Below, piece by piece: positions 1-64,000 of a stretch of 64,000 nucleotides of DNA; within the stretch, counting starts at the first letter, position 1, and each line of letters begins with the position of its first letter. The position numbers and the translations under genes were made by a program. This DNA comes from an uncultured Verrucomicrobiae bacterium (GTDB taxonomy: Bacteria > Verrucomicrobiota > Verrucomicrobiia > Chthoniobacterales > UBA10450), in the NCBI GenBank assembly GCA_963772365.1, contig CAVYXA010000003.1, forward strand, positions 608,001 through 672,000, in the 5' to 3' direction. The notes below the pieces were generated by a model. The model did not search any database. It saw only the letters and a program-made list of their open reading frames with translations, and was not told the DNA's origin.

Positions 1-1
1 C

Positions 2-835
2 CAATCGATCATTCAATTAATCTCGCTATTTCGAACCGATACAACGATCGGAGGCGTTGCCATTAGCATCGACGTGGACGCGATCGCCGCCCAGTTAGGG
101 CATAACCTGCAAACCTCGAGCCTGGCTCCAGTGATCAACTACCCATCGCTGATGATGAATGTCGATTCGCCGATCCTGAAAAAGTTTGGCGAGATGAACG
201 ATCGACAAGGATTACTGGCTACGCACACGATCGAGATCGACACATTCAGCCGAGACCTCGTTCTTGCTGAGGGAGTAATTGAGGAGCAAATCAAGAAGCA
301 ACCGCCGCGACCGGCGCCGGAAGATACGGCAAAAATCACGGCGTTGGCCATTAGCCGGGCTCAAGAGGATAACCAGCGGCGAACCGCCACGTTAAACGAT
401 CTGAAACAACGAAGCACTTCTCTGGAGCAATTGGTTAGCGGAATCGACAAGGGCCTGGAGACTGTTGATGAAAAGACCGGGATGACGCCTCTCGCTACGA
501 TTATGAAAACTGAAGCGTTGATGATGGCCCTGGATCAGCCAAACACTTTTAGTGTCCTCCTGAAAGCGGTGGCGGGCGGCGGGGCAACCCAAATCGATCG
601 CAATCTCTTTACTGGATCAAAGCTTCGCCAACTTGGCGGGGCCGTTTTTATCACCACTCTCACGGACAACAAAGGAACAGTGTTATTCACGGACGTATCC
701 ACGGGTTTTCTTGGTTATTCCAAGCTGAGAAGCATTGGCGGAGCCATTCGCAACGATGTGACAATCGACAACATTGAAGTTCCAAGGTCCGCGACGACCA
801 AGGCTAGGATGTCCTTCACCAACGGCGGAAATTGA
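2..835 (+). CDS. hypothetical protein, 5'-truncated by window edge
   Basis: Frame of ORF 74..835 is open back to position 2; no recognisable family. Confidence 0.6.
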   Translation, partial: QSIIQLISLFRTDTTIGGVAISIDVDAIAAQLGHNLQTSSLAPVINYPSLMMNVDSPILKKFGEMNDRQGLLATHTIEIDTFSRDLVLAEGVIEEQIKKQPPRPAPEDTAKITALAISRAQEDNQRRTATLNDLKQRSTSLEQLVSGIDKGLETVDEKTGMTPLATIMKTEALMMALDQPNTFSVLLKAVAGGGATQIDRNLFTGSKLRQLGGAVFITTLTDNKGTVLFTDVSTGFLGYSKLRSIGGAIRNDVTIDNIEVPRSATTKARMSFTNGGN

Positions 836-995
836 AACGGCCCGTTGAGAACTCATAGCGTTCTCGCCATATCGGGTCATTACTCTCCGAGATGACCAGA
901 TGCATCCGCGCACCTTTCGAGCAACGTAACTATTGTGACGGGCTCTTCTCGATTCGAGAAGGCGATTCAGCAAAAACTTCAACCAGGGAAATTTT

Positions 996-1562
996 ATGGC
1001 ACGGAAACTAGAAGGAAAAAAGGTGGCCATCCTTGTGGCCAATGGCTTTGAGCAAGTGGAAATGACCAAACCACGCGAGGCGTTGGTAGAGGCGGGGGCG
1101 GACACGAAGATTGTGTCGCTCAAATCGGAAAAAATTCAGGGAATGAATCACGCCGAAAAGGGCGACAAGTTCGATGTCGATCTTACTGTAAAGGACGCGC
1201 GACCGGAAGATTTCGATGCGCTGATGATTCCGGGCGGTCTCTTGAATCCGGACGAGATGCGTCGGGACAACAACGCATTGGAGTTCGCGCGTCATTTCTT
1301 TCGCGAACGCAAACCCGTGGCAGTGATCTGTCATGGGCCGCAAGTACTGATTAGCGCGGATCTTGTTCGCGGGCGCAAGATGACTTCGTGGCCGGCGATT
1401 CAGGCTGATATGCGTAATGCCGGGGCTCGCTGGGTAGATGAAGAAGTTGTCGTGGACAATGGCTTAGTCTCCAGTCGGAAGCCCGACGACATCCCGGCGT
1501 TCAATCAAAAGATGATCGAGGAATTCGCCGAAGGCCGACACAAGGAAGCGGCTGCTGCGTAG
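996..1562 (+). CDS. pfpI: PfpI/DJ-1 family type 1 glutamine amidotransferase-like protein
   Basis: KVAILVANGFEQVE, IPGG, nucleophile elbow ICHG, SSRKPDD. Confidence 0.9.
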   Translation: MARKLEGKKVAILVANGFEQVEMTKPREALVEAGADTKIVSLKSEKIQGMNHAEKGDKFDVDLTVKDARPEDFDALMIPGGLLNPDEMRRDNNALEFARHFFRERKPVAVICHGPQVLISADLVRGRKMTSWPAIQADMRNAGARWVDEEVVVDNGLVSSRKPDDIPAFNQKMIEEFAEGRHKEAAAA

Positions 1563-1665
1563 AAATCAGTCAACGGATTATAGGCAGGATTGGCCTTTCA
1601 GCCGATTTCGCTGCGTTATGGCGTGGCAAACAGAAACGCCTTAGAATCATGGTGTATCCCACGCC

Positions 1666-2268
1666 ATGACTACGGCTAACAAAATCACCGTTGCCCGGAT
1701 TCTCCTGATTCCGGTTTTCGTGACCCTGGCCATTTACTATGGCCAAAGTATCCAGCGCGGGGAGCCGCTGGAGTGGCAGCGTTTTACCGCGATTGCGGTG
1801 TTTCTGCTCGCGGCAGTGAGTGATGGATTGGACGGCTACGTGGCGCGGCATTACAATCAGCGTAGCTCGTTAGGTGTAATTCTCGATCCGATCGCGGACA
1901 AGGGCCTGCTTCTCAGCGGCATCATTACCTTGAGCATCAGCAACTGGAGCGATGTCAATCCTAATTACGGAAAATTTCCAATCTGGTTTCCAGTGCTCGT
2001 TATTACACGCGATGTCGTCATTTTGGTGGGCGCAGCCGTTTTACATCTTCTCAGCGGGAAAGTGAATGTCAGGCCCAGATGGATGGGTAAAGTGGCCACG
2101 GTGATGCAAATGATCGCGATCGGCTGGGTCATGTTGCAGCTTCGGTTTGTTCCGCTCAGTTTTATAGTGATTGGAGCAGGAATATTTACTTTCGGCTCGG
2201 GCGTGATGTACGTAATGGACGGCGTCCGCCAATTGCAGGTGGCGGGACACGCTCACGCAACGCGGTGA
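1666..2268 (+). CDS. pgsA: CDP-alcohol phosphatidyltransferase (PgsA-like)
   Basis: ANKITVAR and DGLDGYVAR...LGVILDPIADK signature. Confidence 0.85.
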   Translation: MTTANKITVARILLIPVFVTLAIYYGQSIQRGEPLEWQRFTAIAVFLLAAVSDGLDGYVARHYNQRSSLGVILDPIADKGLLLSGIITLSISNWSDVNPNYGKFPIWFPVLVITRDVVILVGAAVLHLLSGKVNVRPRWMGKVATVMQMIAIGWVMLQLRFVPLSFIVIGAGIFTFGSGVMYVMDGVRQLQVAGHAHATR

Positions 2269-2324
2269 CGCACTGTGAATCGTTAAATCGCCTGGCGATT
2301 CACAATTCACGGCTATTTTGCTCC

Positions 2325-3680
2325 ATGAACGTCGCCATCGTTGGCCGGCCGAACGTGGGTAAATCGGCGTTATTCAATCGCTTGATTGGGCGGAAAATCG
2401 CGATTGTGCACGACCAGCCGGGAATTACGCGCGATCGAATTTCCGCATCGTGCACACGCGGACCACGCCCGTTTGTCCTTTGGGATACAGGCGGCGTTCT
2501 GGGTGCCGGCCAATCTGAATTGACCGGACACGTTCGACGTGGTGTGGAGCAGGCAATCGTTGAAAGCGATTTGCTCCTCTTCGTCGTCGATGCAAAAAGC
2601 GGACTGTCACCGATTGATGAGGAGTTCGCCAGATTGCTTCGGCGTTCTGGCAAACCGATCGTGCTTGTTATCAATAAAATCGACATCGACAAACAGGAAA
2701 CGCTGGCGGCGGATTTCTCGTCCCTGGGCTTTGAACGCAGTATCGTGATCAGCGCGGAACATAATCGCGGCATCGATCGGCTAGTCGAAGTAATCGATCC
2801 ACTTTTGCCAGAGCAGGCTGGGACCGAAGATCGACAGTCGAGAATCAAAGACCAGCTGAACATTGCAATTATCGGTCGTCCGAACGTAGGGAAATCTTCC
2901 CTGGTTAACGCCATTGTAAGAAATGAGCGCGCGATCGTGAGCGAATTACCCGGGACAACGCGCGACGCCGTCGACATCATCTATGAACGCGACGGTGAGC
3001 ATTACACTTTCATCGACACCGCCGGAATTCGGAAACGTGGAAGACATTCCAGTTCGGTGGAGGTCTTCAGCGTGATGCGCGCGGAGCGAACGATCCGGAG
3101 AGCGAACCTGTGCGTTTTGATTGTCGATGTTACGACTGGCGTGACCGCGCAAGACAAGAAGATCGCCGGGCTCGTGCAGAAGTCCGGCAAGGCTGCGATT
3201 GTTGTCGTAAACAAAATTGATCTTCTCGATCAAGGACGCGGCACCAGGAAATTCGTTGACCAAATTATGACCGTTACACAAGAACGGCTTTTCTTTCTCG
3301 ACCATGCTCCGGTTCTATGGACGTCCGCATTGACCGGTGAGCATGTTCAAAAGCTTTTTCGATTGATCAAACAGGTTCAGCGTGCGGCAAAAGCGCGCAT
3401 CGGAACCGGTGTTCTCAATCGATTGCTCAGAGCAGCCGTCGATGCCAATCCTCCGCCGATGCGAAAAGGAAAACGTCTCAAGCTTTTTTATGCCGCGCAG
3501 GCGCACGGTAAAGAAGATCGACAACTGCAACCGCCCGAGTTCGTTTTGTTCGTAAACGACCCGGGATTGTTGACGCAACCTTACGAACGTTATTTGCAGG
3601 CACAGATTCGCGAAGCTGAGCCATATCCAGGCCTGCCGGTTTTTTTGACGCTACGCCCGCGTAGCGAGAAAGGAAAATAG
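2325..3680 (+). CDS. der: ribosome biogenesis GTPase Der
   Basis: Two GRPNVGKS P-loops, DTGG/DTAG, NKID; ATG at 2325. Confidence 0.95.
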   Translation: MNVAIVGRPNVGKSALFNRLIGRKIAIVHDQPGITRDRISASCTRGPRPFVLWDTGGVLGAGQSELTGHVRRGVEQAIVESDLLLFVVDAKSGLSPIDEEFARLLRRSGKPIVLVINKIDIDKQETLAADFSSLGFERSIVISAEHNRGIDRLVEVIDPLLPEQAGTEDRQSRIKDQLNIAIIGRPNVGKSSLVNAIVRNERAIVSELPGTTRDAVDIIYERDGEHYTFIDTAGIRKRGRHSSSVEVFSVMRAERTIRRANLCVLIVDVTTGVTAQDKKIAGLVQKSGKAAIVVVNKIDLLDQGRGTRKFVDQIMTVTQERLFFLDHAPVLWTSALTGEHVQKLFRLIKQVQRAAKARIGTGVLNRLLRAAVDANPPPMRKGKRLKLFYAAQAHGKEDRQLQPPEFVLFVNDPGLLTQPYERYLQAQIREAEPYPGLPVFLTLRPRSEKGK

Positions 3681-3748
3681 CTTCGCCGTCGCTGGAACTG
3701 CGGTTGCGAATCGAACATTCGGCGAGAAAATCTGTCTCAAAAACACAC

Positions 3749-4735
3749 ATGAAATCGACTCAGGAAATCACGCATGAAGTGCAAGAGCTTGGGCAATGGA
3801 TTCCCGCGGTTCGTCAACAGGTTGGCCACGTCGTCATCGGGCAGAAATATCTGATCGATCGCCTTTTGCTCGGGCTCCTCGCCAACGGGCATATCTTGCT
3901 GGAAGGCGTTCCCGGCCTGGCAAAGACCTTGGCTGTGAAGACGATGGCCGCCTGTATTCAGACCGGTTTTCAGCGCCTGCAATTTACGCCCGATCTGTTG
4001 CCAGCGGACTTAATTGGCACCCTGATTTACAATCCGCGCACCGGAGAATTTTCGACAAAGCTCGGCCCGATTTTCTCCAATCTGATTTTGGCCGACGAAA
4101 TCAATCGCGCGCCGGCGAAGGTGCAGAGCGCGTTGCTCGAAGCGATGCAGGAACGTCAGGTTACGATTGGGGAAAAAACCTATCCGCTGTCTGATCCGTT
4201 TCTGGTACTGGCGACGCAGAATCCGATTGAGCAGGAAGGCACGTATCAATTGCCGGAGGCGCAGCTCGATCGATTCATGCTGAAACTGAATATCGGCTAT
4301 CCGCAAAAAATCGAGGAACGCAAGATTCTCGATTTAATGGCCACTTCCGCGCCCGACCTGCGTGTCAATCCGGTTATTGAGCCGAAGCAAATTATCGCGT
4401 CCCGGGATGTCGTGAATCACATCTACATCGACGATCGGGTGAAGGATTACATTGTCGATGTTGTCTGGGCGACGCGAGAGCCTTCGACTTACAATTTGAA
4501 TCTCGAGGGGTTGATTCGCTACGGCGCATCGCCGCGGGCCACGATCTATCTGGCGCTGGGTGCGCGAGCCCATGCGTTTCTGAATGGCCGCGGCTACGTG
4601 ACACCGCAGGACGTGAAAAGCATCGGTCCGGATGTGTTGCGCCATCGAATCATCGTGAGCTACGAAGCCGAAGCCGAGGCGGTAACGAGCGAGACAATCA
4701 TCGAAAGGATTTTCGCCGGATTGCCGGTGCCGTGA
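3749..4735 (+). CDS. moxR: MoxR family AAA+ ATPase
   Basis: LLEGVPGLAKT, QFTPDLLPADL, LADEINRAPAKVQSALLEAM. Confidence 0.95.
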   Translation: MKSTQEITHEVQELGQWIPAVRQQVGHVVIGQKYLIDRLLLGLLANGHILLEGVPGLAKTLAVKTMAACIQTGFQRLQFTPDLLPADLIGTLIYNPRTGEFSTKLGPIFSNLILADEINRAPAKVQSALLEAMQERQVTIGEKTYPLSDPFLVLATQNPIEQEGTYQLPEAQLDRFMLKLNIGYPQKIEERKILDLMATSAPDLRVNPVIEPKQIIASRDVVNHIYIDDRVKDYIVDVVWATREPSTYNLNLEGLIRYGASPRATIYLALGARAHAFLNGRGYVTPQDVKSIGPDVLRHRIIVSYEAEAEAVTSETIIERIFAGLPVP

Positions 4736-4738
4736 GTG

Positions 4739-5239
4739 CATGCGAGCACGTCATTCCGAGCGAAGTCGAGGAATCCCGTGGCGCTGCCTGAAACGTAACT
4801 TCATGGAGTCCTTGGGCTCGGCTTTACTGCGCTCGGGGTGACAGTCTGGAGTATGCAACATCAAAATTACTTCGTTTACATTTTGACGAATGCAGATCGT
4901 CACACGGTTCTTTACATCGGTGTCACAAACAGCCTCGAACGCCGCGGTAGCGAACACTCACTCGGTCGTGGGAGCGTTTTTGCAAAGCAGTACAATGCGC
5001 ACAAGCTGATTTATTACGAAGCCTATCCCGATCCGACGACGGCAATCGCTCGAGAAAAGCAGCTGAAACGATGGCGCCGGGCCAAGAAAGAAGCCCTTAT
5101 CGCACGGACCAACCCGGAATGGAAGGATCTGGTTGAAGAAATGTACGCTGTTCGAACTAGCGGAGGTTCTCGGTAGTGCCGCGGGATCCCTCGACTCCGG
5201 TCGCTGCGGCGACCTCCGTTCGGGATGACGGCCATGCGA
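4739..5239. mobile_element. putative GIY-YIG-encoding insertion element with imperfect terminal inverted repeats and 7-bp flanking direct repeat
   Basis: CATGCGA at 4739-4745 and 5233-5239; arm gtcattccgagcgaagtcgaggaatcccg (from 4750) is inversely matched by cgggatccctcgactcc...cgttcgggatgac (5182-5229). Confidence 0.6.
4853..5176 (+). CDS. small stand-alone GIY-YIG nuclease
   Basis: YFVYIL...LYIGVTNSLERR...EH, LIYYEAY, AIAREKQLKRWRRAKKEALI...NPEWKDL. Confidence 0.9.
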   Translation: MQHQNYFVYILTNADRHTVLYIGVTNSLERRGSEHSLGRGSVFAKQYNAHKLIYYEAYPDPTTAIAREKQLKRWRRAKKEALIARTNPEWKDLVEEMYAVRTSGGSR

Positions 5240-6123
5240 CCGCCACGGCTGAAATCCTCAAGAAAATTCGCGCTCTGGAAATCAAGACTCGCGGTCTGGT
5301 GGAAGCTGCTTTCGCGGGCGATTATCACAGTGTCTTCAAGGGACGGGGAATGAACTTCTCCGACGTCCGCGAATACCAGCCGGGCGACGATATTCGGGCG
5401 ATCGATTGGAATGTCACGGCGCGGCTCGGAAATGCGTTTGTAAAGCAGTTCACCGAAGAGCGCGAGTTGACGGTCATGTTGATTGTCGATGTTAGCGCAT
5501 CGGGGAATTTCGGGAGCACGACACAATCAAAGCGCGAGCTGGCGGCTGAAGTTGCCTGTCTGCTCGCGTTCAGCGCGATCCGGAACAATGACAAAGTAGG
5601 ATTGCTCCTCTTCACGGATCACGTGGAATTGTTCATTCCGCCCAAAAAAGGGAGCTCCCACACGCTGCGGCTTATTCGCGAGATTTTGTTTTTCAAACCG
5701 CAGGGCCGCGGGACGGAGCCGGGATTGGCCCTCGATTATCTTAACAAAATTGTGACGCGTCGATCGGTCGTTTTTCTTATTTCGGATTTTCAAGCGCCGG
5801 ATTTCTCGCAAGCGCTTGCCGTAACCGGCCGCCGTCACGATTTGATTGCTGTTCATATTCATGATGAGCGCGAGAAAGTGTTGCCCAATATAGGGATCAT
5901 TACGCTGGAGGACGCAGAGACCGGCGAGCAAATCGAGCTGAACACAACTGATCGCGGCACGAGGAGTCGTTTTGCCGAGGAAGCGGAGCAGCAGGATGCG
6001 GAACTGTCGAAGTTGCTTCGACGAAACAATATCGACTCCATCGCGTTACAAACCGGCCAGGATTATCTACCTGCCTTGCGATCGTTTTTTAAACAGCGCG
6101 AACGTCGTTTAGCCATTCGATAA
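5176..6123 (+). CDS. DUF58 domain protein (MoxR-associated); first 19 codons are repeat-derived
   Basis: GDYHSVFKGRGMNFSDVREYQPGDDIRAIDWNVTAR; position after moxR. Confidence 0.9.
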   Translation: MPRDPSTPVAAATSVRDDGHATATAEILKKIRALEIKTRGLVEAAFAGDYHSVFKGRGMNFSDVREYQPGDDIRAIDWNVTARLGNAFVKQFTEERELTVMLIVDVSASGNFGSTTQSKRELAAEVACLLAFSAIRNNDKVGLLLFTDHVELFIPPKKGSSHTLRLIREILFFKPQGRGTEPGLALDYLNKIVTRRSVVFLISDFQAPDFSQALAVTGRRHDLIAVHIHDEREKVLPNIGIITLEDAETGEQIELNTTDRGTRSRFAEEAEQQDAELSKLLRRNNIDSIALQTGQDYLPALRSFFKQRERRLAIR

Positions 6124-6126
6124 GAA

Positions 6127-6642
6127 ATGAAAATTGGAATTTTAATTGCGGAAAAATTCAACGATATCGCTCCGCCGATTGATTATTCATTGGTTCCGCC
6201 GTGGTTGGTGTTCGTCGCGGTGTTCGTCGGTTTGACAGTATTGGGATTGATTGTGTGGCTGATCACACGGTCACGTAAGCAGGTCGTGCCGACCAAGTCA
6301 GCTCGTGCACATGCACTGGAACAGCTCGAGCGGATGCAGGGCGAAGTGGAACGAACGCAGCCGTATCGATTCAGCATCCATGTGTCCGACGTTCTCCGGC
6401 GTTACGTGACCGAGCAGTTTAACCTGCCCGTTACGCGTCAGACTTCCGTGGAATTTCTCTCGTCACTGGCGAATTTCTCGACATTTTCCGAAGAGGAAAA
6501 GCAGTTGCTCGAGGATTTTTTGAATCGCTGCGATCTGATCAAGTTCGCGCGTTACGAAGCCACGGCGTCGGATAGTCGGTTACTCCTGGATGAAGCGATC
6601 CGGTTTGTGAAAGGAGGCGAACTTGCAGCTGCATCTGTTTGA
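6127..6642 (+). CDS. single-pass membrane protein of moxR/bat operon
   Basis: One TM segment, LRRY...TSVEFL...CDLIKFARY pattern, operon context. Confidence 0.7.
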   Translation: MKIGILIAEKFNDIAPPIDYSLVPPWLVFVAVFVGLTVLGLIVWLITRSRKQVVPTKSARAHALEQLERMQGEVERTQPYRFSIHVSDVLRRYVTEQFNLPVTRQTSVEFLSSLANFSTFSEEEKQLLEDFLNRCDLIKFARYEATASDSRLLLDEAIRFVKGGELAAASV

Positions 6643-7681
6643 TGGATGGCCTGGGCACAGCGCACTGACTTTTGCGCGTCCATGGCTGCTCTTGCTTCTG
6701 CTGTTGATTCCATTGCTCGCCTGGTTGCGAGGCAAACGCGGGCCGTCGGCTGCATTGACATTTTCATCGACGACAACGCTACGAGCGATTGGAAAACATA
6801 GCCAAGCTCGGGTCGGCAAAATCCTGCGAACATCGTTGTTGGCAAGCCTTGCGATTTTTGTTGTTGCCCTGGCGCGCCCGCAATTGGGCAAGAGTCTTAC
6901 TCAGGTGGAGGCGAGCGGGATCGACATCATGGTCGTGCTGGACGTTTCCGGATCAATGCTGACGAAGGATTTCACGATCGGCGGAGATCTGGCTACGCGA
7001 GTGGACGCCATCCGCGATGTGACTCAAAAGTTTATCGAGCGCCGACCTAACGACCGAATCGGGATCATCGCCTTCGCCGGCCGTCCCTATGTAGTCAGTC
7101 CGATGACGCTCGATCATGGTTGGCTGATTCAAAATTTGGACCGGGTTCGTATCGGATTGGTCGAGGACGGCACTGCCATCGGCTCGGCAATCGCGGCCGC
7201 CGGAAATCGTTTGAACGACAAGCATTCAAAGAGTCGAGTGATTGTCCTGCTGACTGATGGGGAAAATAACGCAGGCAAAATCCCGCCGAACACTGCCGCC
7301 GAAGCGATAAAGGCTTTGAAGATTCATTTATACGCAATTGGTGCTGGCACGAATGGCCTCGCCTTGGCTCCGGTCTTTACTCCGCGCGGGCCCCTTACGG
7401 ACGCATTTGGGAATGTTATCTATGAGAGACAACCAGTGCAGTTCAACGAGACCGGCTTAAAGGAAGTGGCACGCATCGCAGATGGACGTTTTTTTCGCGC
7501 GACCGACACGAAGTCACTGGAGCAAATTTATGACGACATCGACAAGATGGAGAAAACCACGGTGAACGTGAAGAAGTATCAGGAGTATCGCGATTTGTTT
7601 CCGATTTGCGTGATGAGCGGTCTGGGATTGGTCGTTGCTCAGCTTCTGTTGTCGCAAACGATTTGGAAAAAGCTGCCATGA
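6623..7681 (+). CDS. VWA domain protein, BatA-like (start uncertain)
   Basis: FARPWLLLL, ALARPQ, MIDAS DVSGS, LLTDGENN. Confidence 0.85.
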   Translation: MQLHLFDGWPGHSALTFARPWLLLLLLLIPLLAWLRGKRGPSAALTFSSTTTLRAIGKHSQARVGKILRTSLLASLAIFVVALARPQLGKSLTQVEASGIDIMVVLDVSGSMLTKDFTIGGDLATRVDAIRDVTQKFIERRPNDRIGIIAFAGRPYVVSPMTLDHGWLIQNLDRVRIGLVEDGTAIGSAIAAAGNRLNDKHSKSRVIVLLTDGENNAGKIPPNTAAEAIKALKIHLYAIGAGTNGLALAPVFTPRGPLTDAFGNVIYERQPVQFNETGLKEVARIADGRFFRATDTKSLEQIYDDIDKMEKTTVNVKKYQEYRDLFPICVMSGLGLVVAQLLLSQTIWKKLP

Positions 7682-9729
7682 CCTTTGGTGCGCCAGAATG
7701 GTTTTGGGGATTGCTGCTGATTCCCGTTTTGATCGCGATCTTTGTTCGCGGGGAACAGCGGGGAGCGGAACGGCTGCGCGAATTCGTTTCGGCTAAATTG
7801 CTGCCGCAACTTGCTGGAACGGTGAATCGCCGCCGGCGTCTATTTCGATTCGGTTTGCAACTGCTCGGCGTTGCGCTGGCGGTGATCTGTCTGGCGCAGC
7901 CGCGATGGGGCTACACGTTTCAAAACGTCAAGCGTAAGGGGCTGGATCTGCTGATTGCTGTGGATACATCACGCAGCATGCTCTCCAACGATGTTCAGCC
8001 CAATCGGCTCGAACGCGTCAAGCTTGCCGCCCATGATTTGATCGCAGAGCTCCAAGGGGATCGCGTGGGTTTGATTGCATTTGCCGGGCGCGCTTTTCTC
8101 CAGGCGCCGCTCACCATTGATTATTCTGCTGCGCTGGAATCAATCATTGATCTCGATACCGAAACCATCCCGGAGGGCGGGACCAATATTTCGGAGGCGA
8201 TCTCGCTCGCAGCCGAAACTTTTGGAAAGAGCGCAATGGGCAATCGCGCGCTCATTATTTTTACGGATGGCGAAGAGTTGAGCGGCGACGCCGTGAAAGC
8301 TGCGAAAGCAGCGGCTGATAAAGGTTTACGGATTTTCACGGTTGGCGTCGGGACGCCGCAGGGGTCGCTCATTCCGGTTACAAGCGAAGATGGAGCCACG
8401 GCATTCGTGAAGAATCCGGAAGGGCAGGTCGTGAAATCGAAACTGGATGAAAAACGGCTAAGCGAAATTGCGCAGGCCGCGGGTGGTTTCTATCTGCATT
8501 TAGAAAACGGACCTCGGACAATGAAACAACTTTATTCCGAAGGTCTGGCGAAAATGCAGGCGGGCGAGATCGACGCCCGTTTGTCGCGGCGTCCGATCGA
8601 GCGATACGAATGGCCGTTAGGCGCGGCATTAATAGCTCTGGCGTTGTCGATGTTAATTAGCGACCGAGATCGTAAGCGGACCCGGGAGCGAAGCCTGGTC
8701 TCGGCGCCCGCAAAGATAACCGCGGCAACAGCTGCGTTGATCCTTTGTGTGTCTCCGTTTGTTTTTGGGGCTGCGCCCGGACTCGATGCCTATCGAGACG
8801 GAAAATTTAACGATGCATATGATGCATTTCAGGACACGCTAAAGGCGCACCCGCAGTCGCGAGTTGAAGACAAACTTCAATTCGATTCCGGAGCGGCCGC
8901 TTACAAGATGAAGGAGTATGCGAAAGCGCTTCAATCATTTAGCCAAGCATTGCTTTCCCCTGATACCGGTTTGCAAGCCAAGAGCCATTACAATCTTGGC
9001 AACACGCTTTACCAGCAGGGTGAAGAGCAAAAGAGCAAACAGAACAAGCTCAATGATTGGCGGAACGCGCTCGAGCATTACCAGCAGACGCTCAAAATCG
9101 ACCCTCACAATCAGCCGGCAAAGGAAAACTACGAATACGTCAAAAAGAAGATCGACGACCTCAAAAAAGAGCAACCGCCGCCATCGCCGACTCCCTCGCC
9201 ATCACCTCAGGAAAACAACCAAAAAAAACAACAGCAACAACAAAGCGGTGGCCGAGGGCAGCAGCAGCAACAAAACCAGCAGAACCAATCCCAAAATCAG
9301 CAATCACAGAACAAGAAAGAGCAAAACAAGAATCAGCAGTCGCAGAACAAGAACGAGCAACAACAATCCAAACAATCTTCGCCAGGAGAATCGCCATCAC
9401 CATCGCCCGGTCAGGGACAGCAGAAGCAGGAGCAAACAGGAATTTCTCCGACACCGAGTCCGACGGAAGGATCGGGGCATGGGACAACTCCGTCACCTGC
9501 CCCGTCGGGATCACCGCAACAAAAATTGGCCGGCGAGCTGAAAGAGGCGGGCGAAAAACCGGAAACGAAACAAGAGAAGAACGGCGAAGTAGCCGAGGCT
9601 GAAAAGGAGAAGGAAGGCGAGATGAGTGAGAGGCAAGCGCTGGCTCTGCTGAAATCGATGAAGGATGAGGAAGCCAAGGTGCAGCTTGATGAACACCGGG
9701 CCTCACGTCATGTCTATAAGGATTGGTAA
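7678..9729 (+). CDS. VWA + TPR protein (BatB/BatC-like) with Q/S/P-rich linker
   Basis: DTSRS MIDAS, FTDGEE, HYNLGN TPR, KDW C-terminus; ATGA overlap with upstream stop. Confidence 0.85.
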   Translation: MTFGAPEWFWGLLLIPVLIAIFVRGEQRGAERLREFVSAKLLPQLAGTVNRRRRLFRFGLQLLGVALAVICLAQPRWGYTFQNVKRKGLDLLIAVDTSRSMLSNDVQPNRLERVKLAAHDLIAELQGDRVGLIAFAGRAFLQAPLTIDYSAALESIIDLDTETIPEGGTNISEAISLAAETFGKSAMGNRALIIFTDGEELSGDAVKAAKAAADKGLRIFTVGVGTPQGSLIPVTSEDGATAFVKNPEGQVVKSKLDEKRLSEIAQAAGGFYLHLENGPRTMKQLYSEGLAKMQAGEIDARLSRRPIERYEWPLGAALIALALSMLISDRDRKRTRERSLVSAPAKITAATAALILCVSPFVFGAAPGLDAYRDGKFNDAYDAFQDTLKAHPQSRVEDKLQFDSGAAAYKMKEYAKALQSFSQALLSPDTGLQAKSHYNLGNTLYQQGEEQKSKQNKLNDWRNALEHYQQTLKIDPHNQPAKENYEYVKKKIDDLKKEQPPPSPTPSPSPQENNQKKQQQQQSGGRGQQQQQNQQNQSQNQQSQNKKEQNKNQQSQNKNEQQQSKQSSPGESPSPSPGQGQQKQEQTGISPTPSPTEGSGHGTTPSPAPSGSPQQKLAGELKEAGEKPETKQEKNGEVAEAEKEKEGEMSERQALALLKSMKDEEAKVQLDEHRASRHVYKDW

Positions 9730-9737
9730 GGGGAATC

Positions 9738-9765
9738 TTTGATGTTTGATGTTTGATGTTTGATC
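9738..9765. repeat. heptamer tandem repeat (TTTGATG)x3 + TTTGATC
   Basis: Direct reading; lies in the short batB-batD gap. Confidence 0.8.
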
Positions 9766-9769
9766 TAAG

Positions 9770-11617
9770 ATGTGCGGGCGTAACCAACGTAGTTGTCTTT
9801 CAGTTTGCATTCTGCTGTTGCTGTCGATTTTTCTTTCGCGGCAAGCGTGGGCGGATTCACCGAGCGTCACGGCTGTATTGGGCAATTCGGAGGTGGAAGT
9901 TGGGCAAACCGTTCGGCTGCAGATTCGGGTGACGGGCGGGCACAACGTGGATGCGCCGGACCAGATCGCCGTGGATGGACTCGAAATAAGCCGTACCGGC
10001 ACATCGCAAAATTTTGAAATGAACAATTTTACCGTCACTTCGAGCGTGACCTACGAGTACACGGTTCTTCCACTTAGAGAGGGCACATTTAAGATTCCGC
10101 CGCAAACAATTCGGGTCGCCGGGAAATCGCTTCAGACTCCCGAACTCACGCTGCACGTCATCAATTCGGCCAATTCAAATGCTCGCTCGGGACAGGCGAG
10201 AAAGGCAGAGCCGCAGCGAGCGGCCGCTGGAAAACTTGCCTTTGCAGAATTGATAGTGCCTAAGCAAAGCTCCTTTGTCGGAGAGATGGTGCCCGTTCAG
10301 ATTCGGCTCGGATTCGAGGCCCGATCTCAGCCGCGTTTGATCGATGGTCCGGAAATAACCGGCCAGGGATTCACTGCGCAGAAACTTCAACAATCCGGAG
10401 AGCGACTCGAAACCATTGACGGCAGGACGTACTCGGTGGTGACATTTAAATCCGCGATTGCCGCCGCTCGAGCCGGCAAACTTGAAATTGGTCCGGTGAA
10501 AGCGAGAGCGCAGATTTTTGTGCCGCGACGATCGCGGCCGCAACAGCGGGGACGTTCGCCTTTCGACATTTTTGATTTGAACGATCCCTTTTCCGATCCG
10601 TTCTTCAGCGATCCGTTCGGTCAAATGAGGGAGCGACGGGAAGTACAAGTGCAAAGTGAGCCGGTCAGCTTTGAAGTAAAGCCGCTGCCGCCAAACGCGC
10701 CGCCGCAATTCTCCGGAGCAATTGGTAATTTCACGATGAACACAGAAGCCAAACCGACGAATCTACAGGTTGGGGACCCGATTACCGTAACATCGACAAT
10801 TACCGGTCGCGGCAACTTCGATCGTGCGAATGCTCCAGTCCTGCAAGATCAGCAGGGTTGGCACGAGTATCCGCCATCGGCGAAATTCAACCAGGATGAC
10901 GACGTCGGAATCAGCGGGACGAAGAGTTTCGAAATGGTCATTTCGCCCAACGAAAAGAAAAAGGCGATTCCGCCTTTGGTCTTCGCCTATTTCGATCCAG
11001 CAAAGGGAGATTATGTGACGCTGCGAAGCGATCCGGTGCCGATCAATGTGGAGGGAGGCTCAGCCAGTGTTGCGGCGGTTCAACCTGCCTCGCCTGCAGC
11101 GCCCGTTCCGGAACAAAAGCCAGCCGATATTCTGTATCAACTGAACGACTTTGGTCGCGCGCGATCCTTCACTCCTCTTTATATGCAACCTGTTTTTTGG
11201 GCGGCTCAGATTGTTCCTTTGATCGGGTTGCTCGGGTTCGCCGGCTGGCGAATTCGACAAAATAAGATCGACAATCGCGAAGCGCGACGGATCGCGACGC
11301 TGGAGAACGAAGCGGCACAACTGATGAGGAGCTTGCGGCGAGGGGATTCGTCGCCGCAGGAATATTACGCCGACGCGTCTCGAATGGTGCGGATCAAGAC
11401 AGCGCTTGCCGCGCGCGACAAGGCGATTAATCCCAATGTCGTCGATTTTGAGATGGCGGCAGCGACGTTTCAGATCGATCCCGATTTACACGAGCGGCTT
11501 CGGCAATTGTTTGAGCGCAGCGACGAATTGCAATACAGCGGTGCCCCAAACGGTGCGGAAAACGTTTCGCGAGAAAACCGGAAAGAAATTTTGGAATTGA
11601 TCGAGCACTTGAAATGA
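9770..11617 (+). CDS. BatD family protein
   Basis: Signal peptide, FSGAIGNF, VGDPIT, GRGN, YFDP motifs, C-terminal TM; operon context. Confidence 0.8.
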   Translation: MCGRNQRSCLSVCILLLLSIFLSRQAWADSPSVTAVLGNSEVEVGQTVRLQIRVTGGHNVDAPDQIAVDGLEISRTGTSQNFEMNNFTVTSSVTYEYTVLPLREGTFKIPPQTIRVAGKSLQTPELTLHVINSANSNARSGQARKAEPQRAAAGKLAFAELIVPKQSSFVGEMVPVQIRLGFEARSQPRLIDGPEITGQGFTAQKLQQSGERLETIDGRTYSVVTFKSAIAAARAGKLEIGPVKARAQIFVPRRSRPQQRGRSPFDIFDLNDPFSDPFFSDPFGQMRERREVQVQSEPVSFEVKPLPPNAPPQFSGAIGNFTMNTEAKPTNLQVGDPITVTSTITGRGNFDRANAPVLQDQQGWHEYPPSAKFNQDDDVGISGTKSFEMVISPNEKKKAIPPLVFAYFDPAKGDYVTLRSDPVPINVEGGSASVAAVQPASPAAPVPEQKPADILYQLNDFGRARSFTPLYMQPVFWAAQIVPLIGLLGFAGWRIRQNKIDNREARRIATLENEAAQLMRSLRRGDSSPQEYYADASRMVRIKTALAARDKAINPNVVDFEMAAATFQIDPDLHERLRQLFERSDELQYSGAPNGAENVSRENRKEILELIEHLK

Positions 11618-12355
11618 AACGAAGGCTCATCCCTTTCTTCTGCGTCGTCCTTGGAGCTGCGGTGGTTTCGTCCGCGCGAGCACAACCCGAGACCCAATTT
11701 GCAAAAGCGAAGCAAGCGTATGCGCAGGGCCATTTCAAAGAGGCGATCGAAAGTTATGAAGAGATAGTCCGCTCGGGAAAATTCAGCGCAAACCTGTTCT
11801 ATGACCTTGGGAACGCTGTACTTTCGAACCGGAGGATTTGGCCGCGCCATCTTGAATTACGAGCGTGCGCTGGCTCTGGATCGACAACATCCGGAAAGCC
11901 GGGCGAATTTGCAGATCGTGCAGGATGAAGCGGGAGCTTTGGAAATGCAGCCCGACTGGATCGATCGCCAGCTTCATTTTGCCAGCGTCGAGCAACTGAG
12001 CATCACGGCGGCGGTTTCGATTTGGATAGGAATTTTTTGCATCGCGGTCAGGATGCTGGCGAGACGTCGGCGGGCCGGCATGATGGCGATGTCGATCTTG
12101 TCGTTGGTGATTTCCGTATTGGCGGCCTTTGCCATTTACAGGATCGAGAGCGGCAGGCGCGGAATGGCGATTGTCATCAGCCAAAAAGTCGAAGCGCGAC
12201 TGGCAACGGCCGACAACGCCGGCAGCGTCCTTGCTTTGCCGGCGGGAAGTGAAATCAAGATTCTGAGCCGGCGCGGTGATTGGATTTACACGGAACTTCC
12301 GAATAATCTGCGTGGCTGGATTCCCGCGAGCGATGCGGAGCAGATCCGCCTGTAA
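11614..12355 (+). CDS. BatE-like TPR + SH3 protein (frameshift near 11815)
   Basis: LFYDLGNA in one frame continues as YFRTG..GRAILNYERAL in another; ends GWIP. Confidence 0.75.
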
Positions 12356-12420
12356 ATCGCAGCAGTCGATCTCAGTTGCACGCGTTTGCCACAGATGCGC
12401 GGTGCCGGTAGAGAAATTGT

Positions 12421-13839
12421 ATGAACGCCGAGATGCAGGCGGCCACCGATCGGAAGGCGATCCAGATTAACCTCGATCCGGCCAAGTACGGGACCTTCGC
12501 GGAGATTGGCGCGGGTCAGGAGGTGGCGCGACGTTTTTTCCACGTGGGCGGAGCAGCGGGAACCGTGGCCAAGACGATGTCGGCCTACGACATGACCTTC
12601 AGCGATGCAATTTATGGTCCAGCCGATCGATATGTGAGCCGCGTCCGGTTGAGGACGATGCTCGATCATGAGTACAAACTGTTGATTGAACGGCTAGGCG
12701 CAAAGTACGGCGATGAACGCACGTTTTTCGCTTTTGCCGATACAGTTGCTGCGCGCAGTTTCAAACATCTCAACGAATCGCATGGCTGGCTGGGTGTCCG
12801 GTTTCAATCCGAACCGCGTAGTGAACCGAGCGAGGTGATCGCTCATGTGCGAATGCTCGATCGAGAGAATGTCGATCAGCAGGAAGCGCTTGGCATCATC
12901 GGGGTGAATCTGGTTTACGGCGCGTTCTACCATCGACAACCCGAGCGCCTGATCTCATCCCTTCCGGAGAATCTCGCCCCGGGTCGCATTCAGGTAGACA
13001 TGATCAAGTTTTCCGGGCCAGCCTTCGAGGGTGTGGACAATCGATTGATGAGTTTGCAGCTGGTCAGTCAGGGATTGACCGACGCAGTGATGTTCACAGC
13101 CGATGGCGAAACCGTGCAACCGGCTGAAGTCTTTTACAAAAAAGCCATTCTGGTCGAGCGCGGCAGCTTTCCGGCCGGTGACCTACGCCACCAACGACAT
13201 GCTCGATGGAGCGCGCCGAATGTTTCTCAAGCAATCAAATTGTGCTGAGAAGGAGCTGGTGGTGCTCATGGAAATGACTCTGGAAAATTTGCTGGCCGAA
13301 GGCCAGCTCAATCATGCCGATTTTCTAGCGCGCGTGGATATTTTGGGCGCGCTGGGGCGGACCGTGCTGATATCGAAATTCGGCGAGTATTATCGGCTGG
13401 CGGGCTATCTCTCGCGTTACACGAACCGCATGATCGGCCTCGTCATGGGTGTTCCGAGTTTGATGGAGATTTTCGACGAGAAATATTATCTCAACCTGGA
13501 AGGCGGGATACTGGAAGCGCTGGGACGTATGTTTAAAGGCGGATTGAAACTCTTCGTATATCCGATGATCGACGATAAGACAGGCGACATCGTTACCGCT
13601 AAGCAGTTGAAAGTCGCGCCGAATCTGCGGGCTTTGTTTCATTACTTGATCGACAATCGCTACATCGAAGAAATCGTCGATTATCTCCCCAAAGTATCTG
13701 CGGATTCATCCGCCCGAGGCCCTGGCAAAACTACAGTCAGGCGACAGTTCGTGGGAGCAAATGGTCCCGCCAGAGGTCGCCCAAATTATCAGGAAGCGGC
13801 GATTTTTTTGGATATCGGTCGCCGGTACGGCCTCATTAG
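12421..13839 (+). CDS. conserved nicotinate-nucleotide adenylyltransferase-like protein (several frameshifts)
   Basis: YGTFAEIGAGQEVAR, KTMSAYDM, LVERGSF/RPVT joined across frames; end approximate. Confidence 0.65.
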
Positions 13840-13930
13840 CAGTCCAAGTGCTTGTTTCGGCGGGAGCTACGACCTGTTCGCCACAAAAAGAGAGTGTCGG
13901 CACGATTTCCGCTACAGTGACTCCCGCACC

Positions 13931-15026
13931 ATGGCTAAACGCGCAGATTCTGTCATCGGCATCGACTTGGGCAAGCATGTATTCAAGGCTGTCACAATCC
14001 GGCGCAAGAGCGATTCGTGTCTGATTTTGACAAGTTTTGCCTCGCGGCAAGTGCCAGAGATATTTAGCCAGCGCCGAAGATTTGGGTCAGCGAATTGAAG
14101 CTCCTGCTTCGCGATGTCGGCAATGGCGCAAAAGCGTGTGCAATCGCGATTTCGGATCCGGGTGCGCTGATTCGCATTATCGAGCAGCCCGAAACGCCCA
14201 TTAACCTGCTTCGCAATGCTCTTCCGCTTTAATGGCCTGGCGGTGTTGAACCAGGAGTGCAAGGAGTTTGTTCTCGACGTGGCGCCTGTGCATGCGCGCC
14301 TGGCAAGACGAGCGATACTGGGAGAATGGTGGGAGCGGACGAAGGATCGACAGCATTCGCAGTGCAAACCCAAGTAGGGATCACAACCAAGTATCTCGTC
14401 GGAGGGGATCTGCGGGAGACCGTTAAGCAAGTCTCGGAAGCCGTGAGCAAGACGCGCGATCTCAGCCGGAAATTATCCAGCTCGCGCCTGTCTGCTCTTT
14501 CAATGCGTTTGAATTCGCTTACCCCGAAATTTTCAACCACGAGCCGTTTCTGCTTCTCGACATGGGGCATTTGCAGAGCACCGTGCTGGTGGGAAACAAA
14601 GGTGAGCTTGTGCTTGTGCGCAGCATTGATTACGGCGGGAAAGACTTGACCGAAGCGATGACAGCCGAGAAGGTCGGTCCAGTAAGATGCAGCCTGGGCG
14701 ATGATTCATCAGCAGGACGAAGACGATGATGGAGATTTGCCGAAATTCACTGGCGCGATCTGGCGGTGGAAGTGCGGAATTCCATTGGCTTTTTCGAGGG
14801 CCAACGAGAAGAAAGCATCAGCCGAATTTTTGTTTCCGGAGGTCTGGCCCGAGTAGGAAGCCATCTTGCAGACCTTGAGCGACGAGCTGGGTTTGCCATG
14901 CGAGATCTGGGATCCGTTGGAGACATGCGAGGTGGTGTTGCCGCGGAAAAACGACAGGCATTGCCGGACCAGTTTGTTTCTCTCAATGTCGCCTGCGGGG
15001 CGGCTTTCGAATATCTCAGAAATTAG
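13931..15026 (+). CDS. PilM-like actin-fold pilus assembly protein (multiple frameshifts)
   Basis: VIGIDLG N-terminus; EVRNSIGFFEGQ, IFVSGG, CEIWDP, VACGAA C-terminus. Confidence 0.7.
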
Positions 15027-15032
15027 CGATCG

Positions 15033-15960
15033 ATGGCATTACAACTCAACCTCCTGCACGAGGAGATTCTGCAAGAACGACAGCGCCAGCGCGATCCATT
15101 AAAGATCGGAATTTTTGTGTTGATCTGCCGCGGCTGGGTTGCTCGTTCTCTACTACACATGGACCGCGTATCGCACACTGGAAACGAAGAGCCGGCTCGC
15201 CTCCTTCAATCGCGAGTGGGCCAAAGTTGAGCCCGAAGTTACCGCTGCGCAAAGGCGAACCCAAGAATCCGAACGATGTCATCAAAACTACCACATGTTT
15301 TGGATAAACTACATCGACAATCGGTTTTTTTGGGGGCCGTTTTTGGGGAAGTTTCGGCCGGATGCGTCGCTCCGAACACACAATTGATCAATGACGCGGC
15401 ACGGTTTGACGGAAAACAAAGTGGATTCAGATGACGATCGAGGGCTCGCTGCGGGTAAAGAACCCCGATCGGTGGCGGAGGATTTTCGTCAGATGCTGAT
15501 CGAACAGCTCACTCGCAATTCGCTGGGCATCGACGTGGCAGGGACAGCATCGGAGGGTAGCGAACTCTGAAAAAGAGCCCGTAGTGGTCGATGGAGTCGT
15601 CCTCGATCGCCCGGCAGCGGAAGCGGGACTAAAAAAAGGCGACGTGATTCGTAAGTTCGACGGACATGAGGTGAAAAATTTAGTCGATCTTCTCGGCCTG
15701 GTTCGGCAGAGTCGGAGCTGGACAAAAATCATTCCGCTCGAGATGTTACGGAATCGAAGTCCGTTGCGGGTAAGGGCGCAAATCAACGAATGGCAGCCTG
15801 ACTACTCTGACGTAACGGTCGAATTCAAATCGCTGGAGGACGTGGATCAGATCGTGATGGTCGCGGGGCACACACCTGGCCATGGCGCATTACACACTAA
15901 AGATCGAAACTAAAGCCAAACTTCGCCAGACCGACATGGCCCCGGCCACGGCGGGACCAG
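15033..15960 (+). CDS. PilN-like membrane protein with internal PDZ domain (frameshifted)
   Basis: LNLL + TM after pilM; PAAEAGLKKGDVI PDZ motif in ORF 15584..15913; end approximate. Confidence 0.5.
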
Positions 15961-15965
15961 AAAAA

Positions 15966-16545
15966 ATGAACAAGCATTTCAAAACTCTCAAAAGATGATA
16001 TCCAAAAGCTCGCGCTCAGCTTATCGGCCTGCTGTTTCTCCTTTACGTCTATTTCACTTTCTTTCTCGGCCCGTTAAACCGAAGTCGTCAAAGTGCGTTG
16101 GCCGAGATCAAGAATCACAATCGAAACTGATAATTCGGCGGGAGGAAATCAGCAAGGTGGCGGAGCTGGAACAAGCCGGCAAAAAACTCAGCGACACGCT
16201 TTGCCACGTTGAAGCGATTCAGCCCGAAGGAGCGCCTTCGCGTGGTTTCCTCCCCGAATAAAAACATTTTTTGCCAACCAGGGCATCGACAAAGCTGTCG
16301 ACTCGCCTCGAAACAGTGCCCAGTCCCTTGGCCGAGGCGGAGCTTTCCGGTTGGGCAAAATACAATTGGATCGATCGAACTTCCCCAAACCGACTATGCG
16401 GCGCTCGGGCGAGCCATGGCTGAACTGGAGAACACCGAGCCGCTGCTTACCGATCAGAAAGATCAATATCAGCATCAATCAGGAAAACCCGCAGTTTCAG
16501 AAAGTCGAGTTATCTGCAACGAACATCATCGCGGAGAAAAGATGA
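15966..16545 (+). CDS. PilO-like protein (frameshifted)
   Basis: Position after pilN-like gene; TM then ...DYAALGRAMAELENTEPLL fragment. Confidence 0.4.
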
Positions 16546-16944
16546 AAAGATACATATCTCTTATTATCACCATTTTCGTTCCGCTTGTTTGCGTGCTGGC
16601 CAATCAACCCGCCACTATTGAGCTTAAAAATAAGTCGAGCTTCAAAATGCCCGGCGATCGAAACCCATTTTGGCCGATCGGGTGGAAACCTGCCGGAACC
16701 GCCGAGCTCGGAGATCAAGCTGCCTCAGATATTCCATCCTACGCCTTGCGTGGTTAGCTCAATTACCATCGAAAACAAAGGTCGCTTTGCCATCATCAAC
16801 GGCAAGATCATTCAAGAAGGCCAGCAGTTTGGGTTGCAAATGGGAAGCTCGACTTATCAACTCACCTTGAAGTCAATCGAGGATGGTCGCGTTATTCTCC
16901 GCCGACACGATCACGATATCGTGGTTCCATTGCGCCGAAAGTAA
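16542..16944 (+). CDS. hypothetical exported protein, PilP-like position (one frameshift)
   Basis: Signal peptide MKRYISLII, RNPFWP, FAIINGKII. Confidence 0.5.
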
Positions 16945-19000
16945 TCCGGCGTCTAAGAGCTAACGGCGGCTCGGCAGTACCGACCGGCACAAAATCCGTC
17001 TCTCGTAACGTCAGCGGCTCGCTTCCACGAAGCAGTTGCCACCACTGCACGGCCGAACCGAGAACGATTAGAAATACAAGCACAAGGAAAAATCCGGCGA
17101 CTACTGCATCAAACCGCCACACACCGGCCTGTCGGACCATGGCAGCAGCCCGGTTTGGATCGACAATTCCTGCAGCCTGGTCCAAAAGCGATTGCGCGCC
17201 ACTCAGAAAGCCGAGCTTGGGATCGGCTGAGGAAATTTTGATATAGCCAGTGGAAAAGGTAACTGCGCACATGAAGATGAGCGGTAGAACCGTGATGAAT
17301 GCATAGCGGCTCTTTTGCATCTTGATCAGGATTGTGGTGCAGAGACAAAGAGCGACGACGGATAGCAGTTGATTCGCCAGACCGAACAGCGGCCAAAGCG
17401 TGTTGATACCGCCGAGTGGATCGACCACGCCTTGATACAGGAACCAACCCCAGGCCGCGACCAGAATCGCGCTGGTCAGTGAATTCGATGTCCAGGATTG
17501 CGTATTACCAAGGGGACGCCAAAGATTGCCTAGCAAGTCCTGAAGCAGAAACCGTCCGACACGGGTCCCCGCATCGAGTGTGGTCAAAATGAACAGCGCT
17601 TCAAACATGATGGCGAAGTGATACCACAACGCCAGTGCCGTCGGACTGGACGAGACGCGGGCAAACATATGCGCCATTCCAACCGCGAAAGTAGGGGCTC
17701 CGCCCGCGCGATTAAACATCGTGTCCTCGCCGAGCTGATGCGCCAGATCGGTCATTTGTTGTTCCGTGACCGGGAAACCATGCGCAGTGACACGAGCGAC
17801 CACTTCCGCGGGAGCGCCCTTTGAATTGATCGCAAAATACTCGCCTGGAACCAGCACACATGCGGCGATCATCGCCATCAGCGCAACCATCATCTCGGTA
17901 ACCATTGCTCCATATCCGATGTCTCGGATCCGCGATTCGCGCCCGAGCATTTTCGGTGTTGTGCCTGATGCGATGAGGGAATGGAATCCTGAGACTGCTC
18001 CACAGGCGATCGTGATGCAGACAAAAGGAAAAACCGGTCCGGCAAAAACCAGTCCCGTACCATCGACAAATTTTGTGATCGCGGGCATTTGCAAGGTGGG
18101 ATGGATCAGAATGACTGCAATAGCGAGCGCGGCGACAGTTCCCAGTTTCAGAAATGTGCTCAAATAATCGCGAGGCGTGAGCAGCATCCAAACCGGTAGG
18201 ATCGATGCCGCCAGGCCGTAACCCATCATGGCCCAGGCGAGCCAGATCGCATCACGACGAAACCAGCTTTCGATCATCGGAAAGTGTCCGAGAAATTGCC
18301 CACCCCAAACTCCAAAGGCCAACCCGAGCAAACCGAAAATCGTTATCGCTGTCACGCTCACTTTGCCACTTCGCAATCCGGCACCCATGATGAGCGCGAC
18401 CGGGATTGTCGTCGCGATTGTGAATACGCCCCATGGACTCTTGGCCAGCGCTTGCACGACAACGAGCGCGAGCACAGCCAAAAGAATAATCATGATCGCG
18501 AGCACGCTGATCAGCGCGAGAATGCCGACACTCGGTCCGATCTCTTCCTTCACCATTTGGCCAAGCGTTTTTCCGCCGCGTCGGACTGAAGCGAAAAGGA
18601 TAATCATATCGTGGACCGCGCCGCCGAGTGTTGCGCCGATCAATATCCAGAGGGTGCCTGGGAGAAATCCAAATTGTGCCGCCAGCACGGGGCCGACCAA
18701 TGGCCCCGGTCCGGCAATCGCGGCAAAATGATGTCCAAACACCATCCATCGATTCGTAGGCACGAAATCTTTGCCGTCGTTTCTCACAACCGCAGGCGTT
18801 GCGCGTTCGTCGTTGAGAACGAGCACCTTTGTCGCAAGCCACTTGCTGTAAAAGCGGTAGCTAATCGCCGCCGCGCATAATCCGGCCACAACAATCCACA
18901 ATGCGCTGATCTGTTCTCCGCGTGACAGCGCCAAAATAGCGACTGCCGCCAGGCCCAAAAGAGTAACGAGAATCCAAAGCAACTTCTTCCACGTGCTCAT
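16892..19000 (-). CDS. cstA: carbon starvation protein CstA family transporter
   Basis: FGHHFAAIAGPGPLVGP, ITIACGAVSGFHSLI, WPLFGLANQLL. Confidence 0.95.
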   Translation of the reverse strand: MSTWKKLLWILVTLLGLAAVAILALSRGEQISALWIVVAGLCAAAISYRFYSKWLATKVLVLNDERATPAVVRNDGKDFVPTNRWMVFGHHFAAIAGPGPLVGPVLAAQFGFLPGTLWILIGATLGGAVHDMIILFASVRRGGKTLGQMVKEEIGPSVGILALISVLAIMIILLAVLALVVVQALAKSPWGVFTIATTIPVALIMGAGLRSGKVSVTAITIFGLLGLAFGVWGGQFLGHFPMIESWFRRDAIWLAWAMMGYGLAASILPVWMLLTPRDYLSTFLKLGTVAALAIAVILIHPTLQMPAITKFVDGTGLVFAGPVFPFVCITIACGAVSGFHSLIASGTTPKMLGRESRIRDIGYGAMVTEMMVALMAMIAACVLVPGEYFAINSKGAPAEVVARVTAHGFPVTEQQMTDLAHQLGEDTMFNRAGGAPTFAVGMAHMFARVSSSPTALALWYHFAIMFEALFILTTLDAGTRVGRFLLQDLLGNLWRPLGNTQSWTSNSLTSAILVAAWGWFLYQGVVDPLGGINTLWPLFGLANQLLSVVALCLCTTILIKMQKSRYAFITVLPLIFMCAVTFSTGYIKISSADPKLGFLSGAQSLLDQAAGIVDPNRAAAMVRQAGVWRFDAVVAGFFLVLVFLIVLGSAVQWWQLLRGSEPLTLRETDFVPVGTAEPPLALRRRITFGAMEPRYRDRVGGE

Positions 19001-19016
19001 TCGGGCCTCAGTTTAA

Positions 19017-19799
19017 TTGAATTTGCGATCCAACGCCAGAACATGCGATGTATTCGAAGTGAGATTCAGCGACAAGCTCAGGAAAATTTTGAATGGACAG
19101 GGCTGGACCAGTGCCCGGCTTCATACCCGAAGACTCATTCATCAGTCACGTTTTCCACTCCGGACAAATCGCATTATAGAATCGATGGATCGCGAACGGC
19201 TCGAACAGATCCGGCGCCGTTATGCTGTGGAGGGACGAACGCCGGGCTGGCCGAAATATCTTCATTTGAATCGTTGGATCGACATCAACGTCCGTCGTAT
19301 TCGGGAGCTCGAGATCGATCTTTCTCCCCCCATACGCATCCTCGATCTCGGGTGCGGCGCTGGATATTTTCTCTATATCTGTCGATTGCTTGGCCATGAT
19401 GTGCTCGGGCTGGATTTGGGAGACGTGCCGATGTTCTCTGAGATCACCAAGTTGCTCGGGGTTAAACGTGTCATCTCCCGGATCGACCGATTCGTTCCGC
19501 TTCCCGACATGGGAGAGAAGTTCGATTTGATCACAGGGTTTCTGATTTGTTTCAACGAGCACAAAAGAGCGGATCTCTGGGGAGTGACGGAATGGGACTT
19601 CTTTCTTGATGATCTGGCCAAACATCTCACTCCGACTGGCCAGGTCTGGCTGGAATTGAACCGTGAATATGACGGATCTTTTTACACGCCGGAACTCAGG
19701 GAGTTCTTTTTGAAACGTGGGGCAACGATCGCTGAGCGCAAAATCAGGTTTAGCTCAGGCCTTTGCGCGCTTGCTTCAGCTTTGCCAATTGCTCGGTAA
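19017..19799 (+). CDS. class I SAM-dependent methyltransferase (start uncertain)
   Basis: ILDLGCGAG motif I, FDLI. Confidence 0.8.
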   Translation: MNLRSNARTCDVFEVRFSDKLRKILNGQGWTSARLHTRRLIHQSRFPLRTNRIIESMDRERLEQIRRRYAVEGRTPGWPKYLHLNRWIDINVRRIRELEIDLSPPIRILDLGCGAGYFLYICRLLGHDVLGLDLGDVPMFSEITKLLGVKRVISRIDRFVPLPDMGEKFDLITGFLICFNEHKRADLWGVTEWDFFLDDLAKHLTPTGQVWLELNREYDGSFYTPELREFFLKRGATIAERKIRFSSGLCALASALPIAR

Positions 19800-22372
19800 A
19801 ATTGCTCTGCCGTTGTCGATGTTCCTCAACAACGTTCGCGGGTGCGCGGTCCACGAACGATTTGTTAGCCAATTTCGTTTCCACAGCCTGAAGTTCCGCT
19901 TCAACTCGCGCGATCTCTTTATCGAGCCGATCGCGCTCGACTGCCCGATCCGAATCGCTGATGCAGAGGAAAAGATCGCCCAGCGTTGTCATGGCAACTG
20001 GCAGGCCGATTCCGGATTGAAATTGTCGATCTAATTTTACTTCCTCGGCGTTGAGCAATCGCGCAAGAGTTGGCAGTTCTGCCGAGATGTTCTCGTTTTC
20101 CGAGCGCAAAACGAATCGCGCCTTTTTGTTCGACGGAATTTTTGCTTCCGCCCGCAAGTTTCGGCCCGCCTGCACCGCGTCGTAGATGGCGCCGACGAGC
20201 TTTCGCTTTTCAGCAAGATCGACATCTTGCAATGCGATTTTTCCAGGCAGCGGCGCGAACTGAATCGACTCGGTCCCGAAGCCGAGCAACGACCAGAGCT
20301 CTTCGGTGATGTGCGGCATGAATGGATGCAGCAGGCGAACCACCGCTGACAAAACGTGATCCATCACCGCCAGAGTCGATTTCTTCCGCGTTTCCTCGTG
20401 GCCGAAAATGTCTGTCTTGGCGGATTCGACGAACCAATCGCAATAATCGCTCCAGACAAAATCGTATAATCGTTGCGCGACTGTATTGAATTGATATTCG
20501 CGGTACGCCGTCTCGATCGCCTCGATCGTTTCATTCAACCGCGCCAGCACCTCGACCGCGTAGATCGACAAGAGCTTTAATTCGATCTGAAGCACATTTT
20601 CGCTTGGCCCCTGCATTTGGCGGAACCGGGCGACATTCCACAATTTGGTGGCAAAATTGCGACCTTCCTCGATCTGTTTTTCATCGAATCGAATGTCCTG
20701 CCCGCTCGGTGCGATTCGCATCAAACCGAAACGCAAACCGTCCGCACCGTATTTGTCGATCAAGTCTAATGGGTCCGGCGAATTGCCCAGCGATTTCGAC
20801 ATCTTTCGCCCCTGTGTGTCGCGAATTAGTCCGGTAAAGAACACATTGTGGAACGGGATGTTATCCTCGACGCGATCCGATTTTCCCGGCTTGAACTCAA
20901 GCCCCGCAATAATCATCCGCGCGACCCAGAAGAAAATAATATCAGGGGCGGTGACGAGAACGCTGATCGGATAAAATTTTCTCCTGGTTTCTTCATTCAT
21001 CGTCTCATAAGCCCAGAGCCAGGACGAAAACCAGGTGTCGAGTGTATCTTCGTCTTGTGTCCAGTCCTCCGGATCCGATGGCGGTTCAACGCCAACGTAG
21101 ATTTCGGATTTTTTTGTACCACGCTGGTATGCGATGTCCCCACCACACCTGCCGGCTGATGCACCAATCACGAATATTTTCCAGCCATTGGGCGTAAACC
21201 TTTTCCCAGTGAGCGGGAAAGAAACGGATCAGATGATCGCGAACGACAGCGAGTGCTTCTTTCGTCTTTGGATAACGCAGAAACCATTGTTCGCTCAGGC
21301 GCGGCTCAATTGGGACATCGCTGCGATCGCTGAATCCCACGTTGTTCTCGTACGGCTCGGCTTTCGCGAGCAGATCGCGCTCGTTCAATAGGTCGCCAGC
21401 TTTTTTGCGCGCCTCAAAGCGATCGAGTCCGTGCAATTCGGGAACGCTCGGGCAATCGATTCGTCCATCGGGCGTCAGAACATCGACAATCGGCAAGTTG
21501 TGCCGCTGGCCGATTTCAAAATCCACAGTGTCATGCGCGGGCGTGACCTTTAAAACTCCAGTGCCGAATTCGGGATCGATCGCCTGGTCCGTGATGATCG
21601 GAATCTTTTCGCGAGCCAGTGGCCGCCAGGCGTGTTTGCCCGCAAGATCGACATAACGCTTGTCCCCAGGATGAAAGGCCATTGCCACGTCAGCCATGAT
21701 CGTCTCGGGCCGTGTCGTAGCGACTTCAAGAAAGCGTCCCGGTTTTTCGACAATTTCGTAGCGCACATAGTATAAATTTCCCTTCTGTGGCTTGGAAACG
21801 ACTTCTTCGTCAGAAACCGCCGTCTGCGCTGCGGGATCCCAGTTGATCATTCGCTTCCCGCGATAGATCAGCCCCTTGTTGTAAAGATCGACAAAAACCT
21901 TCTGGACGGCGCGAATGTAAGGCTCGTCAAACGTGTAACGCTGGCGCGACCAGTCGCACGAACAACCGAGTCGCTTGAGCTGTTCAATGATGATGCCGCC
22001 ATGTTTATCCTGCCATTCCAAAACCCGGCGCAGGAATTCTTCGCGACCAAGATCATGCCTCGTTTTCTTTTCCGTTCGTCGAAGAAATTTTTCTACCGCG
22101 GTCTGCGTCCCGATACCGGCGTGGTCCATTCCTGGCAGCCAGAGAACTTCGAATCCCTGCATCCGGGCGCGCCGCGCCAGGATGTCCTGGATTGTATTGT
22201 TGAGAACGTGACCGAGGGTGAGAACGCCCGTGATGTTCGGAGGCGGAATCACGATCGAAAACGCAGGCTTGCTCGAATTTGGATTGGCTACAAAGTCGCG
22301 ATTGTCGATCCAACGAGCGTACCATTTCGGTTCCACGCTTTTCGGATCGTAGGTTTTCGAAAGCTCAGCCAT
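19750..22372 (-). CDS. valS: valine--tRNA ligase (frameshift near 21130)
   Basis: PPPNITGVLTLGH, DWCISRQVWWGHRIP, KMSKS, C-terminal coiled coil. Confidence 0.95.
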
Positions 22373-22514
22373 CGCGCTTCAATCATCCAAAGGCTGTACC
22401 GGTTTGCAACCAAAGGTGAAACGCGATCTTCGAGCGCGTTGGCAAGCAGAGCGTCGAAGACGCCTAACTTTGGACAGGCAGATCAACAAATGGCGCCTTT
22501 GGCGATTCAATTGA

Positions 22515-22540
22515 GATCGTCTCGCCGCGGCGAGACGATC
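22515..22540. repeat. perfect 26-bp palindrome gatcgtctcgccgcggcgagacgatc
   Basis: Direct reading; in the valS-murI divergent gap. Confidence 0.8.
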
Positions 22541-22585
22541 CACCCACTTGCGTTGCGCTCGCTTCACAATCAACTTGCCCGCTAC

Positions 22586-23407
22586 ATGAGCGATTCGCGG
22601 CCTATTGGAGTTTTTGACTCCGGCATTGGCGGTCTCACCGTGGCCAGAGCGCTGTGTAAGTTGTTGCCGAAGGAGACAATTTTTTACCTTGGCGATACGG
22701 CGCGAGTTCCCTACGGCAACAAGAGTGCCGAAACCGTTGAACGCTATAGCCTCGAACTGGCCGAGATGCTGATGCAGGAGAACGCGAAGATGATCGTCGT
22801 CGCCTGCAATACGGTCTCGTCGGTTGCGATCCCGAAATTACGCGCCAGCGTTTCCGTTCCGGTGATGGGCGTGATTGAGCCGGGAGCGCACGCAGCCATT
22901 GCTACTACGCGGAATCGCCATGTGGGGGTAATCGGAACACGCGCGACGATTCGCAGCGGCGCCTACGAGAACGCGTTGCGCGCGCTCAACATTCATGTGC
23001 GCGTCACGAGCCGGGCGTGTCCGTTACTCGTACCGTTGATTGAGGAAGGAATGCTGGATGATGAGCTGACCGATCAAACGATTGCGCGTTATCTCCAGCC
23101 GATGATTGACGAGGGGATCGACACCCTTGTGCTGGGCTGCACCCACTATCCATTGCTGGGCAAAGCGATCACCCGTTTCCTGGGCGATAAAGTTTCGCTG
23201 GTCGATTCGGCGCAAAATTGCGCGAATGCCGTACGCGATTTGTTGGATCGACAATCACTTCACGCCCCGGGACAAAGCGAAGGTGGTTTGCGTGTCGCCC
23301 TCACCGATGCGCCGGACACCTTTCTCGGCATTGCCCGTGATGCATTGCAACTCGACATCGGCAAGGTGCAATTGCGTGACGTCTTGCAGGATAGAGTCGC
23401 GCTGTAG
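22586..23407 (+). CDS. murI: glutamate racemase
   Basis: IGVFDSGIGGLTV, VACNT, LGCTHYP. Confidence 0.95.
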   Translation: MSDSRPIGVFDSGIGGLTVARALCKLLPKETIFYLGDTARVPYGNKSAETVERYSLELAEMLMQENAKMIVVACNTVSSVAIPKLRASVSVPVMGVIEPGAHAAIATTRNRHVGVIGTRATIRSGAYENALRALNIHVRVTSRACPLLVPLIEEGMLDDELTDQTIARYLQPMIDEGIDTLVLGCTHYPLLGKAITRFLGDKVSLVDSAQNCANAVRDLLDRQSLHAPGQSEGGLRVALTDAPDTFLGIARDALQLDIGKVQLRDVLQDRVAL

Positions 23408-23471
23408 CGGCGCTCTATGAGCGTCGCAAGCTTTGCTCCAAGAACAGCGACGGTCATAGACCACCGCTACA
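23403..23471. repeat. GTAG-type REP inverted doublet
   Basis: tgtagcggcgctctatgagcgtcg ... cgacggtcatagaccaccgctaca; near-identical copy at 33204. Confidence 0.8.
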
Positions 23472-23478
23472 GAGGAAG

Positions 23479-23835
23479 CTATGGAACCGAACGCCTCGCC
23501 TTCGTTTTCGGCAGACTGTTGACTACCAGCTCGTAGGAGTGGTCGATCATTTTGCGCAATTCCGTGTCCGGAATTCCGCTGTCAATCTCGACCGTGTTCC
23601 AGTGCTTTTTGTTCATGTGATATCCGGGCTGGACTTGTTCGTACCGGTCGCGCAGCTCCAGCGCCAGGTCAGGATCGCATTTCAAATTCGCCGTTATTGG
23701 AAAGCGTTCCAGCGATGTAAGCGCAAACATCTTGCCAGCAACCTTGAAAACGAGAACCTCCGGGCCAAACGGCGTGTCTTCGGTCGCGCCAGGTTTGCTC
23801 AGGCAATATTCGCGGAATTGTTCTTGATCCATCAT
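23479..23835 (-). CDS. MmcQ/YjbR family DNA-binding protein
   Basis: VFKVAGKMFAL, NLKCDP, PGYHMNKKHWN. Confidence 0.9.
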   Translation of the reverse strand: MMDQEQFREYCLSKPGATEDTPFGPEVLVFKVAGKMFALTSLERFPITANLKCDPDLALELRDRYEQVQPGYHMNKKHWNTVEIDSGIPDTELRKMIDHSYELVVNSLPKTKARRSVP

Positions 23836-23867
23836 CTCGTTATCCCGAGCGCGGCACATCTCCGCCT

Positions 23868-23959
23868 GTCATTCTGAGCGGAGCGGAGCGAAGTCGAAGA
23901 ATCCCGTGAAATTGCCTTCAGGTTTTGCAACGGGATCCCTCGACTCGGCTCGGGATGAC
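23868..23959. repeat. GTCA-tagged palindromic doublet, same family as the GIY-YIG element ends
   Basis: gtcattctgagcg...gcgaagtcgaagaatcccg ... cgggatccctcgactcggctcgggatgac. Confidence 0.85.
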
Positions 23960-25521
23960 TACGTGACTGCGTTTCTTAATCGGTCAGGCAAATCCTTGAT
24001 CGCAACACGCTCCTGCTTCATTGAGTCGCGGTCGCGAAGGGTGACGGTATCGCGGAGATTGGCGTCGCGTTCGCCGAGCGTCTCGAAATCAACCGTGATG
24101 CAGAACGGCGTACCGATTTCGTCCTGCCTTCGATAACGCCGCCCGATGGCGCCGCTCTCATCGTAAAAAACAGTCATGCGCGGCCGGAGAAGACCGACAA
24201 TCTCCTTCGCCTTGGCGACCAGTTCAGGCTTGTTCTTAAGAAGGGGAAAGATAGCGCACTTGATGGGCGCCATCCGTGGATGAAACCGGAGGACAAGGCG
24301 CGTTTCCATTTTGCCTTTTTCATCCGGCGCTTCATCTTCGGCGTACGCTTCGCAAATCAAAGCCAGCACCGTTCGATCGACTCCGGCGCTCGGCTCGATC
24401 ACGTGCGGGATAAATTTCTGTTTCGTTTCTTCATCGAAGTATTCCAGCGATTTGCCGCTCGCCTTCTGGTGCTGAGTAAGATCGTAATCGGTTCGATAGG
24501 CCACGCCTTCCAATTCCTGTCGGCCAAACGGAAAATCGTACTCGATGTCGTAGGTGCCTTTGGAATAAAACGCCCGTTCTCCGTCCGGCACGGTGAGCAC
24601 GTGGAGTTTTTCTCGCGGAACCCCGATGTTCTCGTAAAACTTCAGCCGCTCTTCCTTCCAATATTCGAGCAGCCGCATTCCCTCTTCGGCACGGCAAAAA
24701 TATTCCAGCTCCATTTGTTCAAACTCGCGCGAGCGAAACGTGAAGTTTCGCGGATTGATCTCATTTCGAAACGCCTTTCCGATCTGGGCTATCCCGAAAG
24801 GCAGCTTCTTGCGCGAGGTATCCAGAACGTTCTTGAACTGAACAAAAATTGCCTGCGCAGTCTCGGGACGTAGATAAGTAATCGCTGATTCGTCCTCAGT
24901 CGCGCCGACATAAGTCTTGAACATTAAGTTGAATGGACGCGGAGCAGATAATGGTGCACCACAATTCGCACACGAAGACTCGTCAAGGTTTGTTCGCGTG
25001 AGATTTCGGAAAACGTCGTAACCAGTAAATTGCGCTCCTAGGAAACTCGGATCGCGTTGACGGTATGCGAGCTGGACATCAGCAAGTTTTTTGATTTCCT
25101 TCTCGTTAGCGCCTCCTACGGGAAAAGTTACTGATGGAAGCAACTCTTCGCCGCGTTTGAACAAAACATTGTAAAAGAGCTGCAAGGGGGTGGAGTTGGC
25201 GATTTGATCGCTCCTGTAGCGTCGCTTACAGATCATGCACTCCACCATTGGGTCGCTAAACGTATCTTCGTGACCGCTTGCTTTCCAGACGGCGCGGTTC
25301 ATCAGGATCGAGCCATCCATGCCCACGACGTCGTCACGCTCATGGACCATCACCCGCCACCAATAATTCTTGAGATTGCGTTTCAGTTCGGCGCCTAACG
25401 GGCCGTAATCCCAGCAACCGTTCAGGCCACCGTAAATCTCACTCGATTGGAAAATGAAGCCGCGCCGCTTGCATAAGCTGACGATCTTTTCCATGCGCTG
25501 AGAGTCACCTGGCGTGCTCAT
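23959..25521 (-). CDS. glyQS: glycine--tRNA ligase, alpha2 type
   Basis: KRRGFIFQSSEIYGG, YLRPETAQ, FRNEI, IEPSAG, IGRRYRRQDEIGTP. Confidence 0.95.
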   Translation of the reverse strand: MSTPGDSQRMEKIVSLCKRRGFIFQSSEIYGGLNGCWDYGPLGAELKRNLKNYWWRVMVHERDDVVGMDGSILMNRAVWKASGHEDTFSDPMVECMICKRRYRSDQIANSTPLQLFYNVLFKRGEELLPSVTFPVGGANEKEIKKLADVQLAYRQRDPSFLGAQFTGYDVFRNLTRTNLDESSCANCGAPLSAPRPFNLMFKTYVGATEDESAITYLRPETAQAIFVQFKNVLDTSRKKLPFGIAQIGKAFRNEINPRNFTFRSREFEQMELEYFCRAEEGMRLLEYWKEERLKFYENIGVPREKLHVLTVPDGERAFYSKGTYDIEYDFPFGRQELEGVAYRTDYDLTQHQKASGKSLEYFDEETKQKFIPHVIEPSAGVDRTVLALICEAYAEDEAPDEKGKMETRLVLRFHPRMAPIKCAIFPLLKNKPELVAKAKEIVGLLRPRMTVFYDESGAIGRRYRRQDEIGTPFCITVDFETLGERDANLRDTVTLRDRDSMKQERVAIKDLPDRLRNAVT

Positions 25522-25599
25522 GATTTCCGCCACAGATGAACACAGATTGACGCAGATTCAATCCAAGAGAATGTGTGACGAGGCTTGTCCGTTCGTTCC

Positions 25600-25738
25600 A
25601 AAGCGGCGTCAAGCCGCCGCACTCCTAAAGCGCTTCGCGCAAAAAGAGACAATGCATTTCCCATTTCGCGAAGCTCGCCACGGGACGAGTCCGTCCGGAG
25701 GCGGACTTTCGGAGTGCGATGCGTCCTCGCATCGCTTT
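25600..25738. repeat. palindromic doublet, aaagcggcgtcaagccgccgcactcc / ggagtgcgatgcgtcctcgcatcgcttt family
   Basis: Two hairpins with gcactcc/ggagtgc tails in opposite orientation. Confidence 0.6.
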
Positions 25739-25765
25739 CGCACAGTCGCGGCGCAATAACTCAGA

Positions 25766-28006
25766 CTACTGCGGAGGTAGTCCGCTGCCGATATTCGCTT
25801 TTACGATCGCGGCATCACCCGCGTTGATGCTGCCGCTTGCATTCACATCAGATCGGAAATTCCCTGTGCCGACGGCCTGGCCGATCTGTGACTTCGCCAG
25901 CGCCACATCACCAGCATTGACGGCACCATTGTAATTCGTATCGCCGACAAGGACCCCCATTTGTATACTGATGTCATTGATGGCTGTTCCGTCGCTTACG
26001 CCGGAGAGTCTCAGAGTAATTGTCTGTGCGTTACTCACGCTGGCGAGATTCACAGTCAGAATTGTTGTTCCGTTTCCATCCGTTGAGGCCACGGAGCCGT
26101 TGCCCGAGGTGACTTGTGCGGTCTTGAAAGTGACCGGGCTGGCAAACGTAAACACCAGCTGATATTCTTGGTTTGCTCCGCCGCTACGACATTCGATGGC
26201 GGGTGTGCCGGTGAGCGGAAGATTGATGTCGAACGTTCCAGCGGCGCCGTGCACCTTTCGCGACACGACGCTTGTGGGCGCGATCGGCGGCACCACTTCG
26301 AACTGTGACATCATCCCATCATCTTCGTGTTCCAATATGTGGCAATGGAACATGTATTTGCCGAGATGATCGGTGAATTTCATTTTGAGCTCGAGCGTCT
26401 CGCCCGGACCCAACGCCCAGGTTTCTTTCATCGTTTCATACGGGTAGCACGGTCCACCATCACGACTGATGCACTGCTGATCCACATCGTGAATGTGCAC
26501 CATGTGCGTGACTTCCGTGGGATTTGTGAAAACCCACCTCTCGGTGGTGCCCAGCACCGGATGGGCATCGGTCCTATCGGGATCAAATTGCAAGCCGTTG
26601 ATCGTCCAATGCCCTCCTGTCTGATCGAAACTCCAGTTCCGCGTTACGGTTGGCTCCCCGATGTCGGGTAAGGGGCGAAGGGTCGAAGGAACTATGCTGT
26701 TGTCGGTGACATGCTGTGCGACGTGAAACTTTAGTAGCGGCGTCATCTTGTAGGCATCGATCAGGAACACGTCTTGTCCCAGCTTTCCGGCAAAATCGAC
26801 AACCACATCGAGCCGTTCCGCTGGCCCAACTTGCATCGCTGTGCGTGCCACTGGTGCTGGAAACAGGCCGCTCTCGGTCCCGATCTGTGTAAACGCGTCT
26901 CCCGTGCTCAGTGTTAAAATGTAAATTCGGGCGTTGGATCCATTAAAAATTCGGAACCGATACTTGCGGTCGGCGACTTCAAAGTACGGCTGATAAACGC
27001 CGTTGATCAGGATTTTGTCGCCAATAACGCCCGATGGATCGAAGTAATATTGGATCTGATTTTGTTCATCGAATTGGCGATCCGCTATCACCAGAGGCAG
27101 ATCATAACTGCCCGATGGAAGTGTCGCTGGTTCGGTCGGATCATCAATGATGTATAAACCGGTAAGGCCCATCCAGACAGTCATGCCAGTCTCGTCCAGG
27201 CGATGATCGTGGTAAAACTGGGTTTTGCCTTGGGTGTTCGCCCCAGCTTCGGTGCCCTCATACGTATAGGTGCGAGATCCGCCGGTCGGGATGAGGTAAT
27301 CCTCTCCTGTCACATAACCGTCATCGATCGCAGCCGAATGATTTCCATGATGGTGCACAGTCAGCGGACCTGCCACTAAAGGGAGATTATTCGTGAAAGT
27401 GACGTGAGTCACTTGCCCGGTCGGCCTTCGAATCGTGAGACCTGGGTAGGTGCCTCCGTAGGTCCACATATACGTGCAAGGCCCGTCCAGAATCGATACG
27501 TACGACTCCTGAATGCTGATCGGAACATCGGCAGCCGTTGCAACAGGAGGAAAAAGAAGAGGATGCGTCGTGAACGGTGTCGGCGTTGGAGTTGGCGTCG
27601 GTGTAGGTGTAGGAGTCGGCGTTGGCGTCGGAGTGGGAGTTGGCGTTGGCGTTGGCGTTGGCGTTGGGGCTACGACTGTAACGGTGCCCGTCATCATCGC
27701 TTCGTGAACCCTGCAGTAATAGGGATAGACTCCGATGGTCGGGAAGGTGAATGAGAAGGTGAATCCATTGTTGTGAATCCCAGAGTCAAAGATTCCGTTC
27801 GGATTGCCGGGCGTTCCGGAGGTCGCGCTGTGATTATTCCCGACCCAGTTCCACTGCACGGTATCGCCCGCCTGAATAATGACGGAGCTCGGATTGAACC
27901 GGTTGCCTCCTTGTCCAACTGAGACATTCGTCGTCGCGGCGTGAATGAGAACGGGCAACAGGACGAAAAATAAAGCGAGTGTGCGCAAGAAGTTTGGAAC
28001 GTGCAT
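25766..28006 (-). CDS. secreted multicopper oxidase with N-terminal cupredoxin, PT linker and C-terminal dockerin-like domain
   Basis: YYCRVHEAMM; (PT)n; HHHG, YHDH, HMVHIH, HCHILEHEDDGMM; GDTNYNGAVNAGD / DVNASGSINAGD. Confidence 0.85.
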   Translation of the reverse strand: MHVPNFLRTLALFFVLLPVLIHAATTNVSVGQGGNRFNPSSVIIQAGDTVQWNWVGNNHSATSGTPGNPNGIFDSGIHNNGFTFSFTFPTIGVYPYYCRVHEAMMTGTVTVVAPTPTPTPTPTPTPTPTPTPTPTPTPTPTPTPFTTHPLLFPPVATAADVPISIQESYVSILDGPCTYMWTYGGTYPGLTIRRPTGQVTHVTFTNNLPLVAGPLTVHHHGNHSAAIDDGYVTGEDYLIPTGGSRTYTYEGTEAGANTQGKTQFYHDHRLDETGMTVWMGLTGLYIIDDPTEPATLPSGSYDLPLVIADRQFDEQNQIQYYFDPSGVIGDKILINGVYQPYFEVADRKYRFRIFNGSNARIYILTLSTGDAFTQIGTESGLFPAPVARTAMQVGPAERLDVVVDFAGKLGQDVFLIDAYKMTPLLKFHVAQHVTDNSIVPSTLRPLPDIGEPTVTRNWSFDQTGGHWTINGLQFDPDRTDAHPVLGTTERWVFTNPTEVTHMVHIHDVDQQCISRDGGPCYPYETMKETWALGPGETLELKMKFTDHLGKYMFHCHILEHEDDGMMSQFEVVPPIAPTSVVSRKVHGAAGTFDINLPLTGTPAIECRSGGANQEYQLVFTFASPVTFKTAQVTSGNGSVASTDGNGTTILTVNLASVSNAQTITLRLSGVSDGTAINDISIQMGVLVGDTNYNGAVNAGDVALAKSQIGQAVGTGNFRSDVNASGSINAGDAAIVKANIGSGLPPQ

Positions 28007-28178
28007 GGAAGGGAACGGGTTTGAAGCTGGTGATCGTATTGAGTCGAAGGGTCGCGTCTAGCGGTATTTCGTGACTTTTTTGCCGATAATTGGCGACACC
28101 AATTGTGCGATAATTACACGCCACCGGCTATTATTTTTCTCGCCGCCTTTAGGCCCTCTCTGGCCCTCTCTTTGAGAG

Positions 28179-28631
28179 CTAGCCCTGCGGTTCGACTTTG
28201 ACTTCAGTTTTGACTGAATTGGCAATGAAACATTGCTCGTGGGCCATATGATTCATCTCCTCGAGCTCGGCTGCGCTGGGTTGTTTGTCTCCGGAGAATT
28301 TCAGCCGCTGTTTCAATGTCACGCGTGTGATTGCCAGTTTTCCCTCAGCATTCTTTTCCATAACGCCAATCGCTTCATCGACATATTCATCGAGCGCGAA
28401 CTTCTTTTTGCAGGCGATGGCTAGGAACGTAAGCATGTGACAACTCGAAAGCGACGCGACAAACGCTTCCTCCGGATCAACCTGTTTCGGATCGCCGAGA
28501 TACGCCGGCGCTGCCGAGGCCGTCATTTCATGGCCGCCATCGAACTTCCAAGTGTGATTGCGCGGATACTTCTGATATTCGAACGGTGCATCCCCGCGTT
28601 TCCAAGTGAGATTAACTTTATGCTCCGACAT
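28179..28631 (-). CDS. OsmC family protein
   Basis: DPEEAFVASLSSCHMLTFL, AHEQCFIANSV. Confidence 0.9.
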   Translation of the reverse strand: MSEHKVNLTWKRGDAPFEYQKYPRNHTWKFDGGHEMTASAAPAYLGDPKQVDPEEAFVASLSSCHMLTFLAIACKKKFALDEYVDEAIGVMEKNAEGKLAITRVTLKQRLKFSGDKQPSAAELEEMNHMAHEQCFIANSVKTEVKVEPQG

Positions 28632-28750
28632 GCTTCTAAATAGAACGGCTGCGAGCCTGGGGCAAGGGGCCAGCTTCAGAGGCGGACGCTTCTCCCGTTT
28701 CCCTGCTGACCCTCAATCTCTGCAATTTGCGGCATTACTGGCACCGATGC

Positions 28751-28779
28751 TTGCACGATTGGGCGCGTCTCTCTATTTT
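28751..28779 (+). promoter_or_regulatory. sigma70-like promoter before tRNA-like copy 1
   Basis: TTGCAC-17 nt-TATTTT; mirrored 98 bp downstream. Confidence 0.45.
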
Positions 28780-28797
28780 CTCGGCTTCTGAAAACTC

Positions 28798-28847
28798 GCG
28801 CGATTAGCTGAGTGGCGAAGCTGTCGCCGCCGGCGACAAGTCGCTGG
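28798..28847 (+). pseudogene. tRNA-Val-derived 5' copy, anticodon arm replaced
   Basis: gcgcgattagctgagtggcgaagct-gtcgccgccggcgac-aagtcgctgg. Confidence 0.65.
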
Positions 28848-28848
28848 C

Positions 28849-28877
28849 TTGCGTGAGAAGCGCTGCTCTTCTAGTTT
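28849..28877 (+). promoter_or_regulatory. sigma70-like promoter of tRNA-Val
   Basis: TTGCGT-17 nt-TAGTTT, 18 nt before the tRNA. Confidence 0.5.
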
Positions 28878-28895
28878 TCTCACTTCTGAAAACCC

Positions 28896-28967
28896 GCGCG
28901 ATTAGCTCAGTGGTAGAGCGCTTGCTTCACACGCAAGAAGTCGCAGGTTCGAACCCTGCATCGCGCA
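28896..28967 (+). tRNA. tRNA-Val(CAC)
   Basis: Acceptor GCGCGAT/ATCGCGC, anticodon arm CTTGC-TTCACAC-GCAAG, GGTTCGAACCC. Confidence 0.95.
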
Positions 28968-28993
28968 GAGCTTTTTCACACGCTTGCCGGTTC

Positions 28994-31162
<2,169 letters not shown>

Positions 31163-31319
31163 CGCCCATCTTTACCTTACAGGGCGATGAATAGGCAACT
31201 GTGCGCCCTCGGGCCTGAATCGCATTCCGCTGTACTTGGTGATCGCGCCTAGCAAAGCCAGCGCACAGCCGCCCTGGTTGTGGCCCAGGGCGGCGAAAAG
31301 CTTTGCGAGAGGACGGCTA

Positions 31320-32066
31320 CTAATCTCCAAACAGCCGCATATTCGCAGTAATGAAACCGTCGGTACAGAGCTTGGCTGAACCGGTAACGTTCATTCGCAT
31401 CGTGATTGCACTCTTAAACAGGTGGTTCACCTGCGACTCGGTCAGCCCGAAGGTGCTGCGGAATTGTGACTTCGTGAGACCGGTGTTCCCCACCCGAGCA
31501 AGATCCTCACGCATTCTTTGGCGATCGTTCACGTCCATGCGGCGATCGTCCCTAAAGCTATAGGCGAACACGCTGGTTAGTGTGCCATTAGCCGGCATGC
31601 CCGTGTTTGGATCGATGATGCAGGGATCCAATAACACATCGCTTTGAATGTCGACGGTAGCGCTAAACTGAAACAATCCCTGCGGCTGATCCACTCCAGT
31701 TGTATTCTCCAATTGGTAACCAATGAACATATTTAGAACCGGAAAAATCACGTCGCGCGTCGCCTTTGCCGGCAAACGGATTCGAGCAACATCCGAGGCC
31801 GCGAACGTTGTCACGGCCGGGGCGGAGTTTAATTGGAAACAGAAGCTATCTCCATTTGGCACTGGCGATGGCGTGGGCGTGGGCGCCGGACACGGATCGG
31901 TGGACAGTGTGACGAGACCGCTCGCTGCTCCCATGTAAATTGCCGGCCGCCCAAAGGTATCTGCGTCACCCACGTCGCCCGGGCTGGGCCCGGCTGCCCA
32001 CGCGGCCAAAGCAAATGCCAGCGTTGATAAAGTTACTGCCAGAATACTGATGTGTTTGATTTTCAT
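31320..32066 (-). CDS. hypothetical secreted protein
   Basis: Signal peptide MKIKHISILAVTL...AWA; no recognised domain. Confidence 0.6.
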   Translation of the reverse strand: MKIKHISILAVTLSTLAFALAAWAAGPSPGDVGDADTFGRPAIYMGAASGLVTLSTDPCPAPTPTPSPVPNGDSFCFQLNSAPAVTTFAASDVARIRLPAKATRDVIFPVLNMFIGYQLENTTGVDQPQGLFQFSATVDIQSDVLLDPCIIDPNTGMPANGTLTSVFAYSFRDDRRMDVNDRQRMREDLARVGNTGLTKSQFRSTFGLTESQVNHLFKSAITMRMNVTGSAKLCTDGFITANMRLFGD

Positions 32067-32241
32067 TGGTGTTGCCCTCCGCATTGATTTGATTTTGTCA
32101 GCGGCGGTCCGTCGCTCCAAGCCGGATCGAAGCTGACGTTTAAGCATCGTTCGATTCTAATCCAAAACGCAGTTCCCTGCACCGAAATCCTTTGATGATT
32201 CGCCGGTTGCAGGGAGAAGCATGCTTCGCAGGTTCACTGGC

Positions 32242-33102
32242 ATGAGGATATTTCACGATCCACGCTGCACGGAATATTCGATGCCTGGCCATCCGGAACG
32301 GCCGGCAAGAATTACGAACACAGTTCCCGTGTTACAAGATCGACATCGAACGTGGGAATGGCGTCGACCAAAGCCGGCCAGTGAACGGACGTTGCTTCGA
32401 GCGCACTCGCCGGAGCATATCGCGCGAATCAAATCGCCGGACCGGGATTTCGATGCTGACACGCCAGCTTATCCTCACATCTGCGAGCACGCGCTGCGTT
32501 CGGCCGGCGCGGCGGTCGATTCCGCGGAGGCGGCGCTAAAAGGAGATCGCGCCATTAGCTTGATGCGTCCGCCTGGACATCATGCCACGCGAGATCGTGC
32601 GATGGGTTTTTGCTATTTCAGCAATATCGCAATTGCCGCTTTTCACACCTTGGAGCATGGCGCACAGCGAGTGGCCATCTGGGATTTCGATGCGCATCAC
32701 GGAAATGGCACCGAAGCTATCGTCGCTAATCATCCTCAGATCGCGTTTGCCTCCATCCATCAATTTCCGGCGTATCCCGGCACAGGCGCAAAATCATTTG
32801 CGAACATCGACAATTATCCGGTCTCGCCGTATACGCCGCGCGAACAGCATGTCGATGTTGCCGAGCTCGCTTTAAATAAACTGCTGGGATTCGAGCCCGA
32901 CCTGCTTCTGGTTTCCGCGGGATTCGACGCTTACAAAGGTGATCCACTGGTCCAGATGACGCTCGAAACGGAAGATTTCGCCAAGTTCGGCGAATGGCTC
33001 CGTAGGATCGACATTCCTGCGGCTGCAATACTCGAAGGCGGTTACAGCGATGATCTCCCCGAATTGATCGACGCGTTTTTGACGAGTTGGTCCGGCCAAT
33101 AG
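32242..33102 (+). CDS. histone deacetylase family protein
   Basis: HPERPAR, RPPGHHA, DFDAHHGNGT, SAGFD, LEGGY. Confidence 0.95.
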   Translation: MRIFHDPRCTEYSMPGHPERPARITNTVPVLQDRHRTWEWRRPKPASERTLLRAHSPEHIARIKSPDRDFDADTPAYPHICEHALRSAGAAVDSAEAALKGDRAISLMRPPGHHATRDRAMGFCYFSNIAIAAFHTLEHGAQRVAIWDFDAHHGNGTEAIVANHPQIAFASIHQFPAYPGTGAKSFANIDNYPVSPYTPREQHVDVAELALNKLLGFEPDLLLVSAGFDAYKGDPLVQMTLETEDFAKFGEWLRRIDIPAAAILEGGYSDDLPELIDAFLTSWSGQ

Positions 33103-33122
33103 ATAGTCCAAGCTCACGAAAG

Positions 33123-33196
33123 CGGGCTGTAGTTCAGCTTGGTAGAACGCTTGAATGGGGTTCAAGAGGTCGTGGGTTCAAATCCCGCCAGCCCGA
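33123..33196 (+). tRNA. tRNA-Pro(GGG)
   Basis: CGGGCTG/CAGCCCG acceptor, CTTGA-ATGGGGT-TCAAG anticodon arm, GGTTCAAATCC. Confidence 0.95.
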
Positions 33197-33203
33197 CATT
33201 CTT

Positions 33204-33271
33204 TGTAGCGGCGCTCTATGAGCGTCGGCGTTTTGGCGGCAAGTTTGCGACGGTCACAGACCGCCGCTACA
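33204..33271. repeat. GTAG-type REP inverted doublet
   Basis: tgtagcggcgctctatgagcgtcg ... cgacggtcacagaccgccgctaca. Confidence 0.8.
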
Positions 33272-33278
33272 GGAAAGC

Positions 33279-34403
33279 ATGCTCAGTGCTGGAATTGTTG
33301 GCCTGCCGAACGTCGGAAAGTCCACACTCTTTAACGCCGTTACCCGCACTCACAAAGCGCCGGCGGAAAATTATCCGTTTTGTACGATCGATCCGAATGT
33401 CGGGGTTGTGATTGTGCCCGACCCGCGGCTGCAAAAGCTGGCCGAGATGTCGCATTCGCAAAAAATCGTGCCGACGGCGATCGAGTTCGTTGACATCGCC
33501 GGTCTGGTCAAAGGCGCGAGCACCGGCGAAGGATTGGGCAATCAATTCCTCAGCCACATCCGCGAGGTGGACGCGATCGTGCAGGTAGTCCGCTGCTTTG
33601 AAAGCGACGATATCCATCACGTCGCCGGCACAATTGATCCCATTCGTGATATCGAGGTGATCAATACCGAGCTGGTTCTCGCCGATTTGGCGTCGCTTCA
33701 AAAACGACATGACCGCTTGCAGAAAGAAGTTCGCGCCGGTGAAAAGACCGCAAAGATCGAGAATGGCATTGCCGAAAAACTGTTGCCGCATCTTGATGCA
33801 GGGAAACCGGCGATTACCGCTGACCTGACTCCGGAAGAGCAATCGATCATGCGCGGTTTTTTCCTGCTCACATCGAAACCAACGATTTTCGCCTGCAATG
33901 TCGCCGAATCCGATTTGGGCGCGGTGGCATCAGGCAAGATCGACAATGTCGCTGCCAGTCACGTCAATCTCGTGCGCGATTATGCGCGGCATCATTTTGG
34001 GACGGAGGCAGTCGTGATCAGCGCGCAAATTGAAAGTGAACTTGTCGATCTCGGAGAACAAGAATCGCGCGAATACTTGAGCGGATTAGGAATCAAAGAG
34101 AGCGGAATGAATGAATTGATTCGCTCGGTCTATCATCTGCTTGGCCTGTGCACATTCCTCACGACGGGAGAAAAAGAAACTCGGGCGTGGACGATTCACG
34201 CCGGGGATAAAGCGCCTGCCGCGGCTGGAGTGATACATTCCGATTTCGAGCGCGGTTTCATTGCGGCCGAAACGATTCATTACGATGACCTGGTCGGCCT
34301 CGGATCTTTCGCGAAAGCGCGTGAGGCGGGGAAGCTCCGGATCGAAGGCAAAGATTACGAAGTGCGCGATGGCGATGTGATCTCCTTCCGATTCAATGTC
34401 TGA
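33279..34403 (+). CDS. ychF: redox-regulated ATPase YchF
   Basis: [36 protein letters not shown]-terminus FRFNV. Confidence 0.95.
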
Positions 34404-34521
34404 GCCCTACGAAGGGCCGCTTGTTGCCGGCATTTGCTTGCATGCGGTAACGGGCGCGGGCCCGGCCTCCTTGTGATTTTCGGCGGTGGGAGTAACTTCG
34501 CCGGTGCGAATTTTTGCGCCA

Positions 34522-35010
34522 ATGAGACGCAGCAGTTTTGCGGCGCCCGAGGCATTTACGGTGCTCGAGATTGTCATTGCCGTGGCCATCATCATGCTGA
34601 TGCTGGTTTTGGCGATGCCAAGCTTAAAAGGTGTGCTGGACGACCAGCGGCTGCGGCGTTCTTTGGATGGATTCAATGCGCTTGTGCTCAAAGCTCAGGA
34701 ACGCAGCGTGACTGAACACAGGTCATATTTAATTGTGTGGCAGAAAGATGCGGTGGTCTTGCGTCCCGAGGCGTTCGGCCGCGATGAAGAGGAAAAAGAT
34801 ACTGCCGAACTTAACCTTGGCAGGGGCGAAGCTTTGAAACTCTCGTTACCTGCGGCATTAACGAAAGATCCACCGGGAGAGTGGATTTTCTGGCCGTCGG
34901 GTAATTGCGAGCCGGCAGTTATCGAATTCACCGGAGGCAACGGCACCTGGACGGCAAAATATTCCCCGCTGACAGCACGTCCGGAGATAACGAAGTATGT
35001 CGCTCGTTAG
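34522..35010 (+). CDS. GspH-like minor pseudopilin
   Basis: Prepilin motif AFTVLE + hydrophobic helix. Confidence 0.7.
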   Translation: MRRSSFAAPEAFTVLEIVIAVAIIMLMLVLAMPSLKGVLDDQRLRRSLDGFNALVLKAQERSVTEHRSYLIVWQKDAVVLRPEAFGRDEEEKDTAELNLGRGEALKLSLPAALTKDPPGEWIFWPSGNCEPAVIEFTGGNGTWTAKYSPLTARPEITKYVAR

Positions 35011-35467
35011 GGGTATCGACATGGAGAATTGCATTTATGAAATTACGAAATTGCGCTGCTCCAGTTTGCGGCATCGGCGCTCCAGGCGATTGGGTTTTGC
35101 CCTTTATGAAGTTCTGATTGGCCTCACGATCTTTGTAGTCGGCGTCTTCGCGCTTGGACGTGCGGTGCAAAATTGCCTCAACGCGAGCAGCCTCAGCGCG
35201 GAGGAAGTGCGTGTCAGCGAGATTCTGGCCAATCGAATGGCCGAAGTGCAAGCTAGGCCAGGGCCTCCCGATCCATCCAAGCAATTCAAGATCGACACCG
35301 GTTACGGTTTTGTGACCCTGAACCAGAAAAGTGCACCGGCAAAGTTGACGGAGTCGGACAACGCAATTCTCGCCGGGATCGATCTGGTAACGTTAACAGT
35401 GGCCTGGGAGAAAAATGGCATCAAGCAATCGAAGCAAATTGAGTTTTATGTTTACCGGCCGAGTTAA
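34997..35467 (+). CDS. GspI-like minor pseudopilin
   Basis: GFALYEVLIG prepilin-like motif. Confidence 0.65.
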   Translation: MSLVRGIDMENCIYEITKLRCSSLRHRRSRRLGFALYEVLIGLTIFVVGVFALGRAVQNCLNASSLSAEEVRVSEILANRMAEVQARPGPPDPSKQFKIDTGYGFVTLNQKSAPAKLTESDNAILAGIDLVTLTVAWEKNGIKQSKQIEFYVYRPS

Positions 35468-36078
35468 TTGGAAACGACCGGGCGCTTTTACGCTCCTCGA
35501 AGTGACGCTGGCCGTGTTGATCCTCGGCCTCATGTCTTTGGCGGTGTACCGTTTTGTCCAATCCAATCTCATCGCCATGCGAGCCTCCTCCGAGGTGAAC
35601 ACCGCGGACGCGCGCTACGATGGTTTGCGCGATTTATTGCTGTCGCAGTGGCAAAGTCTTCCTCCTGGAAAAGGGGCGATGATCGGAGAACCGGCCAAGC
35701 TCAATGACAGGCCAAGGGATGAAATTCGATGGATCTCTGGAGCGGGCGCGGGATTGCTCACCCGATACGCGCCGGGCGATTTCGACGTTTGGTTGCGCAT
35801 CCAACCAGAAGCCAAAGACAAGGACCAATTCGATCTCGGGCTGTTACGCCGGCCTCGAAACGAGCCGGGCAATTGGGCACGAACACGATACCTGGGTACC
35901 CTTAATTAAGGACGTGACCAGTTTGGAGATTCATTATTTTGATCCACGACTCAATATCTGGGTGGAAAAATGGAGTGACACGCTGCTTTTGCCACGGCTC
36001 GTAAAAGTGACCATACAACGCCCGGACGCGCCGGTTCCGTGGGAGATGGTTGTTCCGTTAGGCAGAACGCCGTATTAG
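35468..36078 (+). CDS. GspJ-like minor pseudopilin (frameshifted, start uncertain)
   Basis: AFTLLEV; C-terminal W..W....LPRLVKV in second frame. Confidence 0.65.
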
Positions 36079-36079
36079 A

Positions 36080-37010
36080 ATGTTTATGATGCCTCAGAAG
36101 AGACAGGCTCGAAATGCGCGAAATCGTGGCGCGGCAATCATGCTGGCGTTATGGGCGCTATTTTTGCTGAGCGCTATGGTAATCTCGTGGGCCCTCGATA
36201 TTGATTCGCGGTTGTCGCTTGCCGGAAACGCCAACCGCAAGCTGGAAGCAGAAGCGATGGCGTGTTCTGGTGCTGAGATTGCTTTCCATCCGTTGGTTAA
36301 AGCTGGCTCGCCAAATCTGAGTCGCGATATGGGAAGCGGAAAAAGCTATGAGGCGCATATTACCGGCGAAGGCGGCCGCTTGAACATCAACTGGCTCCTG
36401 GCTGGCGAGAACCCGGCTCACATCGAGGTGCTTCGCCGATATCTCGAGAACAAGGGGATTGATCTCAATGAACGCGATCACATGATCGATTGTCTGCTGG
36501 ACTGGGTGGATCCTGATAACCTTGTGCGACTAAACGGCGCGGAAGTGAATGAAAATTATCAACCGGCAAATACATTGCTCACACGACTCGATGATCTGAA
36601 AAAAGTGAAAGGCTGGGCTAAATTTACCGCAGTTCCCGGATGGGACGACGAGCTTACCCTGAACAGTTCCGGCCCAATCGATGTTGCCTGGGCATCGCGC
36701 GACGTATTGCTTGCTCTGCCCGGTATGACCGAGGGAATGGTGGACCGGTTCCTGGAATTGCGCCGGGGGCCCGACGGCATCGATGGCACATCTGATGATA
36801 CAACGTTCCAGAGCCTTAATGAGGTGCGGGCAGTGCGTCTGAGTCTTTCCGAGGAGCAATTTAGAGAAATCGCGAGCCTTGATCGGGTTCAAAGATCAGG
36901 TTTTTCGTGTCGTGAGCGTCGGAAAATCGGGCGATGAAAGGCGAACTGTCCAGTTGGTTTTTCGCCGAAACGGTCCTGTTCCTCAATTGATTACCTGGAG
37001 GGAATTTTGA
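36080..37010 (+). CDS. gspK: GspK-like pseudopilin (frameshift near 3' end)
   Basis: RGAAIMLALW, EGGRLNIN, LLDWVDPD, ALPG, RRGPDG. Confidence 0.75.
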
Positions 37011-38248
37011 CCACCGATCCCGCGGCCACACCCATTTTCATATTGCCAACGGCGCACGGCTGGAATTTTTTGCGTTCGCTCGATCGCAATGGCACCTGGG
37101 ACGTGCAGACGCTTCGTTCTTTGGATGAAGCCGTCCCGCTTTTGAGTGCACAGGATAATTTTGTTCTCGGTCTTCCAGTTTCCGCTGTGCTCGCTCAACG
37201 TATCCATTTGCCGAGCGCCGATCCGAGCGAATTTGCGGAGATGGTCCGTTTGCAAGTTGAAAAGGCGCTGCCGTTTTCGCCGGAAGAAGTCACGACCGAT
37301 TTTGAAGTGATTGAGCAGAATGAAACAGGCAGCGTTGTCTCTGCCGTAGCGGTTCGCAACGAACAATTGGCCGAGCTGGCGGCACCGTTGCTGGACCGCG
37401 GCTACATCCCGCGCCAGGTAACGGTTTACGCTGCCCAGCGCGCCAGCACCCGTGCTCCGCAAGGCAATGCACTTCTCATTTATCCCGAAGGGGAAAATCT
37501 TGTCTCCGCTGTCACTGAAAACGGCAAGATCAGTCTGGCCCGAACTATGGAGGGTGTAGATCCCGAGCATCTGCAGATGGAATTGCCCCAACTGACACTG
37601 AGCGCGGAGTTGCAGGGGATCAATGCCGCCTTCCCAAATGTGTTCTTGGATGAAACCTGTTATGACCTCCGCGATACGGTCCAGGGAATCGTCTCCAGTC
37701 TTCCTGAAATTGTTGGGGTGGAAAAACCGCCTGCCCAGGTCAAACTCAATCTTCTGCCCGCGAGCTGGCGCCGCCGGCGTCTCCAGCTGGAAAGGTTTGG
37801 TGAATGGCGCAAACGGTTAATCTGGGCCGGGGCGGTATACGCTGGAATCTTTCTCATCCTGCTGCTTGCGCTTGGTTTCTTTCGGCTGCGGATTGGCCAG
37901 CTGAATCGGGCGATCACGCGCGACGAGCCACAAATCGAATTTGTGCGTGGCGCGGAAGCAGATTGGAAAGCGCTCGCACCGGCTATCGACTCCCGTTATT
38001 ACCCGGTGGAAATTTTGCTGCATCTTTTCGAGAGTCTTCCATCAAAGGAAGTTCACATTACTTCTTACAATCAATCGGCTCGCCAGGTTTCTGTCGATGG
38101 TGAAGCAAACACCGCTCAGCTCGCCTACGATTTTGCCGAGGTAGTGAAGAAGAACAAAGGCCTGCACATCTTTCAGTTTAGCATGGGCGATCCGCGAATT
38201 CTGCCCAACGGCCATGCCCAATTCCGATTGGAAGGACGACCTCGATGA
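37007..38248 (+). CDS. GspL/PilMN-like assembly platform protein
   Basis: LQVEKALPF, NLLP + TM, position after gspK. Confidence 0.7.
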   Translation: MTTDPAATPIFILPTAHGWNFLRSLDRNGTWDVQTLRSLDEAVPLLSAQDNFVLGLPVSAVLAQRIHLPSADPSEFAEMVRLQVEKALPFSPEEVTTDFEVIEQNETGSVVSAVAVRNEQLAELAAPLLDRGYIPRQVTVYAAQRASTRAPQGNALLIYPEGENLVSAVTENGKISLARTMEGVDPEHLQMELPQLTLSAELQGINAAFPNVFLDETCYDLRDTVQGIVSSLPEIVGVEKPPAQVKLNLLPASWRRRRLQLERFGEWRKRLIWAGAVYAGIFLILLLALGFFRLRIGQLNRAITRDEPQIEFVRGAEADWKALAPAIDSRYYPVEILLHLFESLPSKEVHITSYNQSARQVSVDGEANTAQLAYDFAEVVKKNKGLHIFQFSMGDPRILPNGHAQFRLEGRPR

Positions 38249-38808
38249 CACTGACTGCCTGGTATAAACGGCTGAGCCGCCGCGAACGGATCCTTCTGGT
38301 CGCGGTGGTCGGGGTTGTGTTTCTCTTGTTCAATCTCATGATCTGGAACTGGCTCTTTGGCGCCTTGGGCCGTGCGCGCGCCGAGCTCACAGAGAAAAAG
38401 TCGATCCGCACTCAGCAGACTATCTACATGAAAGAGCGTGACATGTGGGCCAAGCGCGATGAATGGGTCCGAAAAAATCAGCCAGCCCTAAGCGGGCCGG
38501 GCGAGGCATCCAAACTCCTCGAAGAGCAAATCAAACCTCTCGCGGCCAAATATGAGGTTTTGATTGAAAATCCTCAGATCGGCTCCGGCGAAGCCACACC
38601 TGCTCATCAAACCGTTTACAACTCAGTCGAATCCAAGAGTGATTGGCCAAACCTGGTGCATTTTCTTTATGATTTACAGCAGCCCCAAAAATTCATTGTG
38701 TTCGAGAATGTGACTCTTTCAGTGGACACGACTGACGCGACGGTGATGCGCGGCAGATTCAAGATCGCCCGCTGGTTTGCGCCGGCGCAGCGCACAAAGA
38801 AAAGATAG
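38245..38808 (+). CDS. GspM-like protein
   Basis: LSRRERILL + TM, LVHFLYDLQ. Confidence 0.7.
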   Translation: MTLTAWYKRLSRRERILLVAVVGVVFLLFNLMIWNWLFGALGRARAELTEKKSIRTQQTIYMKERDMWAKRDEWVRKNQPALSGPGEASKLLEEQIKPLAAKYEVLIENPQIGSGEATPAHQTVYNSVESKSDWPNLVHFLYDLQQPQKFIVFENVTLSVDTTDATVMRGRFKIARWFAPAQRTKKR

Positions 38809-38810
38809 TT

Positions 38811-39434
38811 ATGGGGCGTGCTTTTGTTCTGATGTCGATCCTGTTCTTCGCCGGCGTGATGTCCGCTCCGGCTGAAGAGGTAATTCCCCAGCGGCTCGAA
38901 TTCAAGCGGTACGAGCCGATGCTAAAACGATCGCCGTTTGCTGTCGCTACTGCGCCAATGCCTGCAGCGGCTGCGCCATCCTGGTCAAAAGATCTTTACG
39001 TTGCGAATGCCGCTCATACGCCGTCGGTCGATATGGTGACGGTCATGTCTTTGTCGGATAAAGGCATGAAAGAATATCTTACCACGGAAGGGCCTAACCA
39101 GACGGGGTACGCCATTGCGAATATTGAATGGTCGGATACTCCCGGCGAGACCAAGGTGACGATCAGCAAGAGCGGGCAATTCGCGACGATTGGGTTCAAT
39201 GAAGCGTTGTTGCAGGAGAACGCGCACACCTCTGCGACGATGCCGTCACCGATGGTCAAACCAAGACCACCCTTCAATCGATACCCGCAACCCGTTCAGG
39301 GATTTCCTGCTCCACACACGCGGGGAGTCATTCCTCGTAATCCTTCCGGCGTGAAGAGTCCCTTCTTCAATCCACCACAAACCGTCGCTCCAGTTAACCA
39401 GGAGCCTCCGCCTACGCCGCCGCCCGGTCAGTAA
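38811..39434 (+). CDS. hypothetical exported protein with Pro-rich tail, end of T2SS operon
   Basis: Signal peptide, RSPF motif, operon spacing. Confidence 0.6.
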   Translation: MGRAFVLMSILFFAGVMSAPAEEVIPQRLEFKRYEPMLKRSPFAVATAPMPAAAAPSWSKDLYVANAAHTPSVDMVTVMSLSDKGMKEYLTTEGPNQTGYAIANIEWSDTPGETKVTISKSGQFATIGFNEALLQENAHTSATMPSPMVKPRPPFNRYPQPVQGFPAPHTRGVIPRNPSGVKSPFFNPPQTVAPVNQEPPPTPPPGQ

Positions 39435-39471
39435 ACGCGGTTCCGCTAAGATGGACAACCGTTTGGCGCTC

Positions 39472-39888
39472 TTATTCGCCCCAAACGTCATCCGGCGTAT
39501 CCGGTTTCCGGTCTGGTCCAGCAGAATGCAAGTCGTAACTGTCCGGGTGCTTGATTCCGGGAGACTTGTAGAGATACTCGCTTTGCCAGGGATCCTTCGG
39601 AACGTCTTTGAACAATTGGTACCACCGGTTCGGGACCGGCTCGCTTTGAGGTTTGGTCACCAGCGCTTGTAATCCCTGCTCTGTGGTCGGGTAAAATCCA
39701 TTCATGCTTTCGTAAAGCTTCAGCTGCGTGCCTATCGATTGCACATCGGCGCGCACGGCGGTGTCTTTGGCAAACCCGGTTGGATTTCCAATCCGGGAAA
39801 TCGCCAGGCCCAGCAGAATCACGATGATGCTCACCACGATCATGATTTCGAGCAGCGTAAATCCGTCTTGTTTTCGTTTCGTTCTCAT
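39472..39888 (-). CDS. gspG: type II secretion major pseudopilin GspG
   Basis: GFTLLE, YPTTEQGLQALV, KDPW, SAGPD. Confidence 0.92.
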   Translation of the reverse strand: MRTKRKQDGFTLLEIMIVVSIIVILLGLAISRIGNPTGFAKDTAVRADVQSIGTQLKLYESMNGFYPTTEQGLQALVTKPQSEPVPNRWYQLFKDVPKDPWQSEYLYKSPGIKHPDSYDLHSAGPDRKPDTPDDVWGE

Positions 39889-39898
39889 GTTTGTCCCG

Positions 39899-40973
39899 TC
39901 ACTTCACAGGTTGGAGCAAGTAGTCCGATTTTTCCCAGAGATACTTGAGCTGAATCTGGGTTGCCCGGATCGCCGATGCCGATCCACTGGGGCCGTTCAT
40001 GATAATCAATTCGTTGTTTCCCGGTTTCAAGCTGCTCGCTGGCACAATTTTCTGCGCCCGGAGCCATCCGGTATATTGGAAATGCATCTCTTTCATCAAC
40101 GGTTCCATTTCGCCGCGATAGCCGGGATCGGCCAGGGCCGGCAAAGCCAATGAGACAGCGCCGATGTTCTTGCCGTTCAGATAAATCTCTGGCGGCGAAT
40201 CGATCCGTGGACTGGCGATTTCGAAAGTCAGCATGGCGACGAGCGGCTGCGATTCGATTCCAAACTGAAAAATTGCCGCCTCCCGCATCTCCGGTCCGAT
40301 AGGGATCGTGTCCGCCGAAAGGGGTGCCGACTACGGTCCCGAATTGTTCGACGTCCTTCTTAGGCACGTGCAATGGCGGGACCGAAGAGAACGGCTCCGG
40401 AATGACGTCGCGATGTTCGGCGCTCAACGGATGCACGGTTTCGTCGCTGCTCATCCAATCCAGATAAGCGCCGCGCACGGTTTTCCCGTCGCCCGGGACT
40501 TCGATGTCGATGGTCGAAGCTCCCATCATCGGGATCACGACCGAATCCGAAGTGGCCACGCCAATGCCGGCCCCGAGCGGCCCAGAGCGTAACACTTGGC
40601 TTCCGGATTCATCCCAGGCGATCAGCTCTGGTTGTGCGTTTGGTTGATCGTCAAAAAAGAGCCGAAAAAAGAGGACTCTGTAATTGCCGCTCGGTCGCGC
40701 GATTCGGATGCGAAAAATACTTTTCGCGTTTCCGTTATTCGTGGTTGTGGTTGAGTTCAGGCTTACCGCTTCTACCCAGCGAGGAGCGCTTTGAGGCGTG
40801 GAATTGACGGGTAGGTGCTGGCGCAGATCGATCCAGGCACTTTCGGAGGAATTGATTGTCGATGTCGCGCGGTTGGCAGATTGGCGCAGAGCGGCGTTGA
40901 AAGCTTCTTGTGCGTAAAGCGAAGACGTTGCCCCGAGGAATAAAGCGATCCCAACCAGCCGGAAAACCATCAA
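39899..40973 (-). CDS. hypothetical exported protein (frameshift near 40320)
   Basis: Signal peptide; ORFs 39885..40973 and 39899..40288 join across an indel; between gspF and gspG. Confidence 0.55.
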
Positions 40974-40988
40974 GCCACCGACAGTATC

Positions 40989-42239
40989 CTAATGGGGTCG
41001 AACCTGCAAACTCTTTGTCATTTCGAACACTGCCGAGAGCACGCTATAAACCACCAGCCCGATGACAATTGCGATCAAAGCGATAATTACGGGTGGGATG
41101 AGTTGGGAAATCACCGCGCTGGTTCGATCCAACTCGCGCTCGTATACGTCGGCAATCGTCTGCATCGTATCTGCGAAGTGTCCGGTTTGTTCTCCTACCG
41201 CCATCATGTCGGTAAACAGTTCGGGGAACAATTTCTGTTCGGCCAGAGCAACCGAAAGCGTGGCGCCGTCAATGACCGCCCGGCGGACATCCGCCATTTT
41301 GACTTCGAGATAACGATTACCCGCGATTTCTGTGACCAAATCGAGCGACCGAAGCAGAGGCACTCCGTTTTGCATCAGTGTGCCGAGCGTGCGTGCAAAC
41401 TGCGCGTAATAACGGTGGCGAATTACTCGGCCGTAACCAGGAATGGGAAGACGAAAGCGATCCCACGCGATTCGTCCTTCATCTGCGCGCACAAAGGCAC
41501 GAAACGCCGCCATCCCACCCAACACAGCAAGCACGCCGACCCACCAGTAGCCCGTAAAAATATGATGAACTTGCAGAAGGATTCGCGTCGCCAATGGGAG
41601 CGTGCCGCCGGTCTGCGCCTGGGCCATAAAGCCGACCAGTTTCGGCACCATGAAGGTGATGAAAATTGTGATTAAAACCATTCCAGCTACAGCCAGAAAT
41701 GCCGGATAAATCAGCGCTTGCTGGACACGATCGCGTAGATCACGCGCTTGCGAGAGATGCTTAACAAGTCGCAGCAAAATTTCAGGCAGCGCGCCGCTCG
41801 CTTCGCCTGCCGCTACCATGTTCACATACAATGGCTGGAAAATTCTCGGAAAACCGCGCAACGCCTGCGAAAAACTGCGTCCATCGACCAGAGCCTGATG
41901 CAGACTGTGAGTCATCTGCTGGACCCGGGGCTGTTTGAGACGTTTGTCCAGGATCGACAACCCTTCGTCCAGAGTCATTCCTGCGGCGAGCAAATGGGCC
42001 AGTTGTTCCGTGAACAACAGCAGTTGGGCGTGCGGGATTTTCAGATTTTGCGTCGGCGCTGCGGCCTCCGCAGTAGCTCCATTGCGGCGAACCGCTCCTG
42101 TGCCAATGATGTCGATCTTAATTGGGATGCAGCGCTGCTGTTCGATCTGGCGGATTGCAACCGAGCGGTCTGGACAATCCAGAACTCCTTCGACGAGTGT
42201 GCCCTGTGCATCCCGCGCCCGATAAGCAAATTGCGGCAT
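40989..42239 (-). CDS. gspF: type II secretion system F / PilC family protein
   Basis: MPQFAYRA, MVAAGEASG, ALIYP, VGEQTG. Confidence 0.9.
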   Translation of the reverse strand: MPQFAYRARDAQGTLVEGVLDCPDRSVAIRQIEQQRCIPIKIDIIGTGAVRRNGATAEAAAPTQNLKIPHAQLLLFTEQLAHLLAAGMTLDEGLSILDKRLKQPRVQQMTHSLHQALVDGRSFSQALRGFPRIFQPLYVNMVAAGEASGALPEILLRLVKHLSQARDLRDRVQQALIYPAFLAVAGMVLITIFITFMVPKLVGFMAQAQTGGTLPLATRILLQVHHIFTGYWWVGVLAVLGGMAAFRAFVRADEGRIAWDRFRLPIPGYGRVIRHRYYAQFARTLGTLMQNGVPLLRSLDLVTEIAGNRYLEVKMADVRRAVIDGATLSVALAEQKLFPELFTDMMAVGEQTGHFADTMQTIADVYERELDRTSAVISQLIPPVIIALIAIVIGLVVYSVLSAVFEMTKSLQVRPH

Positions 42240-42306
42240 TGGGCTGAGAAGTTAATGCGAAAGCAGAAAATCCGAAACTGGAATCTGCGGGACCGCCACG
42301 AGCCCG

Positions 42307-43856
42307 TTATTTCTCGATCCAACCCATCACCGCAAGTGCTCGACGAAATTCAGCGTCGTCGGTTGAAAGCGCGGGTAACCATTGTCCGATGGGTTCTCGA
42401 TGCCACCATTCTTTTTCTCCAACTGGCGCGAATCGGTATCGATAAAGTCGCGCCCGAATAAAATGAGGGGGCGCATTCGGGAACGGATTCCCAGCAAGAA
42501 GGGAAAGCGTGCCCGGATCGTTATGCAAAAGTTTCCAAACGAAATGCAGAGTCCACGGATATTCCGAGGGCGAAGCCATGGCGGCGAACCAGATTTGCCA
42601 ATCAATCCGCGGTTGATATGGCGCGATGAATGGCGGCCGCCGATTTGGATCGCCCGGTTTGGCTTTGAATTCGTATTCCTTCCATTTGTGCCGCCTGTGA
42701 TGATCGGCTCATCTGTGCCTTCGAAAACAATTTCGTAGCGTTCGCGACCGACACTGCCGAATGCCCCGTAGGTGTTAACAAGAGTCGAGTGGATCGTAGG
42801 AATAAGTTCATAGATTGCCGGCCGGAAACCAGGTTGAGCACTGGCGCAATGCTCAAGTAGGCAACGAGAATCGATACTGCGATGGCGATATCAGCGCTGA
42901 TTCGATGGTTTCGCTTGCTCTGCCGCCTGCTCGGCGCGTCTCACCAGCGAGCCTCGGCAAGATGCGACGAAAAATGTGTCATCGAAACAGGCCAGGAAGG
43001 GAATGATTGTCAGATAATTTAGAAATGAAAGATTGCCGCTTACGATCAGGAAAATCTGAAACGTGACTAGCAACACACCCGCAACATGCCTGGCCAGTCG
43101 CGGCCCAAACGAAAACCACGGAACGATTAGTTCGACGAAATGGTTCCAGGCAACTTCGAATTTGAGCAGCCAATGCGGTGAGAAATTCAGATAATGACTG
43201 ATCGGATTTGGGATCGGCTGCGTTTCGTAGTGATAGTAAAGACAGGTGAGATCGCGCCAGCAGGAATCGCCGCGGAGTTTGATCAAACCGGCGCCGATCA
43301 TGATGCGAAAACCGAGCCAGCGAAAGAGCCAGATGATCAGGATCGGTGGACGCGACTTTGGAAAAGGCCGGCCATCGAGCAGAGGGCAAAGAAAGATCGA
43401 CAAAAAACCGGTCTCGAGCAGTTGGATTTCCCAGCCGTAGCCGTACCAGATTTGTCCGATATGGACGATCGACATGTACAAGATCCAGAGAACGGCCAGA
43501 AGAACTGCATTCGCGTAACCGGCAAGGACAATTAGCGAGAGCGCGAAACCAGCCCAGGACAGGACCGACATCGCATGATCCGAAATTCCGAACCAGAAAA
43601 GCGTCGGCAGATGCATCATGCCGGCGGTCTTTGTTCCGAGTTGCGTCTCGATTGCTGTCAGGAAATGCGTTGCCGGCGTTAACCCGTGCTCGCCCACGAG
43701 CGGAACGAGCTGGTTTATCGCGACCAGAAATGCGATCGCGTAAACAAATCCAAGCAATCGAAGAATGACAAAGCGCGTAAGCCAATACGAATCTCCGAGC
43801 GCGAAAAATCTCTCCAGTTGTTTGCCATTCATTGGTGGCAACCCATTCGTTGACAC
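42307..43856 (-). CDS. lipase maturation factor family membrane protein (several frameshifts)
   Basis: YGYGWEIQLLETGFL, GLIKLRGD, HYETQPIPNP, NTYGAFG, IRARLYRYRF. Confidence 0.85.
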
Positions 43857-43889
43857 CTTAAATGATGCGATTCAAGTTTTCTCCCTCGC

Positions 43890-43961
43890 GCCAGGGTAGC
43901 TCAGCGGTAGAGCAGGGGACTCATAAGCCCTTGGTCGGGAGTTCGATTCTCCCCCCTGGCA
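43890..43961 (+). tRNA. tRNA with CAT anticodon (elongator Met or Ile2; not initiator)
   Basis: GCCAGGG/CCCTGGC acceptor with paired 1-72, loop CTCATAA, GTTCGATTC. Confidence 0.9.
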
Positions 43962-43970
43962 CATGCTCGA

Positions 43971-44738
43971 CTACTTTTTGGTCAAATACTGCGCCAGATC
44001 TTTTTCGCGTCCGCGGAGCGCCGCCATAAAGCAAACGCCGTTTTGCTCTTTCACCGCGCCTGTCCATGTGTCCTGTCGAACATACCGCCAGCCGGAAAAC
44101 TCCTGCACCGCGCCGGTCTTGGGATCTTTCGGGGCTGGATAGAGAAAGAACTGCATCTTCTTTTCCACGACCCAGATTTGGGCGACGCGATGACCATCTT
44201 CGTCATCAAACACGCGGACACCGAGCGTTCGAAAATCGGCGAACTCCGGCGGAACATCGTAATGTTCCAGCTGGTGCTTCATAAAAAACAGATCGCCCAA
44301 TGTTCCGGCGTCGGCCGAAACGGGATCGAGCAGGACCGATTTTGTCGAGCCTGCCACACCTAGCAATTTTCTGGCAGTGGCAATGCCTGGAAAATCGTGA
44401 AGGTGCTCGACAAAATTCGATACAAATACGCCCGCAATCACCAGAACGGCGGCGCCTACTGCTATCACAACTGGATTTTTGATCGTCTTTTTCCAGCTCC
44501 ACTTGTGGCTCGGCACGAGGTTCTCGCTGGAAAACCACTCCGAAACATCGGCGGGAATGGGGATGGTTTGGACCAGCTCGGCCATCGGGCGATCGAAATT
44601 TTGCTGGTTTGTGAACTGGTCGGTCCCGCGCGCTCGAAAAACTGCAGTGCGCATTGCGCGATCGTCGATTTGCTCTTCGCGAATCGGAGCGCACCCTAGC
44701 AGCATCCGTTGCTGACGCGACAATTGCACCTCCTTCAT
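43971..44738 (-). CDS. hypothetical single-pass membrane protein, possible anti-sigma factor
   Basis: One TM; overlaps stop of upstream sigma-like gene. Confidence 0.55.
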
Positions 44739-45220
44739 ATCACGTGCTCTTCCTCAGGAACGGTTGCGTTTAGCCATGCTTGAAATTGACGCCGGCCCTG
44801 GACGAGGAGCCGGGATAGATCGGTGACCTTGATCTCAGCCAGATCGCAGATTGCCTCGTGATCAAATTCGTTGAGGTAAAAAAGGGCCAGCGCTGTGCGC
44901 TGCGGTTCCGGGGCAGCGGAGATCCAAATCGCCAGCTGATTGGAATCGATCTTGTTGATCTGTGCGGCTGCAGCGGCCGATGGCTCGTTCTCTGGGAGCT
45001 CGATTTCCTCCGGTTGCAACCCATGCTCGCTTGCTTCGAGACAACGTATCCGCGCATCGCGATATAACCAGAATGGGTCAGCCGGCTTTTCCCCGTTCGA
45101 TGAACGCAGCGCTGCTTCGCGCAAGGTTGCATGGAATACTTCCTGGGCTTTGCGCGGCTCGCCCATCATCAGGAAACAAAATCGATAGAGTTGCGGTAGA
45201 TTTTCTTTTCGATGCGGCAC
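44735..45220 (-). CDS. divergent ECF sigma factor-like protein
   Basis: LYRFCFLMMG..KAQEVF, WLYR.AR (region 2); PEPQRTALALFYL (region 4). Confidence 0.55.
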   Translation of the reverse strand: MPHRKENLPQLYRFCFLMMGEPRKAQEVFHATLREAALRSSNGEKPADPFWLYRDARIRCLEASEHGLQPEEIELPENEPSAAAAAQINKIDSNQLAIWISAAPEPQRTALALFYLNEFDHEAICDLAEIKVTDLSRLLVQGRRQFQAWLNATVPEEEHVI

Positions 45221-45323
45221 TCAGGCACCCTTCCACTTGCAAGGAATTCAGCGGCATTCTACCCGCGTTGGCAGGATCGACAAGCGTTTGTAGAACTGGC
45301 TGAATTCTGCAACCGGCGACCGA

Positions 45324-46677
45324 TCAACCCAGTTTCCTGAGGCGATCCGCCACCTCCTCAGCATTGGAACGACTGTTGAATGCGGAGATGCGGAAGTAGC
45401 CTTCACCTTGCGCACCGAAACCGCTGCCCGGACTGATGATCACGTTTAATTCCTTCAACATTCTGTCGAACATTTGCCAGCTGGTCACGCCCTCCGGAGT
45501 TTTTACCCAGATGTAAGGAGCATTTACACCGCCGAAAACGTCGAGATCTGCTTCGGCTGCGCCTCGCCGCAGGATCTTCGCGTTGCCCATGTAATGATCG
45601 ATGAGCTTCCGCACCTGCTGGCGACCTTCCGTCGAATACAGCGCCTCCGCGCCTCGTTGGACCGGATAACTCACACTGTTCGATTTCGTGCTCCAACGAC
45701 GGTTCCAAAGTGCGATGTAGCGGAAGACGGCGCCCGTTTTCTGTTCGGGCCAGCAACGATTTCGGCATTACGGTAAACCCGCACCGCACCCCAGTGAATC
45801 CGCCGTTCTTGGAAAAACTGCGAAACTCCACTGCGCATTCGCGCGCGCCGGGAATTTCAAAAATCGAATGCGGAATATTCCCCTCACTGCCTCGCCGCGG
45901 CGAGTGCGTCTCTCCCTGGGGGAGAGAGATTTCGCCAGCCGGCGCCACAGCGCCTTTTCTCTCCTCTCCCTGGCCAGGGAGAGGATTAAGGTGAGGGTCA
46001 TCCTGAATGTACGCTTCGTAAGCGGCGTCGAACAGAATGATCGCGTCATGTGCGCGGGCATACTCCACCCATTTCGCCAGCTGCTCACGCGTTGCCACAG
46101 CTCCGGTCGGATTATTCGGAAAACAGAGGTAAACAAGATCGACATGTTCCTTTGGCGGCGCGGGGACAAAACCGTTTTCAGCCGTTGCCTGCAAATAAAT
46201 GAGGCCTTCGTAACTTCCATCCTCGCGCACCGGTCCAGTGTGGCCCGTCATCACGTTGGTATCGACATAGACGGGATAAACCGGATCGGTGATTGCGATT
46301 TTGTTCTGATCGCCAAGAACATCGAGAATGTGACCGCAATCCGGCTTCGAGCCGTCAGACACGAAAATCTCGTCATCGGCGATGTCGATGTTGTGGTCTC
46401 GGTAGTCATGCTGCGCAATTGTCGATCTTAGAAATTCGTAACCCTGCTCCGGGCCATAACCGCGAAACGTCTCGCGATTCCCCAGTTCTTCGACCGCGCG
46501 TTTCATCGCTTCGATCGCAGCGCGCGGCAACGGTTCCGTCACATCGCCGATGCCGCACCGGATCAGCCTTTTCGCTGCATCCGGATTCTTCGCGCAGAAT
46601 TCATTCACGCGCCGTGCGATTTCGGGAAACAAATAGCCGGCCTGAAGCTTGAGATAATTTTCATTCAGATACGCCAT
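45324..46677 (-). CDS. dapL: LL-diaminopimelate aminotransferase (frameshift near 45700; 39-aa internal insert)
   Basis: [50 protein letters not shown]. Confidence 0.93.
45881..45997. repeat. 117-nt palindromic element in frame inside dapL
   Basis: ccctcac...gtgaggg termini; hairpins tctctccctgggggagaga and tcctctccctggccagggagagga. Confidence 0.8.
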
Positions 46678-46731
46678 CGAAGGTGGAGTATTGAAGTGCT
46701 GGAGTATTGGAGCAACGGAAAATCCGCCGGG

Positions 46732-48214
46732 CTATGGAGCTCTTTTTGCCCACAGGGTGTAGGCTGTTCCTTCGAGTTGGTCAATCGCAACTGGCTGAAA
46801 GTTCTGGCGCAATAGTCCGCGGTCGAAAACCGGCGTCGGCACAAATCCGTGCACCTGCATGACGTAATTGGTTTGGCCGGTCTCTTGGCGGATCGACGCA
46901 GGCAATTCGGCCGGCCAATCCCCATTTACTGTATGCGCATCGAGCTCGAAAAAAAGCGAGCGGCCGATATATCCCGATCCTCGATAGGCAATCGTCGGGT
47001 CCTCTGGCGAGATGGCCTTCCAGTAACGGGCAACGGCGACGGCGGCGTTGTACTTTTTCATCGCCATGATGCGCGGAGAGAAGCGCTTCGACCTGATTGA
47101 ATTGAAGAAAGAAAGAAAGAAGAACCACCAGACTGACAAGCGTAGAAGCAAGAGCCGCTCGCTGGATGGAAAATGAGCTCAACCAATCGGCTACGACATC
47201 AAGCCGCGTGACGAGCAGGGCCGTCATCGCGAGATAAGCGAAAAGGAACGAATTGTAAGAGCCGCCGCTCTTGCAAATTATCCAGATGGATGTGGGGATG
47301 AACACAATTAGTGCTGCCAAGATCCAGCGCTCGCGGCTATCGATCGGACGGCGCTTCGAAAGCAGCGCCAACAGCGCGACGAAAAAAAGCGGAAAGGTCG
47401 CGAACAGATAGAGGGTTGCCGGCGGAATGCGTTCCGGATGGACCTTTATCGAAGCTGGAACTGTGATCATGCCTCGAAACAACTCTGGCGAAAACCATCC
47501 GATCCCGGCAATAGCAACGAAAATCGAGATCACTGGAACAAACGACTTTAACAGATCTCGGAGGATTCGTGGTCTCTGCCACATCAAAGCGTAAGCAATC
47601 GGAATCAGCGCAAAGGCGGCCGCAGTTTGTTTGAAAAACATGGCACCGACAAAGGCGAGAATCGCGACGACAGAATATCCCGTAATCCAAAAGTAAATAG
47701 CGGCGACACCCAAGAGAGCCGCAACCCCATCGGACTGTGCGGAGAGAAACATCAGGTTGGTGCGAAAATTAATTCCGAGAAATAAAAGCAAAGCGAACCA
47801 GAGCCACGATTTACCGCGATTGAAAATTGCGGCCAGAAAGATCGCCAGACCGCACGACAGGATCGACATCGCGATTCGCGCTGCGATAAGGTTTAAACCC
47901 GCGAAACGAAAAACGCCGGCCAGGAGGACCGTCAGCAGTGGCCCGTACATGTGAGTAGCATGCTCGCTTTCATAAACGGGCAGACCGGCGTTAAGGCGGA
48001 CTGCTTCCATCGCGATGGCGGGCTCCCAGGGGTTGATCGCTAGGGTCTCGCTCAGACGAATTGCCGCGGCGATCAATGTTGCCACGCCCAAAACAACCGC
48101 AACGATCAGTAATGGCAGGCGTGCCGGGAAAGGAAGTGAATCACGAGAGGCCTTCCATTCTGTCGGCGGTCTGCAATCCTCGCATGACTGCGGAAAGATT
48201 TTCGCGACGATCAC
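46732..48214 (-). CDS. polytopic membrane protein, GT-C/ArnT-like (frameshift; start uncertain)
   Basis: HMYGPL, many TMs, FFKQT motif. Confidence 0.55.
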
Positions 48215-48228
48215 AGACCGCCGCTACA
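48161..48228. repeat. degenerate GTAG-type REP doublet
   Basis: tgtcggcggtctg ... cgacgatcacagaccgccgctaca. Confidence 0.65.
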
Positions 48229-48246
48229 GCAGAAGGCGTACTTGTA

Positions 48247-48846
48247 TCAGTAATTCTTGGCTACCGCGTCCCAGTTCACCACGTTCCACCAAGCTTTGAT
48301 GTAATCAGGCCGGCGGTTCTGGTAATTGAGATAGTAGGCGTGCTCCCAAACATCGAGACCGAAAATTGGCCTATTGCCGTCCATCAGTGGGCTGTCCTGG
48401 TTAGGCGTCGAAGTCACTTCCAGTTTGCCTGACTTGTTTTTGATCAACCAGGCCCAACCGCTGCCGAACCGGCCCGCGCCGGCCGCGGCGAATTTTTCCT
48501 TGAACGCATCGAAGCTGCCAAAGGCAGATTTGATATCGTCAGCCAGTTTGCCTTTTGGTTCGCCGCCGGCGTTCGGCCCCATGATTTTCCAGAAAAAGGA
48601 ATGATTGGCGTGCCCGCCGCCATTATTCCGGACCACGGTGCGAATGTCTTCCGGCACCGAATTCAAATCGCGAATCAAATCCTCGACCGATTTCTTTTCC
48701 AGATCGGGTTTGCCTTTGATCGCGTTGTTCACGTTGTTGATGTAAGCTTGGTGATGTTTGGTGTGATGGATTTCCATCGTGCGCGCATCGATGTGCGGTT
48801 CCAGAGCGTCGTAGGGATAGGGTAATTTCGGTAATTCGTAAGCCAT
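48247..48846 (-). CDS. sodA: Fe/Mn superoxide dismutase (Mn-type signature)
   Basis: [23 protein letters not shown]. Confidence 0.93.
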
Positions 48847-48935
48847 AATCTTTACTGTTAGATCGCTTTACACCGATGAACAGGATTTATTTTTCGCTCC
48901 TGCACGTTCGTCCATTTTTGCCCGGAGAACCGAAC

Positions 48936-50228
48936 TTACTCGTAACGCAGCGCTTTCACCGGATCGAGTCGGGCGGCGAAGTATGCGGGAATCAATGCAG
49001 CCAATGCGCAAATTAAGAACGCGCTGATACAAACCTTCGCGACGTCGCCCGGCACCACTTCCGCCGGGATCTTGCTGAATTCGTAAATATCTGCCGGAAA
49101 AATTTGAATATGAAGAACATTGGCTAGCCATTCCTTAAATTCATTCCGGTAACGGATCAGCGTCATTCCCAGGGCGAGCCCGATTGCGTTTCCAAATAAT
49201 CCAACCAGCAATCCCTGGGAAAGAAAAACCCAGACGATCTGCCAGGTGCCGGCCCCGAGGGCTTTGATAATCCCGATCTCTCGCCGTTTTTGCACTGTGA
49301 CCGTGATCAACGTGTTCATAATGCTGAACGCCGCGATCACGATCAGGAACATCAAAATGATGAACATCACGTTGCGCTCGACTCGAATGGCGTCGAACCG
49401 ATCTTTATTACGATCGATCCAGGTCTCCGCCGTGACCGGCGCGGGCAGAATCTCATTCAGCTGTCGCTTGATTACTTCCGCGCGATAGGGGTCGTTCGTT
49501 TCAACCGAGATGCCGTGGATTTCGTCGCCCAGCGAATAAAGCTCCTGACCGATGTGCAGCGGAACGAAAACGATGTTGAAATCGTAATCGAACCGGCCGG
49601 ACTCGAAAATGCCGGTCACAGTCAGGTCGGCGGGAAGGACGACTTCGTTTTGCAGGTCGGCCAGGGTCTTGGATTTGGCTTCGGGATCGTTCTGCGAGCG
49701 CTTTAGTTCCTCGATAATCGACCGGATATTGCCGGCGGCGTAGATTGTAATTTTATCGCCGACCCGAACTCCGAGCGCATTTGCCAGCCTCATGCCGACG
49801 AGCGCGCTGTCGCCGGAAAGGTCGGCGTTGCCGAGTTTCACCAGCTTTTTTAGATCGACAATTTTTTCTTCCTGGGCTGGATCGATGCCTCGGATCACCG
49901 GCGTCAGAATTCGGCCCTCGTGATCGGCGATGACCGGCCCCTGGACGAACGGCGCGGAAGCGATCACGCCCGGCACATTGTCGATCTTCTTGTTAAGGGG
50001 GCGCCAATCGTCGAGCAGACCGCCGCTCGTCACCACGATGTGCGGCTCGAACCCGAGGACTTTTCGCTGCAATTCGTTATCGAATCCGGTCATAACGGAA
50101 ATGACAACGATGAGCACGGTGATTCCGAGCATGACGCCGATGACGGAGATCAAGGTGATGATGGAAATGAACGTGCGCTTCGGTTTGAGATAACGCAGCG
50201 CCAGAAAAAGACTAAACGGCAGTTTCAA
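48936..50228 (-). CDS. LolC/E family lipoprotein-releasing ABC permease
   Basis: LALRYL, SVMTGF, KRREIGIIKALGA, DPVKALRYE. Confidence 0.9.
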   Translation of the reverse strand: MKLPFSLFLALRYLKPKRTFISIITLISVIGVMLGITVLIVVISVMTGFDNELQRKVLGFEPHIVVTSGGLLDDWRPLNKKIDNVPGVIASAPFVQGPVIADHEGRILTPVIRGIDPAQEEKIVDLKKLVKLGNADLSGDSALVGMRLANALGVRVGDKITIYAAGNIRSIIEELKRSQNDPEAKSKTLADLQNEVVLPADLTVTGIFESGRFDYDFNIVFVPLHIGQELYSLGDEIHGISVETNDPYRAEVIKRQLNEILPAPVTAETWIDRNKDRFDAIRVERNVMFIILMFLIVIAAFSIMNTLITVTVQKRREIGIIKALGAGTWQIVWVFLSQGLLVGLFGNAIGLALGMTLIRYRNEFKEWLANVLHIQIFPADIYEFSKIPAEVVPGDVAKVCISAFLICALAALIPAYFAARLDPVKALRYE

Positions 50229-50324
50229 AACAAAAGGTTTTTACAAAAGAAAACGGAGGAAAGAAAGGAGATGCGCAGGGCTTTGTTTCCTTCGTTGTCT
50301 GGCGTGGAGGTAGTCATTGGAATT

Positions 50325-50699
50325 TTATTTCAGCGCGTGCGCCTTTAGTTCTTCCAGTGTGACAAACTCGAGCGCGGATGAATGCGTCGCCTCAAGATCG
50401 ACAAGGGCGGCGCGATTGTGATCGAGCGCGGCTTTCCAACGCGTCACACAGACGCACCATTTATCGCCCGGCTTTAATCCAGGAAAACCCCACTCCGGAT
50501 GCGGAGTGACCAGGTCGTTGCCATCCAGGACTGAGAAATCCAAAAACTCGCGGGTGACTTGCACGCAAACCGTGTGCTGGCCGATGTCTTCCGGCCCGGT
50601 GCGACAAAAGCCATCCCGATAAAATCCAGTCATCGGATCGCGGCAGCAGCATTTCAACTCCCTTCCGAGAACGTTCGTAGGCATGGGGGATGGTAGCAT
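50325..50699 (-). CDS. DUF2237 family protein
   Basis: NVLG, PMTGFYRDGFC, FPGLKPGDKWC. Confidence 0.9.
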   Translation of the reverse strand: MLPSPMPTNVLGRELKCCCRDPMTGFYRDGFCRTGPEDIGQHTVCVQVTREFLDFSVLDGNDLVTPHPEWGFPGLKPGDKWCVCVTRWKAALDHNRAALVDLEATHSSALEFVTLEELKAHALK

Positions 50700-50764
50700 G
50701 AGAGAATCGCCGCGCCATTCGTTGTCATTTGCGTTCGGGAAGCTGTTCCGGTAGCCTCAGCGGC

Positions 50765-51653
50765 ATGGCAAAATCCGGTCTCGGTAAAGGTCTCGGCGCG
50801 CTGATCGCGCCGCGACCGGCGCCTGCTACCCGCGGGGAGATCGACATGGATTCGCGGGAAAAAATCCATGAAGTGAGTCTCGCCAGCATTGTGCCGAGTC
50901 CTTTGCAGCCGCGAAAGGATTTTGGCCAGGAAGCCTTGCAGGAATTAGTCGATTCGATCCGACAACATGGAATTATTCAGCCACTCATTGTGCGTCAGAC
51001 GGGCGGGCCGGCTGGAACTGATCGCCGGTGAACGACGGTGGCGCGCGGCCCAGGAGCTGGGTCTCAGGAATGTGCCGGTAATCATCCGCAGCGCTTCCGA
51101 CTTGGAAGTGCTCGAGCTTTCGCTCATCGAAAATTTGCAGCGGGCGGATTTGAATCCGATCGAGGAAGCGCAAGGTTACGCGCGTTTGGCTGGCGAATTC
51201 GGAATGCGGCAGGAGGACATTGCAGTGAAAGTCGGCCGGAGTCGGGCAGCTGTGGCAAATTCCATGCGGCTACTCGACTTGCATCCGCAAATCCAAATCT
51301 GGGTTACGCAGAACTTGCTTTCTGTCGGGCATGCGAAGGTGTTGCTTGGCTTGAAAGCGCCGGATGAGCAGCTGTTGACGGCCGAAACCGTGTTGCGTCG
51401 CAATGCCACGGTCCGTGCGACGGAGCGCCTAGTGGCACGCCAGCTTGGAATTGTTCGTTCTCGAAAAAAACGGGTGACACCGGCAACGTCAAGCTCGGCT
51501 ACCATGGAAGAGTTGCGAGAACGGCTGCAGCAACATCTCGGAACGCACGTCGCAATTCGGCACGGCGAAAAGCGGGGTCGAATCGAGATTGAGTATTACG
51601 GAGACGATGATCTCCAGCGGGTCGTTACTGCAATCGGATTACCCGAGTTGTAG
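50765..51653 (+). CDS. parB: ParB/Spo0J partition protein (frameshift near 51005)
   Basis: GLGKGLGALI, QPRKDF, GIIQPL / LIAGERRWRAA, ENLQRADL. Confidence 0.9.
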
Positions 51654-51739
51654 GGTCTGTGTCAGATGCCTATATCACGATGGACAAGATTGCGGGGGAT
51701 TCGTGCCAGGGGTCAAAGAAGAGGAAGGTGTTTCACCGA

Positions 51740-52632
51740 AATGCCCCGCAATGGTTACTCGCTCTGCGTTGATTTCCTGCCGGCACACTGAATCGAGTTC
51801 CGCAGCGGAAGCGAAGATTTGGGAGCAATTTTCCGGCGAAAACGCGTTCAATCATGTTCAACATCTGGTCGAGCTGGGTCCGCGGCCTTCGGGATCGGAA
51901 GCGCTCGAGAAATCGCGGGTGTACATCGACAATCAACTTCGCGCGCTGGGCTGGAAGGTGGAGCGGCAGGAATTCAGTGATGACACGCCGCGCGGTAAGG
52001 TCCGATTTGTAAACTTGATCGCGCGGTTCGGAGACAGCGAACCGAAAACACCGCGATTTCTTTTGTGTTCGCATTATGACACGAAAATTTTCGATGCAAT
52101 CAGGTTCGTAGGCGCGAACGATGGCGGTTCGAGCACTGGTCTGTTATTGGAAATGGCGCGAGTGCTGCCAAAGGATCCACAGCTGGCATAGAGGATCGAG
52201 CTGGTCTTTTTCGACGGGGAAGAGGCGTTTGAAAATTACTCGGACACTGATGGTTTTTTTGGCAGCCGATATTTTGCGCAACAGATCAAGCCGAACGCGA
52301 AACAATTTCGCGGTGGAATTTTGTTCGATATGGTTGGTGATCTTTCCCTGGATATCACGATGCCGCCCGATTCACCCGCGCAAATGGCGCAGGATATTTT
52401 TGCTTCGGCGGAAGCGCTCAAAGTCCGCAGTCATTTCACCTACTCCAGCTTTGAAATCTCGGACGATCACACGCAGCTAAATGCCATTGGCATTCCGACG
52501 ATTGATCTGATCGACTTCGATTATCCTCCGTGGCACACTGTCGAGGATACCATCGACAAGATAAGTCCGCAGAGCCTGCAAATTGTCGGATCGGTGGCCG
52601 CCTATTACCTGGTAAAGTTTGCCCTGAAGTAA
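51740..52632 (+). CDS. M28 family peptidase / glutaminyl cyclase-like (in-frame TAG at 52189; start uncertain)
   Basis: GPRPSGS, SHYDT, GANDGGS, FFDGEE, DMVG, DDH, WHT. Confidence 0.8.
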
Positions 52633-52643
52633 TTGGAATGAGA

Positions 52644-52678
52644 CCCTCCCATCAATGCTATCCCTAGCAGGGAGAGGG
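52644..52678. repeat. degenerate CCCTC...GGGAGAGGG arm, family of the dapL insert
   Basis: ccctcccatcaatgctatccctagcagggagaggg resembles ccctcaccttaatcctctccctggccagggagagg. Confidence 0.5.
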
Positions 52679-52721
52679 AAACATAAGCCGCGGCTGACGC
52701 GCACCAAGTCAGGAGTTCTCT

Positions 52722-52812
52722 TGTCCTGTTGAGCGAAGCGAAACATCTCCGATCATTCTCCGACCGGCACGTATGGAAATGATGTGAGATCCTTCGTTTC
52801 GCTCAGGATGAG
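52722..52812. repeat. GTCA-family palindromic doublet (divergent)
   Basis: tgtcctgttgagcgaagcgaaacatctc ... gagatccttcgtttcgctcaggatga. Confidence 0.7.
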
Positions 52813-53025
52813 AGTAGTGAACGTGCCTTAATCAGGTTGAAAAGCCTGGCAAGGTGCTAGTGAGGGCTGGGGGAAACCTCTTATCGAAGCAGAGGCAACG
52901 GATCACGGCTGACACTCACGAGCCTATCCGATCTTGAAAATCATAAACTTCGGCATTGCTTGGAAGAGTTTTTGCCTCCAGTCTGTTCGGATGCATAATT
53001 GCGTTGGAAGGAAAGTTTGGGCCAT

Positions 53026-54220
53026 ATGTCTCATCGAACGCGAAAAAGTGTAGGGTGTGGTTGGTCTCGGCATCATGGGAGCCGGGTCACAGAGAACCTG
53101 CGCAAAAAAGGATTTCATGTCTTCGTTTGGAACCGGACGCCGCGGCCGGTGCCCAATTTTGTCGGCTCGCCATCGGAGATCGCGGAGATGTGCGATTTCA
53201 TTCAGATCTTTGTCTCGGATGACGAGGCGCTGCTGGAAGTGTGCCGCCAACTCTCTCCCGTGTTACCCCGCGCCATATCGTGCTCGCGTCATTCCACGGT
53301 TTCTCCCACACCATGCGAGAGCTGCCAAGATGGTCGAGCGAGCGGGCGGCCGTTTTATCGACGCGCCATTTACCGGCAGCAAAGACGCGGCGGCGCAGGG
53401 CAAGCTCCTGTTTTACGTCGGCGGCGATGAAAAAGTGGTCAAGGAGGCGCAGCCAATTTTCGATGTAAATGGAGAGATCATTTTGATTGGGGAAATCGGT
53501 CAGGCCACTGCAATTAAGATCGCCACGAACATGATCACGGCAGCAACTGTGCAGGCTGCCGCAGAAGCGCTGGCCTTAATTTACACGGCAGGATTACCGC
53601 TCGAAAAACTGGCTGAAGCCATGCGCGGCAACGCGACCTATTCGAAAACTCTCGCGATGAAACTCCCGAAAATGACGGAAACGAATTTTGAGCCGCACTT
53701 CTCGATTAAACACATGCTGAAAGATATCCAAATCGCCACGCGGCTGGCTTCATCGGGTAATTTACCGCTGAGTGTGACGACGGCCACGCGCGACCGGCTT
53801 CTCGAGCAAATGCAACACGGACGCGGCGACGAAGATTACTCCGCCGTGGCCAGGAAATATTTTGCCGATATGCGCCCACCTCCTCAGGAGGAGCCGCCGT
53901 TGGAATTGATTCAGGAATCGGTTAACGAGCCTGCGCCAGCTCCGAACGAGATCTCTTCTGTAAGGGCGCCACAGGAGGAAGCGGCAGCCACTTTTGTCTC
54001 CATTATTCAAGAAACTGTTCCGCAAGAATCGATCACGGCAGTGGAAACTCCGGCACCGATTCCGGAGTTCACTCCGTTTCCCGCTTTCGTGGAGAATCAC
54101 GAGCCTGAGTCTGAAAAACCAGATACCGAGAGTGAGAAATCGGAGGCAGCGGGGGATCCGAGCGAACACCCGATGCGCGATTTTTTGAATCGCTTGCTGC
54201 ACCGCGAGCGGGATTACTAG
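53026..54220 (+). CDS. 3-hydroxyisobutyrate dehydrogenase family oxidoreductase with acidic Pro-rich tail (frameshifts)
   Basis: VGLGIMG, VWNRT, DAPFTGS, KIATN, HMLKD. Confidence 0.8.
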
Positions 54221-54275
54221 ACCGCCGCGCACGGCCAGATCAGGATGGCATCACTGCCACAGACCGGGCGAAAGC

Positions 54276-55149
54276 TTGATGTTCGACCTGTCTGCGCGGC
54301 TGAAGCTTCGTCTGACTGGCGCAGACCGTATTCGTTTTCTCAACGGTCAAATTACAAACGATGTCCGCAAAGTGACCGAATCGACTGGGATCGAGGCCTG
54401 CATTTTGAACGCAAAAGGAAAAATGAACGCGCATGTTTTCATCAGCGCCGGGCCGGACTGTTTTTACCTCGATGTCGATGCCGGGCTGACCGAGACGCTG
54501 CCAGCCAGGCTCGAACGTTATGTGATTGCTGATGACGTTGTGATCGAAGATGTCAGCGAACGATTTTCGATCCTGCACTTTTTGTCCGCGTCTGGGCCGA
54601 AACTGCAAGGAGATTGCCGCGTCATCTCGATGCGACGTTTTCTCGAGCCCGGTTGGGACATTTGGCATGATCCAGCACAGAAGGATTCCATTTTAAAGCA
54701 AGTAACCAGGACGTTTGAGATTGTCGATCCTACCGCTGGCGGAAGTGCTTCGCATCGAGCAGGGGATACCACGTTGGGGCCGCGAATTGACCGAGGAGAT
54801 CATTCCGATCGAAGCAAACCTGGAAGCTCGCACGGTGGATTACGAAAAGGGTTGCTACATCGGGCAGGAGGTGATTTCGCGAATCAAGATGTCCGGGTCA
54901 GACGAATAAACGCTTATGCGGTTTGGTTTCGGAGGATGACGTCGCGCTGTCTCCCGGCATGAAATTAATGCGCAGGCGGAAAGAAGTGGGATGGATTACC
55001 AGTGTGCACGAGGAGTGATCGCCTGGGAAAAACTATTGCGCTCGGGTACATGAAGCGCGGTTTTAATGACGAGGCGAACTAAACTGGATGCGACCGAGCG
55101 AACAGCCTGCAAGCGTTTCAGTTAAATTGTCCAGCTGCCTTTCGAATAG
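54276..55149 (+). CDS. YgfZ/GcvT family folate-binding protein (frameshifts)
   Basis: FLNGQITNDV, LNAKGK, KGCYIGQE, IALGY. Confidence 0.85.
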
Positions 55150-55226
55150 ATGCGCGGAGATTTTTCGTGTTGCCTTTTATAAAGCGTCATCTCCGTATAA
55201 AGTCCGCCCATGGCACTTTTCAACCT

Positions 55227-55869
55227 ATGAATCAACGATTACTCTCAGAAATTGGCCGCACGCAACGGCTGGAAATTCTTAACTCGCTCAAACGGACCAA
55301 GGGAATGTCCGTGAATGAGTTAGTGGCGAAGATGGGGATGAGTTACATGGGGATCAAACAACATTGCGTCACGCTCGAGCGAGACGGTTATCTCGATACC
55401 TGGCGGCGTCCTCAAAAAATGGGGCGACCGGAAATGGTGTATCGCCTTACCCGGCGCAGTCACGATTTGTTCCAGAGCGATAGCAACCAGTTCACGCTCG
55501 AATTGTTGAAATCGCTCCAGGAGATTTACGGCACCAAATGCTCCGGAGAAACTTCTCTACAATGTCTTCGAAAGAAAGACCGCGGGCTTGAAAGAAAAGG
55601 TGAAAGGCGAGACCGTGGTGGACCGCGCGAAATGGCTCGCCCGCGTTCGTGATGGGGAAGGGTACATGGCGCAGTTTGTCACGGGCGAAAAGGAAACGGC
55701 GCCGCACATTCTGGAATGTCACTCACCGATCATGAATTTGCTCGACAGCTACCCGATTATCGGCCGTCTCGAAGAAAACATGTTCGAAGCGATACTGGGC
55801 GGACGGGTGCGTCGCCAGGAAAGTCGCCACTCCGGGTTGTACGAGTGCGCGTTTTATTTCACCGCCTGA
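55227..55869 (+). CDS. winged-HTH transcriptional regulator, SufR-like (frameshift)
   Basis: IKQHCVTLERDGYL...GRP..VYRLT; GYMA, CHSP, terminal C. Confidence 0.75.
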
Positions 55870-56040
55870 CGAAAGTTTCTCGAACGAGGGCAGCACGATT
55901 CAGAAGGAAAGGGATCGGCAGTTTGGTGCGGACCCATTGCCTCCACTGCGGCCATCAAACCGCGGGATCCGCTAAGTCGTTGTTAACCCGAAGCCTTTTT
56001 CCACTATCGCCTTCGTCGAATTTCAGTTGATTGATAGTCC

Positions 56041-58013
56041 ATGCTTCGGGCTTTTCCTTCTGTCGTCATCGAGAAATTGCAGCCGCTAGTCGATGGCGGC
56101 CGTTACTCGATAAAGCGCACCGTGGGATGAAGATCTCGCCGTTGAGGCGGACATACTTCCGGGATGGTCACGACGTCGTCGCCGCCGTTTTGAAGTGGCG
56201 GATTCTTGGGGGAAACTCACTGGCAGGAAACGCCGATGGCGCACGTCGATAACGATCTCTGGCGCGGGGTTTGCACGTTTTATCACAAACGATCCACGAA
56301 TACACCATTGAGGCTTGGACGGATCGGTTTCGCGGATGGCAGCGCGAATTCGCCAAGAAATTCGAGGCAGGGATTTCCGCGCTGTCGAGCGAAGCGATGG
56401 AAGGATCAGGTTTGCTGGAGGACGCATGCGGAACGCGCAACTGATCCGGCTGACGGAATCAGGTTGCGCGAATTCTCCGAGCAAATCCGCACCGCTGATA
56501 ACGATCAAATCAATGAGATCGCCCACTTGGGCGAACTGGAAGTTCTGATGGCGACCTATCCGGACCGCACCGACGCCAGTCAATATGCCCCGCGCCGCGT
56601 GTGATTGTCGATCGGCCGGCGGCCCGGTTTGGCGCCTGGTATGAATTTTTTCCGCGCTCGGCCGAAGGCAAAGGAGATGGTTCATCCACATTTCGTGATT
56701 GTTTGCCGCGGATCGACTACGCCAAAGCGATGGGATTCGATGTAATCTATTTTCCGCCAATTCATCCGATCGGTCATACGAATCGAAAAGGTCGAAACAA
56801 TTCCGTAACATCTGAACCGGGCGATCCAGGAGTTCCCTGGGCGATTGGCAGCGACGCGGGCGGACATAAATCGATAGAACCTTCGCTGGGGACACTTGAG
56901 GATTTCGACTGGCTGGTGGGCGAAATTCGACAGCGCGGGATGGAACTCGCGCTCGATTACGCGATCAATTGTTCGCCCGATCATCCATACGTCTGGCAAC
57001 ATCCGGAATGGTTCTACAAGCGGCCGGACGGATCGATTAAATACGCCGAGAATCCGCCGAAAAAATACGAGGACATTTATCCAATCAATTTTCGGTGTCC
57101 TAACTGGCGAGATCTTTGGGAAGAAATGGTGAGTATTGTCCTGTTTTGGGCGCAGCATGGTGTGCGAATTTTCAGGGTCGATAATCCTCACACCAAGCCG
57201 ATCGCCTTTTGGGAATACTTGATTGTGAAAGTGCGCGCGCAATATCCGGACGTGCTTTTTTTGTCGGAAGCGTTCACGCGGCCCAAGGTGATGCAATCGC
57301 TGGCTAAGGCTGGATTCACCCAGAGCTACACTTATTTCACTTGGCGAAATTCAAAGCGCGAGCTGACCGAATACGGCACCGAACTCACCCAGACCGACAT
57401 GCGCGATTATTTTCGTGGAAACTTTTGGACGAACACGCCTGACATCTTGCCGTTCGTGTTGCAGGAAGGCGGTCGTCCTGCGTTCGTGCTTCGGGCTGTG
57501 CTCGCTGCGACCATGTCGAGCCTGTGGGGCATTTACAGCGGATATGAGCTTTGCGAGAATGAAGCGCTCCCCGGGCGCGAAGAATATCTCGATTCGGAGA
57601 AATACCAATTCAAAGAGCGCGATTGGAATGCGCCGGGCAACATTAAGGATTGGATCACGCGCATTAATGAAATCCGCAGGCAAAATCACGCGCTTCATTT
57701 TTACGATAACCTGCGCTTCTATCACGCCGACAACGAGGCGATCCTTTTCTACGGGAAAATGACGCCGGCCCGCGACAACATCATTCTTGTGGTGGTGAAC
57801 CTGGATCCTTTTCGAAAACAGAATTCCTATGTCGATGTTCCGATCGATCAATTCGGCGAAATGCAAGGTGACACCTATCAGGTGCACGATCTCTTGAGCG
57901 ACGCGCGTTATGTCTGGCACGGGCGCCGGAATTATGTCGAGCTCGATCCCGAAATTCAGCCGGCCCATATCTTTCGTGTGCGTCGCTGGGCTGGCGGTGA
58001 TCGATATGTTTAA
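56041..58013 (+). CDS. glgE: alpha-1,4-glucan:maltose-1-phosphate maltosyltransferase (5' part frameshifted)
   Basis: WYEFFPRS, PPIHPIG, ENPPKKYEDIYP, FRVDNPHTKP, FLSEAFT. Confidence 0.93.
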
Positions 58014-58060
58014 GTCGTTTGCTCTTTTCCTCCAGCTTGTCGCGGAATAAAGTCGCCGCG

Positions 58061-59860
58061 ATGAAATCGATACATGTTCTTGTCTGCGCCGCGGCGCTTT
58101 TCGGTGTCACCGAAGGTCGCGGGCAACTTTCATCGCCGCGTCAGCCGGATGTTAGCAACAAAGCCTTGATCACAACCGCGAATAAAACGGCCGTCCTCGA
58201 AGCCGCCGCGCTGCACAAGCTCGCCGATGATTATTACGCCTGGCGTAATGAGAATTATCCAGTCCAAAGCAGCGATGCCGGATTGCATACCTGGGACGAT
58301 CGACTGACCGATTACGCGCCTGCGAAGATCGACGAGCGCGCGAAACATGTGCGGGCCTTGCTTGACAAAGTCCGCGCCATGAAGACCGATAGCTGGCCGA
58401 AAGACGAGCGGATAGACTGGATCCTATTTCGATCGCAGCTGGAGAACGTCGAGTTCGGCGATCGGGTCCTAAAGTTCGAGCGGACGAATCCGCAGGTTTA
58501 CGTCGGCGAATGCACAAACGGAATCTTTTCGCTGTTAAAAAAAGATTACGACACTCCGAAGAAGCGCGCACTCGCGGCCACCGCTCGACTGAAACAAATG
58601 CCGGCCATGCTCAAACAGGGCCTGAGCAATTTGCAGAGTCCGGTAAAACTGTATGCCCAGCTCGCCATTCAATCCGCCCGGGCGATCGATCCTCTTTTCA
58701 ACAAAAGTCTGATGGCGCTCGATGTCGATCCTTCGACTGGGCTCAGGACAGGCCTTGCCACTGGCGAACACGAAGCCCTGATCCAATCGCGCGATGCCGC
58801 GATCGCTGCTCTGCACGGTTTTGCCGATGATCTGGAGAAACGACTTCCGCGAATGGTGGATTTCTCTCCGATGGGAGAGACGAACTACAACTACTACCTC
58901 AAGCACGTCCTGCTTTTGCCACTCGACGACGCGGAAGTGGAAATGATCGGCCGGGTTGAGCTGGCCCGTTATCGCGCGCTGGAAGCGCTTCTGCCCGATC
59001 CGAAATTGGCCAATCCCGATCCGAAACGCAGCGGAAACATTCCGCCGGATCAGGAGGCATTTCTAAAAGCCTATCAAAGCCGGGAAACCGAGATGATCGA
59101 TTTTCTCAAGCAGCATCGTCTGGTCACGATCCCAAGTTATCTTGGCCAGTTCGAAATCCGCCAGTTGCCGGAAGCATTTAAGCCGACCAGCCCGGGCGGC
59201 TTCATGAATCCTCCCGGCGTTTACGACAAGGATCCCACCGGCTTTTATTTCATTCCGACGTACAATCCGGATTCCAAGAATTTTTATATTCGCGCCGCGA
59301 TTGAAGATCCACGGCCGATCCTCGGCCACGAAGGAATTCCCGGCCATTTCCTCCAGTTATCGATCGCGAATCATTTGCACGACGAAATCCGCCGCCAGCA
59401 TCAGGACGGCGTGTTCGTGGAAGGCTGGGCGCTCTATGGCGAAGAAATGCTGATGCGGACCGGGTTATATCCGGACAATTCGCCGGCCCAGGGACAAATC
59501 CTGCGCCTTTCCCGTTATCGCGCCGCCCGGATCGGTGTTGATGTCAATCTTCACACCGGTCGCTGGAGTTTCGAACAGGCGGTGAAATATTTCATGGACG
59601 CCGGCGGCCTCGATCGCGAAGCCGCCGAAGGCGAAGCAGCCGGAGCGGCCTCAAATCCTCACCAGAAGATCAGCTACATCATCGGCAAATGGCAGATCAT
59701 GAATCTGCTAGGCCGATACAAGGACCAAAAGGGCGAAAACTTCCGACTAGGCGAATTCCACGACGACCTGATCAAAAACGGCAGCCTGCCGTTGTCGATC
59801 ATCGAGTGGATCCTGCTCGACGACGATAGCGCAATTAAGAAAGCGACAGGTGAAAAGTAG
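58061..59860 (+). CDS. DUF885 family exported protein (metallopeptidase-like)
   Basis: Signal peptide, HEGIPGHFLQ, EGWALY.E, FHD...GSLPL. Confidence 0.9.
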   Translation: MKSIHVLVCAAALFGVTEGRGQLSSPRQPDVSNKALITTANKTAVLEAAALHKLADDYYAWRNENYPVQSSDAGLHTWDDRLTDYAPAKIDERAKHVRALLDKVRAMKTDSWPKDERIDWILFRSQLENVEFGDRVLKFERTNPQVYVGECTNGIFSLLKKDYDTPKKRALAATARLKQMPAMLKQGLSNLQSPVKLYAQLAIQSARAIDPLFNKSLMALDVDPSTGLRTGLATGEHEALIQSRDAAIAALHGFADDLEKRLPRMVDFSPMGETNYNYYLKHVLLLPLDDAEVEMIGRVELARYRALEALLPDPKLANPDPKRSGNIPPDQEAFLKAYQSRETEMIDFLKQHRLVTIPSYLGQFEIRQLPEAFKPTSPGGFMNPPGVYDKDPTGFYFIPTYNPDSKNFYIRAAIEDPRPILGHEGIPGHFLQLSIANHLHDEIRRQHQDGVFVEGWALYGEEMLMRTGLYPDNSPAQGQILRLSRYRAARIGVDVNLHTGRWSFEQAVKYFMDAGGLDREAAEGEAAGAASNPHQKISYIIGKWQIMNLLGRYKDQKGENFRLGEFHDDLIKNGSLPLSIIEWILLDDDSAIKKATGEK

Positions 59861-59869
59861 CGGAAGAAA
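59767..59869 (+). repeat. direct repeat copy 1 (DUF885 3' end)
   Basis: 97/103 nt identical to 60589..60691 by manual alignment. Confidence 0.9.
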
Positions 59870-59917
59870 CGTCAGTAATGACCCCGGTTTGTCCCCGCTT
59901 AGGCTGCAAAAGTGATC

Positions 59918-60181
59918 CTACACCTGAGTGATTGAGAGCAGCCAAACCGTTGAATCGTCGAATGTGTAGTAAAGCGACACTTGTTTGTCTTCGACCGGAG
60001 CCATCGGTAAGAAATATACGAGTCGATGTTCATCGATTGGCGATCCAATAAGCGGGTCGCGTGCGAGCAGGAATTCGGCCGCTTCGACGAAGCGATCCGC
60101 TGGAATGGCTTCTTCGATTAACCGACGCAGTTCGGCCTCGAAACGGTGTTCACGTATAACCTGTCGAATGCGTTCGGGCAT
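59918..60181 (-). CDS. small RelE/ParE-like protein
   Basis: 87 aa; LARDPLIG, LYYTFDDSTVWLLSI pattern typical of RelE-fold C-termini. Confidence 0.45.
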   Translation of the reverse strand: MPERIRQVIREHRFEAELRRLIEEAIPADRFVEAAEFLLARDPLIGSPIDEHRLVYFLPMAPVEDKQVSLYYTFDDSTVWLLSITQV

Positions 60182-60226
60182 TAGTTTGACGGCGGTCGAG
60201 CTCGGATTCCCAAGTCGCCGTGGACG

Positions 60227-60430
60227 CTAATGCGAGACCGCCAGTCTTCGCGATTTCCGCGAGAGCAACTCAGCTGCCCGGCCAGCAAGCGATCTCCCGT
60301 GCACGCGTTCCGCTGAAGTCGGCGCGCGAAACCCAACCAGCTCAACTGATTTTGGAATCGAGTTGAGCTTGCTCTTTTTAAGCACGGCCAGAGCGCGGCG
60401 CTTTCGTGGGTGTGCGGTCGACCGTTTCAT
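60227..60430 (-). CDS. small basic hypothetical protein, possible antitoxin partner
   Basis: Directly upstream of the RelE-like ORF on the same strand. Confidence 0.3.
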   Translation of the reverse strand: MKRSTAHPRKRRALAVLKKSKLNSIPKSVELVGFRAPTSAERVHGRSLAGRAAELLSRKSRRLAVSH

Positions 60431-60588
60431 TGCACAATCACGGTAGCAGCCCGTGCGCCTATCGGTCAAACTCTCTGGTTGGGATAGTCAAAGATTCGTT
60501 CGATTTGGAGTGCCGCCGTTATCTCGCAGCTGCACCTTTCCGCCTCCCAGAAAATGTAAGAAAAAAGGACCGACTCCTTTCTCCTTTT

Positions 60589-60691
60589 CCTCATCAAGAA
60601 CGGCAGCCTGCTGTTGTCGATCATCGAATGGATCCTGCTCGACGACGACAGCGCAATTAAGAAAGCGACAGGCGAAAAGTAGCGGAAGAAA
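60589..60691 (+). repeat. direct repeat copy 2 (displaced DUF885 3' end)
   Basis: Encodes LIKNGSLLLSIIEWILLDDDSAIKKATGEK*. Confidence 0.9.
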
Positions 60692-60713
60692 ATACAATAC
60701 CGCCTCAGCCCGC

Positions 60714-61036
60714 TTATTGAGGTGGAAGGAAAGTCAGCGTCCCGCGTTCCAGGTTTGGCAACAGCGACATCAGAGCTGGCATGAGCGGTGAAGTATCGGC
60801 AAGCCGATTTGATCGGGTTCGAAGCGCGACCACGGCGATTTTGAAATCCGCGATATTTTGTTGATACACCATGTTGTTGTCCATGGTGACAAGCACATCA
60901 AATCCCGCGGCGACTGCTTTCGCTAGCAATTCACCATTTTCAAGGCCAGCCCAGCCAATCAGCGGCACTCGACCTGATGACCTGGGAGATCGCGACTTAA
61001 TCGCCAGTCGAGATTCTCGTCCAGCAGGAGCCGCAT
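60714..61036 (-). CDS. DUF5615/PIN-like toxin (frameshift near 60970)
   Basis: MRLLLDENL..., GWAGLENGELL, FDVLVTMDNN..YQQN. Confidence 0.8.
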
Positions 61037-61037
61037 C

Positions 61038-61244
61038 CTAAGAGCCGGCGACAGCGTGTTCTCTTGCTTCTTCCAGGAGCGTCAGCACTTGGTCGCGTTT
61101 CACACTTGGAAAACCTTCGAGAAATTCCTCGATCGAATCGCCGGCTTCAAGGTGGTCGAAAAGGCTCTTCACCGGTACGCGAGTTCCGGCAAAAACCGGC
61201 TCACCGCCGAGAATATCGGCGTCCTGCGAAACGACCTTGCTCAT
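61038..61244 (-). CDS. DUF433 family antitoxin
   Basis: ILGGEPVFAGTRVPV, GDSIEEFLEGFP. Confidence 0.9.
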   Translation of the reverse strand: MSKVVSQDADILGGEPVFAGTRVPVKSLFDHLEAGDSIEEFLEGFPSVKRDQVLTLLEEAREHAVAGS

Positions 61245-61839
61245 GACTCGTTACCGTAGCTAATGTCATCACTCTACGCAAACCGTCTGGTGAGTCCCGA
61301 TCAATCCCAGTGTTCCCATATCGACCACAAACATCTTAAATCAAACCTCCCGCTCTCCGTCCTCCGTTATCTGATATCTGACGTTTGATTTTTGACCTCT
61401 AATCCCGGTCCAGCCAGAGACCATGGCATTTCGGACAGCCTTCGAACTCGATTCGAGCTTGGCGCCGGACACCGGGCAATCCTCGTCCGTGGTCCTGAGA
61501 TGTTTTGCTCCGCTGATCGGTTTCACTTCAACTTCAAAATCGGTGTCGCGGCTGGGTCGCTTAATCCGCTTAAACCAGTAAGGCACATGAATGTTATCAA
61601 CGAAATCAGAAAATCCATGACCGCTCCGCCGTCAATCATCTGTCGTCGGTCGCCTGATCTCTGACTTCTACGGTTCGCACGGCGCGAACCTTACGGCGGG
61701 AGCCACTGAGTGCAGCGAATGTGGTTAGGGAAGCCGGCGACGTAGTTTGGGAAAACCGAGCTTTCCCTTCCTCTTCCCGAACTCAGCATTTCAGCGCTTC
61801 AGATCTCAGTTTTTTTGATTACTGTCAAGATTTGATGCC

Positions 61840-61914
61840 TGACCCCAGTTTGTGACCCCAGTTTGTGACCCCAAGAAAAAAGGACTGACCCCAATTTACC
61901 CCGATTTCTGACCC
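61840..61914. repeat. TGACCCC cluster including 13-mer tandem tgaccccagtttg
   Basis: Five TGACCCC copies in about 75 nt. Confidence 0.7.
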
Positions 61915-62197
61915 CTTCTGACCTCCCGATTCGGACTCAAGCCAAGGAAATAACAGGCTCGAATCAATTATTTTCGAAGTGAGGTCAAAACGCAGGGAGG
62001 ATACCGATATAAAAAAATCGGGACAGACACTGGGTCAGACACGCTTTTTTCTACTTGCCCCGCACCCTAATGGGTGACCCCATTTTCCCCCTTCGCTTTG
62101 GAGAGGTCGGGCTGGGAGAAATTCAATCCGCCCACCGATCGGTGCGCAGAGCAACGCTGACGATAGGAGTCTCGCAGGCGCGCAGGAGTGAGGAGAA

Positions 62198-62806
62198 TCA
62201 GTGTCGTGCCGGGAGCAGCCGGTGACGGTAGCGGCCGAAGAAGGCGATGGCTGCAAGACCCAAGAGCATGGCAACGGCGGTCGAGCCCGACTCTGGCACG
62301 GAAGAAGGAGCAACGATATTGAGGATGAAGGAGTCGGCAGTGGCGCCGTGGCCCCAGCTCCACGTGTAGGTGCCAGGGTCAAGGCCGAGGGAAGCGAAGT
62401 TCGCGCCGGTGAAGGTGGCCGAGCCGTCAAGCAAGGCGCCGGAGATGTAACCGCTCGGAACGAAGAGAGAATCATTAGGGGCAATGCCGAACAAATCTCC
62501 GAAGGCGAGATCCGCGTAGGTTAGGCCTCCCATCCCGAACGCTCCCGGCGGCAATATGCCGGCGTAGTCATTGGCTGCCACCGGCCCGCCGCCGACGACC
62601 ACTACCGAGTTCGCGGGATCAATCACGGGAAGGCCGGCCCCGCCGCCAAGAAATACCAGACCGGCGAGATTGAACGTGCCGCCGCCGGCGAAGACGACGT
62701 TGCCTCCTACTTCGGTGGCATCGACGATGACGGTGGCGCGGGCGGGCAGTGCGCAGACGCCGGTGAGCGCGATGAGCGCGAGGAGGAGTTTAAGTGTTTT
62801 TTTCAA
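62198..62806 (-). CDS. PEP-CTERM/VPDSG-CTERM sorting domain protein
   Basis: Signal peptide; C-terminal VPESGST + TM + basic tail. Confidence 0.8.
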   Translation of the reverse strand: MKKTLKLLLALIALTGVCALPARATVIVDATEVGGNVVFAGGGTFNLAGLVFLGGGAGLPVIDPANSVVVVGGGPVAANDYAGILPPGAFGMGGLTYADLAFGDLFGIAPNDSLFVPSGYISGALLDGSATFTGANFASLGLDPGTYTWSWGHGATADSFILNIVAPSSVPESGSTAVAMLLGLAAIAFFGRYRHRLLPARH

Positions 62807-62929
62807 TGGTGGTGGCAGTGCAGGGGCTTAATGGTCGGCACTGAGTGTAAGGGGGGCGGCCTTACGGCCGTCAAGATAATTTCTGGTATTTTTGAGGAGT
62901 CATCAGAGGTCGGAGATCGGGGGAGATCG

Positions 62930-62979
62930 GTGCGCCCGTGAAGCGGGCGTCAACGCGGGTGAAAGTCCCGCCGGTGCAA
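62930..62979 (+). other. possible group II intron 5' end remnant
   Basis: GTGCG start, cgcccg-tgaag-cgggcg hairpin, gcgggtgaaagtcccgc. Confidence 0.4.
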
Positions 62980-63178
62980 TTAGGGGGAGATCGGGGTCAA
63001 ATCTTGAACATTCAAGATTTGAAGTCTCCGCCTTCGTGCCGGCAGCTTTTGCCATCCGCGGCGCGGGCCTCGGTAGCGCGGATTCCAAGAGAATGCTGGC
63101 GTTCTCGGATGCAGCCGAGCGCCGTTGAATTCACTTTAGGTATTTTTTTAGGATGATGGTTGAAGAGAAGTAGGATGC

Positions 63179-63820
63179 TTGACCGAAATTCATGCGATCA
63201 CTAGTCTCGCGGGCATGCCGCAAAAGACGCGCGCGCCACGGGTCCAGAAGATCTCCAGCGCATCGATCTCCGGCCTGCTGATGCCTCCACTTCTGACACC
63301 GAAACCGCCGACGCGTCTGCCGCAGAAGAAGGCGCTCGAAATCTATACGAACGGCATTCGAGAGAAGTTGGATCTTGGCTTGCTCGTCCCACATCGAATC
63401 ACCGATGTCACACTCTCCGGCGCCACGATGAATGCCGGAGGCGCCTGGCTGGAAGTGGGCGGCGACGGCGTCCGGGTCTACGGGGACACGGGCGAGATCC
63501 ATTGGTTCAAAGATCCCGTTCCGTCAGCAGGCGCGTGGATGAACGTGTGGCTTGCTGGTCTCGAATCAGGGGCCACGTATGTCGGACAAATACGCGGATT
63601 CGCGAACCCATTACCGAGCCAGCAGTATCACATCGCGCTCAAGGTCGTGTATCCGAATCGATTCGAGACCAGCTACGTGCCGCTTACCACCAAATCGTTT
63701 ATCGTGCCGTTTGCGTTCATCGCGGTACCGGAGCAGACAGGCATCACGCCGAACGTGCAGTTCTTCCCTCAATACCTCTCACACTGCGTGGTATATGACG
63801 TTCACATCAAGAAAGTGTGA
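63179..63820 (+). CDS. hypothetical protein
   Basis: 213-aa ORF with plausible composition; no recognised family. Confidence 0.5.
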   Translation: MTEIHAITSLAGMPQKTRAPRVQKISSASISGLLMPPLLTPKPPTRLPQKKALEIYTNGIREKLDLGLLVPHRITDVTLSGATMNAGGAWLEVGGDGVRVYGDTGEIHWFKDPVPSAGAWMNVWLAGLESGATYVGQIRGFANPLPSQQYHIALKVVYPNRFETSYVPLTTKSFIVPFAFIAVPEQTGITPNVQFFPQYLSHCVVYDVHIKKV

Positions 63821-64000
63821 TTGAGATTCCGGTTGAACTTTCAGCATGAACGGAGGGAAAACGGGTCAAAGCTACTCTGCGTTCGGGAGGACAGAAATCA
63901 GAGGTCAGAGCTGAAAGCTCAAACGCTTAAATCCTGAGATGCTGAAACGCTGAAATAGGTTCGCTATTCGCCTCGTGTAGGGGAATAGGGGTCAGGGGAA

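Follow-up and report, generated by a model that had tools for sequence, protein, structure and literature searches.

What is a small nuclease gene doing inside the moxR-DUF58 operon of an uncultured verrucomicrobial bacterium, and is it, or was it once, a mobile element? In the window, the 64,000-nt stretch of DNA that we analyzed, the gene lies between inverted repeats. The first-pass annotation had read it as a candidate autonomous, transposase-free element, possibly undescribed, that inserted on the DUF58 start and rebuilt it. The nuclease gene within the operon, the inverted arms, the two CATGCGA copies, and the overlap between the nuclease TAG and a downstream GTG were each found where that annotation had placed them. 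What the features mean is a separate matter, and we take it up step by step.

The genes, flanks, arms, initiation signals, and direct repeats of the locus are all on the plus strand. Upstream lies moxR, which encodes an AAA_3 ATPase according to Pfam (3704-4735) and ends with a TGA stop at 4733-4735. The left flank that follows, GTGCATGCGAGCAC (4736-4749), includes the left CATGCGA copy (4739-4745) and has a GTG directly 3′ of the moxR stop that is possibly a relic of the original DUF58 start. The left arm (4750-4781) is a hairpin module of the SRM/NTS-like kind described below, consisting of GTCAT, a 5-bp stem (ATTCC/GGAAT) with a 12-nt loop (GAGCGAAGTCGA), and then ATCCCGTGG. Together with a degenerate reverse module at 4810-4842, which is missing from most orthologous cassettes, this arm makes up a decayed 93-nt doublet (4750-4842) 5′ of the nuclease gene. 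The arms pair as inverted repeats of 32 nt (I1, 81% complementary) and 17 nt (I3, 82% complementary), and the inner degenerate arm that ends at 4842 gives a further repeat of 17 nt (I2, 82% complementary).

The nuclease open reading frame (ORF; 4838/4853-5176) encodes 112 residues from a GTG and 107 residues from the ATG at 4853, and it ends with TAG at 5174-5176. Its C-terminal tail encodes a Shine-Dalgarno-like GGAGG (5162-5166), and its stop overlaps, as TAGTG, the rebuilt GTG start codon of the DUF58 gene (5176-5178). By our reading of the window sequence, this GTG is the sole canonical in-frame DUF58 start; the frame that it opens is MPRDPSTPVAAATSVRDDGHATATAEILK. The right arm (5179-5229), a reverse module that ends ...CGTTCGGGATGAC, carries a 16-nt GC hairpin (5199-5214) as an insertion in its loop and is translated into the DUF58 N-terminal extension (PRDPSTP...SVRDD). 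The right copy of the 7-nt CATGCGA direct repeat is at 5233-5239. Right arm and flank together give the DUF58 gene (5176-6123; PF01882, E 2e-82) an N-terminal extension of 19 residues. A DUF4381 gene and then two VWA/Bat-like genes lie 3′ of DUF58.

The arms did not arise by chance, because the 26-nt core of the left arm had no match in 100 shuffles of the window and the 13-mer GTCATNNYGAGCG occurs 179 times in the host genome (G000; 3.35-Mb assembly, 90% complete) compared to twice for a backwards control. Enrichment of the hairpin in the host genome is also one of the features by which the Ssn family, introduced below, is recognized. An Rfam search of the region 4500-5500, at E values up to 1, returned no match, and promoter and terminator scans of 3500-6300 gave nothing exceeding shuffles. 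We also considered whether the arms might be a palindrome arisen by chance, a terminator, or an RNA element, and rejected each of these.

To which family does the nuclease belong? In Pfam searches, it matched GIY-YIG (PF01541, E 7.8e-16, profile positions 1-76 of 78) across residues 10-84 of the 112-residue ORF, with no second domain; apart from a sub-threshold T5orf172 match, Pfam returned nothing else, and no HUH Y1 transposase was found. NCBIfam returned no family. Single-domain GIY-YIG proteins that are flanked by hairpin repeats have been described as the Ssn family (CDD cd10448; PMC11893778; Chenal et al., 2025, Nat Commun 16:2388). According to that paper, the repeat is named NTS in Neisseria, where its consensus is CGTCATTCCCGCGMAVGCGGGAATCYRG, and SRM in general; four purified Ssn homologues cut ssDNA exclusively, on one strand and just upstream of the hairpin; and positions at the NTS ends matter for both cutting and binding (PMC11893778).

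Several comparisons place the cassette protein in this family. It matched an ORF of N. gonorrhoeae with a tblastn E value of 2e-12 (7.3 Gb searched), below the tblastn threshold of 1e-10 set for homologues in that paper (PMC11893778). With blastp, the same pair gave E 2e-21 and 44% identity over 86 residues, and hhalign gave a probability of 99.8% over 90 columns. The gonococcal ORF has five exact NTS consensus matches within 600 nt and, judging from these flanks, is presumably ssnA. Ssn proteins are single-domain GIY-YIG proteins of roughly 90-110 residues, and the cassette protein has 107. Homologues at 50-61% identity were found in Hymenobacter aerophilus, Thermonema, and Solirubrum genomes, which are cd10448-positive in Supplementary Data 4 (PMC11893778). 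All 20 of the relatives compared have the tyrosines of the GIY and YIG motifs, Arg31, and Glu68. The arms and the printed NTS also share their ends, with CGTCAT at the 5′ end and ATC-C at the 3′ end.

The published SRM search expression, taken literally, has no match in the window, and by that expression the gene is not flanked by SRMs. In the G000 genome it gave 18 matches, compared to 10-18 in simulated genomes. The expression fails on the cassette arms at the block YYVSBRH, and it matched 24 of 24 instances of the NTS consensus. In the paper's table, Chthoniobacter flavus is listed with an Ssn homologue and an SRM enrichment of just 0.96-fold, and three Bacteroidota genomes are also Ssn-positive without SRM enrichment (PMC11893778). 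Since C. flavus is Ssn-positive without enrichment, the published repeat counts are probably underestimates outside Proteobacteria.

We conclude that the locus is very probably an Ssn-family cassette, in which a GIY-YIG gene is bracketed by inverted cognate hairpins that are a verrucomicrobial variant of NTS/SRM, and that this cassette is old, vertically inherited, and accommodated by its host. The element is not of an undescribed kind, as the system is the Ssn/SRM system set out in PMC11893778. With this locus, the Ssn family described in 2025 reaches into Verrucomicrobiota, and the hairpin here has a shape that escapes the published search expression. Literature searches linking GIY-YIG proteins with MITEs, REPINs, or REP sequences retrieved no relevant paper. 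As to function, cleavage of ssDNA directed by the hairpin is the likeliest: by homology to the characterized enzymes of Neisseria and Wolbachia, the cassette protein would bind the hairpin in ssDNA only, on one strand, and would cut just 5′ of GTCAT.

How are the hairpins organized in the host genome? G000 contains 50 gene-less doublets of 72-116 nt in forward-reverse order, in which most of its scattered hairpins lie, and no reverse-forward pairs. The modules share one plan, in which GTCAT is followed by three variable bases, a constant loop of 11-12 nt, the complementary three bases, and ATC. In G000, 113 of 120 modules have all three variable stem positions complementary; with shuffled partners, the count averaged 41 and never exceeded 59. 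At least six stem versions occur. When single arms were folded as DNA, their energies were unremarkable (z −0.84, −0.35, and −0.14), so that the case for the stem rests on covariation rather than energy. The 101-nt left doublet alone stands out on DNA folding (z −2.3).

Within a doublet, the two hairpins nearly always differ in stem version (GTC/GAC may be combined with TCC/GGA, or TCT/AGA with GTT/AAC), and the doublet as a whole thus does not form a simple perfect palindrome. A crude open-frame test, made without gene calls, found 5 of the 50 G000 doublets crossed by long open frames and 6 joined to them. Elsewhere in the window, a gene-less 92-nt doublet of the cassette's hairpin family lies at 23868-23959, and there is a possible degenerate 90-nt doublet at 52723-52812.

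The modules fall into two types by their loops. Type A (loop ...AAGTCGA), to which the cassette's own arms belong, has 34 modules in G000 and is outnumbered by type B (loop ...AAGCGAA), which has 101. Type-B modules (GTCAT...GAGCGAAGCGAA) make up about 30 doublets in G000, each of roughly 90 nt. A cognate ssn for type B was not found in this 90%-complete assembly; G001 and G012 carry a paralogue that matches type B and has type-B arms. The number of type-A modules is 34 and 49 in genomes with a type-A gene, compared to 16, 2, and 2 in genomes without one. Type-B counts do not track the gene, as there are 101 modules in G000, which is without it, yet only 3 in G012, where the type-B ssn is present. 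G020, where no ssn was found, has 62 arm 13-mers, and counts of arm motifs in family genomes without a detected gene range from 7 to 62. The link between nuclease and repeat is loose. The scattered 72-116-nt doublets are most likely non-autonomous derivatives, whose spread would depend, or would once have depended, on an Ssn protein.

Does the gene travel with its arms in other genomes? A homologue was present in 20 of 41 related genomes. Among 20 closer homologues, 17 had arms on both sides, the forward one no more than 140 nt upstream and the reverse one no more than 100 nt downstream; in the other three, the arms were differently arranged (L004 and L013) or an arm with an insertion was missed by the search pattern (L021). 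A scan of species-representative genomes recovered 593 stretches encoding relatives in many phyla, with Bacteroidota, Chloroflexota, Clostridia, Alphaproteobacteria, and Patescibacteria among the groups represented and with the closest loci titled Verrucomicrobiota. When the 76 loci with enough flank were scored, a flanking inverted repeat scoring at least 14 was present at 34, across phyla, compared to 1 of 76 controls, and these cross-phylum repeats again start TGTCATYC. Nuclease and inverted arms are one recurring unit, as had been proposed.

Two further loci came to light. On plasmid AZO_p3 of Azospirillum lipoferum 4B (L164), an annotated GIY-YIG gene, 42% identical to ours, lies between sufB and sufC; this operon-internal cassette has an 82-83-nt hairpin doublet on each side. 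In the host genome, outside the window (G000:C1:376900-379260), a tandem array with a 321-nt period holds five to six small GIY-YIG genes that are nearly identical and belong to a different subfamily. A tRNA 3′ fragment ending in CCA precedes every one of these genes, and beside the array lie a tRNA, a further GIY-YIG gene, and an incomplete copy of the tRNA.

Are these units mobile? The Discussion of the paper likens the NTS-ssnA-NTS layout to an insertion sequence and draws a comparison with REP/RAYT, and the question of whether Ssn/SRM units move is raised and left unanswered (PMC11893778). Our literature search found no follow-up demonstrating mobility of Ssn units. We tentatively suggest, as a possibility, that Ssn cassettes are true mobile elements with a new mechanism. 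The GIY-YIG protein would cut hairpin-marked ssDNA at each end, joining would fall to the replication or repair machinery of the host, the doublets would be MITE-like non-autonomous offspring, and gene boundaries would be preferred, where translatable arms would let a gene regrow its start. If Ssn cassettes are mobile, the cassette between moxR and DUF58 would be an insertion fossil kept through the entire history of a bacterial family.

The opposite reading, that of a purely host-serving system that was never mobile, fits the long vertical retention, purifying selection, and operon integration seen at the moxR|DUF58 boundary. It also fits the effect on natural transformation reported for N. 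meningitidis (PMC11893778). We nonetheless find it doubtful. Relatives hold paralogous cassettes, complete with gene and both arms, at different loci (four in G010 and three in G021), and the cassette interrupts operons in unrelated bacteria, such as sufB|sufC in A. lipoferum. Doublets also vary in presence, as one doublet of G000 has no counterpart in the orthologous G001 spacer. Of three comparisons, this one alone was informative, since synteny was broken at the doublet in the other two, and the DNA identity of only 72-79% between G000 and G001 makes them too distant to fix insertion boundaries. The orthologous G001 spacer (G001:C6:158433-158645) holds instead a different element, which is GC-rich and palindromic.

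When did the cassette reach its present position? Across the 27 host loci examined at the moxR|DUF58 boundary, it is present in eight genera (G000, G010, G016, G007, G003, G013, G021, and G004). G008 has both arms but not the gene, and G002 retains only a remnant of the right arm. An empty short spacer, with an ATG near the moxR stop, is found in G015, G014, G011, G012, G006, and most genomes of other families. In the sister genome G001 (L032, 960-1500) and at a second locus of G031 (L057), the boundary is occupied by a 23S rRNA-IVS protein gene (PF05635, E 1.9e-29) that is flanked by its own inverted repeats (GGTGAGAGG.../...CACCTCTC), and other ORFs lie there in G031 and G029. The boundary seems to draw small cassettes. 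Three of the genomes are unpublished: G003, which provides one occupied site and the relic start there; G008, the source of the gene-less relic; and G014, which provides one empty site. Empty sites among relatives had been predicted, and they exist, but the exact junction TGA-GTGCATGCGACC was in no relative examined.

A tree of moxR and DUF58 unites the family in one clade, at whose base lies G008, and occupied genomes are found in all three subclades. The eight junction nucleases also form one clade (support 94/97), separate from 12 paralogues elsewhere. Among them, pS is 0.63-1.0, which is saturated, and pN is 0.10-0.31; the junction nucleases are under strong purifying selection. The arm cores of about 29 nt are nearly identical across orthologous cassettes, with adjacent spacers that are unalignable, and the orthologous arms contain a compensatory stem change (TTCC/GGAA versus TCCC/GGGA). 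The junction nuclease of G021 (L008) sits on a long branch (0.8), is altered at several positions that are conserved elsewhere, and may be decaying.

The simplest reading is one ancient insertion followed by repeated loss. The ancestor of this bacterial family would have acquired the cassette in the first DUF58 codons, with vertical inheritance under purifying selection thereafter. The boundary offers a dated series, made up of the full cassette, arms without a gene, a single-arm remnant, and the empty site, that bears on the mobility question. Recurrent gain, in which the boundary is a hot spot for repeated insertions or for recombination among relatives through the conserved flanking genes, would account for the patchy occupancy, as cassette-bearing, empty, and other states are mixed in two of the three subclades. 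It would also suit the left flank, where the distance from moxR stop to arm ranges from 8 to 31 nt and nothing is alignable, the lineage-specific short direct repeats, and the use of the same boundary by the 23S rRNA-IVS cassette (G001 and the second copy in G031) and by other ORFs (G031 and G029). We consider it unlikely. Loss by deletion can be seen directly in G008, with its gene-less relic, and in G002, with its remnant of the right arm; the junction copies are monophyletic; and 8 of 8 genomes share the same rebuilt start, frame, and arm sequence, which descent explains more easily.

Insertion on the DUF58 start, with a new start rebuilt from the translatable arm, is well supported by the same eight genomes. 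In all of them, an in-frame DUF58 start overlaps the nuclease 3′ end, in the form of TAGTG (G000 and G004), TAATG (G010 and G003), TGATG (G016), or ATGA (G007 and G013); in G021, the DUF58 ATG lies 10 nt before the nuclease stop. Translation of the right arm uses one frame throughout, RDPSTP...RDD (8 of 8). In G000, G016, and G003, a GGAGG ahead of the new start is encoded by extra C-terminal residues of the nuclease. An apparent original start is still visible beside the moxR stop, as TGA-GTG-CAT in G000, as TGATG GGT... in G003, and as TGATG-CAC at the cassette site of G001. Start rebuilding is older and more general than the first-pass annotation had supposed.

Accommodation of the cassette, under the reading of one ancient insertion, would have three parts. 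The cassette would be read within the moxR operon, presumably by co-transcription; the nuclease tail would supply a ribosome-binding site; and the overlap of the nuclease stop with the new DUF58 start would cause the right arm to be translated as an N-terminal extension. The locus offers a clean natural case, spanning eight genera, of a host that tolerates an operon-internal cassette through translational coupling and a repeat-borne start.

Do the CATGCGA copies record the insertion? The 7-nt repeat itself is real, and 32 of 2000 flank shuffles gave a repeat at least as long (p about 0.016). In the other seven orthologous cassettes, the repeats are 3-6 nt long and unrelated in sequence, and taken singly they give p values of 0.055 to 0.99. 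Fisher combination over the eight cassettes gave p 0.0085, or 0.043 without G000, which is exploratory, as the genomes are kin and the values non-independent. At the 50 gene-less doublets, flanking repeats of at least 4 nt were found at 18%, compared to 23% with shuffled partners, and are not in excess. The proposed target duplication, being neither reproduced at the doublets nor conserved in the seven orthologous cassettes, is weakly supported, and we do not accept CATGCGA as a transposition footprint.

Removal of the cassette and one CATGCGA copy yields an in-frame start, GTG-CAT-GCG-ACC..., and the 6-nt repeat AAAGCA in the unpublished G003 also gives an in-frame join by our reading of its flanks. 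Even with these joins, the 7-nt repeat, and the exploratory Fisher value in its favor, it is highly improbable that the cassette is a currently autonomous transposase-free element that inserted itself at the DUF58 start within this lineage with a 7-bp CATGCGA duplication, because the junction is occupied in eight genera by nucleases that form one clade with saturated synonymous sites, G000 holds a single gene of this nuclease subfamily, neither the doublets nor the seven orthologous cassettes repeat the pattern, and the predicted empty site was not found among relatives.

How does the cassette compare with known systems? It shares with GIY-YIG homing endonucleases of the I-TevI type the catalytic domain and the appearance of a selfish-looking small gene between or within host genes. 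Unlike them, the cassette protein has no separate DNA-binding domain and no intron or intein context, the cassette has flanking repeats of its own, and the characterized relatives use an ssDNA substrate. Having a single domain and a chromosomal operon context, it was not placed in the homing endonuclease class. The UPF0213 proteins (YhbQ-like) are also small, single-domain GIY-YIG proteins, and they include the nearest solved structures by sequence (1zg2, BH0048, E 4e-7; 1ywl, EF2693, E 0.02). They are far more distant from the cassette protein than the gonococcal Ssn (33 bits versus 68 bits), and they are not known to have a hairpin partner.

Classical IS and MITE elements were also considered and set aside: inverted ends are present, but direct repeats are not in excess at the 50 doublets. 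The IS200/IS605 'peel and paste' elements resemble the cassette in having subterminal hairpins that are recognized in ssDNA and in making no target duplication. They differ in that the cassette is without TnpA or TnpB and has two ends that are symmetric inverted repeats. The resemblance to REP/REPIN sequences with their RAYT extends to a single-copy, vertically inherited nuclease gene between inverted hairpins, to hairpins dispersed as forward-reverse doublets, and to the lack of a target-site duplication. The enzymes are different, as RAYT is an HUH Y1 protein whereas only GIY-YIG was matched here in Pfam, and by enzyme the cassette does not belong to the RAYT class. GIY-YIG chemistry is not known to involve a covalent tyrosine intermediate, and such an enzyme would therefore be unable to rejoin DNA alone.

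The SsnA/NTS-SRM system of N. meningitidis, as described (PMC11893778), has in common with the cassette a single-domain GIY-YIG protein of about 95-107 residues, with 44% identity between the cassette protein and the product of the NTS-flanked gonococcal gene. In both, the gene is bracketed by inverted hairpins that start CGTCAT and end ATC-C, and the repeats are dispersed in the genome. The hairpin itself differs, with a 5-bp stem and a 12-nt loop in the cassette compared to a 9-bp stem and a 3-nt loop in NTS. The cassette differs further from the neisserial system in being operon-internal and translationally coupled, with a right arm that has become part of the downstream protein.
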